A stretch of 64,000 nt of DNA, from positions 67,295-131,294 of the forward strand of contig JAQBUV010000001.1 in assembly GCA_027623815.1 (NCBI GenBank). Direction: 5' to 3'. The notes below the pieces were generated by a model. That model was not told where the DNA came from and made no database searches. It was given only the letters and a program-made list of their open reading frames with translations. Below are positions 1 through 64,000 of this stretch, one piece after another. This DNA comes from Chloroflexota bacterium (GTDB lineage Bacteria > Chloroflexota > Dehalococcoidia > Lucifugimonadales > UBA3495). A program made the position numbers and the translations under genes. Every line of letters starts with the position of its first letter. Position 1 is the first letter of the stretch.

Positions 1-1810
1 CCGAGGCATCATTCTCGTTTTCGTAGGCGCGGGCCAGCGACAGGAACTGGGTCACCGGCAGCAGCCCGGCCCGAGACAGCGCATAGGCGTCGTTCTGGAT
101 ACCCAATCGGTCGGTTGCCGGCAAAGCCAATGACTCAATGGCGGGCACCAGCCGCTCCCAGTCTTCGGCAGAGTAGTTAACCCGATAGAATCCGGTTTGC
201 AGCGGGTTCACTTTGAACCATTGCTGCGGGCCGGTTCCCGACGCCAGACTGATGCTGGCCTGCCGTTCGTTCATTACCAGAGACACCGGTGGGGCATCGC
301 CACTGGCCGCGACCCGAATCGGCACCCGCCAGGTTGTCGCCTCCGGTTCTCCTTCACCCAGCAAACTATCATAAACGAACCGCTGCTGGGATAGGGTGAT
401 TTCGGTCTGGCCGCCAGACTGTCGGGCTGTCACATCCAGAACCGGATAACCCATCTGACCAGTCCAAGTGTTCATGATGGAGGTCACCGGCTGTTTTGAT
501 GCTTCTTCCAAGGCCGACCACAGGTCTTTAGTCTGAGCGTTTTGGTACTGGTGGGCGGAAAGATAGCGATACAGCCCCTGCCGGAACACCTCTGGAGTCA
601 GGAACTGCTCGAGCATGCGAATTACCGACGCGCCTTTGCTGTAGCTGATAGCATCGAATAGCTGGCTGACCTCAGCCGGGTCTTTGACTTCCTGTTCGAT
701 GGGATGGGAGTTTTTCAGACCGTCCAGGCTCAAGGCCCGGTTGGTGTCCATGTTGACGAACTGGGTCCACATCTGCCATTCCGGGAAGAGCCAGTCCACG
801 GCCTTGGTGCCCATCCACGATGCAAAACTCTCGTTCAGCCAGAGGTCGTCCCACCAGGTCATGGTCACCAGGTCGCCGAACCACATGTGGGCCATCTCAT
901 GGGCCACCACCTCGGCCACCCGCTGGCGCGTACCGGCGGAAGAATTCTGCGGGTCTACCAGCAATGCAGTCTCCCGATAAGTCACCGCGCCCCAGTTTTC
1001 CATTGCTCCGGCGGCAAAGTCGGGGATGGCGATGTGGTCCAGCTTCTCCAATGGATAGGGTATGCCAAAGTAGTCGTTGAAGAAGGACAGCAGCTTGACC
1101 GAAGTATCTAGCGCAAAGCGGCCCTGCTCCTCCTTTCCCCGAGTCGTCCAGACACCGACCCGAGTGCCGCTGGCGGCCTCTTTCTCGATGTGGGTCAGGT
1201 CGCCGATCACGAAGGCCAACAAGTAGGTCGACATAACTGGAGTCTCGGCGAATCGCACCGATTTCAACCCCGCACCGGAGGGGCTGCTGGCAACCATTGG
1301 CGTGTTGGAGATTGCCACCATGTCTTCAGGTACTACCAGCGTACATTCAAACTTGGCCTTGCGCGCCGGTTCGTCCCAACAGGGGAAGGCTTGTCTGGCG
1401 TCGGTCGCCTCAAACTGGGTGGTGGCCAGGTACTTGGTCTCGCCTTGTTCGGTGATGTACTGGCTGCGGTAGAAACCCCGCAGCTTGTCGTTGAGTATTC
1501 CGGTAAATTTCAAAACTATCTGGGCGGTTCCCGTCACAATCGGCTGGGGGAAGCTGATGGCAGCGGTTTCGACCGCTTTGGCATAGCTGATGCCGCTGGC
1601 GGCAGTTGTAACGCCATCGCGCACCAACGCCGCAGAATGAATTTCAATGTCCGACGAGTTAAGGAGTATCTCGGAGGTACTCTCGGAAATGGCAATGTCG
1701 ATGGTCTCTTCGCCCTGAAAAGTGAAGTCTTGGAAGTTGGGCTGGAGCTTCAGCGTATATTTTTGGGGAATGACGTTCTTGGGTAGGATAACTGCCTCGG
1801 ATGCAGGCAT
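1..1810 (-). CDS. pepN: M1-family aminopeptidase N, N-terminal ~603 aa (C-terminus lies beyond the window start)
   Basis: Absent from the ORF track because it runs off the window. My reverse-strand translation from ATG at 1810 (GGAGGAG 7 nt upstream) stays open to position 1. It contains VVAHEMAHMWFGDLVTMTWWDDLWLNESFA (HEMAH codons 887-901), the HEXXH-18-E zinc signature. Confidence 0.9.
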   Translation of the reverse strand, partial: MPASEAVILPKNVIPQKYTLKLQPNFQDFTFQGEETIDIAISESTSEILLNSSDIEIHSAALVRDGVTTAASGISYAKAVETAAISFPQPIVTGTAQIVLKFTGILNDKLRGFYRSQYITEQGETKYLATTQFEATDARQAFPCWDEPARKAKFECTLVVPEDMVAISNTPMVASSPSGAGLKSVRFAETPVMSTYLLAFVIGDLTHIEKEAASGTRVGVWTTRGKEEQGRFALDTSVKLLSFFNDYFGIPYPLEKLDHIAIPDFAAGAMENWGAVTYRETALLVDPQNSSAGTRQRVAEVVAHEMAHMWFGDLVTMTWWDDLWLNESFASWMGTKAVDWLFPEWQMWTQFVNMDTNRALSLDGLKNSHPIEQEVKDPAEVSQLFDAISYSKGASVIRMLEQFLTPEVFRQGLYRYLSAHQYQNAQTKDLWSALEEASKQPVTSIMNTWTGQMGYPVLDVTARQSGGQTEITLSQQRFVYDSLLGEGEPEATTWRVPIRVAASGDAPPVSLVMNERQASISLASGTGPQQWFKVNPLQTGFYRVNYSAEDWERLVPAIESLALPATDRLGIQNDAYALSRAGLLPVTQFLSLARAYENENDAS

Positions 1811-2037
1811 TGATCGACTCCTCCACACTCGGTATAGGATGTGTTTTCATGTGTTTTCAATGGTTGGGGGCGTTGAGGGTTCTGCTGGTCAATTCTAGTG
1901 ACAAACCAGATGTCAGTTTACCATTTATGACGATGGTTAGTCTGCCCGGCGTTTGGTGGACGAGAACAATCGCCGGTTTTTCAAGGGAGACAATCCGCCG
2001 GCAACCCTTGGTGAGGCCCAAGCCGTAGTGGTCAAGA

Positions 2038-2112
2038 CCGTCGCACCGGCGGAAGCCGGTGTCCAGTCTCGTTCCCTGGATTCTGGCTTCCGCCGGTGCG
2101 ACGGGGATTCCC
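2038..2112 (-). repeat. Short copy of structured repeat family 1 (core hairpins only)
   Basis: Perfect 18-bp inverted repeat GTCGCACCGGCGGAAGCC (2040-2057) / GGCTTCCGCCGGTGCGAC (2085-2102). Read on the reverse strand it has the same plan (outer CGTC..GACG stem around two GC-rich hairpins) as the copies at 15503, 18574 and 28265. Confidence 0.6.
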
Positions 2113-2165
2113 TACGGGGTAAGATATGATCGCGCGTTCAACATTCTGCAATAAGCTGTCAAAGC

Positions 2166-2194
2166 TGAGGGTCAATGTTATAATGTGGACGACT
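2166..2194 (+). promoter_or_regulatory. Putative sigma-70 promoter for leuCD
   Basis: CTGTCA - 17 nt - TATAAT (2189-2194), about 70 nt upstream of the leuC ATG. Confidence 0.35.
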
Positions 2195-2262
2195 CAGCTA
2201 GCGGCCAGACTGCCGTGCGATTTATTCCAGTTACCTGCAACGCTGCGAGGAGAGAAAATTCC

Positions 2263-3666
2263 ATGCCCCCCAAGACAATGTTTGAAAAAATTTGGGACGC
2301 CCACGTCGTTCACGAAGAGCCAGGGCAACCCTCGATCATTTACGTTGACCTGCACCTGATTCACGAAGTCACCACCCCGCAGGCGTTTGAAGGTCTGCGG
2401 CTGGCCGGACGCAAGGTGCGTCGCCCTGACCTGACCGTGGCTACCGTGGACCACAACACTCCCACCTGGGATTTGTCCTTGCCCGTGACCGACGAAATCT
2501 CCAAGCGTCAGTTGGACGCGTTGGAGGACAACCTCAAAGGCACCGGAATCGCTTTCTATGACCGGTACAGCCCCAACCAGGGCATCGTCCACGTTATCGG
2601 CCCGGATTTAGGATACACCCAGCCGGGCAAGACAGTGGTTTGCGGCGACAGTCACACCTCCACTCACGGCGCGTTGGGCTGCCTGGCCGTGGGCATCGGC
2701 ACCTCCGAGGTGGAGCACGTGCTGGCGACGCAGACGCTGCGCCAGTTCAAGCCTAAGACGATGGAAGTGCGGGTCAACGGCCCCCTCCCGCCGGGTGTTG
2801 TCGCCAAGGATGTAATCCTGGGCATCATCGGGCAGATCGGCATAAACGGCGGCATCGGCCATGTCATTGAGTACACCGGCGAGGCGATTCGCTCCCTATC
2901 GATGGACGGGCGCATGACCGTCTGCAATATGAGCATCGAAGGCGGGGCCAGGGCGGGCATGATCGCTCCTGACCAGACCACCTTTGACTACGTGAAGGGC
3001 CGTCAGTTTGCCCCCCAGGGTGCGGACTTCGAGGCAGCGGTTGCGGAGTGGCGCAAGCTGCCCACCGATGCCGGGGCGACCTTCGACAAACTGGTGGAGA
3101 TTGAAGCTTCTGACCTGGAGCCTTTCGTCACCTGGGGCACCAATCCGGGCATGGTGACCAAGATTACCAGTCGGGTTCCCGATCCGGCGTCCTTCAGCCA
3201 ACCCCACGAGCGCGAAGCGGCGGAGCGGGCTTTGACCTACATGGGCCTGGAGCCGAACACTCCGATTCAAGACATCAAGATTGACCGGGTGTTCCTGGGG
3301 GCTTGCACTAACAGCCGCATTGAAGACCTGCGGGCCGCGGCTGAAGTTATCAAGGGAAAGCACGCCCACCCGGATGTGTACGCTATGGTGGTGCCCGGCT
3401 CGGCCCGGGTCAAGGCGGAGGCCGAAGCAGAGGGCCTGGACCGCATCTTCACCGACGCCGGTTTCGACTGGCGGGTGGCTGGTTGCTCGATGTGCCTGGG
3501 CATGAACCCGGACGTGTTGCAGCCAGGCCAGCGGTGCGCCTCAACGTCCAACCGAAACTTTGAAGGTCGCCAGGGCAAGGGCGGGCGCACCCACCTGGTT
3601 AGCCCACCAATGGCCGCCGCCGCCGCCATCGCTGGACACTTTGTTGACATCAGAGAGTGGAAGTAA
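2263..3666 (+). CDS. leuC: 3-isopropylmalate dehydratase large subunit
   Basis: ORF 2185-3666. [11 protein letters not shown]..., [20 protein letters not shown] and CSMCLGMN are aconitase-family LeuC motifs. I prefer ATG 2263 because GGAGAG lies upstream and the N-terminus is then canonical. Confidence 0.95.
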
Positions 3667-3677
3667 AGGAGCATCCC

Positions 3678-4265
3678 ATGGAACCCTTTGTCAGATTAAA
3701 CGGCGTCGCCGCACCCATCAACCGGGTCAACATCGACACCGACCAGATCATTCCCGCCATCCACTTGAAGCGCATTGAGCGCACCGGCTACGGACAGTGG
3801 CTATTCGGCAGTTGGCGGTTCAAAGAGGATGGCAGTCCCAACCCGGACTTCGTGCTCAACGACCCCAAATACCAGAGTCCCAGCATCCTGGTGGCCGGAC
3901 GAAACTTCGGCTGCGGTTCCTCCCGCGAGCACGCGCCCTGGGCCTTGCAGGACTTTGGGATACGGTGCATCATCGCGCCCAGCTTTGCCGACATTTTCTT
4001 CAGCAACTGTTTCCAGAACGGACTGCTGCCGGTGGTGTTGCCTGAGGAGCAGGTGCAGCAGTTGATGGACAAATTAGAGAAAGACCCCGGCACCCGGCTG
4101 ACTGTAGACCTGCAAGCCCAGCGCATCTGGGATGAGGACGAAGAAGTGGTGCTGATCTTTGAGGTTGATCCCTTTCGCAAAGAGTGCCTGCTCAACGGTC
4201 TGGACGAGATTGGCCTGACTATGCAGCAAGAGGACGAAATCAGCGCGTTTGAGGCCAGACACTAA
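3678..4265 (+). CDS. leuD: 3-isopropylmalate dehydratase small subunit
   Basis: MEPFVRLNGVAAPINRVNIDTDQIIPA..., GRNFGCGSSREHAPWAL. It starts 12 nt after the leuC stop, with AAGGA upstream. Confidence 0.95.
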   Translation: MEPFVRLNGVAAPINRVNIDTDQIIPAIHLKRIERTGYGQWLFGSWRFKEDGSPNPDFVLNDPKYQSPSILVAGRNFGCGSSREHAPWALQDFGIRCIIAPSFADIFFSNCFQNGLLPVVLPEEQVQQLMDKLEKDPGTRLTVDLQAQRIWDEDEEVVLIFEVDPFRKECLLNGLDEIGLTMQQEDEISAFEARH

Positions 4266-4304
4266 ACTGCCAGTCAGTCATTGGTCTCACCTCAGGCCAT
4301 TAGT

Positions 4305-5477
4305 CTACCGCTGGGCAGTTACCAGGGCGTCGAATAGTCCCAACTCCGCCTTGCCGATGATCTCCATAGTCTGGTCCAGGTTGGGCGGCATTAGTGTGCA
4401 GGTGCGCACATCTCGGAATATGCGTTCCAGCGGCATGCGCTTGTGGGCGCTGCGCCCTCCCACCGTCTGAATGGCCAGGCCGGTGACCGAGAGAGATGCC
4501 TGAGTCGCCAGATACTTGGCGCGGGCCGCCCAGATCGCTCGCTCGGCGATTTTAGATTCGGCCCAGTGGCTCGCCGCTTGGTACACCACCAGGTGAGCGC
4601 CCTCCAGGGACATGGTCATCTCCGCGACGTTTCGCTGCACGATCAAGCTCTCCGCCAGCAGTTCCGGGTCGGGATCGAAGTGGTGAGTCCTACAATATTC
4701 AACGGTATAATCCAGTGCTGCCTGGGCCGCCCCCAGATAAACTGCGGCGTAGCCCAGTCCGAAGGCCAGCCCCACGCCCAACCGTTGGGACTGCCCGGCT
4801 TCCCCCAGCACATCCTGCTCACCAACGCGGCAGTCTTTAAAAGACACACTGGGACTGATGGTGGCCCTCATGCCCAGGGTGTTCCAATCGCCGATTATAT
4901 TCAGTCCTGGAGTGCCGTGGGGCACCAGAGCCAACAACAAAGCCTGTTCAGGATCGGCATCTTCCAAGCTGCAATGAACCATATAACGGTGCGCCCCGCC
5001 CGCCATGGTGCAAAAGTGCTTTTCGCCATCTATAACATATCCGCCACCACTAGGCGTGATCGTGGTTTGGCGATGAACTGCGCCGCCGCGTGATTCCGGT
5101 TCGCTGCCCCAGCTACCGAACAGCTCCCCCTGATTTACTACTTCAGAAAAGTAGAGTGATTTCTGTTGATCGGTGCCCAAAGCGTCGATAAAGCGCATTA
5201 CAGTGGAATGCATATGCGCCGTCATCGCGGTGCTGGTGCAGCCCTCAGCCAGCTTTTCCATCACCATGCAATAGGTGAGCATGTCCAGGCCCAAGCCGCC
5301 ATATTCCTTGGGCACGGCAGCCGCCAGAAAGCCGTTTTGCCACAGGTCGTGCCAGCTCTCCGTGGGATGAACACCGGCCTCATCATAATGTTCGGCTCGC
5401 GGCGCCAACGACTCTTTAGCCAAGCGCTGGGCCAGGCTTACAAAATGAAGCTGCTCGGCGGAAACTTCAAAATCCAT
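4305..5477 (-). CDS. Acyl-CoA dehydrogenase family protein
   Basis: 390 aa. The ACAD-like N-terminal helical, middle beta and C-terminal helical layout is recognisable (KEYGGLGLD..., FGSWGSEP..., IQTVGGRSAHKRMPLERIFRDVR). Confidence 0.85.
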   Translation of the reverse strand: MDFEVSAEQLHFVSLAQRLAKESLAPRAEHYDEAGVHPTESWHDLWQNGFLAAAVPKEYGGLGLDMLTYCMVMEKLAEGCTSTAMTAHMHSTVMRFIDALGTDQQKSLYFSEVVNQGELFGSWGSEPESRGGAVHRQTTITPSGGGYVIDGEKHFCTMAGGAHRYMVHCSLEDADPEQALLLALVPHGTPGLNIIGDWNTLGMRATISPSVSFKDCRVGEQDVLGEAGQSQRLGVGLAFGLGYAAVYLGAAQAALDYTVEYCRTHHFDPDPELLAESLIVQRNVAEMTMSLEGAHLVVYQAASHWAESKIAERAIWAARAKYLATQASLSVTGLAIQTVGGRSAHKRMPLERIFRDVRTCTLMPPNLDQTMEIIGKAELGLFDALVTAQR

Positions 5478-5860
5478 TTCCCCTCTCAGTGCTGCCCTGC
5501 GTCCAGTATGTGTCTTGCAAAAGGACGCAATCGAATATCTGCGATCCTAGGCTTTGGATGAGTGCCAACAGCCAAAAGATTCTACGTTTTCCGGTTAATT
5601 CTGACGAGGATACCAACGATAAGTTCTAACGCTGTTGGCGCTAGAATCAACCGAATTTCGCAGAACACCGGTGGTTCTGGTGTGGAATGAATATTGATTC
5701 GATTGTTTTCCTTGTTGTTAGCTCAATAGGAGTGATAAGAAGTATTGTAACAAATAAGTCACAGCTTTTTCAGAGAGTGCCTGAAAAGCCGTTCTTGATG
5801 TGAGAGTGCCGACCATGTAATAGATTCGCGAACATCTGAAGATGGAGCCAGTAAGCTATA

Positions 5861-6550
5861 GTGAAAATCCTGATCGGCGATAAAGACCCCAAATCCATTG
5901 AAGCCGTCGGGAGCTGCTGCGCCATTCGCTGGCCGCATCGGGAATTGCTTGCCACTGAAGACCCCGACCAATTGATGCAAATGATCGAGCAGGAAGCCCC
6001 GGACCTGGTGGTGATGGAAACAGAACTTTCCACCGAGTTGGGCGTTGGCCTTTGCCGTGAGATTCGCAACTTTTCCGCCGTGCCCCTGATCATGATCACT
6101 TCCACAGGAGCCGAAAAAGAAATTATCAGGGCGCTGGACGCCGGAGCGGATGACTGCATGAGCAAGCCAGTCCGGCAGCTGGAGATGCTGGCCCGTATCA
6201 TCGCCCTGCTGCGCCGCGCCCAGAAGCTCCCGCTGACCAGTCAGGGGCAACCCTTCGTGTCGGGAAAACTGTTCATAGATTTCGACATTTATGAGGTTAG
6301 AATCGAAGGCAAAGAAGTAAAACTCACCACCACCGAATTCGAAATTCTCCGCTGTTTGGTAAAAAACCCCAGAAGGGTCATGTCCCATTCCCAACTATCT
6401 CACCTGGTCTGGGGCGAAGATGGGCAAAGCTCCCGAAATGCCCTGAAAGTGCATATACAGCATCTGCGCAACAAACTCGGTGACACCGCCAGAGAATCTC
6501 ACTATATCCTCAGCGAACGAGGCTTGGGCTACAAATTCTCCACCGTCTAG
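5861..6550 (+). CDS. OmpR/PhoB-family response regulator with atypical receiver (Glu at the phospho-acceptor position)
   Basis: GTG start. The receiver has T (LIMITSTG) and K (MSKP) conserved, but shows DLVVMETEL where DLVLLDLML is expected. The C-terminal winged helix is present (TTTEFEILRCLVKNPRRVMSHSQL...GLGYKF). Confidence 0.85.
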   Translation: MKILIGDKDPKSIEAVGSCCAIRWPHRELLATEDPDQLMQMIEQEAPDLVVMETELSTELGVGLCREIRNFSAVPLIMITSTGAEKEIIRALDAGADDCMSKPVRQLEMLARIIALLRRAQKLPLTSQGQPFVSGKLFIDFDIYEVRIEGKEVKLTTTEFEILRCLVKNPRRVMSHSQLSHLVWGEDGQSSRNALKVHIQHLRNKLGDTARESHYILSERGLGYKFSTV

Positions 6551-6585
6551 AGCGTATGCGCTCGTTTCGTTTTTGATCCAGCAAC

Positions 6586-6615
6586 GCCCGCCAAATTTAA
6601 GGCGGGCTTTCTCTT
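6586..6615 (+). terminator. Intrinsic terminator after the response regulator gene
   Basis: GCCCGCC-aaatttaa-GGCGGGC followed by TTTCTCTT. A weaker GAGCG-tatg-CGCTC + GTTTCGTTTTT lies just upstream (6550-6575). Confidence 0.55.
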
Positions 6616-6714
6616 GTCCGCATATTGGGCAGTCGGATGGTATACTCTGTCTAATTTAGGACAAAACACCCTGGCCCACAGAACTACTGGAGCAAGCGTA
6701 AGAAAGGTGATGAC

Positions 6715-8361
6715 ATGAAAACGATTGATGCCATAGCAGAAATTCTGAAGAGGGAGGGCGTAGAATTCCTCAGTTGCTTTCCCACGACACCAGTGATCGA
6801 GGCGGCAGCAGCGGCCGGAATACGACCCATAATCTGCCGCCAGGAACGGGTTGGCGTAGGAATCGCCGACGGCTATGGAAGGGTCACCAACGGCGAAAAA
6901 CCAGCGGTATTCGCTATGCAATACGGCCCGGGCGCAGAAAATGCCTACGCCGGAGTGGCCACGGCCTACTCGGACTCCACGCCCATGTTACTGCTTCCCT
7001 TGGGCCACCCCACAGACCGGCAGGGCGTATTTCCCCTGTTTTCATCTATGACCAATTATGCCGGCGTGACCAAGCACATTGAGCAGATCAATTCCGCTGA
7101 CAAGACATCGGCGGTAATGCGTCGGGCGTTCGCTGCGCTCTATCAGGGGCGGCCTGGGCCGGTGATGGTTGAAATTCCGGCCGACATTGCCTTAGAAGAA
7201 GTTGGCGAGGAATCGTTTTTCTGGAGCAAGAAAGTACGGCACACCGGATCGCAGGGAGACCCCCGCGACGTTGAAGCAGCGGCGCGGGCCTTGTGCGAAG
7301 CCAAGTACCCAATAATCCACGCCGGTCAGGGAGTTCTGGCGGCCCAGGCCACCGACGAACTGGTGGAACTGGCCGAACTGCTGTCAACACCGGTGATGAG
7401 CACGCTATTGGGCAAAAGCGGCTTCCCGGAAATGCATCCCCTGTCCCTGGGCAGCGGCTCCGGAGTAATGTCTGGGCCGGTGTACCACTTCATGCGCCGT
7501 TCAGACGTGGTGTTCGGCATTGGTTGCAGCTTCACCAAGCACGGCATGTCCATGAACTTGCCGCCAGGCAAGACATTGATTCAGGCGACCAATGACCCCC
7601 GCGATGTGCATAAGGACTACGACATCGACCACCCCATCATCGGCGACGCCAAGCTGGTGCTGCGGCAGATGATCGAGGCATGCCGGGAAATCGTGGGCGA
7701 AACCAGGAAGGGCAACGAGTCGGTGGCTGCTGAGATCAAGTCGGAGCGCGATGGCTGGCTGGCCCAGTGGACGGCCAAGATTACCGCCGCCGGGCGGCCC
7801 ATTAATCCTTACCGGGTGATCTGGGAGTTCATGCAGACGGTGCCGCCGCAGGATGCCATCATCACCCACGATTCGGGCAGCCCCCGAGACCAGATCACGC
7901 CCTTTTACCGCTCCAACGGCCCCAGGACTTACCTGGGCTGGGGCAAGTCGCACGGCCTGGGAACCGGGCTGGGATTGGTCATCGGCGCCAAGCTGGCCGC
8001 GCCGGAAAAGATGTGCGTGAACTTTATGGGCGACGCTGCCTTCGGTATGACCGGGCTAGACTTTGAGACTGCGGTGCGTTCAGGGATACCCATAACCACA
8101 GTGGTGCTGAACAACTCGTCGATGGCGGTGGAGACTCACGCCATGGAAACCTCGCATCAGCTTTACAACAGCCGCGACCTAGGCGGCAACTATGCCGACA
8201 TGGGAAGGGCGATGGGCGGTTACGCCGAGCGGATCGAAGACCCGGCTGAGATCGGCCCGGCCTTCCAGAGGGCGCGGCAGATGAACGAAGATGGTAGGTC
8301 GGTGCTGTTGGAGTTTATCACCACGCAGGAAATCGACACTTCCCACAAGCGGGCTTTTTAG
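6715..8361 (+). CDS. Thiamine-diphosphate-dependent enzyme (acetolactate synthase-like family, specificity unknown)
   Basis: 548 aa. N-terminal Pyr domain (EGVEFLSCFPTTPV...GIADGYGR) and C-terminal PP domain with the TPP motif MGDAAFGMTG...VVLNNSSM. Confidence 0.8.
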   Translation: MKTIDAIAEILKREGVEFLSCFPTTPVIEAAAAAGIRPIICRQERVGVGIADGYGRVTNGEKPAVFAMQYGPGAENAYAGVATAYSDSTPMLLLPLGHPTDRQGVFPLFSSMTNYAGVTKHIEQINSADKTSAVMRRAFAALYQGRPGPVMVEIPADIALEEVGEESFFWSKKVRHTGSQGDPRDVEAAARALCEAKYPIIHAGQGVLAAQATDELVELAELLSTPVMSTLLGKSGFPEMHPLSLGSGSGVMSGPVYHFMRRSDVVFGIGCSFTKHGMSMNLPPGKTLIQATNDPRDVHKDYDIDHPIIGDAKLVLRQMIEACREIVGETRKGNESVAAEIKSERDGWLAQWTAKITAAGRPINPYRVIWEFMQTVPPQDAIITHDSGSPRDQITPFYRSNGPRTYLGWGKSHGLGTGLGLVIGAKLAAPEKMCVNFMGDAAFGMTGLDFETAVRSGIPITTVVLNNSSMAVETHAMETSHQLYNSRDLGGNYADMGRAMGGYAERIEDPAEIGPAFQRARQMNEDGRSVLLEFITTQEIDTSHKRAF

Positions 8362-8382
8362 CCACCGAAAGACAAGTAAATC

Positions 8383-8414
8383 GGGTAGTGGCCTGGTATG
8401 CCGCGCCACTACCC
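8383..8414. terminator. Hairpin between convergent genes (possible bidirectional terminator)
   Basis: Perfect 10-bp stem GGGTAGTGGC (8383-8392) / GCCACTACCC (8405-8414). There is no U-tract on either side. Confidence 0.35.
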
Positions 8415-8437
8415 TTACAGAGTCGGCTTTATCGACG

Positions 8438-9379
8438 TTAGTTGCCAGCCTCAGCCAGTGTCCGCTCAATGCGGTCGGCCCAGGGCCGCAGCACCGCGTA
8501 GAGGACGTCATTGACCGGAGTGGGCACGCCGACTTCCCGACCCATGCGGACCACAGTGCCGATCAAACCTTCCAACTCCACGGGCTTGCCTTCGGTGAAG
8601 TCTTTGGCCATTGATGACCTGCCCAGTGCCGGGAAACTGTCCAGAGAATTCATCGACCAGTCCAGGGCGTCGTCGTTGATTGGCGCGCCGCGAGCGCGTC
8701 CCACGGCAAATCCCTCAGCAATGGCCTGCTTGAGGACTTCGCGGGTCTCCGGCACCGAACGCATCTCCCCCATTGTGGAGTTGCTGGCGGCGCACACTGC
8801 CGCCGAAGCCGACAAGTAGGCGAATTTCTTCCAGAGCATGTCTACCATATTTTCTTGTAGTTCCACCTGCCAGCCCGCCTCCTGGAAAATAGCCAACAGC
8901 TTCTGACCGCGTTCGGTGATGCCGGGGTTCAACTCGCCGAAATTGGCCCGGCCCGGCCCTCCCTGAGCGACCACACCCGGCTCGCTGATACGGCCTTCCA
9001 GCATTACGGAGCCAATCATCACCCGGGACTCGCCAAAAGCTTCGACCAGATGCTCCCCGTTATCGACTCCATTTTGGAGGGTCAAGATCACGGTGTCCGG
9101 CCCGACCATCGGACGGACCGTGTCGATGGCCGAGTCGTTGTGATACATCTTGACGCTGAACAGCACCAGGTCCTGAACACCTACGCCAGAAGTGTCCTCG
9201 ACCGCCGCCCCGGGCGCGGTGAAAGTGCCGCTGTTGACGCTCTCCACTCGCAGGCCATTTTGCTGTATTGCTTTCAGATGGGGGCCGCGGGCGACGAAGG
9301 TGACATCGTGCCCGCCGCGAGCCAACAGTCCGCCAAAATACCCGCCGACACCGCCAGTGCCCATAACTGCAACCTTCAT
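8438..9379 (-). CDS. 2-dehydropantoate 2-reductase family (ketopantoate reductase-like) oxidoreductase
   Basis: MKVAVMGTGGVGGYFGGLLARGGHDVTFVARG Rossmann N-terminus and an ApbA/PanE-like C-terminal domain. Confidence 0.8.
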   Translation of the reverse strand: MKVAVMGTGGVGGYFGGLLARGGHDVTFVARGPHLKAIQQNGLRVESVNSGTFTAPGAAVEDTSGVGVQDLVLFSVKMYHNDSAIDTVRPMVGPDTVILTLQNGVDNGEHLVEAFGESRVMIGSVMLEGRISEPGVVAQGGPGRANFGELNPGITERGQKLLAIFQEAGWQVELQENMVDMLWKKFAYLSASAAVCAASNSTMGEMRSVPETREVLKQAIAEGFAVGRARGAPINDDALDWSMNSLDSFPALGRSSMAKDFTEGKPVELEGLIGTVVRMGREVGVPTPVNDVLYAVLRPWADRIERTLAEAGN

Positions 9380-9415
9380 CGCTTTAACTCCTAAATTACT
9401 AGATAAACAATGGCT

Positions 9416-10978
9416 TTAATACGGTTTTCCGAACTGCTCTCGCAGGTCTCGCTTCAGGACTTTCCCCATCGCATTTCTGGGCAGTTCATCGACAAATACC
9501 ACTGAACTGGGACGCTTGAAGCTGGATAAACGCTGGTGGCAATGTTCAATCAAATCCGCTTCGGTCGCCGCCGGTGATCGCCTTACCACCACCGCGGTAA
9601 CTGCTTCACCCCATTCCAGGTCGGGGACGCCAATGACCGCTGCATCATCCACGTCGGGGTGGGACAGCAGCACTTGCTCCACTTCTTCGGGCGAAATCAT
9701 TTCGCCGCCCCGCTTGATGAAGTCTTTAGCCCGCCCGGCCAGATATATGTAGCCGTCTTCATCCTGGTAGGCCAAGTCACCGGTGTAAACCCAGCCAGAA
9801 CGAATGGCATCGCCGGTGGCGGCTTCCTGCCGCCAGTATCCCTTCATCATGCGCGAGCCCCGCGCGACAATTTCCCCAACATTGCCGGTGGGTACTGTCT
9901 CGCCATCTTCTGAGACGATCATAACTTCCACGTCTTCCAGGGGAACCCCAATGGAGGTCAATCGCTTCAGCTTCTTGGCCACCTCTTCCGGGCTTCCCTC
10001 CAAAACGTGGTCTTCCGGGGGCAGCATGGTGATGGTGGACGCAGTCTCGGTCTGGCCAAAGGCGTTGATAAACCGGGCGTTGGGAAACTTTATGATCGCC
10101 TGCTGGATCACCGGCAACGGCATGGGGGCCGCGCCGTAGGTGATTACGTCCAGCGACGAAAGGTCGAAGTCGCCAAATTGGGGATGATCCATCAAATGTT
10201 TTAGCATCGTCGGCACCAGCATCGCCCGGTTGGCCCGGTGACGCTGGGCCAATTTCAGCCATTCCAGCGGCTCGAACTGACGCATGACCACCACCGTCCT
10301 GCCACCGTAGACTGCGGCCAATGCCGCCTGAAGTCCGGCAATATGGTAGAAAGGCACGGTCAACAAATTGGTCTCTTCCAGGTCAGGGTCGGCAGGCGAG
10401 ACGTTGGACAGCAGGTAAGACGAAAAGCTGTCGTGGGTAAGCATCACGCCCTTGGGCAATCCGGTGGTGCCAGCGGTGAACATGATGACTGTGGTGTCTT
10501 CACCCTCGGCTTCGGGGAAGTGCATCTGCTCCGCTTCGCCCGATTGCAATAGCGCGTCGTAGGCGTGATGGCCGTTGGTGGCGGGGCCGTCCAGCAGGAC
10601 TATTCGCTGAGACGGCAGGATGCCATTTTCGATGCTGCCGTGAACTAGGGGCAGGTATCTCTCTCCGGTAAACAGCATGCTGGGCTGAGCGATGCTTAGC
10701 ATCTGCTGTAATTCCTCGGCCTTGGCCCTGAAGTTGAGCGGCACATAGACCGCGTCGAGTTGGGCAGCGGCAAAGTAGATCTCGATGCTCTGGTGACTGT
10801 TGACCTGCATCGTCGCCACCCGGTCGCCGGGGCCAACTCCCAACTGCGACAGCGAACTAGCCAACCGGTTGACCCGCTGGTGGAGGTCAGCGAAGGAAAA
10901 CTGCTGGCCATCAAATATGAAGGCGGGCCGCTCTGGCACTATCGCGCTGGCGATGATCAAAAATTCGGTGGTGTTCAT
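9416..10978 (-). CDS. AMP-dependent acyl-CoA synthetase/ligase
   Basis: 520 aa. Adenylate-forming core motifs MFTAGTTGLPKGVMLTH, YGQTE-like FGQTET, YTGDLAY and RAKDFIKRGGEMISPEEVE. Confidence 0.85.
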   Translation of the reverse strand: MNTTEFLIIASAIVPERPAFIFDGQQFSFADLHQRVNRLASSLSQLGVGPGDRVATMQVNSHQSIEIYFAAAQLDAVYVPLNFRAKAEELQQMLSIAQPSMLFTGERYLPLVHGSIENGILPSQRIVLLDGPATNGHHAYDALLQSGEAEQMHFPEAEGEDTTVIMFTAGTTGLPKGVMLTHDSFSSYLLSNVSPADPDLEETNLLTVPFYHIAGLQAALAAVYGGRTVVVMRQFEPLEWLKLAQRHRANRAMLVPTMLKHLMDHPQFGDFDLSSLDVITYGAAPMPLPVIQQAIIKFPNARFINAFGQTETASTITMLPPEDHVLEGSPEEVAKKLKRLTSIGVPLEDVEVMIVSEDGETVPTGNVGEIVARGSRMMKGYWRQEAATGDAIRSGWVYTGDLAYQDEDGYIYLAGRAKDFIKRGGEMISPEEVEQVLLSHPDVDDAAVIGVPDLEWGEAVTAVVVRRSPAATEADLIEHCHQRLSSFKRPSSVVFVDELPRNAMGKVLKRDLREQFGKPY

Positions 10979-11060
10979 CCAGTTTCCCTTCGCACGGTTT
11001 CACCGGGCAGTTCAGCTATCTATGAGGTTGTCCCGAAAGCAGATGCTCTACAGATTCATG

Positions 11061-11114
11061 GTTCGACAAGCTCACCATGAACTGGCTAAATCCGCTCGGC
11101 CTGAGCTTGTCGGG
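11061..11114. repeat. Palindromic repeat family 2, copy 1
   Basis: TTCGACAAGCTCA ... TGAGCTTGTCGGG imperfect palindrome. Related copies lie at 56463 and 58186. Confidence 0.6.
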
Positions 11115-11163
11115 GGACATAAGCAAACAAATTTTGGGACGGGACCGTGCGAATTAGTATAGA

Positions 11164-11883
11164 CTATTGGCCCAAGGCCAACTCCGCAACCCTGGTTTCA
11201 AGCTGCAGAGCCTGGTCAAGAGCCAAGTCGGACCCCTGTTTCATCGCGTTAATTGCACCCAACATGCGGGTTGCATCGACCTGCGCCAGCAGTTGAGCAA
11301 TCTGGTCAGCCTCAGCCATTAGTCTGCCTTCTGGCATTATCCTGGTGATCAGCTTGAACCGCAACGCCTCCGCTGCGTCAAAGCGCCGTCCGGTCAACAA
11401 CAGGTCCAGAGCGACCGCCGCCCCGACATTCCGCGGCAGAGTCTGGGTACCCCCGGCCGCTGGGATGATACCTAGCTGCACTTCCGGCAGGGCAAACACC
11501 GTTCCGGCAGCGGCGACGCGAACGTCGCTGAGGAGTGCAATTTCCAGTCCCGAACCAATGCAGTATCCGTGTACCGCAGTTACTATCGGCTTGGATAGTG
11601 AGTGCAGTTGGCCCCACACGTCACGCTCCCACCGTACCTCCCGCGCTTTCACCAGCGAAGGCGCGGTGCCGAATTCGGTCAAGTCGGCTCCGGCGCAGAA
11701 GGCCCGACCCTCTCCGCTAATCAACACGGCCCTGATGTCGGGGTCATCGTCAATGGCGGACAGCACTTCGGCGAAGTCGTCCCGCATCTGGATATTGAAG
11801 GCATTCCGTACCTTCGGTCGGTCCAGCGCAATATGCGCGACGCCGTGATCCTTGCTGTAAAGTAGAGTTTCGAAGGCTGGCAT
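11164..11883 (-). CDS. Enoyl-CoA hydratase/isomerase (crotonase) family protein
   Basis: VAHIALDRPKVRNAF..., ISGEGRAFCAGADL and AVHGYCIGSGLEIALLSD are crotonase oxyanion-hole motifs. Confidence 0.85.
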   Translation of the reverse strand: MPAFETLLYSKDHGVAHIALDRPKVRNAFNIQMRDDFAEVLSAIDDDPDIRAVLISGEGRAFCAGADLTEFGTAPSLVKAREVRWERDVWGQLHSLSKPIVTAVHGYCIGSGLEIALLSDVRVAAAGTVFALPEVQLGIIPAAGGTQTLPRNVGAAVALDLLLTGRRFDAAEALRFKLITRIMPEGRLMAEADQIAQLLAQVDATRMLGAINAMKQGSDLALDQALQLETRVAELALGQ

Positions 11884-11889
11884 TACCGG

Positions 11890-12432
11890 CTAGTCCAGCG
11901 GTACGGCTCTTCGATATAAGTCGTCCAACTCAACCTCGGTGTAACGCAGACCAATGTTTTCCAGATTGTGGGCGTCGCTAACCTGGAAGGTCATCAGCGA
12001 GTGGGTGTCGGCCACGGTCTGCACCTGCCCCTTGCGAATGTGCCAGTTGTGGATGTAATTGTCGATTTCGATGCCGTGAATGTTTTCTTCGATAATAATT
12101 TTGGGTGTGTAATACCCAGGGTGGCAGTAGATACGGAACATTCCACCGTTGGGCAGGAACAGTTCCGCAACCTGGTATTCATCAAAAGGACTCTCCACCG
12201 GCCGGACTTCAATCTCCCAACCCGGAATAATTACCACCTCGCCTGGGAAATGCTTTTCCACCAACGCGCGAAACTCGAAGGCCCAGTCCTTGTTGTGATG
12301 GTCGGTGATGGCAATGCCGTCAATGCCTTGCGATTTGATCTGAGCGATCACTTTCTCGGCAATATCCAGCGACGGTGGCTGAAAATTAAAGGCTTCCCAA
12401 ATGTGCGTGTGCAGGTCAAGCTTTAACTTCAC
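11890..12432 (-). CDS. PHP-domain metal-dependent phosphoesterase-like protein (short, 180 aa)
   Basis: LDLHTHIW, GIAITDHHN, CHPGY and VSDAHNL are His/Asp metal-ligand patterns typical of the PHP fold. Confidence 0.65.
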   Translation of the reverse strand: MKLKLDLHTHIWEAFNFQPPSLDIAEKVIAQIKSQGIDGIAITDHHNKDWAFEFRALVEKHFPGEVVIIPGWEIEVRPVESPFDEYQVAELFLPNGGMFRIYCHPGYYTPKIIIEENIHGIEIDNYIHNWHIRKGQVQTVADTHSLMTFQVSDAHNLENIGLRYTEVELDDLYRRAVPLD

Positions 12433-12514
12433 AGGGTTTGTATCCTTTATAAAGTCTTGTTGGCCAACAGCCTAGACCATGTAAACGACGGTTGCGCAAT
12501 CATTTTAACAGTCA

Positions 12515-13246
12515 TTATTGGCCAGTGAAACGGGGCGGACGCTTCTCAACAAAAGACTGAAGCCCCTCGGCGCGGTCATCGGTACTTTGCAGAATGATGT
12601 TCAGGTCCGCCTCCAGGCGCAGTCCCTCAGCCAGGCTCAGGTCTGCGCCTTTGGTAATGGCTTCTTTGGCATACCGGGCGGCAATGGGTCCACCGGCGGC
12701 AATCGCTTCGGCCAGCCGCTGAGTCTCCCGCGTCAATTCTCCAGGCGGCACCACGCGATTGACCAGACCGATGCTCAGCGCTTCTGCCGAACCGATAACC
12801 AATGAGGTCAGCATCAGATCCGAAGCCCAGGCTGGCCCCACCAATCGGGGCAGGCGTTGCGTCCCGCCATCCCAGGGGAAGCAACCCGGTTTCGACAGAT
12901 CAGTTAAGCCAAAACTTGCTGGTTCCGCGCTGATGCGAATATCCCCCGCCAGGGCCAGTTCCAACCCGTGATCCAGGGCGTCGCCGTTTATCGAAACGAT
13001 CACTGGAATGGGCAAATTGGCCAGAGCGTCCGCTACCCGCAACTGCTCAATCCAGGCTTGCCGCTGGATTGCCGAACCGGTGGCAAGCTCCGTCGGCAGC
13101 GGTTCTCGCCCCAGGGAGAAAGCGGCCCCGGCGCCGGTTAAAACTAAGACCCGAACATTGTCGTCCTGGCGAACTTTATGGCAAGCGTCACGCATCTCCG
13201 CAGCCAGGTAGCAATCAATCAGATTACATTGGTCGGGCCGGTTCAA
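12515..13246 (-). CDS. Enoyl-CoA hydratase/isomerase family protein (true N-terminus probably upstream, up to 13306)
   Basis: LTGAGAAFSLG and SINGDALDHGLELALAGD are crotonase motifs. The track start is TTG 13246, but the frame stays open and crotonase-like (FLTYKSDGAVATLTLNRP) up to 13309 with no ATG/GTG/TTG. Confidence 0.8.
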   Translation of the reverse strand: MNRPDQCNLIDCYLAAEMRDACHKVRQDDNVRVLVLTGAGAAFSLGREPLPTELATGSAIQRQAWIEQLRVADALANLPIPVIVSINGDALDHGLELALAGDIRISAEPASFGLTDLSKPGCFPWDGGTQRLPRLVGPAWASDLMLTSLVIGSAEALSIGLVNRVVPPGELTRETQRLAEAIAAGGPIAARYAKEAITKGADLSLAEGLRLEADLNIILQSTDDRAEGLQSFVEKRPPRFTGQ

Positions 13247-13353
13247 CGTTAAAGTAGCTACCGCGCCGTCGCTTTTGTAGGTTAGAAATTTGTACTGAAT
13301 GGCAATTACTCAGGCACCCAAATATTGCTAAATGGTAAGGTGCCAACTCTGTC

Positions 13354-13382
13354 TTGACAAGTGTCATTGGCATGTTTACGAT
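13354..13382 (+). promoter_or_regulatory. Sigma-70-type promoter of groESL
   Basis: TTGACA (13354-13359) - 17 nt - TACGAT (13377-13382), immediately upstream of the CIRCE element. Confidence 0.55.
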
Positions 13383-13385
13383 GAA

Positions 13386-13412
13386 TTAGCACTCTCTGCC
13401 CGAGACTGCTAA
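13386..13412 (+). promoter_or_regulatory. CIRCE operator (HrcA binding site)
   Basis: TTAGCACTC-N9-GACTGCTAA matches the consensus TTAGCACTC-N9-GAGTGCTAA with one mismatch. It lies 60 nt upstream of groES. Confidence 0.85.
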
Positions 13413-13472
13413 TTTTGAATAAAAAGCAATCAAAGACTGGTGCGGAGAAACATAACAGAATAGGAGGCGAAG

Positions 13473-13772
13473 GTGGTAACTAAAGTAAAACTCCAGCCGT
13501 TGGGTGAACGGATTGTAATCAAGCCCTCAGAACAAGAGGCGCAAACTAAAGGTGGGATCTACTTGCCCGACACTGCCAAAGAGAAACCCCAAGAGGGCGA
13601 AATAGTTGCCGCGGGCCCAGGTAGAGTTACCGACGATGGGACGCGTATACCAATGGAATTGGCCGTTGGCGACAAAGTAATTTACTCAAAGTATGCCGGT
13701 ACCGAATACAAGGACGGCGACGAAGAGTACCTGATACTTCGCGAAAGCGATGTCCTGGCCAAGATATCCTAA
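13473..13772 (+). CDS. groES: Co-chaperonin GroES
   Basis: GTG start with AGGAGG upstream. [13 protein letters not shown]...[22 protein letters not shown]. Confidence 0.97.
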
Positions 13773-13793
13773 AGCACCCAGATAGTATTTTAA

Positions 13794-15428
<1,635 letters not shown>

Positions 15429-15462
15429 ACCGCTAGTAAAAGTCGGTTACACTGGACATCGA

Positions 15463-15494
15463 GACCGCCCCGTGAACACGGGGCGGTCTTTTTT
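15463..15494 (+). terminator. Intrinsic terminator of groESL
   Basis: Perfect 10-bp stem GACCGCCCCG / CGGGGCGGTC, 6-nt loop, then TTTTTT. Confidence 0.85.
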
Positions 15495-15502
15495 GTCTTG
15501 GC

Positions 15503-15645
15503 AGTAGTGATCAAATTTGGATCTCGTCATTCCGGCGCAAGCCGGAATCCGTCAGCGCATATCAACTTCCAGTGTATCTGGAACCGGCCTTCGCCGCTGT
15601 GACGAGCAGAGTCCCAGCCCTGACCCAGCAAGCTGAATCACCACT
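15503..15645 (+). repeat. MITE-like element, repeat family 1, long copy A (~143 bp)
   Basis: Own terminal inverted repeat AGTAGTGATCA (15503-15513) / TGAATCACCACT (15634-15645). Internal hairpins ATTCCGGC-GCAA-GCCGGAAT and CCGGC-CTTC-GCCG inside a CTCGTCA..TGACGAG outer stem. About 80% identical by eye to the reverse complement of 18574-18717. Confidence 0.75.
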
Positions 15646-15655
15646 GATTGCCCGG

Positions 15656-16327
15656 TCACAATTCGTACTCCTTCAGGTCATGGGGGATAATCAATTTGGC
15701 CTGAGTAATCTGCTGCACTGCTTCGGGAGTCCAGCCTGGTGCTACTTCCAGCAACACCAAACCCTTTGCGGTGGGCTGCATGACCGCCACGTCGGTCACG
15801 ATCAACGACACGCATTCTTTGCCGGTGATCGGGTAGGTGCATTCTTCCACTATTTTGGACTGACCCTGACGGTCGGTATGTTCCATGGCCACGATCACCG
15901 TCTTGGCGCCGGCGGCCAAGTCCATTGCCCCGCCGATGTTGCCGACGCCCCGCTCCGGCAGCATCCAGTTCGCCAAGTCTCCTTTGGCGGAAACCTGATG
16001 CGCCCCCAGCACCGTTACGTCCAGGTGGCCGCCCCGAATCATGGCGAATCCATCAACGGAACTGAAAAATGCCATGCCAGGAACCGGTTGCAGGAACTGA
16101 CCGCCAGCGTTAATCAGGTCAATGTCCTGCTCCCCTTCTTCCGCCAACGGGCCGCAGTTCAGGACGCCGCTCTCGCTGTGGTAAAACACCACGCTGTCGT
16201 CCGACACAAAGTTGGACACCAGAGTTGGGATGCCAATGCCCAGGTTAACGTAGCCGCCGTCCGGTAGCTCTTTAGCCACCCGCATGGCGACGACCTCTCG
16301 GTCTAACCGCTCTTTGTCTTCAAACAT
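15656..16327 (-). CDS. Family-I CoA-transferase, subunit B (beta)
   Basis: 223 aa. VAKELPDGGYVNLGIGIPTLV, catalytic-Glu motif HSESGVL (SENG-type), GGAMDL. Confidence 0.9.
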   Translation of the reverse strand: MFEDKERLDREVVAMRVAKELPDGGYVNLGIGIPTLVSNFVSDDSVVFYHSESGVLNCGPLAEEGEQDIDLINAGGQFLQPVPGMAFFSSVDGFAMIRGGHLDVTVLGAHQVSAKGDLANWMLPERGVGNIGGAMDLAAGAKTVIVAMEHTDRQGQSKIVEECTYPITGKECVSLIVTDVAVMQPTAKGLVLLEVAPGWTPEAVQQITQAKLIIPHDLKEYEL

Positions 16328-16341
16328 GGGGCCAACGCCTG

Positions 16342-17781
16342 CTATTCATAGGGCGAGAAGTCGCTGGGTCTAATTACGATTCGATTGACGTAAATGCCGG
16401 GGGTTATGATTGCCTCCGGGTCTAGCTTTCCCGGCTCAACCAGTTCGTCCACCTCAACCACGGTTATATCTGCTGAAGGGGCCATCACCGAGTTGAAGTT
16501 GCGAGAGGTTCCTTTGTACACCACGTTGCCCAGGGTGTCGGCTTTATGACCGCGTATGATGCAAAAATCGGCCCGAAGCGCCTCTTCCAGGACGTACTCC
16601 TTGCCGTCGATGACGCGAGTCTCTTTGCCCTCAGATATCAGCGTGCCCACGCCGGTGGGGGTATAAAAGGCGGCTACGCCCGCCCCGCCTGCCCGCAAAC
16701 GCTCCGCCAATGTGCCTTGGGGCACTAACTCCAGTTCGACCTCGCCCCGACGATAGGCCAACTCAAAGGCGGTGGGGCGGGACGCGGAGGGTGACACTGG
16801 ATAAGAGGCGATGGCCTTTTTGACCTGCTGGTTATCAATCAAAATAGTGTGGTCAATGGCTTGCTTCCCCGGTGGAGTACCAAAATTGACGACCCGTGCG
16901 ATGCCCGCGGTGTTGCTGATAATGGTCAAATTCTTGGCCCCGTGGTCGCGCAGGGAGGTCAGCAAATAATGGGGTGTTCCACCTGGCCCGGCAAAGCCAT
17001 CGATCATCACGATGGCGCCGTCGGGTAGATCACTGAGGGCGTGCAACCCGCTGGCAAAGACCTTCTCCGAAGTTTTTAGTCTCGGTGATTTGAGGTCAGA
17101 TAAGTTAAAGGCGATTTCGCGCAAGTTCGGTGAAACGGCTAGCTGCGCTCCGGTTAGAGCGATCACATCATCGGCACGCCAGCCTGCGGCAACTTCCAGT
17201 AGTTCCAGCCCTGATGCTGTAACATTGATCACCGCGATATCGGTGACGATCAGATCGACAAATCCTACGCCATCAATAGGATTGGAGCAAACTGGCACGA
17301 TATTGGGCGAGCCATCGTCCCTCGAATGGAGCATCATGGCAATGACGCGACGGGCACCAGCGGCCAAATCCACCGCAAACCCTGGCCCGAACAATCCCGG
17401 AGTCTCTGAAGTTGTCCAGTGGGTAAAGTCGCCACTACGACTAACCTGTGAGGCCTGGATAATTGCCACGTCTACCTGACCCCCACGCAGCATGGCCGCC
17501 AGGTCTACTGTACTGTGTACTGATGCTCCCGGCTGGAGATTAATCCCCGACCCATTGGAATCGACAAAACCAGTCTGGGCGGATGACTGGCCGCCCGACG
17601 AAATTCTTCCCAACAGCCCACCCTCAGTGAGAAACTGGACCGCTGCATCCGGCGGCAACTCCCCAGGAACCAGCGAAGGCAGACCTGAACCCAGGGCGAC
17701 GGTCTCACCAGGATTGAGTTCTTGGGAGACGCGCCTAGCCTGAGCGTTGGAATCTAATTTTTTAGCTGCTGGCATGGTCAC
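16342..17781 (-). CDS. Family-I CoA-transferase, fused subunit B-like (aa ~10-222) plus subunit A-like (aa ~239-479) polypeptide
   Basis: The N-terminal half aligns with beta subunits (VSQELNPGETVALGSGLPSLV, LTEGGLLG). The C-terminal half aligns with alpha subunits (DGAIVMIDGFAGPGGTP, VPQGTLAERLRAGGAGVAAFYTPTGVGT, RGHKADTLGNVVY). The linker is encoded around 17068-17115. Confidence 0.85.
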   Translation of the reverse strand: MTMPAAKKLDSNAQARRVSQELNPGETVALGSGLPSLVPGELPPDAAVQFLTEGGLLGRISSGGQSSAQTGFVDSNGSGINLQPGASVHSTVDLAAMLRGGQVDVAIIQASQVSRSGDFTHWTTSETPGLFGPGFAVDLAAGARRVIAMMLHSRDDGSPNIVPVCSNPIDGVGFVDLIVTDIAVINVTASGLELLEVAAGWRADDVIALTGAQLAVSPNLREIAFNLSDLKSPRLKTSEKVFASGLHALSDLPDGAIVMIDGFAGPGGTPHYLLTSLRDHGAKNLTIISNTAGIARVVNFGTPPGKQAIDHTILIDNQQVKKAIASYPVSPSASRPTAFELAYRRGEVELELVPQGTLAERLRAGGAGVAAFYTPTGVGTLISEGKETRVIDGKEYVLEEALRADFCIIRGHKADTLGNVVYKGTSRNFNSVMAPSADITVVEVDELVEPGKLDPEAIITPGIYVNRIVIRPSDFSPYE

Positions 17782-17806
17782 TTATGGATGTCATATCGAC
17801 CTACCT

Positions 17807-18493
17807 CTAGGACGCCGGAGTCTGTACCACCCGGTTGACGAATATTCCGGAAGAGATCACCGTCTCTGGGTCGATGCCGCCCGGGTCACAGACCCGGTCT
17901 GCTTCAGCGATGCTGACGGTGGCCGCCATTGCCATCACTGGCCCCCAGTTGCGGCCTGCCCCTAGATAGACCACATTGCCCAGGGTGTCGGCGGCATCCG
18001 CCTTGAAAAGCGCGAAGTCGGCCTTTAGCGGCAACTCCAAGATGCAGTCGCCTTGCGCAAAGGTGCGTGACTCTTTCCCATCGGCGAAACGAGTGCCAAC
18101 GCCGGTGGAGATGAACACACCACCCAGTCCCGCTCCGGCCGCGCGCAACCGCTCGGCCAGAGTCCCTTGAGGCACAATCTCGATCTCAAGTTGACCGGTC
18201 TCCCAGGCGTTCTTGATTATTCCATCGTTTGCTGGTGGGAAGGGCAAGGCAGAGATCAGCTTCTTCACCTGGCCGTTGGTCACCAACTGATCAACGCCTG
18301 AGGGTTTAGCAGAATCGGGCCAAGCCCCCGGGGAGTAAACGCAGGTCAGATTCTTGACTGGCTTTTGGCACAACGCCGCAATCAGTCCTCTGGGCACTCC
18401 ACAACCGGCGAAACCTCCGATCAGGACAGTGTCACCATTGGAGATGCCAGCCAGCGCGGCGTCACAAGTGGTATAAACCTTTTCCCTGGGCAA
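17807..18493 (-). CDS. Family-I CoA-transferase, subunit A (alpha)
   Basis: 228 aa. DTVLIGGFAGCGVP, VPQGTLAERLRAAGAGLGGVFISTGVGT, KADAADTLGNVVY. Confidence 0.9.
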   Translation of the reverse strand: MPREKVYTTCDAALAGISNGDTVLIGGFAGCGVPRGLIAALCQKPVKNLTCVYSPGAWPDSAKPSGVDQLVTNGQVKKLISALPFPPANDGIIKNAWETGQLEIEIVPQGTLAERLRAAGAGLGGVFISTGVGTRFADGKESRTFAQGDCILELPLKADFALFKADAADTLGNVVYLGAGRNWGPVMAMAATVSIAEADRVCDPGGIDPETVISSGIFVNRVVQTPAS

Positions 18494-18573
18494 TACACTC
18501 TCCCAATACGTTCCCAGCTTTGCCAGCGAATTTTAACAGGTATTTTAGGGCAGGTGAAGGGTCTGTTCTTGAC

Positions 18574-18717
18574 GGTAGCGGTTCAACTTGCCGGGTCAGG
18601 ATTGGGACTCTGCTCGTCACACCAGCGAAGGGCGGTGTCCAGATAGACTGGTGGCCGATACTCCCTGATGGATTCCTGCTTGCGCCGGAATTACATGATC
18701 CAAACTGAACCACTACC
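18574..18717 (-). repeat. MITE-like element, repeat family 1, long copy B (~144 bp)
   Basis: Terminal inverted repeat GGTAGCGGTTCA (18574-18585) / TGAACCACTACC (18706-18717), an 11/12 match. The reverse complement aligns end to end with copy A (TTTGGATC..ATTCCGGCGCAAGCAGGAATCC..TGTGACGAGCAGAGTCCCA..CCTGACCC). Confidence 0.75.
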
Positions 18718-18732
18718 GGGCAAACGGCCTCG

Positions 18733-18761
18733 TTGACTTACGGTTTTGGCAGTGCTAAGCT
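18733..18761 (+). promoter_or_regulatory. Putative promoter of the thi operon
   Basis: TTGACT (18733-18738) - 17 nt - TAAGCT (18756-18761), about 25 nt upstream of the riboswitch. Confidence 0.4.
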
Positions 18762-18787
18762 TCGTTTAATAATCAAATGCCATCGTT

Positions 18788-18884
18788 CTGGCGGGAGCTT
18801 GGGTAAGCCAGGCTGAGAGGGCGGCCAAAGATCGCCGCCGACCGTCTGCACCTGATCTGGGTAATGCCGGCGCAGGAATCAGAC
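18788..18884 (+). promoter_or_regulatory. TPP (THI-box) riboswitch aptamer
   Basis: GGCTGAGAGG ... GACCGTCTGCACCTGATCTGGGTAATGCCGGCGCAGGAA matches the conserved CUGAGA and ACCUGAUCYGGRUAAUGCCRGCG THI-element cores. It lies upstream of thiG. Confidence 0.85.
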
Positions 18885-18900
18885 GCTAGAAGCCTATCGC

Positions 18901-18931
18901 AACCGCCAGGAAAGCTACCTGGCGGTTTTTT
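18901..18931 (+). terminator. Riboswitch expression platform: intrinsic terminator
   Basis: Perfect 10-bp stem AACCGCCAGG / CCTGGCGGTT, 7-nt loop, running into TTTTTT. Confidence 0.8.
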
Positions 18932-19059
18932 GCACTATGCAAGATATGTACTAAACTCATACCAAGATGGGATCTACATGGATTCGTGCGTAAACTGTGC
19001 GGGTTTCACCTTGGCTTTAGTTTAGGTAGGTTAACGTAGGTTAATAAGGAGATGCTGCG

Positions 19060-19851
19060 GTGTCGGATGACCTGGTAATTGCTGGCAAACATTTCAAGTC
19101 CCGCCTGATAGTGGGGACGGGGCGATACCGTACTATGGAGGACATGGTGCAAGCCCTGGACGCTTCTGGTACCGAGATGGTCACGGTCGCCATTCGACGT
19201 TTGGATCTGGACAACCCCAACCAAAAGACCATTCTGGACTACATTGACTGGGACCGCTACAACATTCTGCCCAACACTGCCGGATGCAAGACGGTGGCAG
19301 AAGCACTGTTCGTAGCCCAGCTAGGTAGGGAGGTCACCAAGACCGATTTCGTCAAGCTGGAAGTGATCCCCGACGCCAAGTACCTATTCCCAGACCCAGC
19401 GGCGACTTTGGAAGCCGCCGAGAAGCTGGTTAAAGATGGCTTCATAGTCCTGCCCTACATTCACGCCGACCCAGTTTTGGCCATGCGGCTGGAAGAGGTG
19501 GGTTGCGCCACCGTAATGCCCCTGGGCTCGGCCATCGGCTCCGGTCAAGGCATCCACACTGTTGAAGAGATACGCATAATTCTGGAACAGGCCAACATAC
19601 CGGTGGTGGTAGACGCTGGACTAGCTGTGCCCTCCGACGCTTCGAAAGCGCTGGAAATGGGAGCATCGGCAGTGCTGGTCAACACCGCCATCGCCCAAGC
19701 TGAAAATCCGGCCCTGATGGCTGAAGCCTTCAAGTTGGGAGTTGAGGCGGGCCGCAAATCCTACCTGGCCGGAAGGATACCGCTGCGGGCCAATGCCGCC
19801 GCCAGCAGCCCCACCTCCGATGTGCCGCAACCGACATCAGTGCGAAGCTGA
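19060..19851 (+). CDS. thiG: Thiazole synthase
   Basis: GTG start with AAGGAG 8 nt upstream. [19 protein letters not shown]..., LPNTAGC and [14 protein letters not shown] are ThiG hallmarks. Confidence 0.95.
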
Positions 19852-19855
19852 TCCC

Positions 19856-20506
19856 GTGCGCCCCGATTTACCAAATCCCTGCCTGTGCCTAGTTACTGAC
19901 CGACGCATTTGCGATGAAGCCACGCTGGTAGCGCGTATTGCTGACGCGGTGTCCGGTGGTGTGGACCTGGTGCAGCTCCGCGAGAAAGACTTGCCCGGTG
20001 GCCCATTGCTGGAGTTGGCCCAACGGATAAGAGAGGCTATCAGTGACTCGGCGATGCTCATTATCAATGAGCGTGTTGACGTGGCCGCCGCCATTGCCGC
20101 CAACGGAGTGCAATTGGGAGAGGAAGCCCTGCCGACAATAGAAGCCCGTAAGATTCTTGGCCATGATACCCTCATCGGGCGGTCGGTGCATTCATTGGAG
20201 GGGGCGTTGCAGGCAGCAGAGCAGGGCGCCGACTTCTTGCTGGTGGGCACCATGTTTGCCAGTCGGTCTCATCCCGGGGAAGAACCAGCGGGGCCAGCAC
20301 TGGTGCGGCAGATTACAGTCCGGTGTTCCTTGCCGCTGTTCGGCATTGGCGGCATTGACGCATCCAATGCTGGTCATGTCATGGACGCTGGGGCCAGCGG
20401 CGTGGCGGTGATCACCAGCATTCTGGCGTCCCCCAGCCCAAAAGAGGCGGCCCGACAAATCAAGCGCGCCATAGTGGCTTCTTCGCTGGCCGCCAGGGCA
20501 AGCTAA
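19856..20506 (+). CDS. thiE: Thiamine-phosphate synthase
   Basis: The track ORF 19742-20506 overlaps thiG. I prefer GTG 19856, 5 nt after the thiG stop. LCLVTDRR..., VDLVQLREKD and FGIGGI are ThiE-like. Confidence 0.85.
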   Translation: MRPDLPNPCLCLVTDRRICDEATLVARIADAVSGGVDLVQLREKDLPGGPLLELAQRIREAISDSAMLIINERVDVAAAIAANGVQLGEEALPTIEARKILGHDTLIGRSVHSLEGALQAAEQGADFLLVGTMFASRSHPGEEPAGPALVRQITVRCSLPLFGIGGIDASNAGHVMDAGASGVAVITSILASPSPKEAARQIKRAIVASSLAARAS

Positions 20507-20514
20507 TTGAGGAA

Positions 20515-20727
20515 TTGCCTGTAGTGATTAATCTTGTAGTGAACGGCAAGCCCAGAGAGGCTGACGAAAACGTCAATCTGGAGAAGTATCTGACGACCTT
20601 CGATGTAAACCTGCGCTTTGTCGCGGTGGGCTACAACGGCGAAGTCATCAAGAAGGAGAGCTACTCCGGCATCACCCTGAACGACGGCGACACCCTGGAA
20701 ATCGTGCGGCCAGTCGGTGGGGGATAG
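20515..20727 (+). CDS. thiS: Sulfur-carrier protein ThiS
   Basis: Small ubiquitin-like protein ending ...IVRPVGGG. GTG 20524 is a better-spaced alternative start relative to GAGGA at 20509. Confidence 0.85.
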   Translation: MPVVINLVVNGKPREADENVNLEKYLTTFDVNLRFVAVGYNGEVIKKESYSGITLNDGDTLEIVRPVGGG

Positions 20728-20733
20728 CCCGGC

Positions 20734-20982
20734 ATGGCCGACGATGGCTCGCTAACAGTTGAGGCCCTCGACCCGGTGCTGATTCGGGTAGTAGGAGAGC
20801 ATCAGGAAAAGGTCGTGGGATGGATGCGCGATGAACCAGGGTGCTGGGGATTCTTAGCGGGGCAGGCAGTCGCCGCTTGCCGTGCCCAGATTGATCGCCC
20901 TCTGGCAGACATCGAGCGCAGGTTGGTCTGGGATCGACTGTGGTGGTTGTTGGAGAATCTCAAAAAAGAAGTCTTGAGCTAG
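20734..20982 (+). CDS. Small hypothetical protein (82 aa), weak resemblance to the GatB/YqeY C-terminal helical domain
   Basis: The pattern VVGEHQEKVVGWMRDEPGCWGFLAGQAV...L recalls V.EN...V..Y..GK....GFLVGQVM of GatB_YqeY domains. It starts 7 nt after thiS. Coding status is unproven. Confidence 0.4.
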   Translation: MADDGSLTVEALDPVLIRVVGEHQEKVVGWMRDEPGCWGFLAGQAVAACRAQIDRPLADIERRLVWDRLWWLLENLKKEVLS

Positions 20983-22112
20983 ACCACCACGGCGCAGTCC
21001 ACCGAATTGATCGGCGGCAGATAGTCCACCAGCAGTTCCCATTTATCACCATTGTCTCGGCTATAGAATATTTGCCCGGTGGTGGTTCCAATATAGATTC
21101 CGCACGGGTCAAGGCTGTCCGTCGCCATACCCTCCCGTAAGGAATGCAGGTAGGCGTTTTGATGGGGCAGTCCCTTAGACAATGGCTCCCAGTCCTGCCC
21201 AGCATTGCGACTGCGATACACTCTAAACTTGGCGTCGGTAACGTACCGCTGGCCGCCGCCCACGTCTTCACCCAGCGCCTGGTCTTCCGGCAGAACATAT
21301 ATCGTTGCCGGGTCCTGCGAGTGCAATCCCAGCACGAACCCAAACCGGGAAGGCAGACCTTCGGTCATGTCCTGCCATTCGGCTCCTCCGTTATCGCTCC
21401 GGAATACGCCGCAGTGGTTCTGCTGGTACAACAGTCCCGGCGATGACCTGGGCGACAGCACTTTGTGGGGGCAAACTCCCAACTCCGGGAACCGGTCGCC
21501 AGGGTTGAAATCGGCGCGAACACCTTTGTTCAGCGGCGTCCAGCTTTCGCCAGCGTCAGTAGTCCCGAAAACGCCCACCGCTGACGCGCCGACCCACATT
21601 CGGGCACTGTCGGCTGGGTCTACCACGATGCTGTGCAAGCACAGTCCCCCCAGACCAGGCTGCCATTGTTCCCTGGTTGGGTGCTGAGAAATGCCGGCAA
21701 TTTCATGCCAGGTGTTGCCAGAGTCCTCGGATTTGAACAGAGACGCTGGTTCGGCCCCGGCGTAAAGCACACCAGGTTCGGCATCGCGCCCCGGCTCGAT
21801 GTGCCATAGCCTTTTGACTGTCTGGTCATCTCCGCCGGAAAAGCGGGGCTGTACCTCAGATTGAGTCCAGGCGCCGCCCAGGTCATCGGTGTATTCCAGT
21901 TGCGGCCCCCAGATCATGTAGTTAGAGGCGGAGAAAATGCGGCCCGCGTTACGATGGTCATAGGCCAGATGAAATACATCCGCCCCGGCATTATGCAATT
22001 CAGACATCTCCCATTTCCGGCGGGTGGGGTCGCTGGAAAGAATGAAGGAGCCTTTTCGGGTGCCCACCAGAAGAATCACGTCTCCACGGCGGGCGGTTGT
22101 ACGGTTAGTCAT
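20979..22112 (-). CDS. BNR/Asp-box repeat beta-propeller protein (sialidase/Ycf48-like fold)
   Basis: Repeated Asp-boxes: SEDSGNTW, TTDAGESW, RSDNGGAEW, SRNAGQDW, SRDNGDKW. Confidence 0.75.
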   Translation of the reverse strand: MTNRTTARRGDVILLVGTRKGSFILSSDPTRRKWEMSELHNAGADVFHLAYDHRNAGRIFSASNYMIWGPQLEYTDDLGGAWTQSEVQPRFSGGDDQTVKRLWHIEPGRDAEPGVLYAGAEPASLFKSEDSGNTWHEIAGISQHPTREQWQPGLGGLCLHSIVVDPADSARMWVGASAVGVFGTTDAGESWTPLNKGVRADFNPGDRFPELGVCPHKVLSPRSSPGLLYQQNHCGVFRSDNGGAEWQDMTEGLPSRFGFVLGLHSQDPATIYVLPEDQALGEDVGGGQRYVTDAKFRVYRSRNAGQDWEPLSKGLPHQNAYLHSLREGMATDSLDPCGIYIGTTTGQIFYSRDNGDKWELLVDYLPPINSVDCAVVV

Positions 22113-22163
22113 GAGGATTCTGCCCTCCTAAACAACTAGTGAACGACTGGCCCATTCTAACAT

Positions 22164-23129
22164 TTAGGGGACGAGAATTACTTTTCCTCGGGTTCCCCGA
22201 TTTGACAGATGTTGGTGCGCTTTGGCAACTTCAGACATGGGCAAAACCTGGTCGACAATCAGCTTGGCCTGGCCGCTGGCAATCATTGGAAATAGCTCGG
22301 CCATCGCTGATTTGTGATCCAGTTTGCCCACTGGGGAACGACCCATACTGAACCCGATGATGGTGCGGTTGGCCGAGGTGAAATCGCCGGAAGGGATGTT
22401 GGCCGGAGACCCGGAGGCGTTGCCGTAGCTAATCAACCGCCCGTAAGTTGCCACGCACTTGACACTTTTCTCCAGCACCGGGCCGCCGACACACTCCAGC
22501 ACCAGATCAACGCCTTTGCCGCCGGTCAATTCCTGCACTTTTGTCTCAAAGTCTTCGGTGGTGTAATTGATGGTCTCGTCGGCGCCCAGCGACCGGCTCA
22601 AGTCCAGCTTGTCTTGAGTGGATGCGGTGGTTATAACCCGCGCGCCCCAGGCTTTCGCCAATTGGGTCGCCACGGTGCCAACCCCTGAAGCGCCCGCTTG
22701 AATCAGCACCGTGTCCCCAGCCTGCATTTGGCCCCGAGACTTGAGCAGGTGGTAGGCGGTGAGAAACACCAGGGGCATTCCGCCCGCCTGTACTGGGTCG
22801 GTGGTTTCCGGATAGGGAAAGACCAGGTTGGCGTTCACTGCCACGTACTCGGCGTTGCCCTGAGGACCCATCGCCATCACCCGCTGACCTACGGTCAGGC
22901 CGGTAACATCACCGCCCAACTCCACGATCGTCCCGGCGGCTTCCAGCCCCAACGTTGAGGGCAAGTCTGGCCCCGGATAGCCCCCCTTGCGCCGCATGAT
23001 ATCAGCGTAGTTAACCCCGGAGGAATCCACTTTGATCAAGACCTGGTGCGGGCTGGGTTTGGGCGTGGGAGTCTCTTCCCATTTGAGTACATTCAGGTCG
23101 CCGAATTCGTGAATTCTCACCGCTTTCAT
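22164..23129 (-). CDS. NADPH:quinone oxidoreductase / zinc-type alcohol dehydrogenase (MDR) family protein
   Basis: MKAVRIHEFGD...VLIKV...GVNYADI..., IQAGASGVGTVATQLAK Rossmann motif. Confidence 0.85.
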   Translation of the reverse strand: MKAVRIHEFGDLNVLKWEETPTPKPSPHQVLIKVDSSGVNYADIMRRKGGYPGPDLPSTLGLEAAGTIVELGGDVTGLTVGQRVMAMGPQGNAEYVAVNANLVFPYPETTDPVQAGGMPLVFLTAYHLLKSRGQMQAGDTVLIQAGASGVGTVATQLAKAWGARVITTASTQDKLDLSRSLGADETINYTTEDFETKVQELTGGKGVDLVLECVGGPVLEKSVKCVATYGRLISYGNASGSPANIPSGDFTSANRTIIGFSMGRSPVGKLDHKSAMAELFPMIASGQAKLIVDQVLPMSEVAKAHQHLSNRGTRGKVILVP

Positions 23130-23188
23130 TCAATGCTCCTGTAATGCTCCTGATCAGCGTATGTCCGTGAATAAAATTAATCTCGTCG

Positions 23189-24178
23189 CTACCCGATGGG
23201 TTTTCTCAATTGGGAGGACTCCAGCACCTCCGGGTTAATCACTCGGATTGGTTCTCCGCTAGCGTAGGCCCGGATGTCCTCTACCACTCCGCCATAAAAG
23301 GACTTGTAACCCTCTTCAGTGACGTAACCAATGTGCGGCGTGAGCAACGTGTTGGAGAGGCTCAAAAACGGGTGGCCCGCTGGCATTGGCTCGATATCGA
23401 AGGTGTCCAGCGCGGCTCCGGCGATGGTATGCCGACGCAGCGCATTGAGCAGTGCTGGCTCATCAATAATCGGCCCGCGGGAAATGTTGACGATGTAGGA
23501 ATCGCGCTTCATCAGTTCCAATTCCCTGGCTCCGACCAAACCCTTGGTGCGCTCGCTGAGGCGCACATGAACCGAAACGATGTCCGAATCGGTAAACAGA
23601 GTGTCTTTATCGACCAGGGTGGCATGACACTCGGCGGCCCGTTCGGCGGTCAGGTTCTGGCTCCAGGCGATTACGTTCATGTCGAAGGCATTGGCCACTC
23701 GAGCGACCCGTGATCCGATGTGTCCCAGGCCCAGCAATCCCAAAGTTTTACCTTTAAGCCCCACGCCCACGGTCGTGCCCCAACTGCCCTTCCGGGTCTG
23801 CTGGTCTTCCTGAGGGATTCTGCGCAGCATCCCAATAATCAGCCCCCAGGTTAGCTCAGTGGGGCCTTCACCTTCGCCGTCGGTGCCGCAGACTACGATG
23901 CCTAGCTCGGTGGCGGCCTCCACGTCGAACGACGCGTTTCTTCGGCCAGCGGTAATCAGCAGGCGCAGTTCCGGCAACCGCTCCAGCACCGAGCGGGGAA
24001 AGGCAGTGCGCTCTCGCATTCCCATGACGATATGGGAATCTTTCAGCCGTTCCACCAGAGCGTCCTCGTCGGCCAGGTGATCCAGAAAAATCTGTAGTTC
24101 TGCGTCCGCCGGTAATTCGGACCATTCGGCCATTTGAGGTGCGACGCCCTGGTAATCGTCCAGAATCGAAATATTCAA
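23189..24178 (-). CDS. D-isomer-specific 2-hydroxyacid dehydrogenase family protein
   Basis: GKTLGLLGLGHIGSRVARV NAD motif, RGPIIDEPALLNAL, LTPHIGY. Confidence 0.85.
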   Translation of the reverse strand: MNISILDDYQGVAPQMAEWSELPADAELQIFLDHLADEDALVERLKDSHIVMGMRERTAFPRSVLERLPELRLLITAGRRNASFDVEAATELGIVVCGTDGEGEGPTELTWGLIIGMLRRIPQEDQQTRKGSWGTTVGVGLKGKTLGLLGLGHIGSRVARVANAFDMNVIAWSQNLTAERAAECHATLVDKDTLFTDSDIVSVHVRLSERTKGLVGARELELMKRDSYIVNISRGPIIDEPALLNALRRHTIAGAALDTFDIEPMPAGHPFLSLSNTLLTPHIGYVTEEGYKSFYGGVVEDIRAYASGEPIRVINPEVLESSQLRKPIG

Positions 24179-24279
24179 AGAGCTAACTCCTTAAGTCGTT
24201 GATCTGCCAATGCCTGGTTTATGCCGACCGCTCAAGAGTGAGATGGACGGCTATTTTTGTCAGGAAGAAACGGGAAAGC

Positions 24280-25329
24280 TTACTTGAACGCCGGCATCAC
24301 CTTATGGGTTAGGATTTTCAGACTCTGTTGCACTTTATCGGCGGGTATCAAGCCGCCAGCGTTTAGCTCGGCAACGACGCTGTTAATGCCCAGTTCCTCT
24401 TCCATTTGATGGAAGCGATCAACCAGGCCTTCAGCGCTGCCAAAGGCCACCTTGGTTTCGAGAACTTGATCGTAGGATAGAGCGGCCAAACGTTCCGCTC
24501 GATCATTACGCAGTTCGGTGGCGTCAATTCCGGCACGGCCCGCCGACTCCCGGTACAGGGTTCCCATGCGCCCAAAATAGGCGCTGATACTGTCGAAGGG
24601 CTCGTCAATGCCTTTCTGTTCAGTGGCGCCAGCGTACACCGGCATCCGTAGCGAAACATCTCCGCCGCCCGGATGGCCCGCTTCTTCCCAGGCCTTGCGG
24701 TACTCTTTAATACAGACGCTGAGTTCAGGAATATTCATCCCGCGCAAGCCAACAAATATGGGGCGTCCCTGCTGGCCCATGTAAGGGAAGGTCTCAGCTG
24801 TGGTGGCGGCAATGCGTATTGGCGGATGTGGCTTTTGATATGGCTCAGGGGTGACCAATACGTTCTCAAAGTTGTACATCTCGCCCTGGTAACTAAACGG
24901 TTCTCCCTCCCAGACCTTTTCCAGAACTTCCAGGGTTTCCTTGAACCGCTGGCGGCTGTCATTATAGGAAATACCGTACCTGTCGTAGGCCCCCGGGAAG
25001 CCGCTGCGCCCGATGCCCAACTCAAGGCGGCCTTCGCTGATCTGGTCCACGGTGCAGACTTCCTCGGCAATGCGCAGAGGATTGTTCAGAGGCAGGACAT
25101 ACACCGCCATGCCAACCCTCATCCGTTTAGTGCGGGTGGCGATGGAACTGGCGATGGTTATTGGTGACGCCAACACTGACCGACCTGGATTGAAATGCAG
25201 TTCGGCCAGCCACGCTCCGTCCAGACCCCATTCTTCAGCGGCGTCCACCAGCTCAAAGCCTTCACGAAAAGCCTCGGCATGGGTACCGCCCTGGCGCATA
25301 CCAAACTCCATAAACATGCCAAACTGCAT
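24280..25329 (-). CDS. LLM-class (luciferase-like) flavin-dependent oxidoreductase, paralogue 1
   Basis: The track ORF extends to 25458. I prefer ATG 25329 (AGGAGGAAACG upstream), giving MQFGMFMEFG... It has a TIM-barrel LLM pattern (WLAELHF, RLELGIGRSG). Confidence 0.85.
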   Translation of the reverse strand: MQFGMFMEFGMRQGGTHAEAFREGFELVDAAEEWGLDGAWLAELHFNPGRSVLASPITIASSIATRTKRMRVGMAVYVLPLNNPLRIAEEVCTVDQISEGRLELGIGRSGFPGAYDRYGISYNDSRQRFKETLEVLEKVWEGEPFSYQGEMYNFENVLVTPEPYQKPHPPIRIAATTAETFPYMGQQGRPIFVGLRGMNIPELSVCIKEYRKAWEEAGHPGGGDVSLRMPVYAGATEQKGIDEPFDSISAYFGRMGTLYRESAGRAGIDATELRNDRAERLAALSYDQVLETKVAFGSAEGLVDRFHQMEEELGINSVVAELNAGGLIPADKVQQSLKILTHKVMPAFK

Positions 25330-25529
25330 CGTTTCCTCCTGTTGCCTGTCCTGGGACCGAGTCAGAGCAACAGCAAAGTTGCTCTGTCCGATATTCAGTG
25401 GGATAGTTCGCTGGGATAGATTGGCTGGGTAACCGCTACAGTAAAACATAGTGCCCACAATGGGTCAAGAATCATATCGCTACGGTTTCCCGCCATGTTT
25501 CGTTAAGTGAACCTGACTGGTTAAAATGC

Positions 25530-26810
25530 TCAGGTTGGCTGGCCGTTATTGGTTCTTCTTGCTATGTCCACTTCTTCAATCCTGACGCCATCCATCGACT
25601 GCACAGTCAAGGTCAAGCCTTCAAATTCTACTGAATCCCCCTCTACGGGCACCCGTCCCAAGCGTTCCAGAATAAAACCAGCTACTGTTCTATATTGACC
25701 CTCGGGCAAATCTAGATTGAGGTCACCGTTGATTTCCGAGATTCCAGCACCGGCATCTACTCGATAAACATTCTCACTCACCTCAGTGTATAACTCTTCC
25801 GGTACCAGCCGGTCTTCGTCCAAGTCACCAACAATGACTTCCAGCAATTGTTCCAGACTGGCCAGACCAGCAATGCCGCCAAATTCATCGACCGTAAGAA
25901 CCAAGCCCTGATTATCCCGCTGCATTTCAGCAAAGGTGTCCCTGACTAGTTTCGTTTCCGGGACAAACAGGACCGGACGAATGTGGTCGGTGACAACATC
26001 ATCGTCGGATTTGAACTTGCCTTCTGCGATGCCAAGCAACAAATCTTTAACCGACAGAACGCCGACGATGTTTTCGGTTGTGCCTTCGTATACCGGAAAT
26101 CTACTATGGCGATTCTCCCGGTAGATGCTCAAGAACCCGCTTAGCGTAGTCCCCAGCTGCACCCAAACTATATCCGGTCGGGGAGTCATTATTGCCATCA
26201 TCCGCTGATCCCCAAAATGGAATACTTTTTCCAAAAGCTCGGCCTCGGTGGCTTCAACCTCACCGGTTAGGACTCCCGCCCGGATCATGGTGCGAATCTC
26301 CTGCTCACGGTTTCTGCTGACCGGATCGGATATGCCAACCATTCTGGTGAACAACACAGTCATCAAATGGAGCACCTGAATCGCCGGGAATAGTATCCAC
26401 TGCACCAAAGCCAGCGGCCGGGCAAAGGTGAAGGCGACTAGCTCAGCCCGCTTCCAGGCTACCGACTTGGGCAGAGTCTCACTGAACACCAACAGCAAGG
26501 CGGTGACCCCAAAGGTAGAGACCAGCAGCGCTATTGTCGAATCATCAATTAAATCGATGGCAATAGCGGTGCCCAACGCTGCCGCCCCGGTATTTACCAG
26601 ATTGTTGCTCAATAGCACCGTGGCCAGGAGCCTTTCCGGCTGTCGGGATAATCGGGACACAAGATTGGCTCGGGGGTGGCCGGTGTGTACCAAATGGAGC
26701 AGACGCGCCCGGGACAAGGCGATAAACGCGGTTTCAGACGAGGAAAAGAAGGCGGACAGTATGATGCATACTGCCAAGAGAGCCAACATCCATAAATCTC
26801 CCGATTCCAT
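25530..26810 (-). CDS. CNNM/DUF21-CBS-CorC_HlyC family membrane protein (hemolysin/TlyC-like, putative divalent cation efflux)
   Basis: N-terminal 4-TM DUF21 (FFSSSETAF...LLSNNLVN), a CBS pair, and a C-terminal CorC_HlyC domain (VAGFILERLGRVP..GD). GGGAGG RBS. Confidence 0.85.
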   Translation of the reverse strand: MESGDLWMLALLAVCIILSAFFSSSETAFIALSRARLLHLVHTGHPRANLVSRLSRQPERLLATVLLSNNLVNTGAAALGTAIAIDLIDDSTIALLVSTFGVTALLLVFSETLPKSVAWKRAELVAFTFARPLALVQWILFPAIQVLHLMTVLFTRMVGISDPVSRNREQEIRTMIRAGVLTGEVEATEAELLEKVFHFGDQRMMAIMTPRPDIVWVQLGTTLSGFLSIYRENRHSRFPVYEGTTENIVGVLSVKDLLLGIAEGKFKSDDDVVTDHIRPVLFVPETKLVRDTFAEMQRDNQGLVLTVDEFGGIAGLASLEQLLEVIVGDLDEDRLVPEELYTEVSENVYRVDAGAGISEINGDLNLDLPEGQYRTVAGFILERLGRVPVEGDSVEFEGLTLTVQSMDGVRIEEVDIARRTNNGQPT

Positions 26811-26998
26811 TTAACCTCCCTTAAAATACCCGCAATCGCTCTGGGGCAATGTCTCTGCTGTGCTCAGATTTACTCAACGTTCACTCAATGTTAACATTAC
26901 GTCTGGTACAAATGCGCGGCGAAGATTGCTGGAACAGCTACCGGGGCAACTTTAGTGATTCGACGGCGCTTTAGATCCGGTTTCAGCCAGAGGTGAAT

Positions 26999-28216
26999 AT
27001 GGAGTCCAGGGAATACGACGTAGTCATAATTGGAGGGGGCATTCTTGGCCTGTCCACGGCGATGCAACTTGGCCAACGGTATCCTGCTCAGAAGATTGCG
27101 GTGGTTGAAAAAGAGGAAACTCTGGCGACCCACCAGACCGGTCACAACAGCGGCGTAATTCACTCTGGTATCTATTACCGGCCTGGCTCCTGGAAGTCGC
27201 GGTTCTGCGTGGCTGGGGTACAAAAGCTGGTTCAGTTTTGCGACGAAAACGAGATTGAGTACGAAAGGTGCGGCAAGGCCATTGTCGCCACCCACGAGTC
27301 GGAATTGGGTCGGCTGCAAAACCTTTTTGAGCGTGGCGTAGCGAATGGCGTCGCGGGCCTGGAGTTAGTCGGGCCGGAGCGGCTCAAGGAGATTGAACCG
27401 CACACCGTTGGGGTCAAAGCGTTGTGGGCGCCCAACACCGGAATTGTCGACTATATTAAAGTCGCGCATGCGTACGCCGGTCGCTTTCAAGAGACTGGCG
27501 GTGAGATTTTCACCGGCGCGGCGGTGCAGAGCGTGGCGTCGTCAAGCAATTCATTGGCAGTGGAGACCAGCAAAGGAACGCTAACCACCAAGAATATCAT
27601 CAACTGCGCTGGTCTATACGCCGACCGGGTCGCCCAGATGACCGGCGAAAAGACCGACGTTCAAATCATTCCTTTTCGTGGCGAGTATTACACGCTTCGC
27701 CCGGAAAGCCGCCATCTGGTCAAGGGCCTAATCTACCCGGTGCCCGACCCCAGATTTCCTTTCTTGGGCGTCCATTACACTCGCAACATCCACGGCGGCG
27801 TGGAGGCTGGCCCCAACGCGGTGCTGGCCTGGGCCAGAGAGGGGTACACCAAGAGCAGCTTCAATCTTGGCGAGACATTGGGGGCAGTCACGTTCCCGGG
27901 ATTCTGGAAGATGTCGATGAAGCACTGGAAGACCGGCGTTTCGGAAATGCGCCGGTCTTATAGCAAGAGCGTCTTCGTGAACGACTTGCAAAAGCTGATA
28001 CCGGAGATTCGCGCTGAAGACCTGGCCTCCGGCGGCGCCGGTGTCCGTGCCCAAGCAGTCGCCCGGGACGGCGCCCTACTGGACGACTTCAGCATTCTGC
28101 GCGGACGCAATGCTGTGCATGTCCTGAACGCTCCGTCACCCGGAGCCACCTCATCGCTGGCCATCGGCGAACACCTGGTTGATCTGGCCGTCGAGTCCTT
28201 TGGGATTTCTGCATAG
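26999..28216 (+). CDS. lhgO: L-2-hydroxyglutarate oxidase-like FAD-dependent oxidoreductase
   Basis: YDVVIIGGGILGLSTA FAD motif, HQTGHNSGVIHSGIYY, PFRGEYY. ATG 26999 sits after AGAGGTG. Confidence 0.8.
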   Translation: MESREYDVVIIGGGILGLSTAMQLGQRYPAQKIAVVEKEETLATHQTGHNSGVIHSGIYYRPGSWKSRFCVAGVQKLVQFCDENEIEYERCGKAIVATHESELGRLQNLFERGVANGVAGLELVGPERLKEIEPHTVGVKALWAPNTGIVDYIKVAHAYAGRFQETGGEIFTGAAVQSVASSSNSLAVETSKGTLTTKNIINCAGLYADRVAQMTGEKTDVQIIPFRGEYYTLRPESRHLVKGLIYPVPDPRFPFLGVHYTRNIHGGVEAGPNAVLAWAREGYTKSSFNLGETLGAVTFPGFWKMSMKHWKTGVSEMRRSYSKSVFVNDLQKLIPEIRAEDLASGGAGVRAQAVARDGALLDDFSILRGRNAVHVLNAPSPGATSSLAIGEHLVDLAVESFGISA

Positions 28217-28264
28217 GTTCAACTTCGTACATGAATCCACTGAAGTCCAGAGCAGCGTCATTCC

Positions 28265-28353
28265 GGCGCAAGCCGGAATCCTGTGGCGTCTCGCCATCAA
28301 CCATGGCCGTCTCTGGGCTCCGGCTTTCGCCGGAGCGACGGGGGTAATTCAAT
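28265..28353 (+). repeat. Repeat family 1, short copy C
   Basis: GCGTC-ATTCCGGC-GCAA-GCCGGAAT (identical first hairpin to copy A), a spacer, CTCCGGC-TTTC-GCCGGAG, then CGACGG. It generates the spurious ORFs 28089-28352(-) and 28179-28394(+). Confidence 0.65.
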
Positions 28354-28527
28354 GGGCGTTCCTTCTTCCCAAATTTCGGAATGGTTTAGGTTAGAGGTGG
28401 GGTGATAATACGGTGACTGTGGCATCACGAATAATATTTCTCCCTTTTGTTTAGGCACTTTGAACCATGCCTGGCGATCTACATCCAAAACCGCTGGCAA
28501 ACTGGCCTTTCTCCGCTTTCCATAATA

Positions 28528-28556
28528 TTGCTGGTTAGACTCCCGGTCAGTATAAT
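28528..28556 (+). promoter_or_regulatory. Putative promoter of the hotdog-plsX-fabG operon
   Basis: TTGCTG (28528-28533) - 17 nt - TATAAT (28551-28556). Confidence 0.5.
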
Positions 28557-28606
28557 CGAGCGCACCGGGTCGGCCTCAAGTCACTAGAGCGAACCGAGGA
28601 GCATCG

Positions 28607-29020
28607 ATGGGAACCACCGGAACCACCGGAACCACATCTCTGGAGTCGGAAATAAAACTGGGTTGTTGGACGCTCAACAAAGAAACAGTCGGCCAATACC
28701 TGACAGCGGTGGGGGATTCCCAACAGGTCTATTTCGACCTCCATCTGGTGCCTCCGCTGGCATTATCAGCTTATGCTTTGGGGGCATTGCTGGACAAGTT
28801 GGCCCTGGCTCCCGGCGCAATTCACAGCCTTCAGGAAGTGGCGACAGTACGCTCGGTGGCGTTTGGTGAGCAAATAACCGGGACTGCCCAATTGGAACGC
28901 CCCCGGCAGCGTGGCGGTTTGGAGTTCACCACCGTCAGCTATGTACTGACCGACTCCGCTGGAGCACCGGTGCAGACCGGCAAGACCACTGTGTTGGTGC
29001 CGGTGAGCGGCGTTGCCTAA
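28607..29020 (+). CDS. Hotdog-fold protein, MaoC-N/HadA-like (degenerate hydratase motif)
   Basis: 137 aa, GAGGAG RBS. Where a hydratase motif is expected it has YLTAVGDSQQVYFDL, lacking N-P-x-H. It is paired with a canonical MaoC protein 22 nt downstream. Confidence 0.6.
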   Translation: MGTTGTTGTTSLESEIKLGCWTLNKETVGQYLTAVGDSQQVYFDLHLVPPLALSAYALGALLDKLALAPGAIHSLQEVATVRSVAFGEQITGTAQLERPRQRGGLEFTTVSYVLTDSAGAPVQTGKTTVLVPVSGVA

Positions 29021-29041
29021 CTTTGAGATGCTCAGGTCAAC

Positions 29042-29470
29042 ATGACAACCGACGTTAAAAATTTGTCATCGGTGGTGAGAACCATCACCCAGGAGCAACT
29101 GAACCAGTATGCCGACGCTTCCGGCGACCACAACCCGCTGCATTTGGATGCCCGGTTCGCCCAGACCACCCAGTTCGGCGGGATCATCGCCCACGGGATG
29201 CTTACCCTGGCCTTCGTTTCGGAAATGATGGTGTCGGCCTATGGCCGCTGCTGGCTGGAGAGCGGTTCCCTGAGAGTAAGGTTCAAAGGGGCGGCGTACG
29301 TCGGAGATCGTGTGGAAACATGGGGTCAGGTCACCAAGCGAGAGCAACATGAAACGCGACAACGAATAACCTGCTCAGTGGGCGTGCGGAACCAGGACAA
29401 CCGGCAAGAAATTATCAGCGGCACCGCTACCGTGGAAATTGAGAAGGATATTGATAATCCCCACGGTTAG
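29042..29470 (+). CDS. MaoC-like (R)-specific enoyl-CoA/ACP hydratase (HadB-like catalytic subunit)
   Basis: YADASGDHNPLHLDARFA is an intact hydratase-2 motif, followed by GIIAHGML. Confidence 0.85.
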   Translation: MTTDVKNLSSVVRTITQEQLNQYADASGDHNPLHLDARFAQTTQFGGIIAHGMLTLAFVSEMMVSAYGRCWLESGSLRVRFKGAAYVGDRVETWGQVTKREQHETRQRITCSVGVRNQDNRQEIISGTATVEIEKDIDNPHG

Positions 29471-29494
29471 TGCCGGTCGCCAAGGATAGCAAAC

Positions 29495-30526
29495 ATGCAG
29501 AAGAACGGAAATTCAACTCCCGTGCGCGTCGTCGTTGACGCAATGGGCGGGGACTATGGGCCTCATGAACCGGTCAAAGGGGCCATCGAAGCCCTTGATG
29601 CTGGAGATATTGAGATCATTCTAGTCGGAGATCAAGGGCCGATAGAAGCCGAGCTAGCGCGCTATGACATTGCGGGCAAACCGATCACCGTCGTTCCCTC
29701 AGTCGGTAAAATCGGCGATGACGAGCATCCGATTCACGGCTTACGTCATAAGCCGGAGGCATCGATTCTGGTTGGTACCAAATTGTTGAAGGCTGGTAAA
29801 GGTGATGTCCTGGTCTCGATGGGGTCCACCGGCGCGTCGATGGCCAGTTCGGTAATGGTGTTGGGTTTGATGGAAGGCTTAGAGCGTCCGTGCATTGGCG
29901 GGCCTTTCTTGGGTCTGGCTCCCCGCACAGTTATGGTGGACATGGGCAGCAACGTCGATTGCCGTCCTGCTTTACTGTTGAGTTTCGCCGCTTTGGGGGC
30001 CGGGTTTGCCAAGAAGTTCTTGGGCATCAAAAGCCCCCGGATCGGCCTGCTCAGCGTGGGCGCCGAGGAAGCCAAGGGCAACCGTCAAGTGCAGGAGAGT
30101 TATCACCTGTTCCAGCAAAGCCACCTGAACTTTGTCGGCAACGTGGAAGGTATGGACTTCTTTACCGATAAAGCCGACGTGGTGGTGTGTGACGGTTTTG
30201 TCGGCAACATTTTGATGAAGTTTACCGAAGGCTTGGGCAGCGTCTTGGGCGAGTATCTCAAGCAGCACTTGAGTCGAGCGATATCCGAGCAGGGAGCCGG
30301 GACAATAATCTCCGAGCTATGGACCGAAATGAATCTGCCCAGGAAGATGGGCGGCCCGCTCTTTGGCGTAAACGGGACGGTGATATTGGGCCACGGTTCC
30401 TCCAAATCGGACGGCATTGCCGGCGCGATCAATACCGGGGTGCGCTGTGTTGATCTGGACCTGGTGGGCGGCATGCGCCAGGAGTTGGCCGAAATGTATC
30501 AGTCTGGCGCGCTCAAGGTAATCTGA
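29495..30526 (+). CDS. plsX: Phosphate:acyl-ACP acyltransferase
   Basis: VVDAMGGDYGP..., VSMGSTGA, GFVGNILMK, LGVNGTVILGHGSS. Confidence 0.95.
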   Translation: MQKNGNSTPVRVVVDAMGGDYGPHEPVKGAIEALDAGDIEIILVGDQGPIEAELARYDIAGKPITVVPSVGKIGDDEHPIHGLRHKPEASILVGTKLLKAGKGDVLVSMGSTGASMASSVMVLGLMEGLERPCIGGPFLGLAPRTVMVDMGSNVDCRPALLLSFAALGAGFAKKFLGIKSPRIGLLSVGAEEAKGNRQVQESYHLFQQSHLNFVGNVEGMDFFTDKADVVVCDGFVGNILMKFTEGLGSVLGEYLKQHLSRAISEQGAGTIISELWTEMNLPRKMGGPLFGVNGTVILGHGSSKSDGIAGAINTGVRCVDLDLVGGMRQELAEMYQSGALKVI

Positions 30527-31281
30527 TGCCAGATGTTGCCCTGAGTGGAAAAGTCGCCCTGGTCACCGGGTCTTCCCGGGGGATTGGGGCCTCCATCGCC
30601 TGCCGGTTAGCCAAGTCGGGCGTCAAAATTGGGGTCAATTACAACACCAACCAGGACGCTGCGGAGCAGGTTGTAGCGAATATAGTCGCCTCTGGTGGGG
30701 AGGCTTTCGCGGTGGCGGGCGACGTCTCTCAGGAAGATTCGGCGCAGGCCGTGGTCAAACAGGCAACCGAACGCTGGGGCCAAATCGACATCCTGGTCAA
30801 CAATGCGGGTATCACCCGCGACCGCCTGTTGCTGCGCATGACCCTGGAAGACTGGGATCAGGTTCTGGATGTTGACCTGCGCAGCGCATTCCTCTGTACC
30901 AAGTTTGTCATGCCTCAATTAATCAAACGGCGTCAGGGCCGCGTCATCAACATTTCCTCGGTGGTTGGCATTGGCGGCAATCCGGGCCAGGCAAATTACG
31001 CGGCGGCCAAAGCCGGCTTGATCGGGTTCACCAAAGCGGTGGCGCGCGAGGTCGCATCGAGAAATGTCACCGTCAACGCCGTCGCTCCGGGGTTCATTGA
31101 CACCGGCGGCATGGTGGGGCAGATGACCGAAGAAGCCCGTCAGCAAATATTGTCCCGCATCCCCCTGGGCCGGTTTGGCAGCGGCGATGAAGTGGCTGAA
31201 GTGGTGGCCTTCCTGTGCGGCAAGGGCGGCGATTACATCACCGGGCAGGTGCTGACCATTGACGGCGGATTGATCGCCTAG
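30526..31281 (+). CDS. fabG: 3-oxoacyl-ACP reductase
   Basis: ALVTGSSRGIGASIA, NNAGITRD, YAAAKAG, ITGQVLTIDGG. Its start overlaps the plsX stop (TGATG). Confidence 0.9.
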   Translation: MPDVALSGKVALVTGSSRGIGASIACRLAKSGVKIGVNYNTNQDAAEQVVANIVASGGEAFAVAGDVSQEDSAQAVVKQATERWGQIDILVNNAGITRDRLLLRMTLEDWDQVLDVDLRSAFLCTKFVMPQLIKRRQGRVINISSVVGIGGNPGQANYAAAKAGLIGFTKAVAREVASRNVTVNAVAPGFIDTGGMVGQMTEEARQQILSRIPLGRFGSGDEVAEVVAFLCGKGGDYITGQVLTIDGGLIA

Positions 31282-31581
31282 CCCATTATGCCCTGATATT
31301 CCAGCTATCCCAACACAACCAATTCTCTAGTCCTAGCCTTGCGCACCCCTTACCGAGTCAACCTGGAGCCGGTAGTGCGGTAGGTTCCTCCACCGTTATT
31401 ACCAAATGTACCACCAATTTTTGGGCTGTTCGTACCTTACATTCGATAAGCCGCCACCGCCATAATGGGTTTGTGTCCCACTTCGCTATTTGGCGAATGT
31501 TGTATGCCAGGCCAAAGACAACCTTGGAACCATCCCATGATTCTGGAAGCATCAACTTGTAGCAATTGGAGGATACTGAAA

Positions 31582-32079
31582 ATGGGAAGTTCATCATCGA
31601 AATGGTTGTTGGGCGGAGGCCTGCTAATACTCGCCCTCATAATTGCCAGTGTGGTTGTGGGCTTATTGAACCGCACTCAAAACGCCGTTCTGCTTCCTGA
31701 GGGCACACCTGGCGCGGCAGTCCAACAATACTTGGTGGCGATTGAAGCTGGAGAAACTCAGCAAGCGTATGAATATCTCAGCGCCGATTTGCAGGAAAAG
31801 TGCACTTTGGAGCATTTCCGAGATACGGCGCGGTATCTTGACCGGCGCGACGCCAACAATAACCGGGACACCCGCATTTCTCTAGAAAGCGAACAATCCG
31901 TTGATAATGCAATGGAAGTACGAATTCTGATAACCGAATTCAATGTTTCCGCCCCCTTTGACGTGAATGAATATTCCCATACCGAGGTTTTTCTCCTGGA
32001 GGAGCTAGACGGCGGTTGGAGATTCGTGGATGAACCCTGGCCGATGTATGGGTGTCCTGATCCAGCGAACTTTCGGTGA
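31582..32079 (+). CDS. Membrane-anchored hypothetical protein (single N-terminal TM helix plus ~130-aa soluble domain)
   Basis: The track ORF starts at 31465. I prefer ATG 31582 (GGAGGA upstream), giving MGSSSSKWLLGGGLLILALIIASVVVGLL... No family recognised. Confidence 0.5.
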   Translation: MGSSSSKWLLGGGLLILALIIASVVVGLLNRTQNAVLLPEGTPGAAVQQYLVAIEAGETQQAYEYLSADLQEKCTLEHFRDTARYLDRRDANNNRDTRISLESEQSVDNAMEVRILITEFNVSAPFDVNEYSHTEVFLLEELDGGWRFVDEPWPMYGCPDPANFR

Positions 32080-32123
32080 CCATGGAACGACTGGCACCGA
32101 TCACAATCTAGGAGAGGCATTTC

Positions 32124-33962
32124 ATGGGTATATTTAACATTCTGCCCTTGTTTAGCGGAATAATTCCCCTCCTGGTGATTATCGGAATCATCGCCGCTGT
32201 CGTGGTATTGGTACACCGTCGCGGAAAAACGGAGTCCGACCCGGGAATTGGAAACCTCAAGCGGCTGTATTACTATGGAATTTCATTTATCGCCTTGGGC
32301 GTAGCCGCCCCCGGCCTGATCCTGTTGATCGACTTTCTGCTGGACAATCTCTTTGGGCCGCCTGCATTCTTACGCGGCCAGGGCCAACTGGCATTGGGTC
32401 TGGCGCTGACCATCGTCGGTACACCCATCTGGTTCTTACATTGGCGGTTGGCGCTCAAGGCCGTTCAGCAACTTCCGACGGAGGCGCAGGCTTTATCCCG
32501 TCAAATCTACATCTATCTGGTGCTAGGGATAACCGCTTCCCTATTCGCCTTCGGCCTGGTTTCTCTACTTCGTTGGCTGTTGGGTTCGGGGGACTTCAAC
32601 GGCTTTAACATTGCCTTCCCCCTGGTATGGGCTGGAATTTGGGGTTACCACTGGCACCTCCAAAGCTTGGACGTGCCGAGAACCGAAGATGGCGCAACAG
32701 TACGCCGGCTGTACGTTTACATAACATCATTGTACAGCCTGGTGATGTTGCTGGTGGGCGTGGGAATCGTTATTTGGCGACCCCTGAAAGAAGCCTACGA
32801 AGCACTCTTTACCACACAACTCTTGGTCTCTGGTGGAGTGAATTTCTGGGACTCTCTATGGAGCGACACCACTCGCACCGGGGTAGCCATTCTGGTGGTA
32901 GGTGGATTGCTTTGGTGGTGGCATTGGCATCAGGCAGCCAAGGGCGATGCCAAATCGCAGTTGCGCCAGGTTTATCTGTACCTGTTCGCCATTCTAGGCG
33001 GGGCGGCCACCGTGGTGATATCCCTGAGTATGATTCTCTTCGATGTGCTTCAGTGGCTCATTGGGGAGCCGGGGTCAGACCGGGCCTCGGCCCACTTCCG
33101 GAGCTTTCCGGGCATGATCGCCACTCTGTTGCCGGGGGCGGCATTGTGGGGCTACCATTTGGCGCTGGTGCAACAGGAATCCCTCCTCTCCGCCGAGAGA
33201 TGGCAGGCCGCTCGAAGAGTCTATCGATATCTGGTGGCGGCGTTGGGGCTGATTACGCTCTCGGTAGGGCTGGTTATGGTGTTCCTGGTCGCGATGGGCG
33301 TGCTGATACCTCAGGCCGGGGCACAGTTGCTGGACGCCCAGTGGTGGCGAAACCCGTTGGTGCTGGGTATCACTCTCTTGGTCGTGGGAATCCCTATTTG
33401 GAGTTACTACTGGTTCGGAGTGCAGAGAGCGGTCGCAATTGGGCCAGCTCAGGAACGCACCGCTCAGTCTCGTCGGATCTTTATTTACGGGGTTTTTGGC
33501 ATCGCGACCTTGTTGGTCTTGGGAAACCTGAGTGCGCTGCTGTACATGTTCCTCCGCGACCTGTTGGAAGGCGGGTTGTCCCTGCAATTGCTTCAGTATG
33601 CCAAGTGGAGCATTGGCACCTTGTTGATGGCTGGTGCGGTCAGCGTTTATCACTGGCTAATCCTGCAAGAAGACCGACGGGCAATGCCAGCGCCGGCAGA
33701 AACTCCGGCACCAGCAGTTCCCGTGACCAAGGACCTGATCGCCGTGGCTGGCGAGTCGGCCCAGGGTTTGGTTCGGAGTCTAGAATCTCTATTGGGTGTT
33801 CCCATCCTAGTTTGGCGCAGACTTGACGGCGGTGATGCCCCAAATTTGACCGTGGAAGAGTTGCATGCAGTGCGGGAAGAGATCATAAACGCGCCGGGAA
33901 GCCGTGCGCTCCTGATAGTAGATGCCTCCGGCATAAGAGTGTTGCCGTACCGGGAAAGCTAA
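32124..33962 (+). CDS. Polytopic membrane protein built from six tandem ~70-86-aa two-helix repeats plus a ~90-aa soluble C-terminal domain
   Basis: AGGAGAGG RBS. Six units each start with R-x-(Y/F)-x-Y (RLYYY, RQIYIY, RRLYVY, RQVYLY, RRVYRY, RRIFIY). Each ends with W-x-(Y/W)-H-W-like (WFLHW, WGYHW, WWWHW, WGYHL, WSYYW, VYHW). Confidence 0.7.
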   Translation: MGIFNILPLFSGIIPLLVIIGIIAAVVVLVHRRGKTESDPGIGNLKRLYYYGISFIALGVAAPGLILLIDFLLDNLFGPPAFLRGQGQLALGLALTIVGTPIWFLHWRLALKAVQQLPTEAQALSRQIYIYLVLGITASLFAFGLVSLLRWLLGSGDFNGFNIAFPLVWAGIWGYHWHLQSLDVPRTEDGATVRRLYVYITSLYSLVMLLVGVGIVIWRPLKEAYEALFTTQLLVSGGVNFWDSLWSDTTRTGVAILVVGGLLWWWHWHQAAKGDAKSQLRQVYLYLFAILGGAATVVISLSMILFDVLQWLIGEPGSDRASAHFRSFPGMIATLLPGAALWGYHLALVQQESLLSAERWQAARRVYRYLVAALGLITLSVGLVMVFLVAMGVLIPQAGAQLLDAQWWRNPLVLGITLLVVGIPIWSYYWFGVQRAVAIGPAQERTAQSRRIFIYGVFGIATLLVLGNLSALLYMFLRDLLEGGLSLQLLQYAKWSIGTLLMAGAVSVYHWLILQEDRRAMPAPAETPAPAVPVTKDLIAVAGESAQGLVRSLESLLGVPILVWRRLDGGDAPNLTVEELHAVREEIINAPGSRALLIVDASGIRVLPYRES

Positions 33963-34075
33963 TACTGAAGATGCAACCGTCCGGTTGGTGGTTCGCGCTT
34001 GAATCAAGTTATCAGTGCATATACATCGATATCGGTATTTCTGTAGAGTTTGCGACCGGAAGCAGCGAGGACAAA

Positions 34076-34597
34076 ATGACCAATGTAGTTTTGGTGATCG
34101 ATATGGTTCGGGGATTTCTGGAGCCTGGCCACAATCTCTACTGCGGGGATGATTCTCGAACTATTATTCCCAAGGTTCAAAACTTGCTAAAGCAGGAAAA
34201 GGAGGTCGGCTCGGAGATTATATTTCTGTCCGACCATCATCTTCCCGACGACCTGGAATTCCGGATGTTCCCGGTACATTGTGTGATCGGCACTGTAGAG
34301 CCGGAGGTGATTCCCGAACTAGCTGAGTACGTGACAGACTCCAATGTAATCGCCAAGAACCGCTACAGCGGATTTTTCAATACCGACCTGGAACAGCGGC
34401 TGGCCAGCATCAACCCGGACAAAATCATCGCCTGCGGAGTCTGCACCGACATCTGCGTGTTGCACACAACTGCTGACGCCCGCAATCGGGACTATTCGGT
34501 GGAGGTGCCCGCCGATTGCGTCGCCACCTTCGACCCGGATGCCCACCTATGGGCATTAGGCCATCTAGAAAAGATTCTGGGAGCGCGGGTGGTCTAG
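34076..34597 (+). CDS. Isochorismatase/cysteine hydrolase family protein (nicotinamidase-like)
   Basis: VVLVIDMVRGF..., LSDHH, and IIACGVCTDICVLHT (catalytic Cys context). ATG 34076 preferred over the track start 33971. Confidence 0.8.
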   Translation: MTNVVLVIDMVRGFLEPGHNLYCGDDSRTIIPKVQNLLKQEKEVGSEIIFLSDHHLPDDLEFRMFPVHCVIGTVEPEVIPELAEYVTDSNVIAKNRYSGFFNTDLEQRLASINPDKIIACGVCTDICVLHTTADARNRDYSVEVPADCVATFDPDAHLWALGHLEKILGARVV

Positions 34598-34756
34598 GAG
34601 ATCAAAAGTGATCAAAGCAAAAGTATTCTCTTTTAGACCCTTACCAACCGAACTCCGTCTTTACCGCCTTGCGGCCATCGCAGCCAGCGGAGTATCATGA
34701 ACGCACATTATTGTTATGCCTGACAGCGATTTGTTGCGGGCCAAGTAGAGGCAATC

Positions 34757-36787
34757 ATGCTTTTCGGCTCTTACCGCTACTCCAGTTGGGACGGCACCCA
34801 AGAAATCTTCGACATCGACGCCAACGAGATAATGGAGCAGTTGTCTGAAGAACTCCTGAAACAGGGCGATGTTATGCGGGCGCTGCGGGAAATGTTCCGC
34901 AACGGTGTGCAGAACCAGGACGGCCAGCAGCTTACCGGGCTGAAAGAACTGATGGAGCGGCTCAAGAACCAACGCCGCCAGCAGTTGCAGCAGCATAACA
35001 TGGACTCGGTGGTGGATGATCTCAAGGAGAAGCTGGAGGAGATTCTCAAGACTGAGCGACAGGGAATCGACCAGCGTCTGGAAGAAGCTCAGGAGCAGGT
35101 CTCGCAGGCCAGCGATGAAGATCGGTCCCAGCAGGACAGCCTCTACAAATTGCTGGAGCAGCGGACTCAACGAAATCTGGACAAATTGGATGACCTTCCC
35201 GACAGCATGAGCGGGCAGATTCAGGAGTTGATGGAGTACGACTTCGTCAGTCCTGAGGCTCAGCAAATGTTTCAAGAGTTGTTGGACCAGCTCAAGGGCC
35301 AGATGGCGCAAAACATCTCCCAGCAAATGCAGCAGCAGATTCAGGGCATGTCGCCGGAGCAGATGGCTGGCATGCGCGAAATGATGAACCAGCTCAACCA
35401 GATGATGCGCGACAAAATGGCCGGTCGTCAGCCTGACTTTGACGGGTTCATGCAGCAGTTTGGCGAGATGTTCGGCCCTAACCCACCGCAGAACTTTGAG
35501 GAGCTAATGGAGCGGCTGCAACAGCAATTGGCCCAGATGCAGTCGATGATGGACAGCATGTCTCCCGAAATGCGTCAGGAACTGGAAGACGCCTTGAATG
35601 CAGCGCTGGACCCGCAGACCCAGCAGGCGATGGCCGAGTTCGCCAGCCTGCTGGAACAGCTAATGCCCATGGACGACCTGCGCCGCCAGTACCCGTTTTT
35701 GGGCGACGACAGCCTGACGATGGAGCAGGGCCGGGAGATGATGCGTGAACTGCAAGACTTGGACCAACTGGAGCAGTCGTTGCAGGACGCCATGCGCTCC
35801 GGACAGTTGGATGATGTTGACCCAAATAAGCTGGCCGAATTACTCGGCGAAGAAGCCCGCCAGGCCTGGGAGCAACTGGACCGCCTGCGACAACTTTTGA
35901 AGGAAGCCGGTTATGTGACCGGCGATGACAACCTGGAGTTGACCGCCCGGGGCATTCGTCGCATTGGGCAGAAAGCCCTCAAGGAAGTGTTTGTCCATCT
36001 GAAGAAAGACCGGCTGGGCAACCACCAGATGGACAACCGAGGGGCGGGCGGCGACCTGCTGGGCGACACCAAACCCTACGAGTTTGGCGACCCGTTCCTG
36101 CTTGATATGCAGTCCACGATTAAGAACGCCATACTTCGTGCCGGGCCTCAGGTGCCCGTCCGCATGACCCCTCAGGACTTCGAAATTTACCGGCAGGAGC
36201 ACATGACGCGCGCGGCCACCGCGGTGCTGCTGGACCAGAGCCAGTCAATGGGACTGTTCAACAACTTCCAGGCGGCCAAGAAAGTGACCCTGGCCCTTTT
36301 CGCCTTGATTCGCACCCAATACCCCCGAGACTCGTTGCATGTCATCGGCTTCTCCGACTACGCCCGGGAGATCAAGGAAGAGGATTTGGCCAAGGTCAAC
36401 TGGAACGCCTGGGTGTCGGGCACCAACTTACAACACGCTCTAATGCTGTCGCGCAAGCTGCTGGCCAACGAAAAGGGTGGCTCCCGCCAGATTTTGCTAA
36501 TTACCGACGGCGAGCCGACGGCTCATCTGGAAGGAGGTCAGTCCTACTTTAGCTACCCGCCCAGCTACCGCACCGAGTTGGAGACGCTGAAAGAGGTGAA
36601 ACGCTGCACTCAGGAAGGGATTGTCATCAACACCTTCATGCTGAAGAACAACTACCAGTTGGTTAACTTTGTCGACCGGTTGACCCGCGTCAATCGGGGT
36701 CGTGCATTCTACAGCAGCGCCGAGAATCTGGGGCAGTACGTGATGGTTGACTATCTCAATAATCGGAAGAAGCGCGTTTCTGCTTAA
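34757..36787 (+). CDS. von Willebrand factor A (vWA) domain protein with a long Q/M/E-rich coiled-coil N-terminal region
   Basis: C-terminal vWA with a MIDAS-like motif (VLLDQSQSMG ... LITDGEPT). The N-terminal ~340 aa are low-complexity helical (QQMQQQIQGMSPEQMAGMREMMNQLNQMM). Confidence 0.8.
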   Translation: MLFGSYRYSSWDGTQEIFDIDANEIMEQLSEELLKQGDVMRALREMFRNGVQNQDGQQLTGLKELMERLKNQRRQQLQQHNMDSVVDDLKEKLEEILKTERQGIDQRLEEAQEQVSQASDEDRSQQDSLYKLLEQRTQRNLDKLDDLPDSMSGQIQELMEYDFVSPEAQQMFQELLDQLKGQMAQNISQQMQQQIQGMSPEQMAGMREMMNQLNQMMRDKMAGRQPDFDGFMQQFGEMFGPNPPQNFEELMERLQQQLAQMQSMMDSMSPEMRQELEDALNAALDPQTQQAMAEFASLLEQLMPMDDLRRQYPFLGDDSLTMEQGREMMRELQDLDQLEQSLQDAMRSGQLDDVDPNKLAELLGEEARQAWEQLDRLRQLLKEAGYVTGDDNLELTARGIRRIGQKALKEVFVHLKKDRLGNHQMDNRGAGGDLLGDTKPYEFGDPFLLDMQSTIKNAILRAGPQVPVRMTPQDFEIYRQEHMTRAATAVLLDQSQSMGLFNNFQAAKKVTLALFALIRTQYPRDSLHVIGFSDYAREIKEEDLAKVNWNAWVSGTNLQHALMLSRKLLANEKGGSRQILLITDGEPTAHLEGGQSYFSYPPSYRTELETLKEVKRCTQEGIVINTFMLKNNYQLVNFVDRLTRVNRGRAFYSSAENLGQYVMVDYLNNRKKRVSA

Positions 36788-36817
36788 GGTCTGTCAATCT
36801 TGTTTTAATTGCTAGCT

Positions 36818-36916
36818 TCCTCTCCCACAAAAGGAGAGGATTGAGGCGGGTGGTATCATCCTCATCCCAACCTTCTCCCATTGAGGGAGAAGGGTCTGGC
36901 GACTCCATAAGGTCGC
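36818..36916 (+). repeat. Cluster of three short perfect hairpins downstream of the vWA gene (repeat-like, possible terminator region)
   Basis: TCCTCTCC-cacaaaa-GGAGAGGA (36818-36840), CCTTCTCCC-attga-GGGAGAAGG (36871-36893), GCGAC-tccataag-GTCGC (36899-36916). Confidence 0.4.
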
Positions 36917-36975
36917 GGTCAATCCATTGGTATCTTGGTTAATGTGAAACTTGGATTTTCTCATGCCTGAAAATC

Positions 36976-37004
36976 TTCCCGGTTGGGCCTAGGTCTGGTA
37001 TCAT
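36976..37004 (+). promoter_or_regulatory. Putative extended -10 promoter of the pyr operon
   Basis: TTCCCG - 17 nt - TATCAT, preceded by TGG (TGn extended -10). Confidence 0.35.
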
Positions 37005-37027
37005 GGTACACAACAATTGAATAGATG

Positions 37028-37092
37028 GGTTGGTGAGGCTGGCCGGTGATCCGGTTAGCCCTACTTTTAAGGCAGCCCGGTGAGGCTGGCAA
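37028..37092 (+). promoter_or_regulatory. PyrR-binding leader RNA (two GGTGAGGCTGG boxes)
   Basis: CTTTTAAGGCAGCCCGGTGAGGCTGGCAAAG (37063-37092) matches the PyrR binding-loop consensus ARUCCAGAGAGGYU in 11/14 positions. A weaker second box GGGTTGGTGAGGCTGG lies at 37028-37042. Confidence 0.6.
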
Positions 37093-37148
37093 AGTGTATA
37101 ACCCTGCTAATACGTGAGGAGCCGGTTGACGCCGGTTTCTGCGACGCA

Positions 37149-37184
37149 GACCCTTGCCAGGATACCGGTAAGGGTTCTTTTTTG
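37149..37184 (+). terminator. Attenuator terminator of the pyr leader
   Basis: ACCCTTGCC ... GGTAAGGGT stem (one G-U pair) followed by TCTTTTTT. It lies between the PyrR box and pyrR. Confidence 0.7.
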
Positions 37185-37245
37185 CGCGGCAACCAGGCCC
37201 TACGCTGAATACCCAATCGCAAAATCAGGCATGCACCAGGTTTTG

Positions 37246-37782
37246 ATGGCCGAGCACCAGATAATGAATCCAGACGACATCCGTCGCGCCTTGGTTAGGG
37301 TTGCCCATGAAATATTGGAGCACAACCGCGGCATTGAGGATTTGGTGATCGTCGGGATTCAGACTCGGGGTGTGACTCTCGCCCATCGGCTGTCGCGAAA
37401 CATCGAGGAATATGAAGGCAATCGAGTGCCGGTGGCTGAGTTGGACATCAGCTTGTATCGAGACGACCTGCAACATAGGTCGCGTCCCGTGATCAAGCCG
37501 ACCAGCTTTCCAGTGGACATTCGCGACAAGAAAGTAGTGCTGGTAGACGATGTTCTATACACTGGGCGCACCATCCGAGCGGCAATGGACGCCATGAACG
37601 ACTTTGGGCGTCCCCGACAGGTGCAACTCGCCATTCTCTTGGATCGGGGGCACCGGGAGCTTCCCATTCGGGCCGACTACATCGGTAAAAACATTCCCAC
37701 CAGCTTGGAAGAACAGGTGAAAGTCCGCTTGACCGAAATCGACGGCGTGGACGAAGTTTCCATTCTGCGGAGGGAGGACTGA
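37246..37782 (+). CDS. pyrR: Bifunctional pyrimidine operon regulator / uracil phosphoribosyltransferase
   Basis: [37 protein letters not shown]...[17 protein letters not shown] (PRPP motif). The track ORF begins at 37114, but the PyrR N-terminus aligns with ATG 37246. Confidence 0.9.
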
Positions 37783-37786
37783 ACTG

Positions 37787-38836
37787 ATGAGTCTGTCGCA
37801 CCCTGCCGCCTTCGGCGCTTATTCAGGAACTGGACACGCCAACGGCGAGACTAAGCCCAGGCAGCACGTCCTGGACCTGGACGATTTCCTACCGTCGGAG
37901 ATAGCTTCAGTCTTGGAAAACACCCGCGCCATGAAAGAGGTATTGAAGCGGGACATCAAGAAGGTGCCGACGCTGAGAGGCCGGGTAGTCGTAACCCTCT
38001 TCTACGAAGCCAGCACCCGCACCCGTATCTCCTTTGAAGAAGCGGGCAAGGTACTGAGCGCCGACGTGATCAACATGGGTGGCTCCGGCAGCAGCGTGGA
38101 GAAAGGTGAGTCGCTGCTGAACACCGGCCTGACCCTCCAGGCGATGGGCGTAGACATTCTGGTCGTTCGTCACCCCCATGCCGGTGCGCCGAATTTTCTG
38201 GCCCGCCACCTGCCCAAAGTTAGTATTATCAACGCCGGAGACGGCCTGCATGCCCACCCAACCCAAGCACTGTTGGATCTGTTTACCGTGCAGGAAAAGC
38301 TAGGGAGTCTGGCCGGTCTCAAGATTGTTATCGTCGGCGACGTGCTGCACAGCCGGGTGGCCCGCTCCGCCATGTGGGGATTCGCAAAAATGGGGGCCAA
38401 AGTAACGCTGTGCGGACCGGGAACTCTGCTGCCCCTCGACCTGCTGCGCCCCAATGGGCACCTGCCGGAGGGCCATTGCCTGGCATCGGTCAAAGTTGAT
38501 ACCAGCCTGGACCGGGCTATCGAAGGCGCAGACGTGGTGATGGCCCTCCGGTTGCAGTCAGAGCGGCAGGACAGCGGCTTTCTGCCCAGCATGCGGGAGT
38601 ACATCCGGCGCTGGCAGGTGACCGAGAGCAGGGTAGCATCGGCCAAACCCAACGCCCTGGTCATGCACCCCGGCCCGATGAACGAAGGTATCGAAATCAG
38701 CTCCGGCCTGGCCCACGGCGACAGTTCAGTCATTGAGGAACAGGTCGCCAACGGCGTGGCGGTGCGTATGGCTTTGCTTTATCAGGTATCCACCGTAGTA
38801 TCACAGGCATCGGGAAGATTATCAATTGAGCAATAA
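37787..38836 (+). CDS. pyrB: Aspartate carbamoyltransferase catalytic subunit
   Basis: LFYEASTRTRISFE, HPTQALLD, MHPGPMNEG. It carries a ~25-aa N-terminal extension relative to typical PyrB. Confidence 0.95.
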   Translation: MSLSHPAAFGAYSGTGHANGETKPRQHVLDLDDFLPSEIASVLENTRAMKEVLKRDIKKVPTLRGRVVVTLFYEASTRTRISFEEAGKVLSADVINMGGSGSSVEKGESLLNTGLTLQAMGVDILVVRHPHAGAPNFLARHLPKVSIINAGDGLHAHPTQALLDLFTVQEKLGSLAGLKIVIVGDVLHSRVARSAMWGFAKMGAKVTLCGPGTLLPLDLLRPNGHLPEGHCLASVKVDTSLDRAIEGADVVMALRLQSERQDSGFLPSMREYIRRWQVTESRVASAKPNALVMHPGPMNEGIEISSGLAHGDSSVIEEQVANGVAVRMALLYQVSTVVSQASGRLSIEQ

Positions 38837-40202
38837 TTTGACTCCGCAGAGCATTTTGATCAAAGGACCCCGCATAATCGACGCCAGCCAGGGGCTGGAT
38901 GTTGTCGGCGACCTGTTGGTTAAAGACGGCAAGATACTGTCCGTGGGTAACCTAATTGCCCCGGCGGACATCCCGGAAAACTGCCGGGTCATTTCCGGCG
39001 ACGGTCTGGTGGCTTGCGCCGGATTCATCGACCTGCACTGTCATCTGCGCGAACCGGGTTTCGAGTACAAGGAGACCATCGCCACCGGTACTCAGGCGGC
39101 GGCGCGGGGTGGATTCACTTCGCTCTGCTGCATGCCCAACACCGACCCGGCCATCGACAACGCCGCTGTGGTGGAATTCATCAAACGTCGCGCCGCAGAC
39201 CAGGGAGTGGTTAGAGTCTTCCCCATCGGCTGCGTCACCAAGGAGCGCAAAGGCAAAACATTGGCCGAGATGGAAGAATTGGCCTCCGCCGGAGTGGTGG
39301 CCTTTAGCGACGACGGCGACCCGGTATACGATGACAACCTGATGCGGCTGGCTCTGGCCTACAGTCAGGACCTGGGACTGCCCATCATCAACCACTGCCA
39401 GGAGCATTCCCTGTCTCGTGGCGGCGTGATGGCCGAAGGCTGGGTTGCCACCCTGCTGGGGCTACCCGGCATTCCCGCCGCCGCCGAGGAGGCAATGATC
39501 GCCCGGGACATCGCGCTAGCTGAGCTAACCGGTGGTCGGCTGCATGTGGCTCACCTGAGCACCAGCGGCTCGGTTGCCCTGGTGCGGCAGGCCAAGGAGC
39601 GGGGCATCCCGGTGACCGCCGAGGTTTGCCCCCATCACCTGACCATCACCGACCAGTGGGCCTTGGGCGGCAAGGACTCGAAAAATGACGTCGCTGGGCC
39701 GCTCAGCTTTGATACGTCCACCAAAGTATACCCGCCCCTGCGGTCCCAGCACGACGTTGAAGCTCTGGTGGACGCCCTGGCCGAGGGCGTGATCGACTGT
39801 GTAGCCACCGACCACGCTCCCCACGACCTGGCCAGTAAGCAGGTTACCTATCAGGATGCGTCCTTCGGAATCAGCGTTCTGGAAACCGCCCTGGGGTCTT
39901 TGATGCAGTTGGTGCATCAAGACCGAATCAGCCTCAGCACTTTGATTGAACGCTTGACGGTCGGCCCGGCCAGAATCTTGGGGCCTAACTTCGCTGAATT
40001 GCCTACCCTAAAGGAAGGCACCCCCGCCGACGTGGTTCTCTTCGACCCCAACCGGGAATGGCGCGTAGACCCCCGGGAGTTCGCCTCCAAAGGCAAGAAC
40101 ACTCCGTTGGAAGGGACAACTCTCAAGGGGCGCGTGGTTGCTACTATGGTTGCCGGAGAGATCGTTTTTCAAGAATCAGCTTTGACCGAGCAGGTGAGTT
40201 AA
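38826..40202 (+). CDS. pyrC: Dihydroorotase
   Basis: FIDLHCHLREPG, HVAHLST, ATDHAPH. TTG start overlaps the pyrB end by 11 nt; TTG 38838 is an alternative. Confidence 0.9.
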   Translation: MSNNLTPQSILIKGPRIIDASQGLDVVGDLLVKDGKILSVGNLIAPADIPENCRVISGDGLVACAGFIDLHCHLREPGFEYKETIATGTQAAARGGFTSLCCMPNTDPAIDNAAVVEFIKRRAADQGVVRVFPIGCVTKERKGKTLAEMEELASAGVVAFSDDGDPVYDDNLMRLALAYSQDLGLPIINHCQEHSLSRGGVMAEGWVATLLGLPGIPAAAEEAMIARDIALAELTGGRLHVAHLSTSGSVALVRQAKERGIPVTAEVCPHHLTITDQWALGGKDSKNDVAGPLSFDTSTKVYPPLRSQHDVEALVDALAEGVIDCVATDHAPHDLASKQVTYQDASFGISVLETALGSLMQLVHQDRISLSTLIERLTVGPARILGPNFAELPTLKEGTPADVVLFDPNREWRVDPREFASKGKNTPLEGTTLKGRVVATMVAGEIVFQESALTEQVS

Positions 40203-40203
40203 C

Positions 40204-41313
40204 TTGGCAGACCTGGCATATTTGGTACTGGAAGACGGCTCAGTGCATCAAGGTGAGACATTTGGCGCCGACACCGCCGGACATGGTGAGGTGATCTTCA
40301 ACACCAGCATGACCGGATACCAGGAGGTGCTGACCGACCCTTCCTATGCCGGTCAGTTGGTCACTCTGACCTATCCAATGGTGGGCAACTACGGAATTAA
40401 TCGAGAAGATATTGAGTCTCGCCGAATCCAAGTGCGCGGCCTGATCGTGCGGGAGCACTGTGATCAGCCGAGCCACGGCAACAGCGAACTGACCCTGCAC
40501 GAATACCTGAAGTCGCAGGGGATACCCGGCATTGCCGGCGTGGATACCCGGGCCATCACCCGTCGTCTGCGCGATCAGGGCGTGATGATGGGACTGATTA
40601 CCACCGAGTCGCCAGAGTCGGCAAAGGCCAAATTAGCCCAGGCCCCCCGTTATGATGACCTGGACCTGGTCAGCACCGTGACCACCGATAAAAGATACAC
40701 CTGGGACAGTGATGCTTCAGTTGCTGAGACGCCCAAGTACCGCATCCTGGTCACCGACAGCGGCCTCAAATACAACATTCTGAGACTCTTGAAACAGCGG
40801 GGATGCGAAGTAATCGCTGTACCGGCCACCACTTCCGCCGAAGAGATACTCTCGCTACAGCCGGCAGGCGTCCTGATGTCCCCCGGCCCTGGCGACCCGC
40901 AGCTTCTGGACTACGTTACCGACAACGTGAAGCAACTGCTGGGTCGGGTGCCCATGATGGGTATCTGTCTGGGTCACCAGCTGATCGCCCGTGCGATGGG
41001 GGCCAAGACCTACAAGTTGAAATTCGGCCACCGGGGGGCCAACCATCCGGTGAAAGACTTAATCACAGGCAGAGTTTACATAACTGCACAAAACCACGGT
41101 TACGCCGTGGACGCTGATTCGCTACCCGCCGGACTGGAAGTCTCCCTGCTAAATTTGAACGACAACACTGTTGAGGGACTGACCCATCGGGACATCCCTC
41201 TCTTGACCATTCAATACCATTCGGAAGCTTCACCCGGCCCCAGAGACAACGAATATGTTTTCGACAACTTTCTGGAGATGATTGGCAAATTCCAAGCTGG
41301 ACGAGGGGGCTAG
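40204..41313 (+). CDS. carA: Carbamoyl-phosphate synthase small (glutaminase) subunit
   Basis: LVLEDGSV..GE.FGA, GICLGHQL (catalytic Cys), QYHSEASPGP. Confidence 0.95.
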   Translation: MADLAYLVLEDGSVHQGETFGADTAGHGEVIFNTSMTGYQEVLTDPSYAGQLVTLTYPMVGNYGINREDIESRRIQVRGLIVREHCDQPSHGNSELTLHEYLKSQGIPGIAGVDTRAITRRLRDQGVMMGLITTESPESAKAKLAQAPRYDDLDLVSTVTTDKRYTWDSDASVAETPKYRILVTDSGLKYNILRLLKQRGCEVIAVPATTSAEEILSLQPAGVLMSPGPGDPQLLDYVTDNVKQLLGRVPMMGICLGHQLIARAMGAKTYKLKFGHRGANHPVKDLITGRVYITAQNHGYAVDADSLPAGLEVSLLNLNDNTVEGLTHRDIPLLTIQYHSEASPGPRDNEYVFDNFLEMIGKFQAGRGG

Positions 41314-41436
41314 ACGGCAAAGTATTCGCAAACCAGCCGTATCGACCATCTTATAATAGTTGAATCGGGACACCCATATACTCTAGTGTTGTTTTATATG
41401 CCGATTTATTCTCGGCTGCATTATTAGGAGGTTTGT

Positions 41437-41856
41437 ATGTCATCTTTTAGCAGGGTTCTACTGGAGGAAGGGGTCGAGATGGAGATTCCGGCGAGCTTGT
41501 CGGATGCCCTGGGGCTGTTGGACGAGGTGGTTCCGACCTTTACCTGTCAGCATTACGGCTACCAGGTAGGCTCGGTGAATCGGGCCAAGCTGGGCAGCAG
41601 TTGGGGGCTCTGGGTTAAACTGGTGGACCGACAAACCAACGAGGTATTCCAGGAACCGGTGGGCTGCGTTGAACTGGAAAAAATTGACGACAACAAGGTT
41701 AATTTTCGGGTGCCAGCGAGGGCCGAGCAGGACTTTCCCGGGATGAGCAAGTTCGACGGGGAGGGCCACCTTTACGGCTCATTTATCTACCAGATGCTTA
41801 ATCTGCTGCATGAGAGAAAGCTGATCCAGCTTCCCGGCGTGCTTCCCACATTCTGA
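41437..41856 (+). CDS. Hypothetical protein (139 aa) inserted between carA and carB
   Basis: Strong AGGAGG 6 nt upstream of the ATG, preceded by a ~120-bp A+T-rich spacer. No motif recognised. Confidence 0.5.
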   Translation: MSSFSRVLLEEGVEMEIPASLSDALGLLDEVVPTFTCQHYGYQVGSVNRAKLGSSWGLWVKLVDRQTNEVFQEPVGCVELEKIDDNKVNFRVPARAEQDFPGMSKFDGEGHLYGSFIYQMLNLLHERKLIQLPGVLPTF

Positions 41857-41907
41857 AGAGGCGATTGGCCTGGGTGATGGCGTTTTCACCAGAGGAGTCT
41901 TAAAAAC

Positions 41908-44900
41908 GTGATAGATGGGAGAAAGAAGCCAGAAAAGGTTCTGGTGATTGGTTCTGGCCCCATCGTTATTGGACAAGCTGCCGAGTTTGATTACGCCGGT
42001 ACCCAGGCCTGCAAAGCCCTCCGCGAAGAGGGGGTTTTCACCATTCTGGTCAACTCCAACCCGGCCACCATCATGACCGACCAGGATGTCGCCGACCGCG
42101 TTTATATTGAACCGCTGACCGTGGAGGTGCTGGAACGCATAATCCAGCGGGAGCGGCCCGACGGCATCTTGCCGACTCTGGGCGGTCAGACCGGGCTGAA
42201 CCTGGCGGTGGCCCTGGCCGACGCTGGAATCCTGGACAAGTATCAGGTGCGTTTGTTGGGCACGCCATTAGAGACCATCCGCAAGGCGGAAGACCGGGAC
42301 TTTTTCCGCAAGTTCCTCCACGAAATCGGCGAGCCGGAGCCACCCAACGCCTCAGTGTGTACCGTGGAAGAAGCGCGCAGTTTTGGCCTAGAGATGGGCC
42401 TGCCTCTGGTGGTACGCCCGGCCTACACCCTGGGCGGCACCGGCGGTGGTATCGCTAATACCTGGGACGAGTTCGAGACCATTGTCCAGTCGGGTCTGGC
42501 GATGAGCCCGATTTCCCAGGTGCTGCTGGAACGCTCGCTGGTGGGCTGGAAGGAAATCGAGTACGAAGTGATGCGGGACGGCGCGGACAACTGCATCACC
42601 ATCTGCAACATGGAGAACCTGGACCCGATGGGCGCTCACACCGGCGACAGCATAGTGGTAGCGCCCAGCCAGACCCTGACCGACAAAGAGTATCAGATGC
42701 TGCGCACCGCCAGCCTTAAAATCATCCGGGGGCTGGGCATCGAAGGCGGCTGCAACGTCCAGTTGGCGCTGCGCCCTCATCCTAAGGTTGAGGAAGTCCT
42801 CGCCTTTGACTGGGTGCCAGACTCGCCGTACTACGTGATTGAGGTCAACCCTCGGGTCAGCCGCAGCTCCGCCCTGGCCAGCAAGGCAACCGGCTATCCC
42901 ATCGCTAGGGTTTCGGCCAAGATCGCCGTGGGTAAAAGATTAGACGAAATCACCAACGCCGTTACCGGCAAGACCGGCGCGGCATTTGAACCCGCCCTGG
43001 ACTACTGTGTGGTGAAAATACCCCGCTGGCCCTTCGACAAGTTCGCCCACGGCGACCGGCACATCACCACTCAGATGAAGTCCACCGGCGAGGTCATGGC
43101 AATTGGGCGGTCTTTCGAGGCGGCCCTGCAAAAAGCCACCCGCTCTCTGGAACTGGGCAATCGCAGCCTGATGTGGGAAGACCCAAGTTGGCGCGGTGCA
43201 GAAGACGGCGAGATTGACCTGGAAAAGCTGCCTCTGTATCCCAACGACTTGCGCCTATGGGCTTTGACCACGGCCTTACGGCGCAACGTGGACCAAGCGA
43301 CTCTGATCCGAAAAAGCTTCATCGATCCCTGGTTCCTCAGCGCACTGGAGCGCATAGTTAACATGGAGCACCAACTCCTGTCCGAAAACCTGACGCCGGA
43401 GCTATTGCTAAAGGCCAAACGGCTGGGATTTGCCGACGAGCAGGTGGGTACCCTGGCCGATATGCTGCCGGAGCAGGTCAGGAACTTGCGGTTGAGCTGG
43501 GGTTTGCGCCCGGTATACAAAATGGTCGACACCTGCGCCGCTGAATTTGAGGCAATCACCCCCTACTACTACAGTTCCTACGACCAGGAAAACGAGGCGT
43601 TACCCCTGCCGGGCAAGAAGGCGGTGGTCATCGGCAGCGGGCCGATCCGTATTGGACAGGGCATCGAGTTCGATTATTGCAGTGTCCACGCCGCCTGGGC
43701 TTTGTCGGAAGCCGGGGTCAAGAGCATCATGATCAACTCCAACCCGGAAACGGTGTCAACCGACTTCGACACCAGCGACCGCCTTTACTTTGAGCCGCTG
43801 GACGAAGAAGCGGTAAGAGACATCATTGATAACGAAACGGTTGATGATAACCCGCCGCCCGCTGTGGTGCAGTTCGGCGGTCAAACCGCCATTGACCTTT
43901 CTCAAATATTGGCCAGGAACGGCCTTCCCATACTGGGTTCCAGCGCCGAGGTGATCGACACTGCTTCCGACCGGCACAAATTTGACGAGTTCCTGTCCCG
44001 TTTGGGTATCCCCCAACCGCCGGGAGCGACAGTTACATCGGTATCTGAGGCTTTACAAATTGCCCAGAACATTGGCTATCCGGTGGTGGTGCGCCCCAGC
44101 TACGTGTTGGGCGGGCGGGCCATGGAGATCGTCCAAAACGCCACTGAGCTAATCCGGTATCTGACCGTGGCCACGCAAGTGTCGCCCGACCGGCGGGTGC
44201 TGGTTGACCACTACATGGAAGGCAAGGAGTGCGAGGTCGATGCCATCTGCGACGGCGAGCAGGTGCTGATTCCCGGGATCATGGAACACATTGAACGCGC
44301 CGGCGTGCACAGCGGCGACTCTATGGCCATCTACCCGGGTCTTAACCTGTCTGATGCAGAAGTAAACACGCTGGTTGACTACACCACCCGCATCGGGCTG
44401 GCCATGGGCGTCCGAGGCTTGATGAACATCCAGTTCGTAATTCAGGGTGGCAGCGCCTACCGTAGTCCGCACTTAAAAGTGGAGGATTCTGAGGCCACTT
44501 CGGTATACGTTTTGGAGGTGAACCCCCGGGGCAGCCGAACCATCCCATTCATTTCCAAGGTCACGGGCGTGCCGGTAGCCAAACTGGCCACCAGCGTCAT
44601 GCTGGGCCGCACCCTGGCGGATATGGGCTACCCGGGCGGACTGTGGCCCAAGCAGAAACTGGTGGCCATCAAGGCCCCGGTGTTCTCAATGGCCAAGCTG
44701 GTGGGCGTTGACTGGTACCTGGGACCAGAGATGAAATCTACCGGGGAAGTAATGGGTATCGACCGAGACTTTCCCGCCGCCCTGTCCAAGGCTTTGCTGG
44801 CAGCCAATTTAAACATCAGTATAGGTATGGGCGTTCTGTTGAGCATTGCCGACCGCAACAAAGCGGAGTCGCTGCCGCTGATTCGAGAGCTGCTACGCGC

Positions 44901-45237
44901 CGACTGTCGCCTCTACGCCACCGAAGGCACCGCCGCTATGATTGACGCTCTGGGTTTGCCGGTAACTATGATCACCAAAAAGCTCAGCGAAGGCCACCCC
45001 AACGTGGTTGACGTGATCGAGAACGGCAGCGTAGGTGCGGTAATTAACACCGTATCCGAGTCCACATCGGTGCTGCGCGACGGGTTTGACATTCGCCGGG
45101 CCGCAGTGGAGCGACGCATTCCTTGCTTCACTTCTCTGGACACTGCCAGGGCCGCCGTGGAGAGCCTGCTAATGTCGCAAGGCAATTACAACATCCAGCC
45201 AATGATCGAGTATCTCAATGGTGCAAGGGTTAAATGA
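41908..45237 (+). CDS. carB: Carbamoyl-phosphate synthase large subunit
   Basis: 1109 aa, GTG start. Duplicated ATP-grasp halves ([22 protein letters not shown] / [22 protein letters not shown]; [18 protein letters not shown] / [18 protein letters not shown]) and an MGS-like C-terminus. Confidence 0.97.
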
Positions 45238-45277
45238 CTAGATCAAACCTCTGCCAATTGAAGCAAGCTGTCCTTTA

Positions 45278-46018
45278 ATGCAATGCCAACAATGTCACAT
45301 AGGACTGTTACCCGGAGCGCGCTACTGCCACGCCTGCGGTTCTCAAATACAGCCACAATGCCCGACTTGTCAGACTGTTAACCCGGCGGGCAGCAGCTTC
45401 TGTTTTAGCTGTGGCAACGGCTTAACTTCTGAACCTTCAGCGTTCACAGCACCACATTCAGCTGGTGCTGGGCAAAACGGACCGGTTTGCCCCAGATGCC
45501 ATGAGCGCAACGAACCTGCGTCAACTTATTGCTACTCCTGCGGACTGCCCCTAGACGATACCACTCACCGGCAAGGAGTCGTTAATTCGCTACCGGCCTT
45601 CGCCATGGGCCGACCGGGTGGTTTCTGGATACGCTTACTGGCTTATTTCATTGACGCCGTTCTCTTAACAGTATTGTTCGTCGTAGTGTGGCCCATTGTC
45701 TCCGGAGAATCTCTCACGGACTATTTTGCCTCCGGCGAAGAACTGACCTGGGGCGACCTGTTTAGCCTGGCCCTGAACCTGGTGTACTACACCGGAGCCG
45801 TCGCGAATTGGGCAACCACGATCGGGAAAAGACCTTTTGGGTTGTACGTGGTCAGAACCGATGGCTCCAAAGTGGGAGTTGGTCGCGCATTGGCCAGGTA
45901 TTTAGCCTATGTACCGTCAGCCATTATTTTGGGAGGCGGCTTTATTATGATCGCCTTCAGGCAGGATAAACGTGGACTGCATGATCTGATCTGCGACACG
46001 GTAGTCATCCGGCGGTAA
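45278..46018 (+). CDS. Zinc-ribbon (three CxxC..CxxC units) plus RDD-family membrane protein
   Basis: N-terminus: CQQCH..YCHACG, CPTCQ..FCFSCG, CPRCH..YCYSCG. C-terminus: RDD domain (FWIRLLAYFIDAVLL ... RQDKRGLHDLICDTVVI). Confidence 0.75.
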   Translation: MQCQQCHIGLLPGARYCHACGSQIQPQCPTCQTVNPAGSSFCFSCGNGLTSEPSAFTAPHSAGAGQNGPVCPRCHERNEPASTYCYSCGLPLDDTTHRQGVVNSLPAFAMGRPGGFWIRLLAYFIDAVLLTVLFVVVWPIVSGESLTDYFASGEELTWGDLFSLALNLVYYTGAVANWATTIGKRPFGLYVVRTDGSKVGVGRALARYLAYVPSAIILGGGFIMIAFRQDKRGLHDLICDTVVIRR

Positions 46019-46028
46019 GGCCACCATC

Positions 46029-46886
46029 TTGGGCATTCAAACTCTGCTGCTGGCTTCGTTTTCTCCCGGGTTTTTCTGGCTGTGGTTCTTCCTTCGACAG
46101 AATAAATTGCGGCCAGCACCCAAGCGGCTAATTGCGCTAACCTTCTTGCTGGGTTGCGTGTCCACCATACCGGCGGCAATCCTGGAAGGCATATTCAACC
46201 TTGGCGGTCTACTAGAAGCCGAAACCGACCTGGCCACCGTGGCAACCGGCATGCTTCTTGTGGTCGGCCCGGTCGAGGAGTTGTGCAAATTCAGCGCAGT
46301 GCGGTTCGCTGCTTATAGGTCTCAATACTTTGACGAGCCGATGGACGGCTTGGTCTATGGCGCGGCGGCCAGCCTGGGTTTCGCTTCTTTGGAAAACTTC
46401 TTCTACGTCCTGAGCTACGGGCCAGAGGTAATGTTGCTGCGCGCCCCTCTGAGCACCGTCGCCCACCTGGTGTTTGGCAGCATCTGGGGATACGCCTTGG
46501 GCCAGCATCATAGTTCAAATTTCGGTAAGCTATGGCTGGTAATTGGTGGCCTGGCATTAGCGGCAGTGGCCCATGCCCTGTTCAATGTGACCGTGGTTTT
46601 CTATCCCTGGGCGGCGGTTTTACTGGTCTTGGCCGGAGGCATCTGGTCTTTCAAACGGTTTCGGTGGGGCCAACGGGTGTCGCCTTTCCGGCTCAGGCGA
46701 AATTATCCCTTCACCCACTGTCGGTCCTGCGACGCCCTGGTCAGAGTGCTGGACCGGCACTGTACTTCCTGCGGTGCGTCAGCATCCCCGATAGGCCGCG
46801 AGCTAATCTGCGGGCGCTGTCAAAATCGCAATCGTGCCGACGCCACCTATTGCACCGGATGCGGCGACCACCTATTGATGCGGTGA
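46029..46886 (+). CDS. PrsW-family intramembrane protease with a C-terminal double zinc ribbon
   Basis: VEELCKF (EExxK), GFASLENFFY and HLVFGSIWGYALG are PrsW-type motifs. The tail has CRSCD..HCTSCG and CGRCQ..YCTGCG. It starts 11 nt after the RDD gene. Confidence 0.75.
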   Translation: MGIQTLLLASFSPGFFWLWFFLRQNKLRPAPKRLIALTFLLGCVSTIPAAILEGIFNLGGLLEAETDLATVATGMLLVVGPVEELCKFSAVRFAAYRSQYFDEPMDGLVYGAAASLGFASLENFFYVLSYGPEVMLLRAPLSTVAHLVFGSIWGYALGQHHSSNFGKLWLVIGGLALAAVAHALFNVTVVFYPWAAVLLVLAGGIWSFKRFRWGQRVSPFRLRRNYPFTHCRSCDALVRVLDRHCTSCGASASPIGRELICGRCQNRNRADATYCTGCGDHLLMR

Positions 46887-46895
46887 AACTCACCG

Positions 46896-47849
46896 TTACC
46901 AATCCATCTCGGTGCCCAACCCCTTGGCCAGGGCACGGTCATAAGCCAGCTTGGCGGCGGCTACATCCGCCACGCCGGTACCCATCATCTTCGCGTAGAC
47001 TATATCAGCGCGGCTAATCCTGCCCTTAATGTTTCCTGCCACTACATGCCGCAATTCCAGGAGTTGACTCCACTGCAAGATGCCCCGGTCGGCGGCGCTG
47101 GCCATATCGCCTGACTCCACTTGGGCCTGGTCCGACGAGTCCACGATGATCTGGCTGGCGCGAGTCAAGACAGCATCATCCACCTCCCGGGCCCGCCAGG
47201 TAGTCGGCCCGGCGGCCACCACGGTAGTGCCGGACGACAACCAATCACCTTGCAACACGGGGTCCATAGTTGCGGCGATGCAGATTACAATGTCGCTGTC
47301 CCGCGCAGCCTCTTCATTGCTGGAAACTGACACAACGTCCAAACTTAGCGAGTCAGCCATCTTCTTGGCAAAAGCGTCCCGACGCTCGGCGGTGCGGCTA
47401 TAGGCTTTGATACGACTGACTTCCCGTACTTTACATAAAGCCTCCAGCTGGGGTGATGCCTGGTAGCCCGTGCCAATGATTCCCACGGTGGCGGCATCAG
47501 GATTAGAAAGATACTTGACCGCGATCCCGGTGGTTGCGCCGGTGCGTAACTGGCCTAAACGGTTGGCCTGGGTGTAGCAGATCAGTTTGCCGGTATCGGC
47601 GTCGTACAGGCTAACCTGGAACGAGTATTGCCCCTTGACCACGGTGTAGGTCTTGACGCCGAAGACGCCTTCGTAGAACAGCCCGCCGCCCATCACGGCG
47701 AGCAATCCACCACTGCCAATTATCTTGCGGCGAGGCAGGTTACACGCCTCTCCCTGCCCGAAATGACGCTGCATCGACTCGATGGCCTCCAGCATTTCGT
47801 CAATTGATACGCACTGATTGACCTCTTCGTCCCGTAGAAACAGCGCCAT
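46896..47849 (-). CDS. Ornithine cyclodeaminase / mu-crystallin family protein
   Basis: VGIIGTGYQASPQLEAL Rossmann motif. I prefer ATG 47849 (AGGAG upstream), giving MALFLRDEEV... The track start is 47993. Confidence 0.8.
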   Translation of the reverse strand: MALFLRDEEVNQCVSIDEMLEAIESMQRHFGQGEACNLPRRKIIGSGGLLAVMGGGLFYEGVFGVKTYTVVKGQYSFQVSLYDADTGKLICYTQANRLGQLRTGATTGIAVKYLSNPDAATVGIIGTGYQASPQLEALCKVREVSRIKAYSRTAERRDAFAKKMADSLSLDVVSVSSNEEAARDSDIVICIAATMDPVLQGDWLSSGTTVVAAGPTTWRAREVDDAVLTRASQIIVDSSDQAQVESGDMASAADRGILQWSQLLELRHVVAGNIKGRISRADIVYAKMMGTGVADVAAAKLAYDRALAKGLGTEMDW

Positions 47850-47976
47850 GATTCTGTGCTCCTCATTCCTTCCCAGTTGATTACCAAAATCGCCCTTGAG
47901 CCAAAACATAGCTAGTTTAACTTGACCTAACTTACGTGGCAACGGTTTTGGGATTGCCGACTCTTTTAGCTGACAT

Positions 47977-48004
47977 ATAAAAAGGACGGCCATTGACCGT
48001 CCTT
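47977..48004 (-). terminator. Intrinsic terminator after the MFS gene (minus strand)
   Basis: Read on the minus strand: AGGACGG-tcaatgg-CCGTCCT followed by TTTTTATAT. Confidence 0.6.
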
Positions 48005-48030
48005 CAAAATTCGTAAGTCAGTAGAGTTGT

Positions 48031-49581
48031 TTAGCCGTCGCCACCGGTGGCTTGAGGCTGAGGCACCGCCTCCGGCGCCGCCCGCCGCACCATAGTTTCC
48101 GGCATCTTCTGGAAAACTGCCACCAGGCTGCCCGACAAAATGGTTAAAACTACCGCCAGGGCCGCGAACCGGAACCCTTCTCGATACAATGCCTGCGACT
48201 CACCCAAGGGCAGGAAGGCGATGGTCACCGGCAGGGCCAACCCCAATACCGTAGCACCGACGGTAGCACCCAAGGTATGCCCCATTTGCCTGGTAGTTTC
48301 CAACATACCGGAGGCAAAGCTGCGATTCTCCGGCAGGGTGTTCATCACCAGAGCGTTGTTGGCAGTGTTGAACAGGTTGGCACCAATATAGGTGGGCAAC
48401 ATCAACAGCGGGATACCCCACACGGCCACCTGAGTGGAGAATATGCCCACCAGCAGGAATCCCAACGCGATACTAGCCAGCGCGCCCGGTCTGAGCCACC
48501 TAGGATTGTACCGGTCATAGACCCACCCGGCCAGTGTTGGCAAAAACAGTCCCAGCAACTGGTTGGGTATTAGCACCATGGTCACGAAAATTGGAGGTTT
48601 TCCCAGCCCATTTTCCACCATGATTGGGATCAAGGTAGTGACCGCCAGCATGGAAAAATGGAAGGTTGTGTTGCTGTAGAGGGCCGTTGAGAAATATTTC
48701 TTCTTGAAATACCGGAAATCAACGAAGGGATTACTGCTACGAGCCTGCACTACAATGAACAGACCCAGCAGCGCCAGGAACAGCAGGTGCATGGGCAGGT
48801 GGTATCCCAGGGCCTCTGGAGTGGTGAAGGCTTCTGCGCCTTCATGGATATGCAAGCCAGACAGGACGAAGGCACCTAAGGTAACCACCATCAAGACAGC
48901 GCCGATGTAATTGATGGATATGTTGCCAACTTGCTCAGTGAACTGCTGCGCCTGATACTTGAGCAATGGGTAGCCGGTTTTGAGGGCCAGCAAGCCGATG
49001 GGCAGCGAGGTCAAAAAGACCAGACGCCAACCCAATTGCGCACTGAAGAACTGTAGAAAAACCCCGAAGACGACCAATCCAACTAGCGTGCCGATACGGG
49101 CCGACACCACTGGAACCGAGAACGCCCGTCCTCGCTCCTCGGGGGTAAAAACAATGGCTAAGAGGGCGTTGGAGTTGGCCGTGATCATTGCTCCGCCAAC
49201 ACCGACAACACCGCTCCACAATATCAATTGGTTCAAGCTCAGGGCGACGGACGAAAGCACGCTGCCAACGATCATTACAATCGCGCCAAGGAGGAAGACC
49301 CGCACGTGCCCGAATTTCTCTCCCATGCGAGCCGCTAGGAACACGGTGCTGCCCAACATCAGCAACCGGATGATGATCATCCAGGCGGCCTGGGAGACTT
49401 CGACATCAAAGTGGCGTGCCACGGAAGGGATGGTCATGGCAATTGGCATGCTGGATAATTGAACTAGCATCTGGGTCGAAGCCAGGGCAATCATTGTTTC
49501 CCGGCGTTGGCGGTCGGTGCCCAATTCCCGGAAAGTACTCAGCACGTTCACGCGCTGCAACATCAATAAAAATAGGTGCAT
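48031..49581 (-). CDS. MFS transporter (DHA2/EmrB-like, ~14 TM)
   Basis: 516 aa, highly hydrophobic, with MFS signature-like LAARMGEKFGHVRVF. The start codon is uncertain. Confidence 0.85.
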   Translation of the reverse strand: MHLFLLMLQRVNVLSTFRELGTDRQRRETMIALASTQMLVQLSSMPIAMTIPSVARHFDVEVSQAAWMIIIRLLMLGSTVFLAARMGEKFGHVRVFLLGAIVMIVGSVLSSVALSLNQLILWSGVVGVGGAMITANSNALLAIVFTPEERGRAFSVPVVSARIGTLVGLVVFGVFLQFFSAQLGWRLVFLTSLPIGLLALKTGYPLLKYQAQQFTEQVGNISINYIGAVLMVVTLGAFVLSGLHIHEGAEAFTTPEALGYHLPMHLLFLALLGLFIVVQARSSNPFVDFRYFKKKYFSTALYSNTTFHFSMLAVTTLIPIMVENGLGKPPIFVTMVLIPNQLLGLFLPTLAGWVYDRYNPRWLRPGALASIALGFLLVGIFSTQVAVWGIPLLMLPTYIGANLFNTANNALVMNTLPENRSFASGMLETTRQMGHTLGATVGATVLGLALPVTIAFLPLGESQALYREGFRFAALAVVLTILSGSLVAVFQKMPETMVRRAAPEAVPQPQATGGDG

Positions 49582-49639
49582 GTTGGCTCCTGTTCAGTTT
49601 GGTGGATGAGGGTCAATACAAGCTGTCTACGTCCGGGCG

Positions 49640-49680
49640 CAAAAACAAAACCGGGGTACTCGCAATCAAGTATCCCCGGG
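49640..49680 (-). terminator. Probable terminator after the ferredoxin gene (minus strand)
   Basis: CCGGGGATACT ... AGTACCCCGG imperfect stem, followed on the minus strand by TTTTGTTTTTG. Confidence 0.45.
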
Positions 49681-49765
49681 TACTAAGCGCTCGGCAAACT
49701 AAAACTACACTGATGACAACAGTTACTTAACGTTTTGGCCCTCTGAATCAAGCAAATCCCGGGTA

Positions 49766-50008
49766 TTATTTCTTGAAAAAGTCCCGGTTCTTTTGAATGT
49801 ACGGTCGCCAGTTGCCTGGAACCGTGAACTCGTCGAATATGGCGTTGACTGGGCAGACGGACTCACAATAAGCGCAGTCAATGCAATCGGTCGGATTTAT
49901 ATAGAACATGTTCTCGTCATCGGTTGTATGGATGCAGTCAACCGGACATACGGTGACACAAGACGCATCTTTAACATCGATACAAGGCTCGGTTATTACG
50001 AAAGCCAT
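49766..50008 (-). CDS. 7Fe-type ferredoxin (3Fe-4S + 4Fe-4S)
   Basis: MAFVITEPCIDVKDASCVTVCPVDCIH ... CIDCAYCESVCPVNAI is the classic FdxA cysteine pattern. Confidence 0.9.
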   Translation of the reverse strand: MAFVITEPCIDVKDASCVTVCPVDCIHTTDDENMFYINPTDCIDCAYCESVCPVNAIFDEFTVPGNWRPYIQKNRDFFKK

Positions 50009-50120
50009 TCAGTTATTTCCATCATCCCATGGTGGAGTTGAAGTTAATCCCCTAGTTGCCCTTTCTTATTGACTCCAAGACAAGAGAGGACTGAGACCAT
50101 TCTCAATCTCGAACCATATT

Positions 50121-50149
50121 TTGTCAAGTGATATTATATGATATATTAT
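50121..50149 (+). promoter_or_regulatory. Putative promoter of the LysR gene within an A+T-rich divergent control region
   Basis: TTGTCA (50121-50126) - 17 nt - TATTAT (50144-50149). It overlaps the direct repeat ATATTATAT-g-ATATATTATAT. Confidence 0.4.
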
Positions 50150-50201
50150 ATTACGATACTTGTGATAATGGAATCCGATAAACCGTGATGAGGGGCGTTA
50201 A

Positions 50202-51161
50202 ATGGAACTTCGGGAGATCATTAGCTTCTATCATGTGGCTCGCCTCCACAGCGTGTCCAAAGCAGCCCGCCGGTTAGAATTGGGGCAGCCTACTGTTACA
50301 ACTCATCTGAGAAAGCTTGAAGCTGAGTTTAGTATCACCCTCTTTGACCGCATCAAAAGGCCGATACAGCTAACCTCCGAGGGTGGCACTTTTCTTGAGT
50401 TGATCACGCCCATCGTTAATTCGGTTGACACACTAAAGAACCAGATGGACTACTCAGAGCGGCGCGGGTCTTTTGTGGTCGGAGCATACCCAGACCTGGT
50501 GATGCACCATCTGCCTCGGCCGATCCGGTCATTTCGTGAACTCTATCCTGATGTACGCCTGAGGCTGATCGCCAGATCATATATCTCCCTAATTCAACTG
50601 GTTAGGTCCGGCGAGTTGGATCTGGCCTTGTGCTCCGCTCCCCCACCGGACGATTCATCCCTGGAGTTTATCGAACTGTTCAAGTACAACATCGTACTGA
50701 TGACCCCGCCTGGCCATGAATTGCTTCAAAAGAGTCCAATACAATTGCAGGATGCGGCGGAATGGCCCTTGATTCTGTCTGGCCCGGAGAGCCTGACCCG
50801 GCGTATCGTTGAGCAGACACTTAGGGAGCAGGGTATCAGCTACGATGTAGTGCTGGAAATGGACAATGCCGAGTTGATCAAGCAATACGTGGAAGTTGGA
50901 TTGGGTATATCTATTGGCGCCGACTTTACGCTGCACCCAGAAGACCACAATAAGCTGGGCGTTGTTAAGTTGGACCATCTGTTTCCTACCTGGAGCATTG
51001 GAATGTGCACGCTGAGGGGCAAATTCCTGGGTAAGGCAGTGCGCAATTTCATGAATACCTTGATGGGGGAGTTGTCTGGATTCCATCCGGAGTTGGCCGA
51101 TTGGAACCGACCGTGGGGCGTGAATGCCAAGCTCGCCAGCATAGCCACCGATGACTCCTAG
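50202..51161 (+). CDS. LysR-family transcriptional regulator
   Basis: N-terminal HTH (FYHVARLHSVSKAARRLELGQPTVTTHLRKLE) and a C-terminal substrate-binding domain. Confidence 0.9.
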   Translation: MELREIISFYHVARLHSVSKAARRLELGQPTVTTHLRKLEAEFSITLFDRIKRPIQLTSEGGTFLELITPIVNSVDTLKNQMDYSERRGSFVVGAYPDLVMHHLPRPIRSFRELYPDVRLRLIARSYISLIQLVRSGELDLALCSAPPPDDSSLEFIELFKYNIVLMTPPGHELLQKSPIQLQDAAEWPLILSGPESLTRRIVEQTLREQGISYDVVLEMDNAELIKQYVEVGLGISIGADFTLHPEDHNKLGVVKLDHLFPTWSIGMCTLRGKFLGKAVRNFMNTLMGELSGFHPELADWNRPWGVNAKLASIATDDS

Positions 51162-51214
51162 TTGATACGCCGGGGATAATCCGGTCTGGCCTTGGGAGGT
51201 GAAATGGTCTGCAC

Positions 51215-52498
51215 TTAGCTGTCGTTAGCTCTCCCGGCCCGTCGGCCCGCCGTTTCTCGTACCAACAGCATCATGCCCAACGCAGCCGCTCCCAGCAGGA
51301 CTGCGTCCACCCCCAGCGACCAGGCGAACCCAGCCAGGTCGGCGACGCCTCCCAGTAACAAGGCTCCCACCACCGACCCCACCCCGCCAAAGGTCCGGTA
51401 AAATCCCATAGTAACGCCTTCCAGCCCCGGCGGAGCAATATCGGCGAAAAATGCCACGCTCGGCGGCCCCGCCAGCCCTTCTCCCAAACCCAAAAGCACC
51501 CCGGAAAACATCAGCTCAAGTAAAGTGCCTCCCCGAGAAAACACGATTATCCCCAATATAATTAGAACCACGGCAGGCACAATGGTGAACTTGCGCCCGA
51601 ATCTATCAGAAAGAAAACCGGCGGCCATGGTGGTGAAGAACTGGGGAAAATGAGTCACGCTGATAAACGCTCCGAGTTGGTCCGGTCGGAACCCCTTGGC
51701 CTCGCCGTACAGAGGCATTATGCTGAACCGCCCGCCCTGGCGGTTGGCCACAATCATCAAGCTGAACAGGCCCACGAAGACAAACCCGGGACTGAGTAAT
51801 AACCGGCGCAACGATCCCGGCGGCGCAATTTGCGCCCGTGAGTTGCCAGCTCGTCGAGGTTGATTACGCGTGGGCGTGGACTGGCGATCCGGTCTGGACT
51901 CCGGCACCAGCAGCAGCAACGTGACCAACGCTACCGCAATTAGACCAGCTTGCAGGTACAGCGGCGTCCTCAACCCAAAATGCTCGCCGATGTAACCGCC
52001 GGTGACCGGGCCTAAACTCTGCCCCACCAGAATGCTCATTTCCTGCAAGCTCAGAAACCTGGCCCGGTTATCTGAAGTTGCTACATCATGGAGATAAACC
52101 GAGACTCCGGTGGTGTACATGCTGGCCCCCAGGCCCGAGACCAATCGCCACACCAGCAGCCAGACAAAACTGAACGACACGGCGACCATCGCGGCCCCCA
52201 GCAAATTGATCGCGGTGCCCACTCCCAGCACAAATTTGCGTCCGTAACGCTGCGTGAGATAGCCGGCTGGCAGGCTGGTAACCAAACGTGCCATGCCGAA
52301 CAGGCCCACCGCCAGTCCGATTTGAGTACGGCTCACGTGGTATTCCTGGTCGACAAACAGGGGAAGCACCGGAGATATTGCGCCCATACCAACACTGGTG
52401 ATGAAGATGGTCAGACACAGGAATACAACGCCACGATGATCGCTGACGGTCACTTTGATTTGCTGGAGGTTAGACTGAAGTAATGACTGTAGTTTCAA
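51215..52498 (-). CDS. MFS transporter (12 TM)
   Basis: 427 aa, with the MFS motif GYLTQRYGRKFVL. Its start overlaps the stop of the upstream DUF951 gene by 4 nt. Confidence 0.85.
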   Translation of the reverse strand: MKLQSLLQSNLQQIKVTVSDHRGVVFLCLTIFITSVGMGAISPVLPLFVDQEYHVSRTQIGLAVGLFGMARLVTSLPAGYLTQRYGRKFVLGVGTAINLLGAAMVAVSFSFVWLLVWRLVSGLGASMYTTGVSVYLHDVATSDNRARFLSLQEMSILVGQSLGPVTGGYIGEHFGLRTPLYLQAGLIAVALVTLLLLVPESRPDRQSTPTRNQPRRAGNSRAQIAPPGSLRRLLLSPGFVFVGLFSLMIVANRQGGRFSIMPLYGEAKGFRPDQLGAFISVTHFPQFFTTMAAGFLSDRFGRKFTIVPAVVLIILGIIVFSRGGTLLELMFSGVLLGLGEGLAGPPSVAFFADIAPPGLEGVTMGFYRTFGGVGSVVGALLLGGVADLAGFAWSLGVDAVLLGAAALGMMLLVRETAGRRAGRANDS

Positions 52499-52746
52499 TC
52501 CGAGACGCTTTCCGATACACCTTCCGAGCCGCTAGATGAGAGCGTTTCGTTGTCTGAATGGTCTCGCGGCAAGACCTCCCTGACTCGACGCTCCAGATAG
52601 GTGCGAGGCAACATTACGTAGCGACGGCACTGCTGGCAGACTATGCCAATATCTGCGCCCAGCCGGGTCACCTCCCAGAGGCTGCTCCCGCAGGGGTGCA
52701 ACTTTTTCATCCGCACCACGTCGCCGATGCTTAGCTCTAGGGCCAT
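52495..52746 (-). CDS. DUF951-family small protein
   Basis: GDVVRMKKLHPCGSSLWEVTRLGADIGIVCQQCRRYVMLPR matches the DUF951 pattern as I recall it (K.HPCG...W...R.GADI...C..C.R). Confidence 0.75.
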   Translation of the reverse strand: MALELSIGDVVRMKKLHPCGSSLWEVTRLGADIGIVCQQCRRYVMLPRTYLERRVREVLPRDHSDNETLSSSGSEGVSESVSD

Positions 52747-53573
52747 CCCTTGCCCTCGGCATCCAACACCCGATTGATGGCCTCTCTCAAGTCTGACGCG
52801 GCGCGGCGGGCGGCTTCAGCAAAGTCCGGGCCGGTGGATGCGTATATTATTCCCCGGGAGGAGTTGATAATCGCCAGCCGACCTTCAGCGTCGGTGCCAT
52901 TGCGAATTGCGGCCTCCAGGTCGCCGCCTTGTGCGCCAACTCCTGGGATTAGCAACGGCATGGTCGCGCCAAGGGTTCTCACCTGGGCCAACTGTTCTGG
53001 AAAAGTTGCGCCGACCACCAGTCCCAGGTTGTCCTTAGCGTTCCAGGTCTGGGCCTCTGCGGCCAGATGCTGGTACAACGGGACTTTGCCGCTGTCAGAC
53101 TCGATTTTCAGGTCCTGCAGGTCGACTGACCCGGGATTCGATCCGCGGCACCAGATAAACACCCCTCGTTGCTCATCTCCCAAGAAGGGTTCCACCGTAT
53201 CTCGCCCGCCCCATGCGTTGAGCGTGACCGCGTCAAAATTCCAGACTTGAAACATGGCTTTAGCGTAAGCCTCCGCCGAGGGGCCGATGTCACCCCGCTT
53301 GGCGTCGCCAATAATGACTGCCGACGGGGCCGATTGCCGAATTAATGCGACGGTGCTCTCCAACGCCCGTAGGCCCGGCATTCCCAAGGCTTCATAGAAG
53401 GCCAGGTTGGGTTTGTAGGCGCAGGCCTGGTCAGCGGTGGATTCGACAATAGCTCGATTGAATTCCACCACGTCATCAATGGGCATCCTGGCCGGGTCAG
53501 GGTCTAACCCAACGCAGACCAGACTCTGGTTGGCGGCGCAGGCATTTTGCAGTCTGGCGGTAAAGCTTGGCAT
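52737..53573 (-). CDS. pyrF: Orotidine 5'-phosphate decarboxylase (type 2)
   Basis: LVCVGLDPD, GDAKRGDIG, LIPGVGAQGG. ATG 53573 preferred over the track start 53636. Confidence 0.85.
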   Translation of the reverse strand: MPSFTARLQNACAANQSLVCVGLDPDPARMPIDDVVEFNRAIVESTADQACAYKPNLAFYEALGMPGLRALESTVALIRQSAPSAVIIGDAKRGDIGPSAEAYAKAMFQVWNFDAVTLNAWGGRDTVEPFLGDEQRGVFIWCRGSNPGSVDLQDLKIESDSGKVPLYQHLAAEAQTWNAKDNLGLVVGATFPEQLAQVRTLGATMPLLIPGVGAQGGDLEAAIRNGTDAEGRLAIINSSRGIIYASTGPDFAEAARRAASDLREAINRVLDAEGKGWP

Positions 53574-53764
53574 TGGCGGTTTCTCGTTTGGCTGATTTCT
53601 GGCGAGAAAAGTTCCGGCAATGCTGGAATACTCCAAGCGCCTGGATTTTCTCGTTGGGTTATTATATCTTCGTGGTCAATGGGAAGCCATTGGCTTAACC
53701 CGCTCCGGCGTATATTAAGAAAGCCTTAGTTCGATTATAAAAAGCATTATTACATTGAGGGCGC

Positions 53765-54454
53765 ATGAAGCTCAGTCCTGACCTGGTAGAAGGTAGATTC
53801 ATCGTGCGGCTCAACCGTTTCGCCGCCAGAATGGAAGTGGCAGGCCGTGAGGTCATGGTGCATCTGGCCAACTCGGGCAGACTGGGCGAACTGTTGGTGC
53901 CCGGCTACCGGATGTTGCTCAAGCCGGTAGCCGGCGACCACCGGAAGTGCCCTTTTGATCTGGCCCTGGTGGACTTGGGCTTTACCCTATGCTCCGCCGA
54001 CGCCCGCTTGCCCAATCCACTGCTGGCCGAAGCCATCGAAGCCGGGCGGGTGGCTGAGTTTCAGGACAATACCCAGGTCAGACGAGAAGTAACCTATGGG
54101 GATAGCCGGCTGGACCTGCTGCTGGAAGACTCAGCCCCGCCCTGCTTCGTGGAAACCAAGTCGGTGACATTGGTGGTGGACGGGCGGGCGTTATTTCCCG
54201 ACGCTCCCACTTTGCGGGGCGTCAAACACCTGAACAGCCTGATTCACGCCAAAGCAGAAGGGTATCGCGCGGCAGTGGTTTTCGTGATTCAGCGCAGCGA
54301 CGCGAAAGAGTTTTCTCCCCACGATTTGGCCGACCCGTTATTGGGCGAAACCCTGCGCCGCGCAGTAAATTCCGGGGTTGAAGCTTACGCCTATTGCTGC
54401 CAGGTTTCTGAGTCGGAAATCCGGCTGGCTAACCGCATACCAATTGTACTGTGA
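53765..54454 (+). CDS. sfsA: SfsA-family DNA/RNA nuclease (sugar fermentation stimulation protein homologue)
   Basis: GRFIVRLNRFAA...V.VHLANSGRL.ELL.PG, SRLDLLL, VETKSVTL. Confidence 0.85.
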   Translation: MKLSPDLVEGRFIVRLNRFAARMEVAGREVMVHLANSGRLGELLVPGYRMLLKPVAGDHRKCPFDLALVDLGFTLCSADARLPNPLLAEAIEAGRVAEFQDNTQVRREVTYGDSRLDLLLEDSAPPCFVETKSVTLVVDGRALFPDAPTLRGVKHLNSLIHAKAEGYRAAVVFVIQRSDAKEFSPHDLADPLLGETLRRAVNSGVEAYAYCCQVSESEIRLANRIPIVL

Positions 54455-55185
54455 AGCCAAACCAGGGAAGGTCCGGATTGGTTGACGTGAATCCAGATGG
54501 CATCCTCCTGACAATATATCATCGGCTGTATCTAGATTACGGGCCGCAAGGTTGGTGGCCCGGCGACGGCCCGCTAGACGTGATTATCGGGGCGATTCTA
54601 ACCCAGTCGGCGGCCTGGACCAACGTAGAGATGGCCCTGCGGAACCTGAAAGAAGCAGACTGTTGGTCTTTGGCGGCCATCCACCGTTGTCCCGAAGCAG
54701 AGTTGGCATTGATCATACGCCCCTGCGGCTACTTCAACAGCAAGGCCCGTAAGCTAAAGGCCTTCGCCGCCCACGTGTTTCAAGAATATCAGGGCGACTT
54801 GAGTCGGCTCCTGGCTAAAGACATCCAACCCCTTCGTGCTGAGTTGCTGTCGATCCACGGTATCGGGCCAGAGACCGCCGATGATATTCTGGTATACGCA
54901 GCCGGAAAGCCTTCCTTCGTGATCGACGTCTACACCAAGCGAATTTTACAGCGGATGGGCTTGGCAACGAGAATCAGAGATAGCGACTACCACGCTTTCC
55001 AGGCCCTTTTCCACACAGCTCTCCCCCAAGACGTCAGCTTGTTCAATGAATACCATGCGCTGCTGGACGAGCACGCCAAGAGAGCCTGCGCCAAAATGCC
55101 ACGTTGTTCTGGATGCTGCTTGCAAGACCTATGCCTGACCGGACAGCAGTTATCGTCGGCAGAAGCCACCCCGAAGCTGAATTGA
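54451..55185 (+). CDS. Endonuclease III-related HhH-GPD protein with a C-terminal Fe-S cysteine cluster
   Basis: GAILTQSAAWTNVE, HhH LLSIHGIGPETADDILVYA, CxxxxxxCxxCxxxxxC tail (CAKMPRCSGCCLQDLC). The GTG start overlaps the sfsA stop. Confidence 0.8.
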   Translation: MKPNQGRSGLVDVNPDGILLTIYHRLYLDYGPQGWWPGDGPLDVIIGAILTQSAAWTNVEMALRNLKEADCWSLAAIHRCPEAELALIIRPCGYFNSKARKLKAFAAHVFQEYQGDLSRLLAKDIQPLRAELLSIHGIGPETADDILVYAAGKPSFVIDVYTKRILQRMGLATRIRDSDYHAFQALFHTALPQDVSLFNEYHALLDEHAKRACAKMPRCSGCCLQDLCLTGQQLSSAEATPKLN

Positions 55186-55266
55186 CGATGCCGGATGCCG
55201 TTGCTACTATGGCTTCGCTAGGATTGTCCACGGCGGCACTGAGAAGTGAAATTAGGAGGAACCACA

Positions 55267-55563
55267 ATGCAAGTAGTTAGAGTTTATACCGGCGACGATG
55301 GTGAGTCGCACCTGGAGGAATTGGAGCTTCCCTACGAGCAGGTCGCCAAAGCCGAGCGCACCGCCATGCAGAGCGCCACGGGCATTCAGTTTCGGCGGGC
55401 GCCGGTGGGTGATTTCCAAGACTTTCACATCGCCCCGCGACGGCAGTACGTCATCACTTTGCAGGGGCAGGCGGAAATCGGTCTTGGCGACGGCACCAAG
55501 CGGATCTTCAACCCTGGTGATGTGCTGCTGGCCGATGATTTGACCGGTCGCGGCCACACTTGA
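55267..55563 (+). CDS. Small cupin-fold protein
   Basis: AGGAGG 7 nt upstream of ATG 55267. Beta-rich, with the cupin-like segment HIAPRRQYVITLQGQAEIGLGDG..RIFNPGDVLLADD. Confidence 0.55.
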   Translation: MQVVRVYTGDDGESHLEELELPYEQVAKAERTAMQSATGIQFRRAPVGDFQDFHIAPRRQYVITLQGQAEIGLGDGTKRIFNPGDVLLADDLTGRGHT

Positions 55564-55610
55564 CGTCCTTGGGATTGGTAATTATAGTTCAGGGCAACCC
55601 AGAGGGAACT

Positions 55611-56381
55611 ATGCCCAGGAAATTCGGTTTGATCTGGGGAATAAGGGGCAACATTGCAGGCACATTCTTGAATAGCCAATATCTGTACCGGTTCACATTT
55701 TTGTTTCTAGTATTGGTTATCATCATGTTGATCGCCTGCTCATCAGAGGGCGGGACCCCGGTTACGAATGATGAACTTCAAGCCACCATTGCGGGGCCAG
55801 CAGGCCAGCCGAATTCTTCTCCATCAGCTGAAACCTCGGGTTCCGTCCAATCTCCATACCAGGGACAGGAAACCCGAAAGATCAAGGCCTTGTCTCAGGA
55901 TGATATCGACGGGTTGCTTAACGGCTCGGGAACTCCTTTTGGTGGAATTGCCAAGCCAGCGGAACTTAACGGATATCCGGGCCCGCGCCATGTTTTGGAC
56001 GCGGTTGCGTCGGGAGAGTTCCAGGTGACGCCGGAGCAACTAGCGCAAATCGAATCACTTTACGACGGGATGCAGTCAGAAGCAATTGAACTTGGCCAAA
56101 CCATCATAGGGGCTGAAGAGTCGATTGATACCGCGTTTTCTAGCGGTACTATCACTGAAGAATCTCTGAAAGACAAAATTGCCCTGAGCGCGAAACTATA
56201 TGGCCAGTTGAGAATAGTCCATCTGAAAACGCACCTGTCCATGATTGATATTTTGAATCTAGAACAAGTTGCTCACTACAATGTACTGCGAGGGTATTCG
56301 TCAGGGGGCGACCCCTGCGCCGAAGTCCCACCAGGAGACCACGATGCCGCACTATGGAAGAAGCACAACAACTGCCCATAG
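55611..56381 (+). CDS. Putative lipoprotein with a Spy/CpxP-like (LTXXQ) helical domain
   Basis: Lipobox LIAC after a hydrophobic stretch, and two LTXXQ-like motifs (VTPEQLAQIESL, LNLEQVAHYNVL). Confidence 0.5.
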   Translation: MPRKFGLIWGIRGNIAGTFLNSQYLYRFTFLFLVLVIIMLIACSSEGGTPVTNDELQATIAGPAGQPNSSPSAETSGSVQSPYQGQETRKIKALSQDDIDGLLNGSGTPFGGIAKPAELNGYPGPRHVLDAVASGEFQVTPEQLAQIESLYDGMQSEAIELGQTIIGAEESIDTAFSSGTITEESLKDKIALSAKLYGQLRIVHLKTHLSMIDILNLEQVAHYNVLRGYSSGGDPCAEVPPGDHDAALWKKHNNCP

Positions 56382-56462
56382 ATGTAGCCTTCCCGATGGC
56401 GCGAGTGTGACCGTCCAGGTGTTTAATCCCAATGCGGCGATAATGCTACCTGTTTAGGCACC

Positions 56463-56520
56463 TTCGACAAGCTCAATGCGGGCGGTAGTCCCTTTATCCA
56501 CTCGCGATGAGTTTGTCGAA
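56463..56520. repeat. Palindromic repeat family 2, copy 2
   Basis: TTCGACAAGCTCA ... TGAGTTTGTCGAA, between the convergent lipoprotein and archaellin-like genes. Confidence 0.6.
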
Positions 56521-56569
56521 CCCCTGTTTAGGGCTGGCGTTTTACCCTTCGCAACAGCTTACGCTTCAG

Positions 56570-57031
56570 TTATATGACAAGCTCATCCAACCGCACGATC
56601 GCCCCTCCATGGGTTATTCCCGTTTCAACCATATGGGAAATGTGGGCTGAGACTAAGGTCTGGTTATTGTCTGTGTACCTAACCGAAGTGACACCTGGCG
56701 TCAAGTCCAATGCTTCGGCCGACGCTGTACTCCCAACGTAAAATGTGATGGCCGATACGGTACCTCCGCTACCCGTGGCCGACGCGGTGGCGACAACCGA
56801 ACCCTTTAGCTGCATTGTCGATTGGGTCTCAGATAACCCAGAGCTGATGGTCTGTTTGGCTTTGTCGGTAGTGAACAGTCTGGTGGAAAGGGCAGCAAAT
56901 GAGAACACTGAAGCCACCACAACAAAAGCAATGAGAACGATGGCAGTTTCCAGACCAGTGATGCCTTGTTGCTCGCTTGGAATAATACGAATGGGCTTTA
57001 GAGTGCTGCGGAACATAATTGTCACAAACAA
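56570..57031 (-). CDS. Archaellin-like protein (archaeal flagellin / class III signal peptide, type IV pilin-like)
   Basis: Short basic leader, then QG-ITGLETAIVLIAFVVVASVFSFAALSTRLFTTDKAKQTISSGLSETQSTMQLKGSVVA, then ...VSAITFYVGSTASAEALDLT..VSVRYTD, the archaellin N-helix and beta-domain pattern. The track start is TTG 57031; ATG 57016 is more likely. No SD. Confidence 0.7.
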   Translation of the reverse strand: MFVTIMFRSTLKPIRIIPSEQQGITGLETAIVLIAFVVVASVFSFAALSTRLFTTDKAKQTISSGLSETQSTMQLKGSVVATASATGSGGTVSAITFYVGSTASAEALDLTPGVTSVRYTDNNQTLVSAHISHMVETGITHGGAIVRLDELVI

Positions 57032-57352
57032 AGTTAAGGATGGTAATGGCTAGGTTAACGTTGCTAGCAATAGCAGAGTAAAATCGGCGGGACACATGGG
57101 ACGACACCCTGTTCCTAGGGACGTATCCCATCAGTCTAGACCTGTTAATCATGTCTATTCAGAAACTCTATTGAGGTCATTTCACCCTTTAATTCCCAAG
57201 CAAACACTTTTGATAATCCAGTGTAGAATCGGCGCAATGTTGCCGGTTGTGGTTTAATAGTGTCTCCACCGGAGATATGACCCGTAAGCTGCTAAGTTGC
57301 TCCGGTCGAATACTCAGATGTTATCTAGCCCATTGCAAATTGGAGGTGGACA

Positions 57353-58165
57353 ATGCCTGTCGCCCAGCTACCCGGCAACCTGGAAATGTACTATCAGGAT
57401 GACGACTATACCGACCCATGGCGAACCCCGGAAACGGTGGTCCTGCACCACGGCAACGCGAAGAACTCCCAACTCTGGTATGCCTGGGTGCCGCTGCTGG
57501 CCCGTCAGTACCGGGTAATTCGCCTGGACGCCCGAGGATTTGGCAAATCCACCGTGCCCCCCAAAGGGTACGACTGGTCTTTGAGCGGATTCGGGACTGA
57601 TCTGTCAAACCTGCTTGACTCTCTTGATATCGACAAAGTACACCTCATTGGAGAGACCATCGGCGGCACCATTGCGTTGCAGTTTGCTTACGATCATCCG
57701 GAGCGAGTGCAAACTGTAACTGCATGCACGTCGCCGTTCAACTTTACGAACGTGTCCACCTATCTGGACAACCGCAATCTGGTGCTGGCAGAGGGCGTCG
57801 AGAGTTGGGTGCGCCAGACCGCTGACCGGCGTTTGGAACCGGGGCACTCCGACCCTGCTCACCACGAATGGTACGCCCAACAGATGATCAACACTTCCGC
57901 GCAGGTAGTTACCGAAACCCTGACCTACCTGTCGACCCAAGACTTGACGCCGATATTGCCGAAGATACAGACGCCTGCCCTCGTATTGGTGGGTGAGCAG
58001 AGTTCGATGAATACCGCCGACCGCGCGCAGGGAATGGCAAAATTACTGCCCAACGGTCGTTTGGTGGAAATCTCCGGCGGCTCAGGCTATATTCAGCACT
58101 CAGACCCGGAGGGCTGCGTCGCCGCATGGCGTGAGTTCGTAGGGCTGTTGACCCACCAACATTAA
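57353..58165 (+). CDS. Alpha/beta-hydrolase fold protein (enol-lactonase-like) with Thr in the nucleophile elbow
   Basis: HGNAKNSQLW (HG oxyanion motif). The nucleophile elbow reads G-E-T-I-G (Thr codon ACC at 57656-57658) instead of G-x-S-x-G. C-terminal His lies in YIQHSD. Confidence 0.8.
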   Translation: MPVAQLPGNLEMYYQDDDYTDPWRTPETVVLHHGNAKNSQLWYAWVPLLARQYRVIRLDARGFGKSTVPPKGYDWSLSGFGTDLSNLLDSLDIDKVHLIGETIGGTIALQFAYDHPERVQTVTACTSPFNFTNVSTYLDNRNLVLAEGVESWVRQTADRRLEPGHSDPAHHEWYAQQMINTSAQVVTETLTYLSTQDLTPILPKIQTPALVLVGEQSSMNTADRAQGMAKLLPNGRLVEISGGSGYIQHSDPEGCVAAWREFVGLLTHQH

Positions 58166-58185
58166 GCAGCTATCTCAAAACGTGG

Positions 58186-58246
58186 TTCGGCAGGCTCAGC
58201 GCGAGCGGGGGCGCAAATCCTGTCCGCTCACCTTGAGCCCGTCGAA
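58186..58246. repeat. Palindromic repeat family 2, copy 3
   Basis: TTCGGCAGGCTCA ... TGAGCCCGTCGAA with an inner GAGCGG/CCGCTC stem, between convergent genes. Confidence 0.55.
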
Positions 58247-58277
58247 GGATAAATTAGCCGAGTTTTTAAATAGGCGC

Positions 58278-59054
58278 CTAAAACAAGGATTTTGACTGCC
58301 CACCGTCAATGTTGATGCAGGCCCCAGTGATCAGGTCGGCCCGATCTGAGGCCAGAAACGCCACCATTTCGCCGATGGGTTCAGGCCACCCAAAGCGGCC
58401 CATCGGCAGATTTCGGGCGACAAATTCTGACACTGTGTCCGGCGTCTCAGTTCGCTGGAACCGGTCCCAGGTGCTGCCAGGAAAGTCGATCGAACCCGGC
58501 GCAACGCAGTTGACCAGCACTCGATGAGGAGCCATCTGCACCGCCAAATGCTTGGAAAAGGCGATCAGCCCAGCTTTGCCGGTCATGTAATCTATCGATC
58601 CGCCATGCTCTCGGCCATAAATCGAAGCAATATTGATGATGCGACCCCACCGCTGCTCTTTCATGTGGGGTAAGACCATCTTGGCCAGCCTCACTGCGCT
58701 GATCAGGTTTACCTCAAGCCCAGCCACGAACTGCTCCATGCTGGTGTCCTCAATTCTCACCGAACCACGCCTGCCACCGACGTTGTTGACCAGAATGTCG
58801 GGATGTCCCATCTCGGACACTGTCTCTTCGTAAAATTTGGCCGAGTCGGCGTCAATGGTTACATCTGCTCCGGTGCCCCGGGCCTGGTAACCTTGAGCGA
58901 CGAACTCGTCAACCCGGTCGTCGACTCGACGGCCGTCCCGACCGCATATGGAAACCTGGCAGCCTTCCCGAGCCAACGCAGTGGCAATTTGCAGCCCCAA
59001 ACCCCGGCTGCCGCCAGTTATCATCGCTATTTTGCCATCCAACGATAGGTCCAT
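58278..59054 (-). CDS. Short-chain dehydrogenase/reductase (SDR)
   Basis: ITGGSRGLGLQIA, NNVGG, YMTGKAG (YxxxK), ITGACINIDGG. Confidence 0.85.
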   Translation of the reverse strand: MDLSLDGKIAMITGGSRGLGLQIATALAREGCQVSICGRDGRRVDDRVDEFVAQGYQARGTGADVTIDADSAKFYEETVSEMGHPDILVNNVGGRRGSVRIEDTSMEQFVAGLEVNLISAVRLAKMVLPHMKEQRWGRIINIASIYGREHGGSIDYMTGKAGLIAFSKHLAVQMAPHRVLVNCVAPGSIDFPGSTWDRFQRTETPDTVSEFVARNLPMGRFGWPEPIGEMVAFLASDRADLITGACINIDGGQSKSLF

Positions 59055-59209
59055 CCCTTCCTCCGGTAATTACTCCTAACCAAACGCCTGGTTTAGCCGA
59101 ACGAGGGAGATTATAACTGCCAACCCCATGTTATAATAGTGCCCGCACCGGCTAGAGCACGTTCCTGCTTCGCCCTGCACCACCTCTTAAATCTTTGGAG
59201 AAAACTGAC

Positions 59210-60373
59210 ATGATAAAGCGATTTTCGGTGCTCTACGTTGGACAGGTAGATTTTGAAAACGTGGGCGCCAACGGGACTCCCGCCGACGAGCGAAGGTATT
59301 CCAACGACAAGCTAATTGAGCCTTACCGTCATGCGGTCGAACTGGCTCAGCATATGGACGAGCTAGGCTTCTACTGCCTATGGACGGCGGAACACCACTT
59401 TCAGCGGGAAGGGTACGAGGTGTTCCCCAACCTGACTCTGCTGGGCGTCCACCTGGCCGGAGTAACCAAGAAGCTCAAATTTGGCGCGGGCTTTAATATT
59501 GTGCCCATGTGGCACCCGTTACGGCTGGCTGAGGACTTCGCCATGGCCGACGTTCTGACCGGAGGCCGCCTGATCTTTGGTGTGGGACGAGGCTACCACT
59601 CCCGTGAAGTGGAGACCCTAGGCGCGCCGATGATCGATAACGACGCCAACAAAGAACTCTTTGAAGAGCAAATGGAGATTATCTTCAAGGCATTTAACGA
59701 GGAATCCTTCAGTCATAAGGGTAAGTACTACACTATCCCCGCCGACGTGCCCTACCGGGGATACCAGCTCAAGGACATTACCCTGGTTCCCAGGCCAATC
59801 AACCTTCCGGTGGAAATCTGGCAGCCCATCGCCAGCGGGCGCACCCTGGACTACATCGCCCAGAAGGGTATCAAAGGGGTGATCGCACTGACCGGAGAGG
59901 TGCTGGCCAAGCGTCTGTTTGCGGCCTACCACGAGGCCGCCAATAAAGCTGGGCGACAGATAACGTTGGGGGAAGACATGGCTCTCGGCATTGGTTTCTA
60001 CATTGCCGATTCCCAGGAAGAGGCCATCAACCGAGTCCGTCCCTACCACGACGAACGCTACAAGTGGTTCGCTCCCTTCGGGTTCGTGCGCTACACCGAC
60101 GCAGAAGGGCGCCCCTGGGGCACCCCCGGCGCCCCGGTGCGAGTACCTAATATTGAAGATGGCGTGCAGCAGAAAGCCTGGTTCTGCGGATCTCCCGACG
60201 AATTCATCAAGTATCTGCGGGAAATGGAAGAGACCTACCCAGGGATGGAAGACTTCATTTTGCAGTGGCCCGAGGGGATGCCCTGGCCCGAGTTCAAGAA
60301 TCAGTTGGCCATCTTCGCCAAAGAGGTCATGCCAGCCTTCACCGGACAGACATCAGCGGTCGGCGGGGACTGA
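59210..60373 (+). CDS. LLM-class flavin-dependent oxidoreductase, paralogue 2
   Basis: ATG 59210 after GGAGAAA. WTAEHHF and RLIFGVGRGY are luciferase-like TIM-barrel motifs. Confidence 0.85.
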   Translation: MIKRFSVLYVGQVDFENVGANGTPADERRYSNDKLIEPYRHAVELAQHMDELGFYCLWTAEHHFQREGYEVFPNLTLLGVHLAGVTKKLKFGAGFNIVPMWHPLRLAEDFAMADVLTGGRLIFGVGRGYHSREVETLGAPMIDNDANKELFEEQMEIIFKAFNEESFSHKGKYYTIPADVPYRGYQLKDITLVPRPINLPVEIWQPIASGRTLDYIAQKGIKGVIALTGEVLAKRLFAAYHEAANKAGRQITLGEDMALGIGFYIADSQEEAINRVRPYHDERYKWFAPFGFVRYTDAEGRPWGTPGAPVRVPNIEDGVQQKAWFCGSPDEFIKYLREMEETYPGMEDFILQWPEGMPWPEFKNQLAIFAKEVMPAFTGQTSAVGGD

Positions 60374-60589
60374 GAACCCATATCAAAACCGCATAGACGC
60401 AAAGTCCGCAAAGATTGCTCTGCTTGCTTTTTTATGGTCTCAGCGCTCACTGTAACTCCGCGGTGAATTCTGGACAGTCACTTGGCCAGTCACTGGGAAG
60501 CACCAAGAAAATGGAGAAGCCAACGCCCTTGCTAGCTCCAATCGATTAACCGTTAACGCCACTGGGCGACTAAACCAAAGCGTGAAAAG

Positions 60590-61078
60590 CTAACTAGGCT
60601 CGACGTACTGAGTATTGGCACCCAGCATCAAGCACGGCTCTCCCCACTGGCTGGCGTTCTCCAACTCCCAGTCATCTTCCGAATCATCGGGCTTCAGTCG
60701 GATGCCCTCGTTGCCGCCGTAGATCAGCAAAATGACGCCGTCCCCTGAGTCCTCGGCCTTAACCGCGTAGGCTGGGCATTGACCCTGGTCACTCCAACCG
60801 GTTACATCACACCACCGGTCCTCCCCCACCAAATCGGAGGTGAATATCTTACTGACCGGCTTGGGCGCGTCAAGTAAATCAAAAACCCGGTTTAGATCCA
60901 TGGGGCTGTTGCCATCAGCCAATACTTCAACTTCATACAGCATGTCTATTCCTGTGTAGGACTCATTGTCCAGCTTGCCATTATTGTATGAGAAGGCATT
61001 GGGTTCATCAAGCAGACCCACATCTGGCTTTGGCGCATCTAAGTTTTTGATAGAGTCAAGATTGCGCGCTGAAGTCAC
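60590..61078 (-). CDS. Acidic hypothetical protein (162 aa)
   Basis: GTG start, no recognisable domain or signal peptide. The motif LDAPKP occurs twice. It is divergent from gdhA. Confidence 0.4.
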   Translation of the reverse strand: MTSARNLDSIKNLDAPKPDVGLLDEPNAFSYNNGKLDNESYTGIDMLYEVEVLADGNSPMDLNRVFDLLDAPKPVSKIFTSDLVGEDRWCDVTGWSDQGQCPAYAVKAEDSGDGVILLIYGGNEGIRLKPDDSEDDWELENASQWGEPCLMLGANTQYVEPS

Positions 61079-61170
61079 TGAGTTCCCATTTTGCGGATCA
61101 GAGACGAACCCTGTACCATTATCAACAGACAGCTCTTGAATCTCTTTAGATTTTCTTGGGAGGACTAAGT

Positions 61171-62424
61171 ATGGCCATCGCTATCCAGGAATTAACCCCT
61201 TTTCAGGAAGTGAATTTGTTCCTCGACGATTCCGCCGACCGCTTGGGACTGTCCGACGGCCTCCGGGAAATGTTGCGCCAACCCTGGCGGGAACTGAAAG
61301 TGCAGGTGCCAGTGCGTATGGACGATGGCCGCGTCGAGGTGTTTTCCGGTTACCGGATCCAGCACAACGGCGCGCGCGGGCCATACAAAGGCGGCGTGCG
61401 CTACCATCCCCAGGCCGACGCCGAAGAAGTACGCGCACTGGCCTCGCTGATGACCTGGAAAAACGCCCTGGTGAATGTGCCCTTCGGCGGGGCCAAAGGC
61501 GGGGTGCAGTGCGACCCCCGACAACTTAGCGAAAGCGAACTGAACCGCCTCACCCGCCGCTACACCCTGAACATTTCCCACCTACTGGCCCCCAACCGGG
61601 ATATACCGGCGCCAGATATGGGCACCAACGCCCAGACCATGGCTTGGATGATGGACGCCTATGGACAAATTCATGGACACTCCCCGGCAATTGTCACTGG
61701 AAAGCCAGTGGAACTGGGCGGTTCCCTGGGCCGGGAGGCGGCCACCGGGCGTGGGGTTGCCTTCATCCTTCAAGAAGCGGCCACCGACCTCAGTATGGAC
61801 ATGGATGGTATCCGAATCGTGATACAGGGCTATGGCAACGTGGGGTCATGGGCGGCGCAGATACTGCATGATTCTGGTTGCCGAATCATTGCCCTGAGCG
61901 ACGTTGCGGGAGGCATCTATAACCCCAAAGGGCTGGATGTGTCCAGAATAGCCGAAAATAAGATTGCCGGGATTGGCGTCTCCGAGTATCTGGATGGAGA
62001 AAAGGTGACCAATGCCGAGCTTCTGGAATTGGAATGTGATGTGCTGATCCCAGCGGCTATCGACAACGTAATCAATGCTGAGAATGCATCTCGAATAAAG
62101 ACCAAGTTGATCGCGGAAGCAGCCAACCACCCGGTCACGTTTGGAGCCGACCAGATCCTCAATGACCGAGGCATCACCATTCTGCCCGACATTCTGGTTA
62201 ACGCGGGCGGGGTCACCGTGTCCTACTTTGAGTGGACTCAAAACCTGCAAGAGTTTCGTTGGGAAGAAGAGCGGGTCAACGACGAGTTGCGCAAGGTAAT
62301 GTCGAAAGCCTACCAGGCGGTCCATGAAAAAGTGGCCTCTCAAGGCATCAACTACCGCCAGGCCGCTTTTGACATTGGAGTCGGGCGCGTTGCCAGGGCC
62401 GTGAACTTGCGTGGGTTCGTGTAG
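61171..62424 (+). CDS. gdhA: Glutamate dehydrogenase
   Basis: GGAGGA upstream of ATG 61171. GARGPYKGGVRYHP, VPFGGAKGG (catalytic Lys region), GYGNVG NAD(P) motif. Confidence 0.93.
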   Translation: MAIAIQELTPFQEVNLFLDDSADRLGLSDGLREMLRQPWRELKVQVPVRMDDGRVEVFSGYRIQHNGARGPYKGGVRYHPQADAEEVRALASLMTWKNALVNVPFGGAKGGVQCDPRQLSESELNRLTRRYTLNISHLLAPNRDIPAPDMGTNAQTMAWMMDAYGQIHGHSPAIVTGKPVELGGSLGREAATGRGVAFILQEAATDLSMDMDGIRIVIQGYGNVGSWAAQILHDSGCRIIALSDVAGGIYNPKGLDVSRIAENKIAGIGVSEYLDGEKVTNAELLELECDVLIPAAIDNVINAENASRIKTKLIAEAANHPVTFGADQILNDRGITILPDILVNAGGVTVSYFEWTQNLQEFRWEEERVNDELRKVMSKAYQAVHEKVASQGINYRQAAFDIGVGRVARAVNLRGFV

Positions 62425-62497
62425 TCTAGATTGAGCCTGCACCTCTGATGGTTTATACTGGCGGCAACACTCTCCCTGCTCATACGAGGAGTCAGCA

Positions 62498-63580
62498 ATG
62501 CAAGTCGGCTATTTCACCATGCCCCTACACCCGCCTGGCTCTGATCCCGCCGTGACCATGGAAGCGGACTTGATGCAGATGGAGACCCTGGATCGGCTGG
62601 GATACCGGGAAGCCTGGATTGGGGAGCACTTCACCACCGTCTGGGAGAACATACCAGCCCCCGACCAGTTCATTGCCGCCGCCCTGTCGAGGACTAAGAA
62701 CATAATCTTCGGCACCGGCGTGACCTGCATGCCCAACCACGACCCGTTTATGATTGCCCACCGTATCGCCCAGTTGGACAATCTGGCCAGGGGCCGGTTT
62801 TATTGGGGAGTGGGTTCTGGCGGCTTCCCCGGAGATTTCAAGGTCTACGGCTTTGACCCCTCAACTGGCGCCCACCGGGGAATGTCCCGGGACTCGTTAG
62901 AGTTAATCCTAAAGATGTGGGAAAACCCCGAGCCTGGATTATACGAAAATCCTTTCTGGAAATTTTCCATACCTGAGCCGGTGCCAGCAATCGGCCTCCG
63001 GTTCCACATGCAACCTTATCAGAAGCCGCACCCGCCCATTGGTGTGGCCGGAGTGTCTCCTAAATCAGACACCCTGATCTTCGCCGGAGAAATGGGCTGG
63101 CTGCCGCTGAGCATCAATCTGGTGCCCACCGAGATTCTGAAGACCCACTGGGAAGCAGTTGAAGAGGGAGCCAAGAAGTCGGGACGCACTCCAAACCGCA
63201 GCGAGTGGCGTATCGCCAAAGAGGTCTACATCGCCGACACGACTGAACAAGCCAGACAAGAAGTGTTGGAAGGCACCATTGGCCGGGACTTTAGAGAATA
63301 TTTCATTCCATTGATGGCCCATATGAAATCCCTCAGCCTCTTCAAAGGCGAACGAGAAATGCCCGACGAGGCGGTCACTCCCGAGTACCTGATCGACAAT
63401 GTCTGGATCGTGGGCAGCGTTGATGATGTCACCGAACAACTCCGCCAGCTCTACCGGGACGTCGGGGGGTTCGGTGTGCTGCTGGCAATGGGACACGAGT
63501 GGCAGCCCGAAGATAAGTGGGTCAGTTCCATGACCCGCCTGAGTCAGGAAGTGATGCCCCGGCTGTCCGACTTGGCCTGA
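62498..63580 (+). CDS. LLM-class flavin-dependent oxidoreductase, paralogue 3
   Basis: AGGAG upstream. WIGEHF and RFYWGVGSGG are luciferase-like motifs. Confidence 0.85.
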   Translation: MQVGYFTMPLHPPGSDPAVTMEADLMQMETLDRLGYREAWIGEHFTTVWENIPAPDQFIAAALSRTKNIIFGTGVTCMPNHDPFMIAHRIAQLDNLARGRFYWGVGSGGFPGDFKVYGFDPSTGAHRGMSRDSLELILKMWENPEPGLYENPFWKFSIPEPVPAIGLRFHMQPYQKPHPPIGVAGVSPKSDTLIFAGEMGWLPLSINLVPTEILKTHWEAVEEGAKKSGRTPNRSEWRIAKEVYIADTTEQARQEVLEGTIGRDFREYFIPLMAHMKSLSLFKGEREMPDEAVTPEYLIDNVWIVGSVDDVTEQLRQLYRDVGGFGVLLAMGHEWQPEDKWVSSMTRLSQEVMPRLSDLA

Positions 63581-63648
63581 GGCTATTGCTTCCCTCGCAT
63601 AATCATCAATCATAGGGGTCATACCCGTAAACACGTAGGAGGTGTACC

Positions 63649-64000
63649 GTGGCAATAGGCATCAGGTCTTACCGACCACTAATGACCGGCACGACTCACA
63701 TGGCATCCACCGGGCACTACCTGGCGACGGCAGTGAGCTACAGCATCCTTGAGCAGGGCGGCAACGCCACCGACGCTGGTGTGGCCGCTGGACTGACCCT
63801 GAATGTGGTGCTACCCCAATACACCAGCCTGGGCGGGGTGGCTCCTATCCTGGTCCACGATGCCCAAAAGAATGAAACCAAAAGCATCAGCGGGTTGGGC
63901 CGCTGGCCCCAAACGGCCAGCATCGCCTATTTCAATGACAATCATGGCGGTCAACTTCCGCCGGGGGTACTGCGTACGGTGACTCCCGCCGCCGCCGATG
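63649..64000 (+). CDS. ggt: Gamma-glutamyltransferase family protein (N-terminal 117 aa; continues beyond the window)
   Basis: Absent from the ORF track because there is no stop in the window. GTG 63649 lies 6 nt after AGGAGG. My translation gives ...MASTGHYLATAVSYSILEQGGNATDAGVAAGLTLNVV.P..TSLGG, the GGT N-terminal pattern. Confidence 0.8.
   Translation, partial: MAIGIRSYRPLMTGTTHMASTGHYLATAVSYSILEQGGNATDAGVAAGLTLNVVLPQYTSLGGVAPILVHDAQKNETKSISGLGRWPQTASIAYFNDNHGGQLPPGVLRTVTPAAAD

Follow-up and report, generated by a model that had tools for sequence, protein, structure and literature searches.

A conserved A / B-A / B arrangement of family-I CoA-transferase genes in Dehalococcoidia, with one invariant and one relaxed pair of active-site modules

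The 64,000-nucleotide stretch of DNA analysed here (the window) contains a minus-strand cassette of three co-directional genes, which encode a free α-type subunit (A1, 228 aa), a B1-A2 fusion (479 aa), and a free β-type subunit (B2, 223 aa). They are separated by gaps of 25 nt (A1/fusion) and 14 nt (fusion/B2). The first-pass annotation had read the same A / B-A / B layout, which was confirmed by using open reading frames (ORFs) and family profiles. The features of the locus are as follows.

18575..18716, strand not assigned: dispersed intergenic repeat of ~140 nt, upstream copy (inverted-arm match)
18530..18558, minus strand: promoter-like candidate, TTCACC-17-TAAAAT with TG, ~37 nt upstream of the A1 start (consensus match only)
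17807..18493, minus strand: A1, free α-type subunit, 228 aa, TTG start (TIGR02429, 224 bits; single clade)
16342..17781, minus strand: B1-A2 fusion, 479 aa, GTG start (ORF list; two PF01144 stretches)
17104..17781, minus strand: B1 module, fusion residues 1–226, β-type fold, relaxed active site (TIGR02428, 153 bits)
17071..17103, minus strand: B1-A2 linker, residues ~227–237, NLSDLKSPRLK.. (open frame, no stop or frameshift)
16342..17070, minus strand: A2 module, fusion residues 238–479 and stop codon, α-type, slow-evolving (TIGR02429, 250 bits)
15656..16327, minus strand: B2, free β-type subunit, 223 aa, ATG start (TIGR02428, 282.5 bits)
15504..15644, strand not assigned: dispersed intergenic repeat of ~140 nt, downstream copy, inverted relative to the 18575–18716 copy

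The fusion probably starts at the ATG at 17775 (477 aa) rather than at the GTG at 17781, because the family consensus opens with "MP..". The element at 18530..18558 is a candidate for the operon promoter. The cassette is an operon of its own, flanked by convergent groES-groEL and divergent thiG-thiE. Its conserved synteny comprises groEL, two crotonases, and an AMP-ligase, all located on another transcription unit than the cassette, and a search of this genomic context for a clue to the substrate found none. The two repeat copies bracket the cassette, and their inverted arms pair over 86 nt (77% complementarity) and 62 nt (84%). These flanking repeats raise the idea that the cassette moved recently, which was rejected because both it and its synteny show vertical conservation throughout the window's family. 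In some relatives, genes unrelated to the cassette are inserted between the fusion and B2, which were named by eye as an IS110-family transposase-like ORF, a small membrane protein, a protease, and an MBL-fold protein.

All three products matched PF01144 with scores (A1, 155 bits; fusion, 246 bits in two stretches; B2, 137 bits) far higher than its cut-off of 23 bits. Both A1 and A2 (residues 240–470) pass the NCBIfam cut-off of 128.5 bits for TIGR02429 (3-oxoacid CoA-transferase subunit A). For TIGR02428 (subunit B), whose cut-off is 243.55 bits, B2 lies above and B1 (residues 12–215) below, indicating that, of the two B modules in the cassette, one is bona fide and the other divergent. A2 shares 41–44% identity with solved α chains in Foldseek alignments, and B2 scored 219 bits against the best solved β chain, T. 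melanesiensis CtfB (9csc). In the fusion the β module precedes the α module, which is not the SCOT-type order (α N-terminal, β C-terminal), and SCOT chains of the PDB match it in two permuted stretches. The point matters for annotation: these ~470-aa proteins now carry the subunit names "subunit A" or "subunit A/subunit B", and the permuted order is invisible to Pfam because a single model spans both subunits.

A fusion of this kind might be an artefact of assembly, in which B1 and A2 are truly separate genes joined by a frameshift or sequencing error, a doubt already raised by the first-pass annotation. No stop codon or frameshift was found at the junction in this sequence, and the junction is an open frame in every relative examined. 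Within the window's family, full-length, stop-free fusions were detected in 23 of 24 genomes, and the other families of the same order showed them in 3 of 16; each has an A gene upstream and a B gene downstream. In a class-wide sample of 300 genomes, the full fusion occurred only in the window's family, and an unfused A2-like gene was present in 34 genomes of other families. The A/B-A/B layout was found at ~45 Dehalococcoidia loci and in >100 metagenomic protein clusters; the best 120 protein clusters matching the fusion are ~470 aa long with 62–99% identity. No evidence supporting an artefact was found, and since the same open junction recurs in those ~45 independent assemblies, closed chromosomes of 3–4.7 Mb among them, and in the metagenomic clusters, it is already refuted by the comparative data and its probability is negligible. 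The architecture is thus confirmed as real, old, and conserved. As to the suspicion that B-A fusions are a common, already characterised subfamily, they proved to be common inside one Dehalococcoidia order, and no characterised member was found. A search of the literature and solved structures found no description of a B-A ordered CoA-transferase, and a SAR202 paper treats only the family-III CaiB/BaiF transferases (PMC5395668). The three-gene A / B-A / B CoA-transferase of this uncultured lineage is apparently an undescribed variant of an ordinary enzyme.

Sister lineages possess only an adjacent unfused A (60–68% identity to A2) and B (69–73% identity to B2). By sequence, A2 and B2 are the ancestral pair, orthologous to this ordinary unfused A+B. 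A1 forms one clade with a support of 99*, and B1 is also a single clade. The conserved order, these clades, and the unfused sister pairs fit a history in which an A-B pair was duplicated or added and its B was then fused to the resident A, which lends support to the duplication and middle-gene fusion proposed in the first pass. The duplicates are not recent paralogues, as the identity is 41% between A1 and A2 and 40% between B1 and B2. Other fusion states exist among the relatives: L069 encodes A1 / B1-A2-B2 with a triple fusion, L072 encodes A-B-A / B through an independent duplication, L073 encodes A/B-A/B, and L070 has a diverged A2 module and no adjacent B2. In L068, from Acidimicrobiales, the B-A protein stands alone, with neither a free A nor a free B, which shows that a B-A chain can apparently be a self-sufficient working unit.

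The PROSITE β signature of family I is [LF]-[HQ]-S-E-N-G, and the α signature is [DN]-[GN]-x2-[LIVMFA]3-G-G-F-x3-G-x-P. The Glu of the β signature is catalytic and the α signature loop sits in the acid pocket beside it (PMC12400318), and the Gly of the external oxyanion-hole loop (GxGGxxD) is strictly conserved in class I (PMC4876117). In B2 of the window, Glu52 (codon 16172–16174) lies within YHSESGVLNCGP and the signature reads Y-H-S-E-S-G (..YHSE52SGVLN). This Glu motif and the Gly loop GNIGGAMDL are both invariant in 46/46 sequences, and the A2 signature DGFAGPGG is invariant in 48/48. The A2 variant DGFAGPGGxP carries a one-residue insertion common to the unfused orthologues L056, L058, and L059.

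The motifs that the first pass had pointed out are likewise present in B1 of the window, where Glu53 (codon 17623–17625) is kept, H-S is replaced by L-T to read F-L-T-E-G-G (..FLTE53GGLLG), and the Gly loop reads GPGFAVDL. Among 48 B1 sequences, the catalytic position is occupied by Glu (32), Asp (11), Ala (2), Ser (2), and one other residue, so that 43 of them hold a carboxylate; the window's B1 and its 10 nearest relatives retain Glu (FLTE). The carboxylate was lost with the whole architecture kept in L054 and L064 (Ser) and L066 (Ala), and L044 aligns as His. The second Gly of the B1 loop is changed to W, A, F, or R across the family, such that B1 lacks the oxyanion-hole Gly loop; in most crown members, the window's B1 included, this Gly has given way to bulky Phe, Trp, or Arg. 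Only 16 of 75 core-conserved β columns are retained by B1. For A1, the window's copy matches the canonical α signature (NGDTVLIGGFAGCGVP), and across the family its GGF motif is relaxed (G20/S12/A12; F18/A11/Y10, where Phe is the acid-pocket residue). In the early-branching relatives L063, L069, and L073, B1 has HSENG or HAENG and an intact GG loop (SPGGAVDL). The active-site halves thus behave alike: the B2 Glu and loop and the A2 signature are invariant, and the B1 and A1 motifs are relaxed. An earlier caveat that the fused β module may be non-catalytic gains support from its variable catalytic position and degraded Gly loop, B2 being invariant.

The evolutionary rates divide the modules in the same manner. 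Mean patristic distances of 2.42 (A1), 2.55 (B1), 0.74 (A2), and 0.53 (B2) were obtained, such that A1/B1 evolve 3–5 times faster than A2/B2. The dN/dS values are 0.09–0.27 for A1/B1 (B1, 0.10–0.25) and 0–0.14 for A2/B2; A1 and B1 remain under purifying selection. Patristic distances correlate within the pairs A1-B1 (r = 0.97) and A2-B2 (0.88) and at 0.61–0.66 for the cross pairs, and the partial correlations are 0.94, 0.80, and −0.08 and −0.25, respectively. Rate co-variation of this kind is a sign of shared constraint and does not demonstrate physical contact.

The explanation that we favour, and regard as reasonably probable, is an asymmetric A1:(B1-A2):B2 pseudo-heterotetramer with a canonical A2:B2 site and a tethered, degenerate A1:B1 protomer. 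The cassette would encode one four-module family-I (3-oxoacid type) CoA-transferase assembly, in which A2 and free B2 would comprise the canonical α:β catalytic protomer; Glu52 of B2 would be the residue to which acyl and CoA adducts attach, with the acid pocket lined by the signature loop of A2. A1 and B1 would comprise a second, paralogous protomer with its fold kept and its active site relaxed, decayed in many lineages, and both protomers would be covalently tied by the B1-A2 linker, which is short and fixed (6 aa in 35 of 47 fusions; 11 aa in the window). The symmetric (αβ)2 heterotetramer or SCOT homodimer would be replaced by an obligate asymmetric A1:(B1-A2):B2 with one fully canonical site. 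We infer the physical pairing, the 1:1:1 stoichiometry, and the loss of CoA transfer at A1:B1. At the family level, the substrate would be a 3-oxoacid, such as acetoacetate, and the donor would be succinyl-CoA or acetyl-CoA. Against this explanation stand the Glu kept by B1 of the window, the carboxylate held by most B1 modules, the canonical α signature of the window's A1, and the apparently self-sufficient B-A chain of L068.

The first-pass annotation had instead speculated on two working sites for two substrates. Both A1:B1 and A2:B2 would then be catalytic with different specificities or chemistry, and the fusion would channel or coordinate the reactions; in one variant, B1 might serve as a thioesterase in the Asp-carrying members, as Glu-to-Asp mutation reportedly turns family-I enzymes into acyl-CoA hydrolases (PMC12400318, citing Mack/Selmer and Buckel). 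The retention of Glu53 in the window, the purifying selection on A1/B1 (dN/dS 0.1–0.25), and the fully canonical B1 motifs of L063, L069, and L073 are consistent with this idea. Moreover, a carboxylate in 43/48 B1 modules exceeds the expectation for neutral decay, so some chemistry or binding may persist there. However, the carboxylate is gone in the Ser and Ala members mentioned above and aligns as His in another, the oxyanion-hole Gly is replaced by bulky residues in most crown members, the acid-pocket Phe of A1 varies, and B1 falls below the NCBIfam cut-off with few of the core β columns left. Two working sites are hence not favoured in this lineage, because A1 and B1 are jointly relaxed and their catalytic signatures lost; we consider them unlikely, while giving them some weight. 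The idea may apply to the early-branching relatives with intact B1, and their fully canonical motifs suggest that both sites were probably live in the ancestral assembly.

Another pairing can be drawn from the modules, in which the B1-A2 chain closes into a permuted SCOT-like protomer through an intrachain canonical α:β interface and free A1 and B2 comprise the second one. An AlphaFold2 (AF2) model of the window's fusion is a compact two-domain protein (pTM 0.87) with a B1 pLDDT mostly >90 and a sole low-pLDDT internal segment at 233–235, which agrees with such a pairing, as do the short, fixed linker and the stand-alone B-A protein of Acidimicrobiales. When this model was compared with SCOT using Foldseek, a single module was aligned at a time (TMq 0.43), an alignment that runs in sequence order and thus informs on each module separately. 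In this pairing, however, the B2 Glu, which is invariant, would face a variable pocket in A1, and the variable B1 Glu would face an invariant pocket in A2; such mixed sites contradict the pairwise co-variation. The stand-alone pair of the sister lineages is also A2+B2. Furthermore, the natural A-B-A and B-A-B triple fusions have SCOT-type A-to-B links, which points to the B1-A2 link as the one joining protomers. For the natural B1-A2-B2 protein, the AF2 model (pLDDT 90.3, pTM 0.90) superposes on whole SCOT monomers over ~490 columns with a TMt of 0.85–0.90, which places A2:B2, rather than A2 with B1, in the predicted canonical SCOT arrangement with B1 docked elsewhere through a confidently modelled junction; this model is biased towards canonical A2:B2 pairing, because A-B fusions were among the rows of its MSA and SCOT belongs to the training data of AF2. 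The permuted pairing is quite improbable.

Within the asymmetric assembly, the degenerate A1:B1 protomer could also have acquired a new role, either as an allosteric acyl-CoA/acid sensor gating A2:B2 or as an acyl-CoA hydrolase in the Asp members, although we think this doubtful. If true, this family would be a natural case in which half-of-the-sites reactivity, locked by gene fusion, has turned into a division of labour between the protomers of a CoA-transferase.

Family-I CoA-transferases are a textbook case of ping-pong catalysis, in which the CoA passes through a glutamyl-CoA thioester, and they serve as work-horses in engineered acetone, butyrate, and polyester pathways. The cassette resembles ScoAB, AtoDA, CtfAB, and PcaIJ (3cdk, 3rrl, 5dbn, 9cq2) in the fold, the families, the Glu in β, and the A-then-B order. 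Unlike these canonical two-subunit enzymes, which assemble as (αβ)2 heterotetramers (PMC12400318), it combines two non-identical α/β pairs in one operon, the first β being fused to the second α and one pair having a degraded active site. B2 also reads HSESG instead of SENG, and A2 reads DGFAGPGG instead of GGFxxxGxP. The A-B fusions of SCOT/ASCT/YdiF type (3oxo, 3dlx, 4kgb, 6lp1) likewise carry α and β modules on one polypeptide. In contrast to them, the present fusion runs B then A, aligns by one module at a time in both Foldseek and phmmer, has a linker of 6–11 aa where that of SCOT is long and flexible, and is predicted to need A and B as free partners.

In the tandem duplication model, circular permutation is predicted to pass through an A-B-A-B intermediate with its middle units fused (PMC3320104). 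The cassette is exactly this predicted intermediate, and L068 corresponds to the stand-alone B-A end-state. The Dehalococcoidia lineage, however, keeps the outer units and has A2 and B2 as its conserved catalytic halves, indicating that the cassette is not on the way to a B1-A2 permutant.

Pseudoenzyme partners can derive from duplicated subunits of homo-oligomers. Catalysis by one subunit of dimeric pig-heart SCOT was reportedly described by Lloyd & Shoolingin-Jordan in 2001; our literature search for a paper on half-of-the-sites reactivity found none, and that for a CoA-transferase with a pseudoenzyme partner found no demonstrated case. The non-equivalent tethered protomers would offer a ready system for the half-of-the-sites question of whether the second site is needed at all. 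The likeness to pseudoenzyme partners lies in the change from a symmetric oligomer to a hetero-oligomer, in which one copy is catalytic and the other is under weaker constraint, and the cassette would show a path from duplicated homo-oligomer subunits to obligate hetero-oligomers of this kind. Its graded relatives (both sites intact; A1/B1 decayed; L070 without adjacent B2) would make this evolutionary path directly testable. The cassette differs from the pseudoenzyme-partner cases in that a gene fusion also ties its two halves to each other.

The cassette consists of three minus-strand ORFs, for which our coordinates, lengths, and intervals of 25 and 14 nt agreed with those of the first-pass annotation:

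17807–18493, minus strand: A1, alpha-type module, 228 aa
16342–17781, minus strand: B1-A2 fusion, beta-type module followed by alpha-type module, 479 aa
15656–16327, minus strand: B2, beta-type module, 223 aa

PF01144 was found in all three products, with two copies in the fusion. Against the NCBIfam subunit A model TIGR02429, A1 and fusion residues 240–470 (A2) scored 224 and 250 bits, respectively. For the subunit B model TIGR02428, whose cut-off is 243.55 bits, B2 scored above this value (282.5 bits) and fusion residues 12–215 (B1) below it (153 bits). The identity is 41% between A1 and A2, and 40% between B1 and B2. The B1-A2 junction in the window is one uninterrupted reading frame. Since the consensus of the fusion family begins with "MP", the true start is probably the ATG at 17775 (477 aa), two codons past the listed GTG at 17781.

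A protein database search with the fusion gave more than 5000 matches, of which the best 120 clusters were all approximately 470 aa, 62–99% identical, and colinear over their full length. The related loci come from MAGs of uncultured Dehalococcoidia sampled in marine, lake, and other settings, and closed chromosomes of 3–4.7 Mb are among them. A full-length, stop-free fusion was present in 23 of the 24 genomes of the window's family, the sole exception (G007) having the ordinary pair only, and also in 3 of 16 genomes from other families of the order. When the modules were mapped on every ORF of approximately 55 loci, A1, B1-A2, and B2 had the same order and orientation wherever the contig was long enough. 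Because such fusions and this layout recur across relatives, an assembly or frameshift artefact is excluded by the comparison and retains a negligible probability; the fusion proposed by the first-pass annotation is hence real, with the same open junction in the family genomes and related loci. Unrelated genes were inserted between the fusion and B2 in a few lineages. An ORF at this position in one relative (L045:8656–9726) was labeled by eye only as an IS110-family transposase, and a small membrane protein, a secreted protease, and an MBL-fold protein, also labeled by eye, were located there in different lineages. When 300 genomes were sampled evenly over the class, the full fusion was confined to the window's family, and an unfused A2-like gene (54–63% identity) was detected in 34 genomes of other families. 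Within a protein library reduced to representatives at 50% identity, colinear B-A proteins formed only a handful of clusters versus many A-B fused ones.

Four independent lines, namely ancestry, rates, co-variation, and active-site halves, point to the pairing A1:B1 and A2:B2, each pair being a putative protomer. Regarding ancestry, three loci from sister families of the order (L056–L058) contained only adjacent unfused A (61–66% to A2) and B (69–73% to B2) genes. In maximum-likelihood trees, A1, A2, and B1 each formed a single clade (SH-aLRT 99, 95, and 89), and B2 clustered with unfused B genes. These pairs and clades mark A2/B2 as the resident pair, and A1/B1 as a pair of single origin that was added or duplicated. 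The tandem A1-B1-A2-B2 origin with fusion of the middle genes, suggested earlier, thus stands as to the single clades of A1 and B1 and the conserved order, and duplication becomes one of two possible sources of A1/B1. For the 42 taxa common to the trees, patristic distances averaged 2.42 for A1, 2.55 for B1, 0.74 for A2, and 0.53 for B2. The dN/dS ratios (Nei–Gojobori, ten close pairs) were 0.09–0.27, 0.10–0.25, 0.02–0.14, and 0–0.10 in the same order, and A1 and B1 thus remain selected proteins, under a constraint 2–4 times weaker than that on A2/B2. The patristic-distance matrices correlated with r = 0.97 for A1 with B1, 0.88 for A2 with B2, and 0.61–0.66 for the four cross pairs. With the other pair regressed out, the partial correlations were 0.94 for A1-B1, 0.80 for A2-B2, −0.08 for A1-B2, and −0.25 for B1-A2. 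An alternative pairing of B1 with A2 within the chain and of A1 with B2, the partners of the last two values, is very unlikely.

In family-I enzymes, the catalytic Glu is located in the beta subunit, and the alpha signature loop lines the acid pocket at the heterodimer interface (PMC12400318). The external oxyanion hole is formed by a Gly residue that is strictly conserved, through its backbone NH (PMC4876117). The B2 motifs YHSESGVLNCGP and GNIGGAMDL were unchanged in 46 of 46 sequences, as was the A2 signature DGFAGPGG in 48 of 48. Invariant halves facing invariant halves, A2 with B2, is the parsimonious arrangement. Among 48 B1 modules, the Glu position was occupied by E (32), D (11), A (2), S (2), and one other residue. 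The preceding HS was absent from B1, and the second loop Gly was changed to W, A, F, or R, so that the diverged glycine-rich loop first noticed in the window's fused beta module recurs in other B1 modules. The GGF of A1 was loosened to G/S/A-G-F/A/Y. On average, A1 retains 75% of those columns whose conservation in the core pair reaches 95% or more, and B1 only 49%. A carboxylate is kept in 43 of the 48 B1 modules, and the window's own B1 has Glu53, which is the main reservation about a reading with one canonical transferase site; a second, altered activity is therefore an unlikely but live alternative. The forms with Asp, for instance, might hydrolyze acyl-CoA, an activity that Glu-to-Asp mutants are reported to have (PMC12400318).

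Other fusion states were found among relatives by following up divergent matches:

L069, 3319–6097: free A1, then a 698-aa B1-A2-B2 triple fusion; adjoins groES-groEL
L072, 3877–6651: 699-aa A-B-A triple fusion, then a free B
L073: A/B-A/B layout with B1 intact (HAENG, SPGGAVDL)
L070, 3312–5365, also L071: A1 and B1-A2′, with B1 canonical (HSENG) and the fused A2′ diverged
L068 (Acidimicrobiales MAGs), 5001–6365: stand-alone 454-aa B-A fusion (HAEHG, GVGGAPEL)

The two B modules of L072 were mutual closest relatives (SH-aLRT 98), so that its four-module system is an independent duplication, and A-B-A-B duplication with fusion has arisen more than once. The A2′ module of L070/L071 is 37% identical to A2, a pattern reverse to that of the window, and no B2 gene was adjacent to these A1 and B1-A2′ genes. 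The L068 protein, which belongs to a small cluster of approximately 6 members and whose gene has neither a free A nor a free B in its vicinity, is a true permuted counterpart of SCOT, the single-chain A-B fused enzyme. In the Rosetta-stone sense, these states hint at a single functional unit made of all four modules. In SCOT, the modules are linked from A to B and make up one protomer, so that the link bridging two protomers would be that between B1 and A2. The first B module of L069 keeps canonical HSENG and GG-loop motifs. Because near-canonical B1 motifs are kept in early-branching members (L063, L038, L062, L069, and L073), the ancestral assembly probably had two live sites, the decay of A1/B1 being a later trait of the window's clade.

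The window fusion was predicted to fold with high confidence (pLDDT 87.8, pTM 0.87, only linker residues 233–235 below 50), but this model cannot by itself tell which interface B1 takes. We used P0276, a natural B1-A2-B2 protein of a relative, as a proxy, with an alignment mixing B-A and A-B fused homologues; its A2 and B2 modules are 66% and 70% identical to those of the window. The model (pLDDT 90.3, pTM 0.90) exhibited a B1-A2 junction of pLDDT 93–98 and an A2-B2 linker disordered like that of SCOT, and Foldseek superposed it on whole SCOT monomers over approximately 490 columns (TMt 0.85–0.90). This prediction, which leans on SCOT-trained AF2 and the A-B rows of the alignment and was judged without inspecting coordinates, would place A2 and B2 in the canonical alpha:beta orientation, so that B1 would have to bind elsewhere on the surface. 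Between B1 and A2, 35 of 47 fusions have a linker of 6 residues, and that of the window has 11; such a short fixed linker fits a defined inter-protomer geometry.

We hence regard as the most plausible reading, with somewhat better than even confidence, that the three products A1, B1-A2, and B2 form, in a 1:1:1 ratio, an asymmetric complex corresponding to the (alpha-beta)2 heterotetramer. A2:B2 would carry out ping-pong CoA transfer via Glu52 of B2, and A1:B1 would retain the fold and partner surface without a canonical transferase site as a structural, possibly regulatory, half. At family level, the TIGR02428/TIGR02429 matches and a score of 219 bits against T. melanesiensis CtfB point to a 3-oxoacid as the likely substrate, and to succinyl-CoA or acetyl-CoA as the likely donor. 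Beyond the window, the contig also carries a thiolase gene.

The cassette is a stand-alone operon, around which the following features were located:

18558–18530: promoter-like site
15504–15644 and 18575–18716: two inverted copies of an intergenic dispersed repeat, approximately 140 nt

The repeat copies are 77–84% complementary, enclose exactly the three cassette genes, and look like a REP/MITE-type element. Many relatives share a conserved synteny of groES-groEL, two crotonases, a PHP-like protein, and an AMP-dependent ligase on one side, and thiG-thiE on the other. Because the cassette and this groEL/thiG synteny have been inherited vertically, the repeats are not taken as a sign that the cassette moved recently. 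The crotonase ORF at 12515–13309 aligned with ECH_1 (Pfam) from profile position 4 only if extended upstream, translated from 13309 before the first canonical start codon. The genome also has a second, ordinary A+B pair (C99:3390–4825), 46–48% identical to A2/B2, and an additional alpha-type gene on a different contig (C44:4346–5059).

PDB sequence and Foldseek searches found no solved structure with the B-A domain order; SCOT chains in the PDB matched the fusion only as two permuted stretches, and Foldseek aligned one module only of the window fusion model (TMq 0.43). Our literature search found no paper on an A/B-A/B CoA-transferase architecture, and database names for the fusion are just "subunit A" or "A subunit/B subunit". 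Nothing about the chemistry of the cassette is new; for a well-studied enzyme class, it provides a clean natural experiment on how active sites become redundant and pseudoenzymes evolve, and relatives supply the intermediates. Every module is an ordinary family-I CoA-transferase module, A2 and B2 passing the curated subunit models, whereas the cassette differs from such enzymes in its B-to-A fusion order, its two non-equivalent alpha/beta pairs in a single operon, and the coordinated decay of one pair.

Follow-up and report, generated by a model that had tools for sequence, protein, structure and literature searches.

The archaellin-like gene in the 64,000-nucleotide stretch of Chloroflexota DNA analysed here (hereafter the window) is best explained as a stand-alone paralogue of the archaellin already known from Chloroflexota, located in a strain-variable island, shortened at its 3' end and probably non-functional; we put the probability of this reading at roughly three in four. 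Archaellins in Chloroflexota have already been published, and this ORF is not a new kind of system.

Archaellum clusters have been described in cultivated SAR202 bacteria, where one isolate carries six flaB copies scattered outside its archaellum cluster (Lim et al., Nat Commun 2023, PMC10444878). A later survey (Sivabalasarma et al., Nat Microbiol 2025, PMC12488501) counted archaellum loci in 243 of 3,780 Chloroflexota genomes; the same study solved the filament structure of L. aerophila, inferred transfer to Chloroflexota from Methanotecta-type Euryarchaeota, and placed the signal peptidase gene of archaellated Chloroflexota outside the archaellum locus. These two papers confirm the Chloroflexota archaellum clusters that a preliminary description of this DNA had brought up, and the resemblance to Methanomicrobia FlaB that it pointed out fits the published Methanotecta donor.

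An archaellin-family ORF with a class III signal peptide

The ORF list and its translations assign the ORF in 56570..57031 to the minus strand. The preliminary description had the interval right and omitted the strand, and both peptide strings that it quoted occur verbatim in the translation. The ATG at 57016 is the likely start, giving a protein of 148 aa, and the same call was made by NCBI and JGI. An identical protein is present in GenBank under three accessions (MDA0733190.1, MDA1217918.1 and PKB57802.1), annotated as a hypothetical protein of Chloroflexi/Chloroflexota MAGs, with the locus tag O2909_00550. The gene and its parts are as follows:

56570..57016, minus strand: truncated stand-alone archaellin (arlB/flaB) ORF, 148 aa (ORF list, PF01917, exact database match)
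56963..57016, minus strand: class III (prepilin-type) signal peptide MFRSTLKPIRIIPSEQQG, 18 codons (TIGR02537 above its cut-off, register of 9i5h, column statistics)
56648..56962, minus strand: archaellin-homologous mature part, residues 19-123, with the N-terminal hydrophobic helix and the first four beta-strands (family HMM, identity to the full-length allele P0002)
56570..56647, minus strand: twenty-five unrelated codons, AHISHMVETGITHGGAIVRLDELVI, and a stop, where the full-length allele has its last 76 residues (DNA breakpoint, HMM test of the tail, pLDDT)

In a profile search, the window protein matched Pfam PF01917 (Arch_flagellin) with 63.8 bits (E 3e-17, cut-off 29.5), a match that spans only profile positions 1-102 of 162, and NCBIfam TIGR02537 (archaellin/type IV pilin N-terminal domain) with 23.9 bits (cut-off 20). 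Against the family HMM built in this analysis it scored 188 bits. The archaellin and signal-peptide profiles with which the preliminary description had proposed to check its claim thus both scored above cut-off, bearing out an archaellin-like gene with a class III signal peptide. That description had also named a bacterial Flp/Tad or type IVa pilin as the alternative; none matched, and besides PF01917 a Pfam scan at E <= 1 returned three insignificant matches with no pilin family among them. A homologue search returned 2850 proteins at E <= 0.001, and the best 120 of these 2850 all contain PF01917, most of them being 200-210 aa long. Judged by its N-terminal two-thirds, the ORF truly belongs to the archaellin family.

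Relatives with 57-69% identity to the window protein (P0017 and P0008) are proteins of 202-208 aa encoded by the first genes of complete archaellum clusters. In these clusters arlB is accompanied by two more PF01917 genes, presumably arlF/G, and by a CheC-like gene. The KaiC-like ATPase, T2SSE ATPase and 496-aa membrane protein that are also encoded there presumably correspond to ArlH, ArlI and ArlJ, respectively. A search of GTDB species representatives found no close arlB, and a scan of JGI metagenome contigs returned only two matches, both of them cluster-heading arlB genes with 55% identity.

The 18-aa leader contains two R, one K and one E and ends in Q-G (...EQQG), directly followed by ITGLETAIVLIAF. 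It is short and basic, with Gly at position -1, and precedes ITGLETAIVLIAFVVV, with Gly at +3, and a hydrophobic helix; in this helix, ITGLETAIVLIAFVVVASVFSFAALS, Gly occupies +3 and Glu +5. The product of the ORF is predicted to be cleaved after Gly18. The mature protein would then have 130 aa, a value that replaces the 128 aa given earlier. Column statistics show that position -2 of the cleavage site, a Q here, is an R in 95% of relatives.

Replacement of the 3' end of the gene by an unrelated segment

Among the matches listed, the only protein with more than 70% identity to the window protein is P0002, a full-length archaellin of 199 aa (93% identity over 91% of the window protein). Its source is a set of Logan contigs whose DNA is 99% identical to the window and which share with it a downstream backbone consisting of a cupin-like gene and the HhH-GPD, SfsA, PyrF, DUF951 and MFS genes. 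The two proteins are the same, save two substitutions, up to ...YTDNNQTLVS (residue 123). Beyond this residue P0002 runs on for 76 more residues and follows the family through to its end, whereas the window protein has the 25-residue tail and a stop. In the family HMM alignment, the window protein correspondingly occupies profile positions 4 to about 126-140 of 206.

At the DNA level, blastn and alignment place the 99% identity with this sister strain from 57202 to 56647, where it stops sharply to resume at 55559, meaning that 1515 bp of the sister strain have been swapped for an unrelated 1087 bp in the window strain. With the lost 1515 bp went the 3' ends of arlB and of a small cupin-like gene, along with a DUF7330-like gene for a 276-aa lipoprotein. 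These alignments fix the 3' truncation of the window archaellin and its breakpoints. The features of the replaced region are:

55246..55563, plus strand: small cupin-like ORF at the other edge of the replacement, ending ...GRGHT* here and ...GRGHTTAVAGNVTRVSIAIPLVD* in the sister-strain contig L001 (ORF translations, junction sequence)
55560..56646, no strand: strain-specific 1087-bp segment with the Spy/CpxP-like lipoprotein gene and the hairpin at 56463-56520 (blastn of L001 against the window)
55611..56381, plus strand: Spy/CpxP-like lipoprotein gene O2909_00545, 256 aa (homologues named Spy/CpxP family or carrying PF07813/PF13801)
56463-56485 / 56498-56520, strand not given: imperfect 23-nt inverted repeat, 78% complementary (repeat search, folding)

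The missing C-terminal half of the archaellin was found by the family HMM in none of the six frames of 55400-57300, and tblastn located no C-terminal archaellin remnant elsewhere in the 64-kb window. The two alleles differ by two non-synonymous and two synonymous changes, too few for a selection test. Two further ideas about the exchanged DNA were rejected. The tail (...ETGITHGG...) is not a remnant of a divergent arlB allele, since 721 of 2000 shuffles scored at least as high as the tail against the C-terminal HMM of the family. Nor are the replaced segments related or inverted copies of one another or derived from an arl cluster, as no similarity was found.

The gene introduced with the segment, O2909_00545, has 3478 homologues, which are common in Chloroflexota and in some cases annotated as Spy/CpxP family. 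Its GC content (50.7%, z = -2.1) is no higher than in the archaellin gene, and its closest homologue, with 86% identity, belongs to another organism and an unrelated genomic context. The 276-aa lipoprotein of the sister strain (L001 1901-2731), encoded directly downstream of the full-length arlB, is built of repeated beta-rich 'SNG(x)I' units; it is absent from the window and has only a weak, sub-threshold match to DUF7330.

We considered whether the truncation could be an assembly artefact, a chimera in which co-occurring strains were joined where the island varies. In favour of such a join, the strains differ on either side of the 556-bp shared core, and several Logan contigs break at the same upstream base. 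However, assemblies made independently share the junction, among them NCBI MAGs, a JGI contig and a Logan contig from SRR2027816: it is contained in JGI contig L006 (99.97% identity over 15 kb) and in the short Logan contig L007, which spans 55927-57240 (99.9%), and it also underlies the three GenBank protein records. Because the junction recurs in all of these, misassembly is unlikely, and we regard a chimeric origin as extremely improbable.

Loss of part of the outer domain

AlphaFold2 was run on P0002 with a 33-sequence alignment, and on the window protein with the same rows plus P0002. The P0002 model (pLDDT 80.6, pTM 0.62) consists of an N-terminal helix at residues 21-62 followed by nine beta-strands. 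When this predicted fold was compared with the PDB, the best match was 9i5h, the archaellin of L. aerophila (TM 0.70/0.76), with archaeal archaellins next; by sequence, residues 19-193 of P0002 align with residues 1-177 of 9i5h at E 5e-32 and 40% identity. The model of the window protein was of lower confidence (pLDDT 61.2, pTM 0.31), with pLDDT below 50 for residues 127-148. The structural comparison with ArlB suggested in the preliminary description places the full-length allele among the archaellins. The breakpoint falls after strand 4, so that five of the nine predicted beta-strands are gone and the window protein has no equivalent of 9i5h residues 108-183; a complete C-terminal beta-sandwich outer domain is absent from it. 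Without a complete beta-sandwich, the gene is most likely a non-functional relic (pseudogene), and we infer that the window archaellin has lost its function. Against this reading as a relic count the open ORF, the intact signal peptide and helix, and the 186 bp that are conserved upstream. The presence of the truncated allele in several assemblies further implies that it is not rapidly purged.

These last observations could instead describe a functional short pilin or minor subunit, in which a prepilin peptidase encoded elsewhere would process the 130-aa mature protein, which would then become part of an archaellum or of a fibre of the Tad/T4P type, perhaps capping it or serving as a minor subunit. 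The hydrophobic helix and class III signal peptide, both intact, would serve such a role, the open ORF recurs in the three GenBank records, and both peptidases outside the cluster (PMC12488501) and scattered flaB genes (PMC10444878) have precedents, in archaellated Chloroflexota and SAR202 respectively. We nevertheless consider it unlikely, as the short form is derived by segment replacement from the 199-aa allele of a 99%-identical strain, five of nine strands are missing with the remaining globular part predicted at low confidence, the new tail has no similarity to the family, and the architecture occurs in no other close homologue among the matches listed. The same results speak against a proposal in the preliminary description, that the gene encodes a minimal mature pilin that is short by design. 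The ORF is short because of its 3' truncation relative to the 199-aa allele, and its C-terminal 25 residues are unrelated to the family, a truncation that had gone unnoticed. Of the two alternatives offered there, it is the other, a remnant of a horizontally acquired archaellum-type system, that is supported.

Genomic neighbourhood of the solitary archaellin gene

As first described, the archaellin gene stands alone among ordinary bacterial genes. Using as queries the proteins of a complete cluster from a relative (L010), namely both PF01917 (arlF/G-like) proteins, the arlH-, arlI- and arlJ-like proteins and three accessory proteins, tblastn at E <= 1 found no homologue in the 64-kb window. 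T2SSE, T2SSF, KaiC-like and Peptidase_A24 domains are likewise absent from the Pfam listings covering the window, which contain no T4P gene. An arl locus in the sense of arlB followed by arlF/G, arlH, arlI and arlJ is therefore not present within the 64-kb window, and the earlier statement that the window holds no ArlI, ArlJ, ArlH or prepilin peptidase gene agrees with both searches. Assembly genes are absent within 64 kb; a complete arl cluster, or a Tad/T4P system using the short subunit, may lie elsewhere in the genome.

The island that holds the archaellin is flanked by the HhH-GPD, SfsA and PyrF genes on one side and by alpha/beta-hydrolase and short-chain dehydrogenase (SDR) genes on the other. 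The full-length arlB of the sister strain is also solitary, and its flanks share nothing with arl clusters. In a PyrF search of GTDB representatives, the nearest protein (62% identity) was from a Dehalococcoidia MAG (L012), which keeps the pyrF-sfsA-HhH-GPD...SDR synteny but has a different gene between HhH-GPD and SDR. From the non-arl flanks in the sister strain and the different gene at this position in L012, we conclude that the archaellin resides in a flexible island. The ORF in the island position of L012 (7553-8245, 230 aa) resembles a Uma2-type endonuclease by eye.

Other observations concern the borders of the island and the clusters of relatives. Upstream of the full-length allele, the first 802 bp of L001 (1-802; also in L002 and L004) are unrelated to the window and contain a 118-aa ORF with no Pfam match. 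Three independent Logan contigs stop at one identical base, 988 bp upstream of arlB, and this common end suggests a repeat or a strain-variable boundary. In L009 (10937-16196), compared with the near-identical L008 and L010, the T2SSE ATPase gene is split into parts of 99 aa and 468 aa, fragmented genes separate arlB from the PF01917 (arlF/G-like) genes, and several DDE transposases flank the clusters. Given the split T2SSE gene (presumed arlI) and the fragmented genes, cluster decay and strain polymorphism appear to affect relatives with full arl clusters too.

Elsewhere, the window contains three luciferase-like monooxygenase genes (PF00296; 24280-25458, 59195-60373 and 62498-63580), three CoA-transferase genes (PF01144; 15572-18493), and enoyl-CoA hydratase and acyl-CoA dehydrogenase genes. 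Paralogue-rich catabolic gene content of this kind is typical of SAR202-type Chloroflexota. At 45278-46886, a gene for a double zinc-ribbon and RDD-family membrane protein adjoins one for an intramembrane protease of the PrsW family that carries a zinc ribbon at its C-terminus.

Could the truncated gene be a spare archaellin of an archaellated organism, with a complete arl cluster elsewhere in the genome, and its truncation a null allele of a dispensable paralogue, as in the setting of 'Ca. Lucifugimonas marina'? This proposal overlaps with our preferred explanation, and the sole difference is whether the organism is archaellated. It draws on the six flaB copies outside the cluster of the SAR202 isolate (PMC10444878) and on the full-length P0002, which is predicted to fold as a complete archaellin. 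The host is a member of the Chloroflexota and probably of the Dehalococcoidia: its GroEL shares 97% identity with a protein labelled 'Dehalococcoidia bacterium', and its nearest PyrF, with the surrounding synteny, is in a Dehalococcoidia MAG. On the other side, no second archaellin could be tied to the MAG in the best 120 of 2850 matches, a weak check as most entries carry no source name; the lineage is unusually divergent at conserved positions; and GCA_027619165.1, one of the MAGs behind the three GenBank records of the protein, does not appear among the archaellum-bearing Chloroflexota listed in the accessible part of the published supplements, a weak negative. A comparison of relatives with 92% GroEL identity with the contigs that hold arl clusters found no link. 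On this evidence an archaellated host is a real possibility, but not the outcome that we expect.

Composition, flanking regions and sequence divergence

The archaellin gene has a GC content of 51.2%, against 56.9 ± 2.9% for 50 window ORFs (z = -1.95), and a GC3 of 55%, against 66.7% for window ORFs (z = -2.0). The gene had been described as more A+T-rich than its neighbours; the deviation is real (z about -2), but it is only moderate and is shared by the Spy-like neighbour. Two features lie upstream:

57017..57352, no strand: A+T-rich intergenic region, 336 bp, 44.3% GC, between the archaellin ORF and a divergent alpha/beta-hydrolase gene (composition)
57017..57202, minus strand: upstream region common to the strain with the full-length allele, 186 bp, 99% identity (blastn and alignment)

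The upstream stretch is A+T-rich, as had been reported (the window as a whole has 56.6% GC), but measures 336 bp in place of the approximately 320 bp first estimated. The promoter presumably lies within 57017..57202; beyond 57202 the window and the strain with the full-length allele are unrelated. In agreement with the reported lack of a Shine-Dalgarno sequence, an AGGAGG-like motif is absent within 40 nt upstream of the ATG. Rfam, promoter and terminator scans of the archaellin flanks returned nothing above chance. Downstream, the palindromic repeat said to follow the gene directly does exist as an inverted repeat (56463-56520), which folds moderately better than shuffled sequences (z = -2.4), but it is imperfect and lies some 50 nt past the stop. 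It was rejected as a repeated element, being single-copy within the window.

Of the 85 columns in which conservation among the other top matches reaches 90% or more, the P0001/P0002 lineage departs from the consensus in 14; other members do so in a median of 1 and in no more than 11. Among its substitutions are G46R in the helix and, at position -2 of the cleavage site, Q for R. As Q at -2 is also found in four other family members, this change alone need not block processing. We infer from the divergence of these sequences that constraint on the P0001/P0002 lineage has probably been relaxed. The lineage might otherwise represent an archaellin that was uncoupled from its motor and co-opted in Dehalococcoidia lacking arlH, arlI and arlJ, with the window allele segregating as a natural null or dominant-negative variant, a proposal that we hold to be very unlikely. 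If it were true, the subunit could be built by bacterial Tad/T4P-type machinery, for example, or form a non-motility fibre.

Proposed history and comparison with known archaella

Our preferred explanation, a truncated and probably non-functional paralogue, entails the following history. The archaellin family, together with the whole archaellum cluster, passed from Methanotecta-type Euryarchaeota into Chloroflexota (Dehalococcoidia, Anaerolineae), and a stand-alone arlB/flaB paralogue came to lie in a strain-variable island between conserved housekeeping genes. In the window strain, a segment replacement then cut off the last 76 codons, fused 25 unrelated codons to the remainder and introduced the Spy/CpxP-like gene. 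Four of the nine outer-domain beta-strands are left, along with the signal peptide and the hydrophobic helix for assembly. The product, if translated, might still enter the membrane and possibly undergo cleavage behind Gly18, but it could no longer build the full beta-sandwich of which the filament surface consists.

The locus reveals no new system, and its value lies mainly in documentation. It provides a strain-resolved example of horizontally acquired archaellum genes decaying in Chloroflexota, in which an isolated arlB is intact in one strain and clipped by cassette replacement in a 99%-identical one. Such relics help to calibrate surveys that score bacterial genomes as 'archaellin-positive' by a PF01917 match alone, and are also useful for the study of motility loss in pelagic Dehalococcoidia.

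Among known systems, the cluster-heading archaellins P0017 and P0008 (loci L008-L011 and L026-L027) resemble the window ORF through PF01917 and through their 57-69% identity over the N-terminal 120 residues. They differ from it in being 202-208 aa long and placed upstream of arl-type genes, whereas the window ORF has 148 aa and is alone. 'Candidatus Lucifugimonas marina' (SAR202, PMC10444878), of the same Dehalococcoidia class, likewise has archaellin genes outside its arl cluster and amid ordinary bacterial genes. Six flaB genes in tandem, flaGFHIJ and a candidate FlaK are present in its genomes as well, while the copy in the window is truncated and the comparison here covers the 64-kb window.

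The ArlB of Litorilinea aerophila (PDB 9i5h, PMC12488501) has its family and fold in common with P0002, to which it aligns from end to end, and its mature N-terminus is in the same register as that of the window archaellin (ITALETA in L. aerophila and ITGLETA in the window). Unlike L. aerophila ArlB, the window copy lacks about 42% of the mature subunit (9i5h residues 108-183), has Q rather than R at -2, and is followed by no arlG, arlF, arlH, arlI or arlJ. The euryarchaeal archaellins of Methanospirillum hungatei (5tfy) and Methanococcus maripaludis (5z1l) likewise combine a class III signal peptide with an N-terminal helix and a beta-sandwich outer domain. The host here is a bacterium, and P0002 is farther from 5tfy (E 2e-13) than from the bacterial archaellin (E 5e-32).
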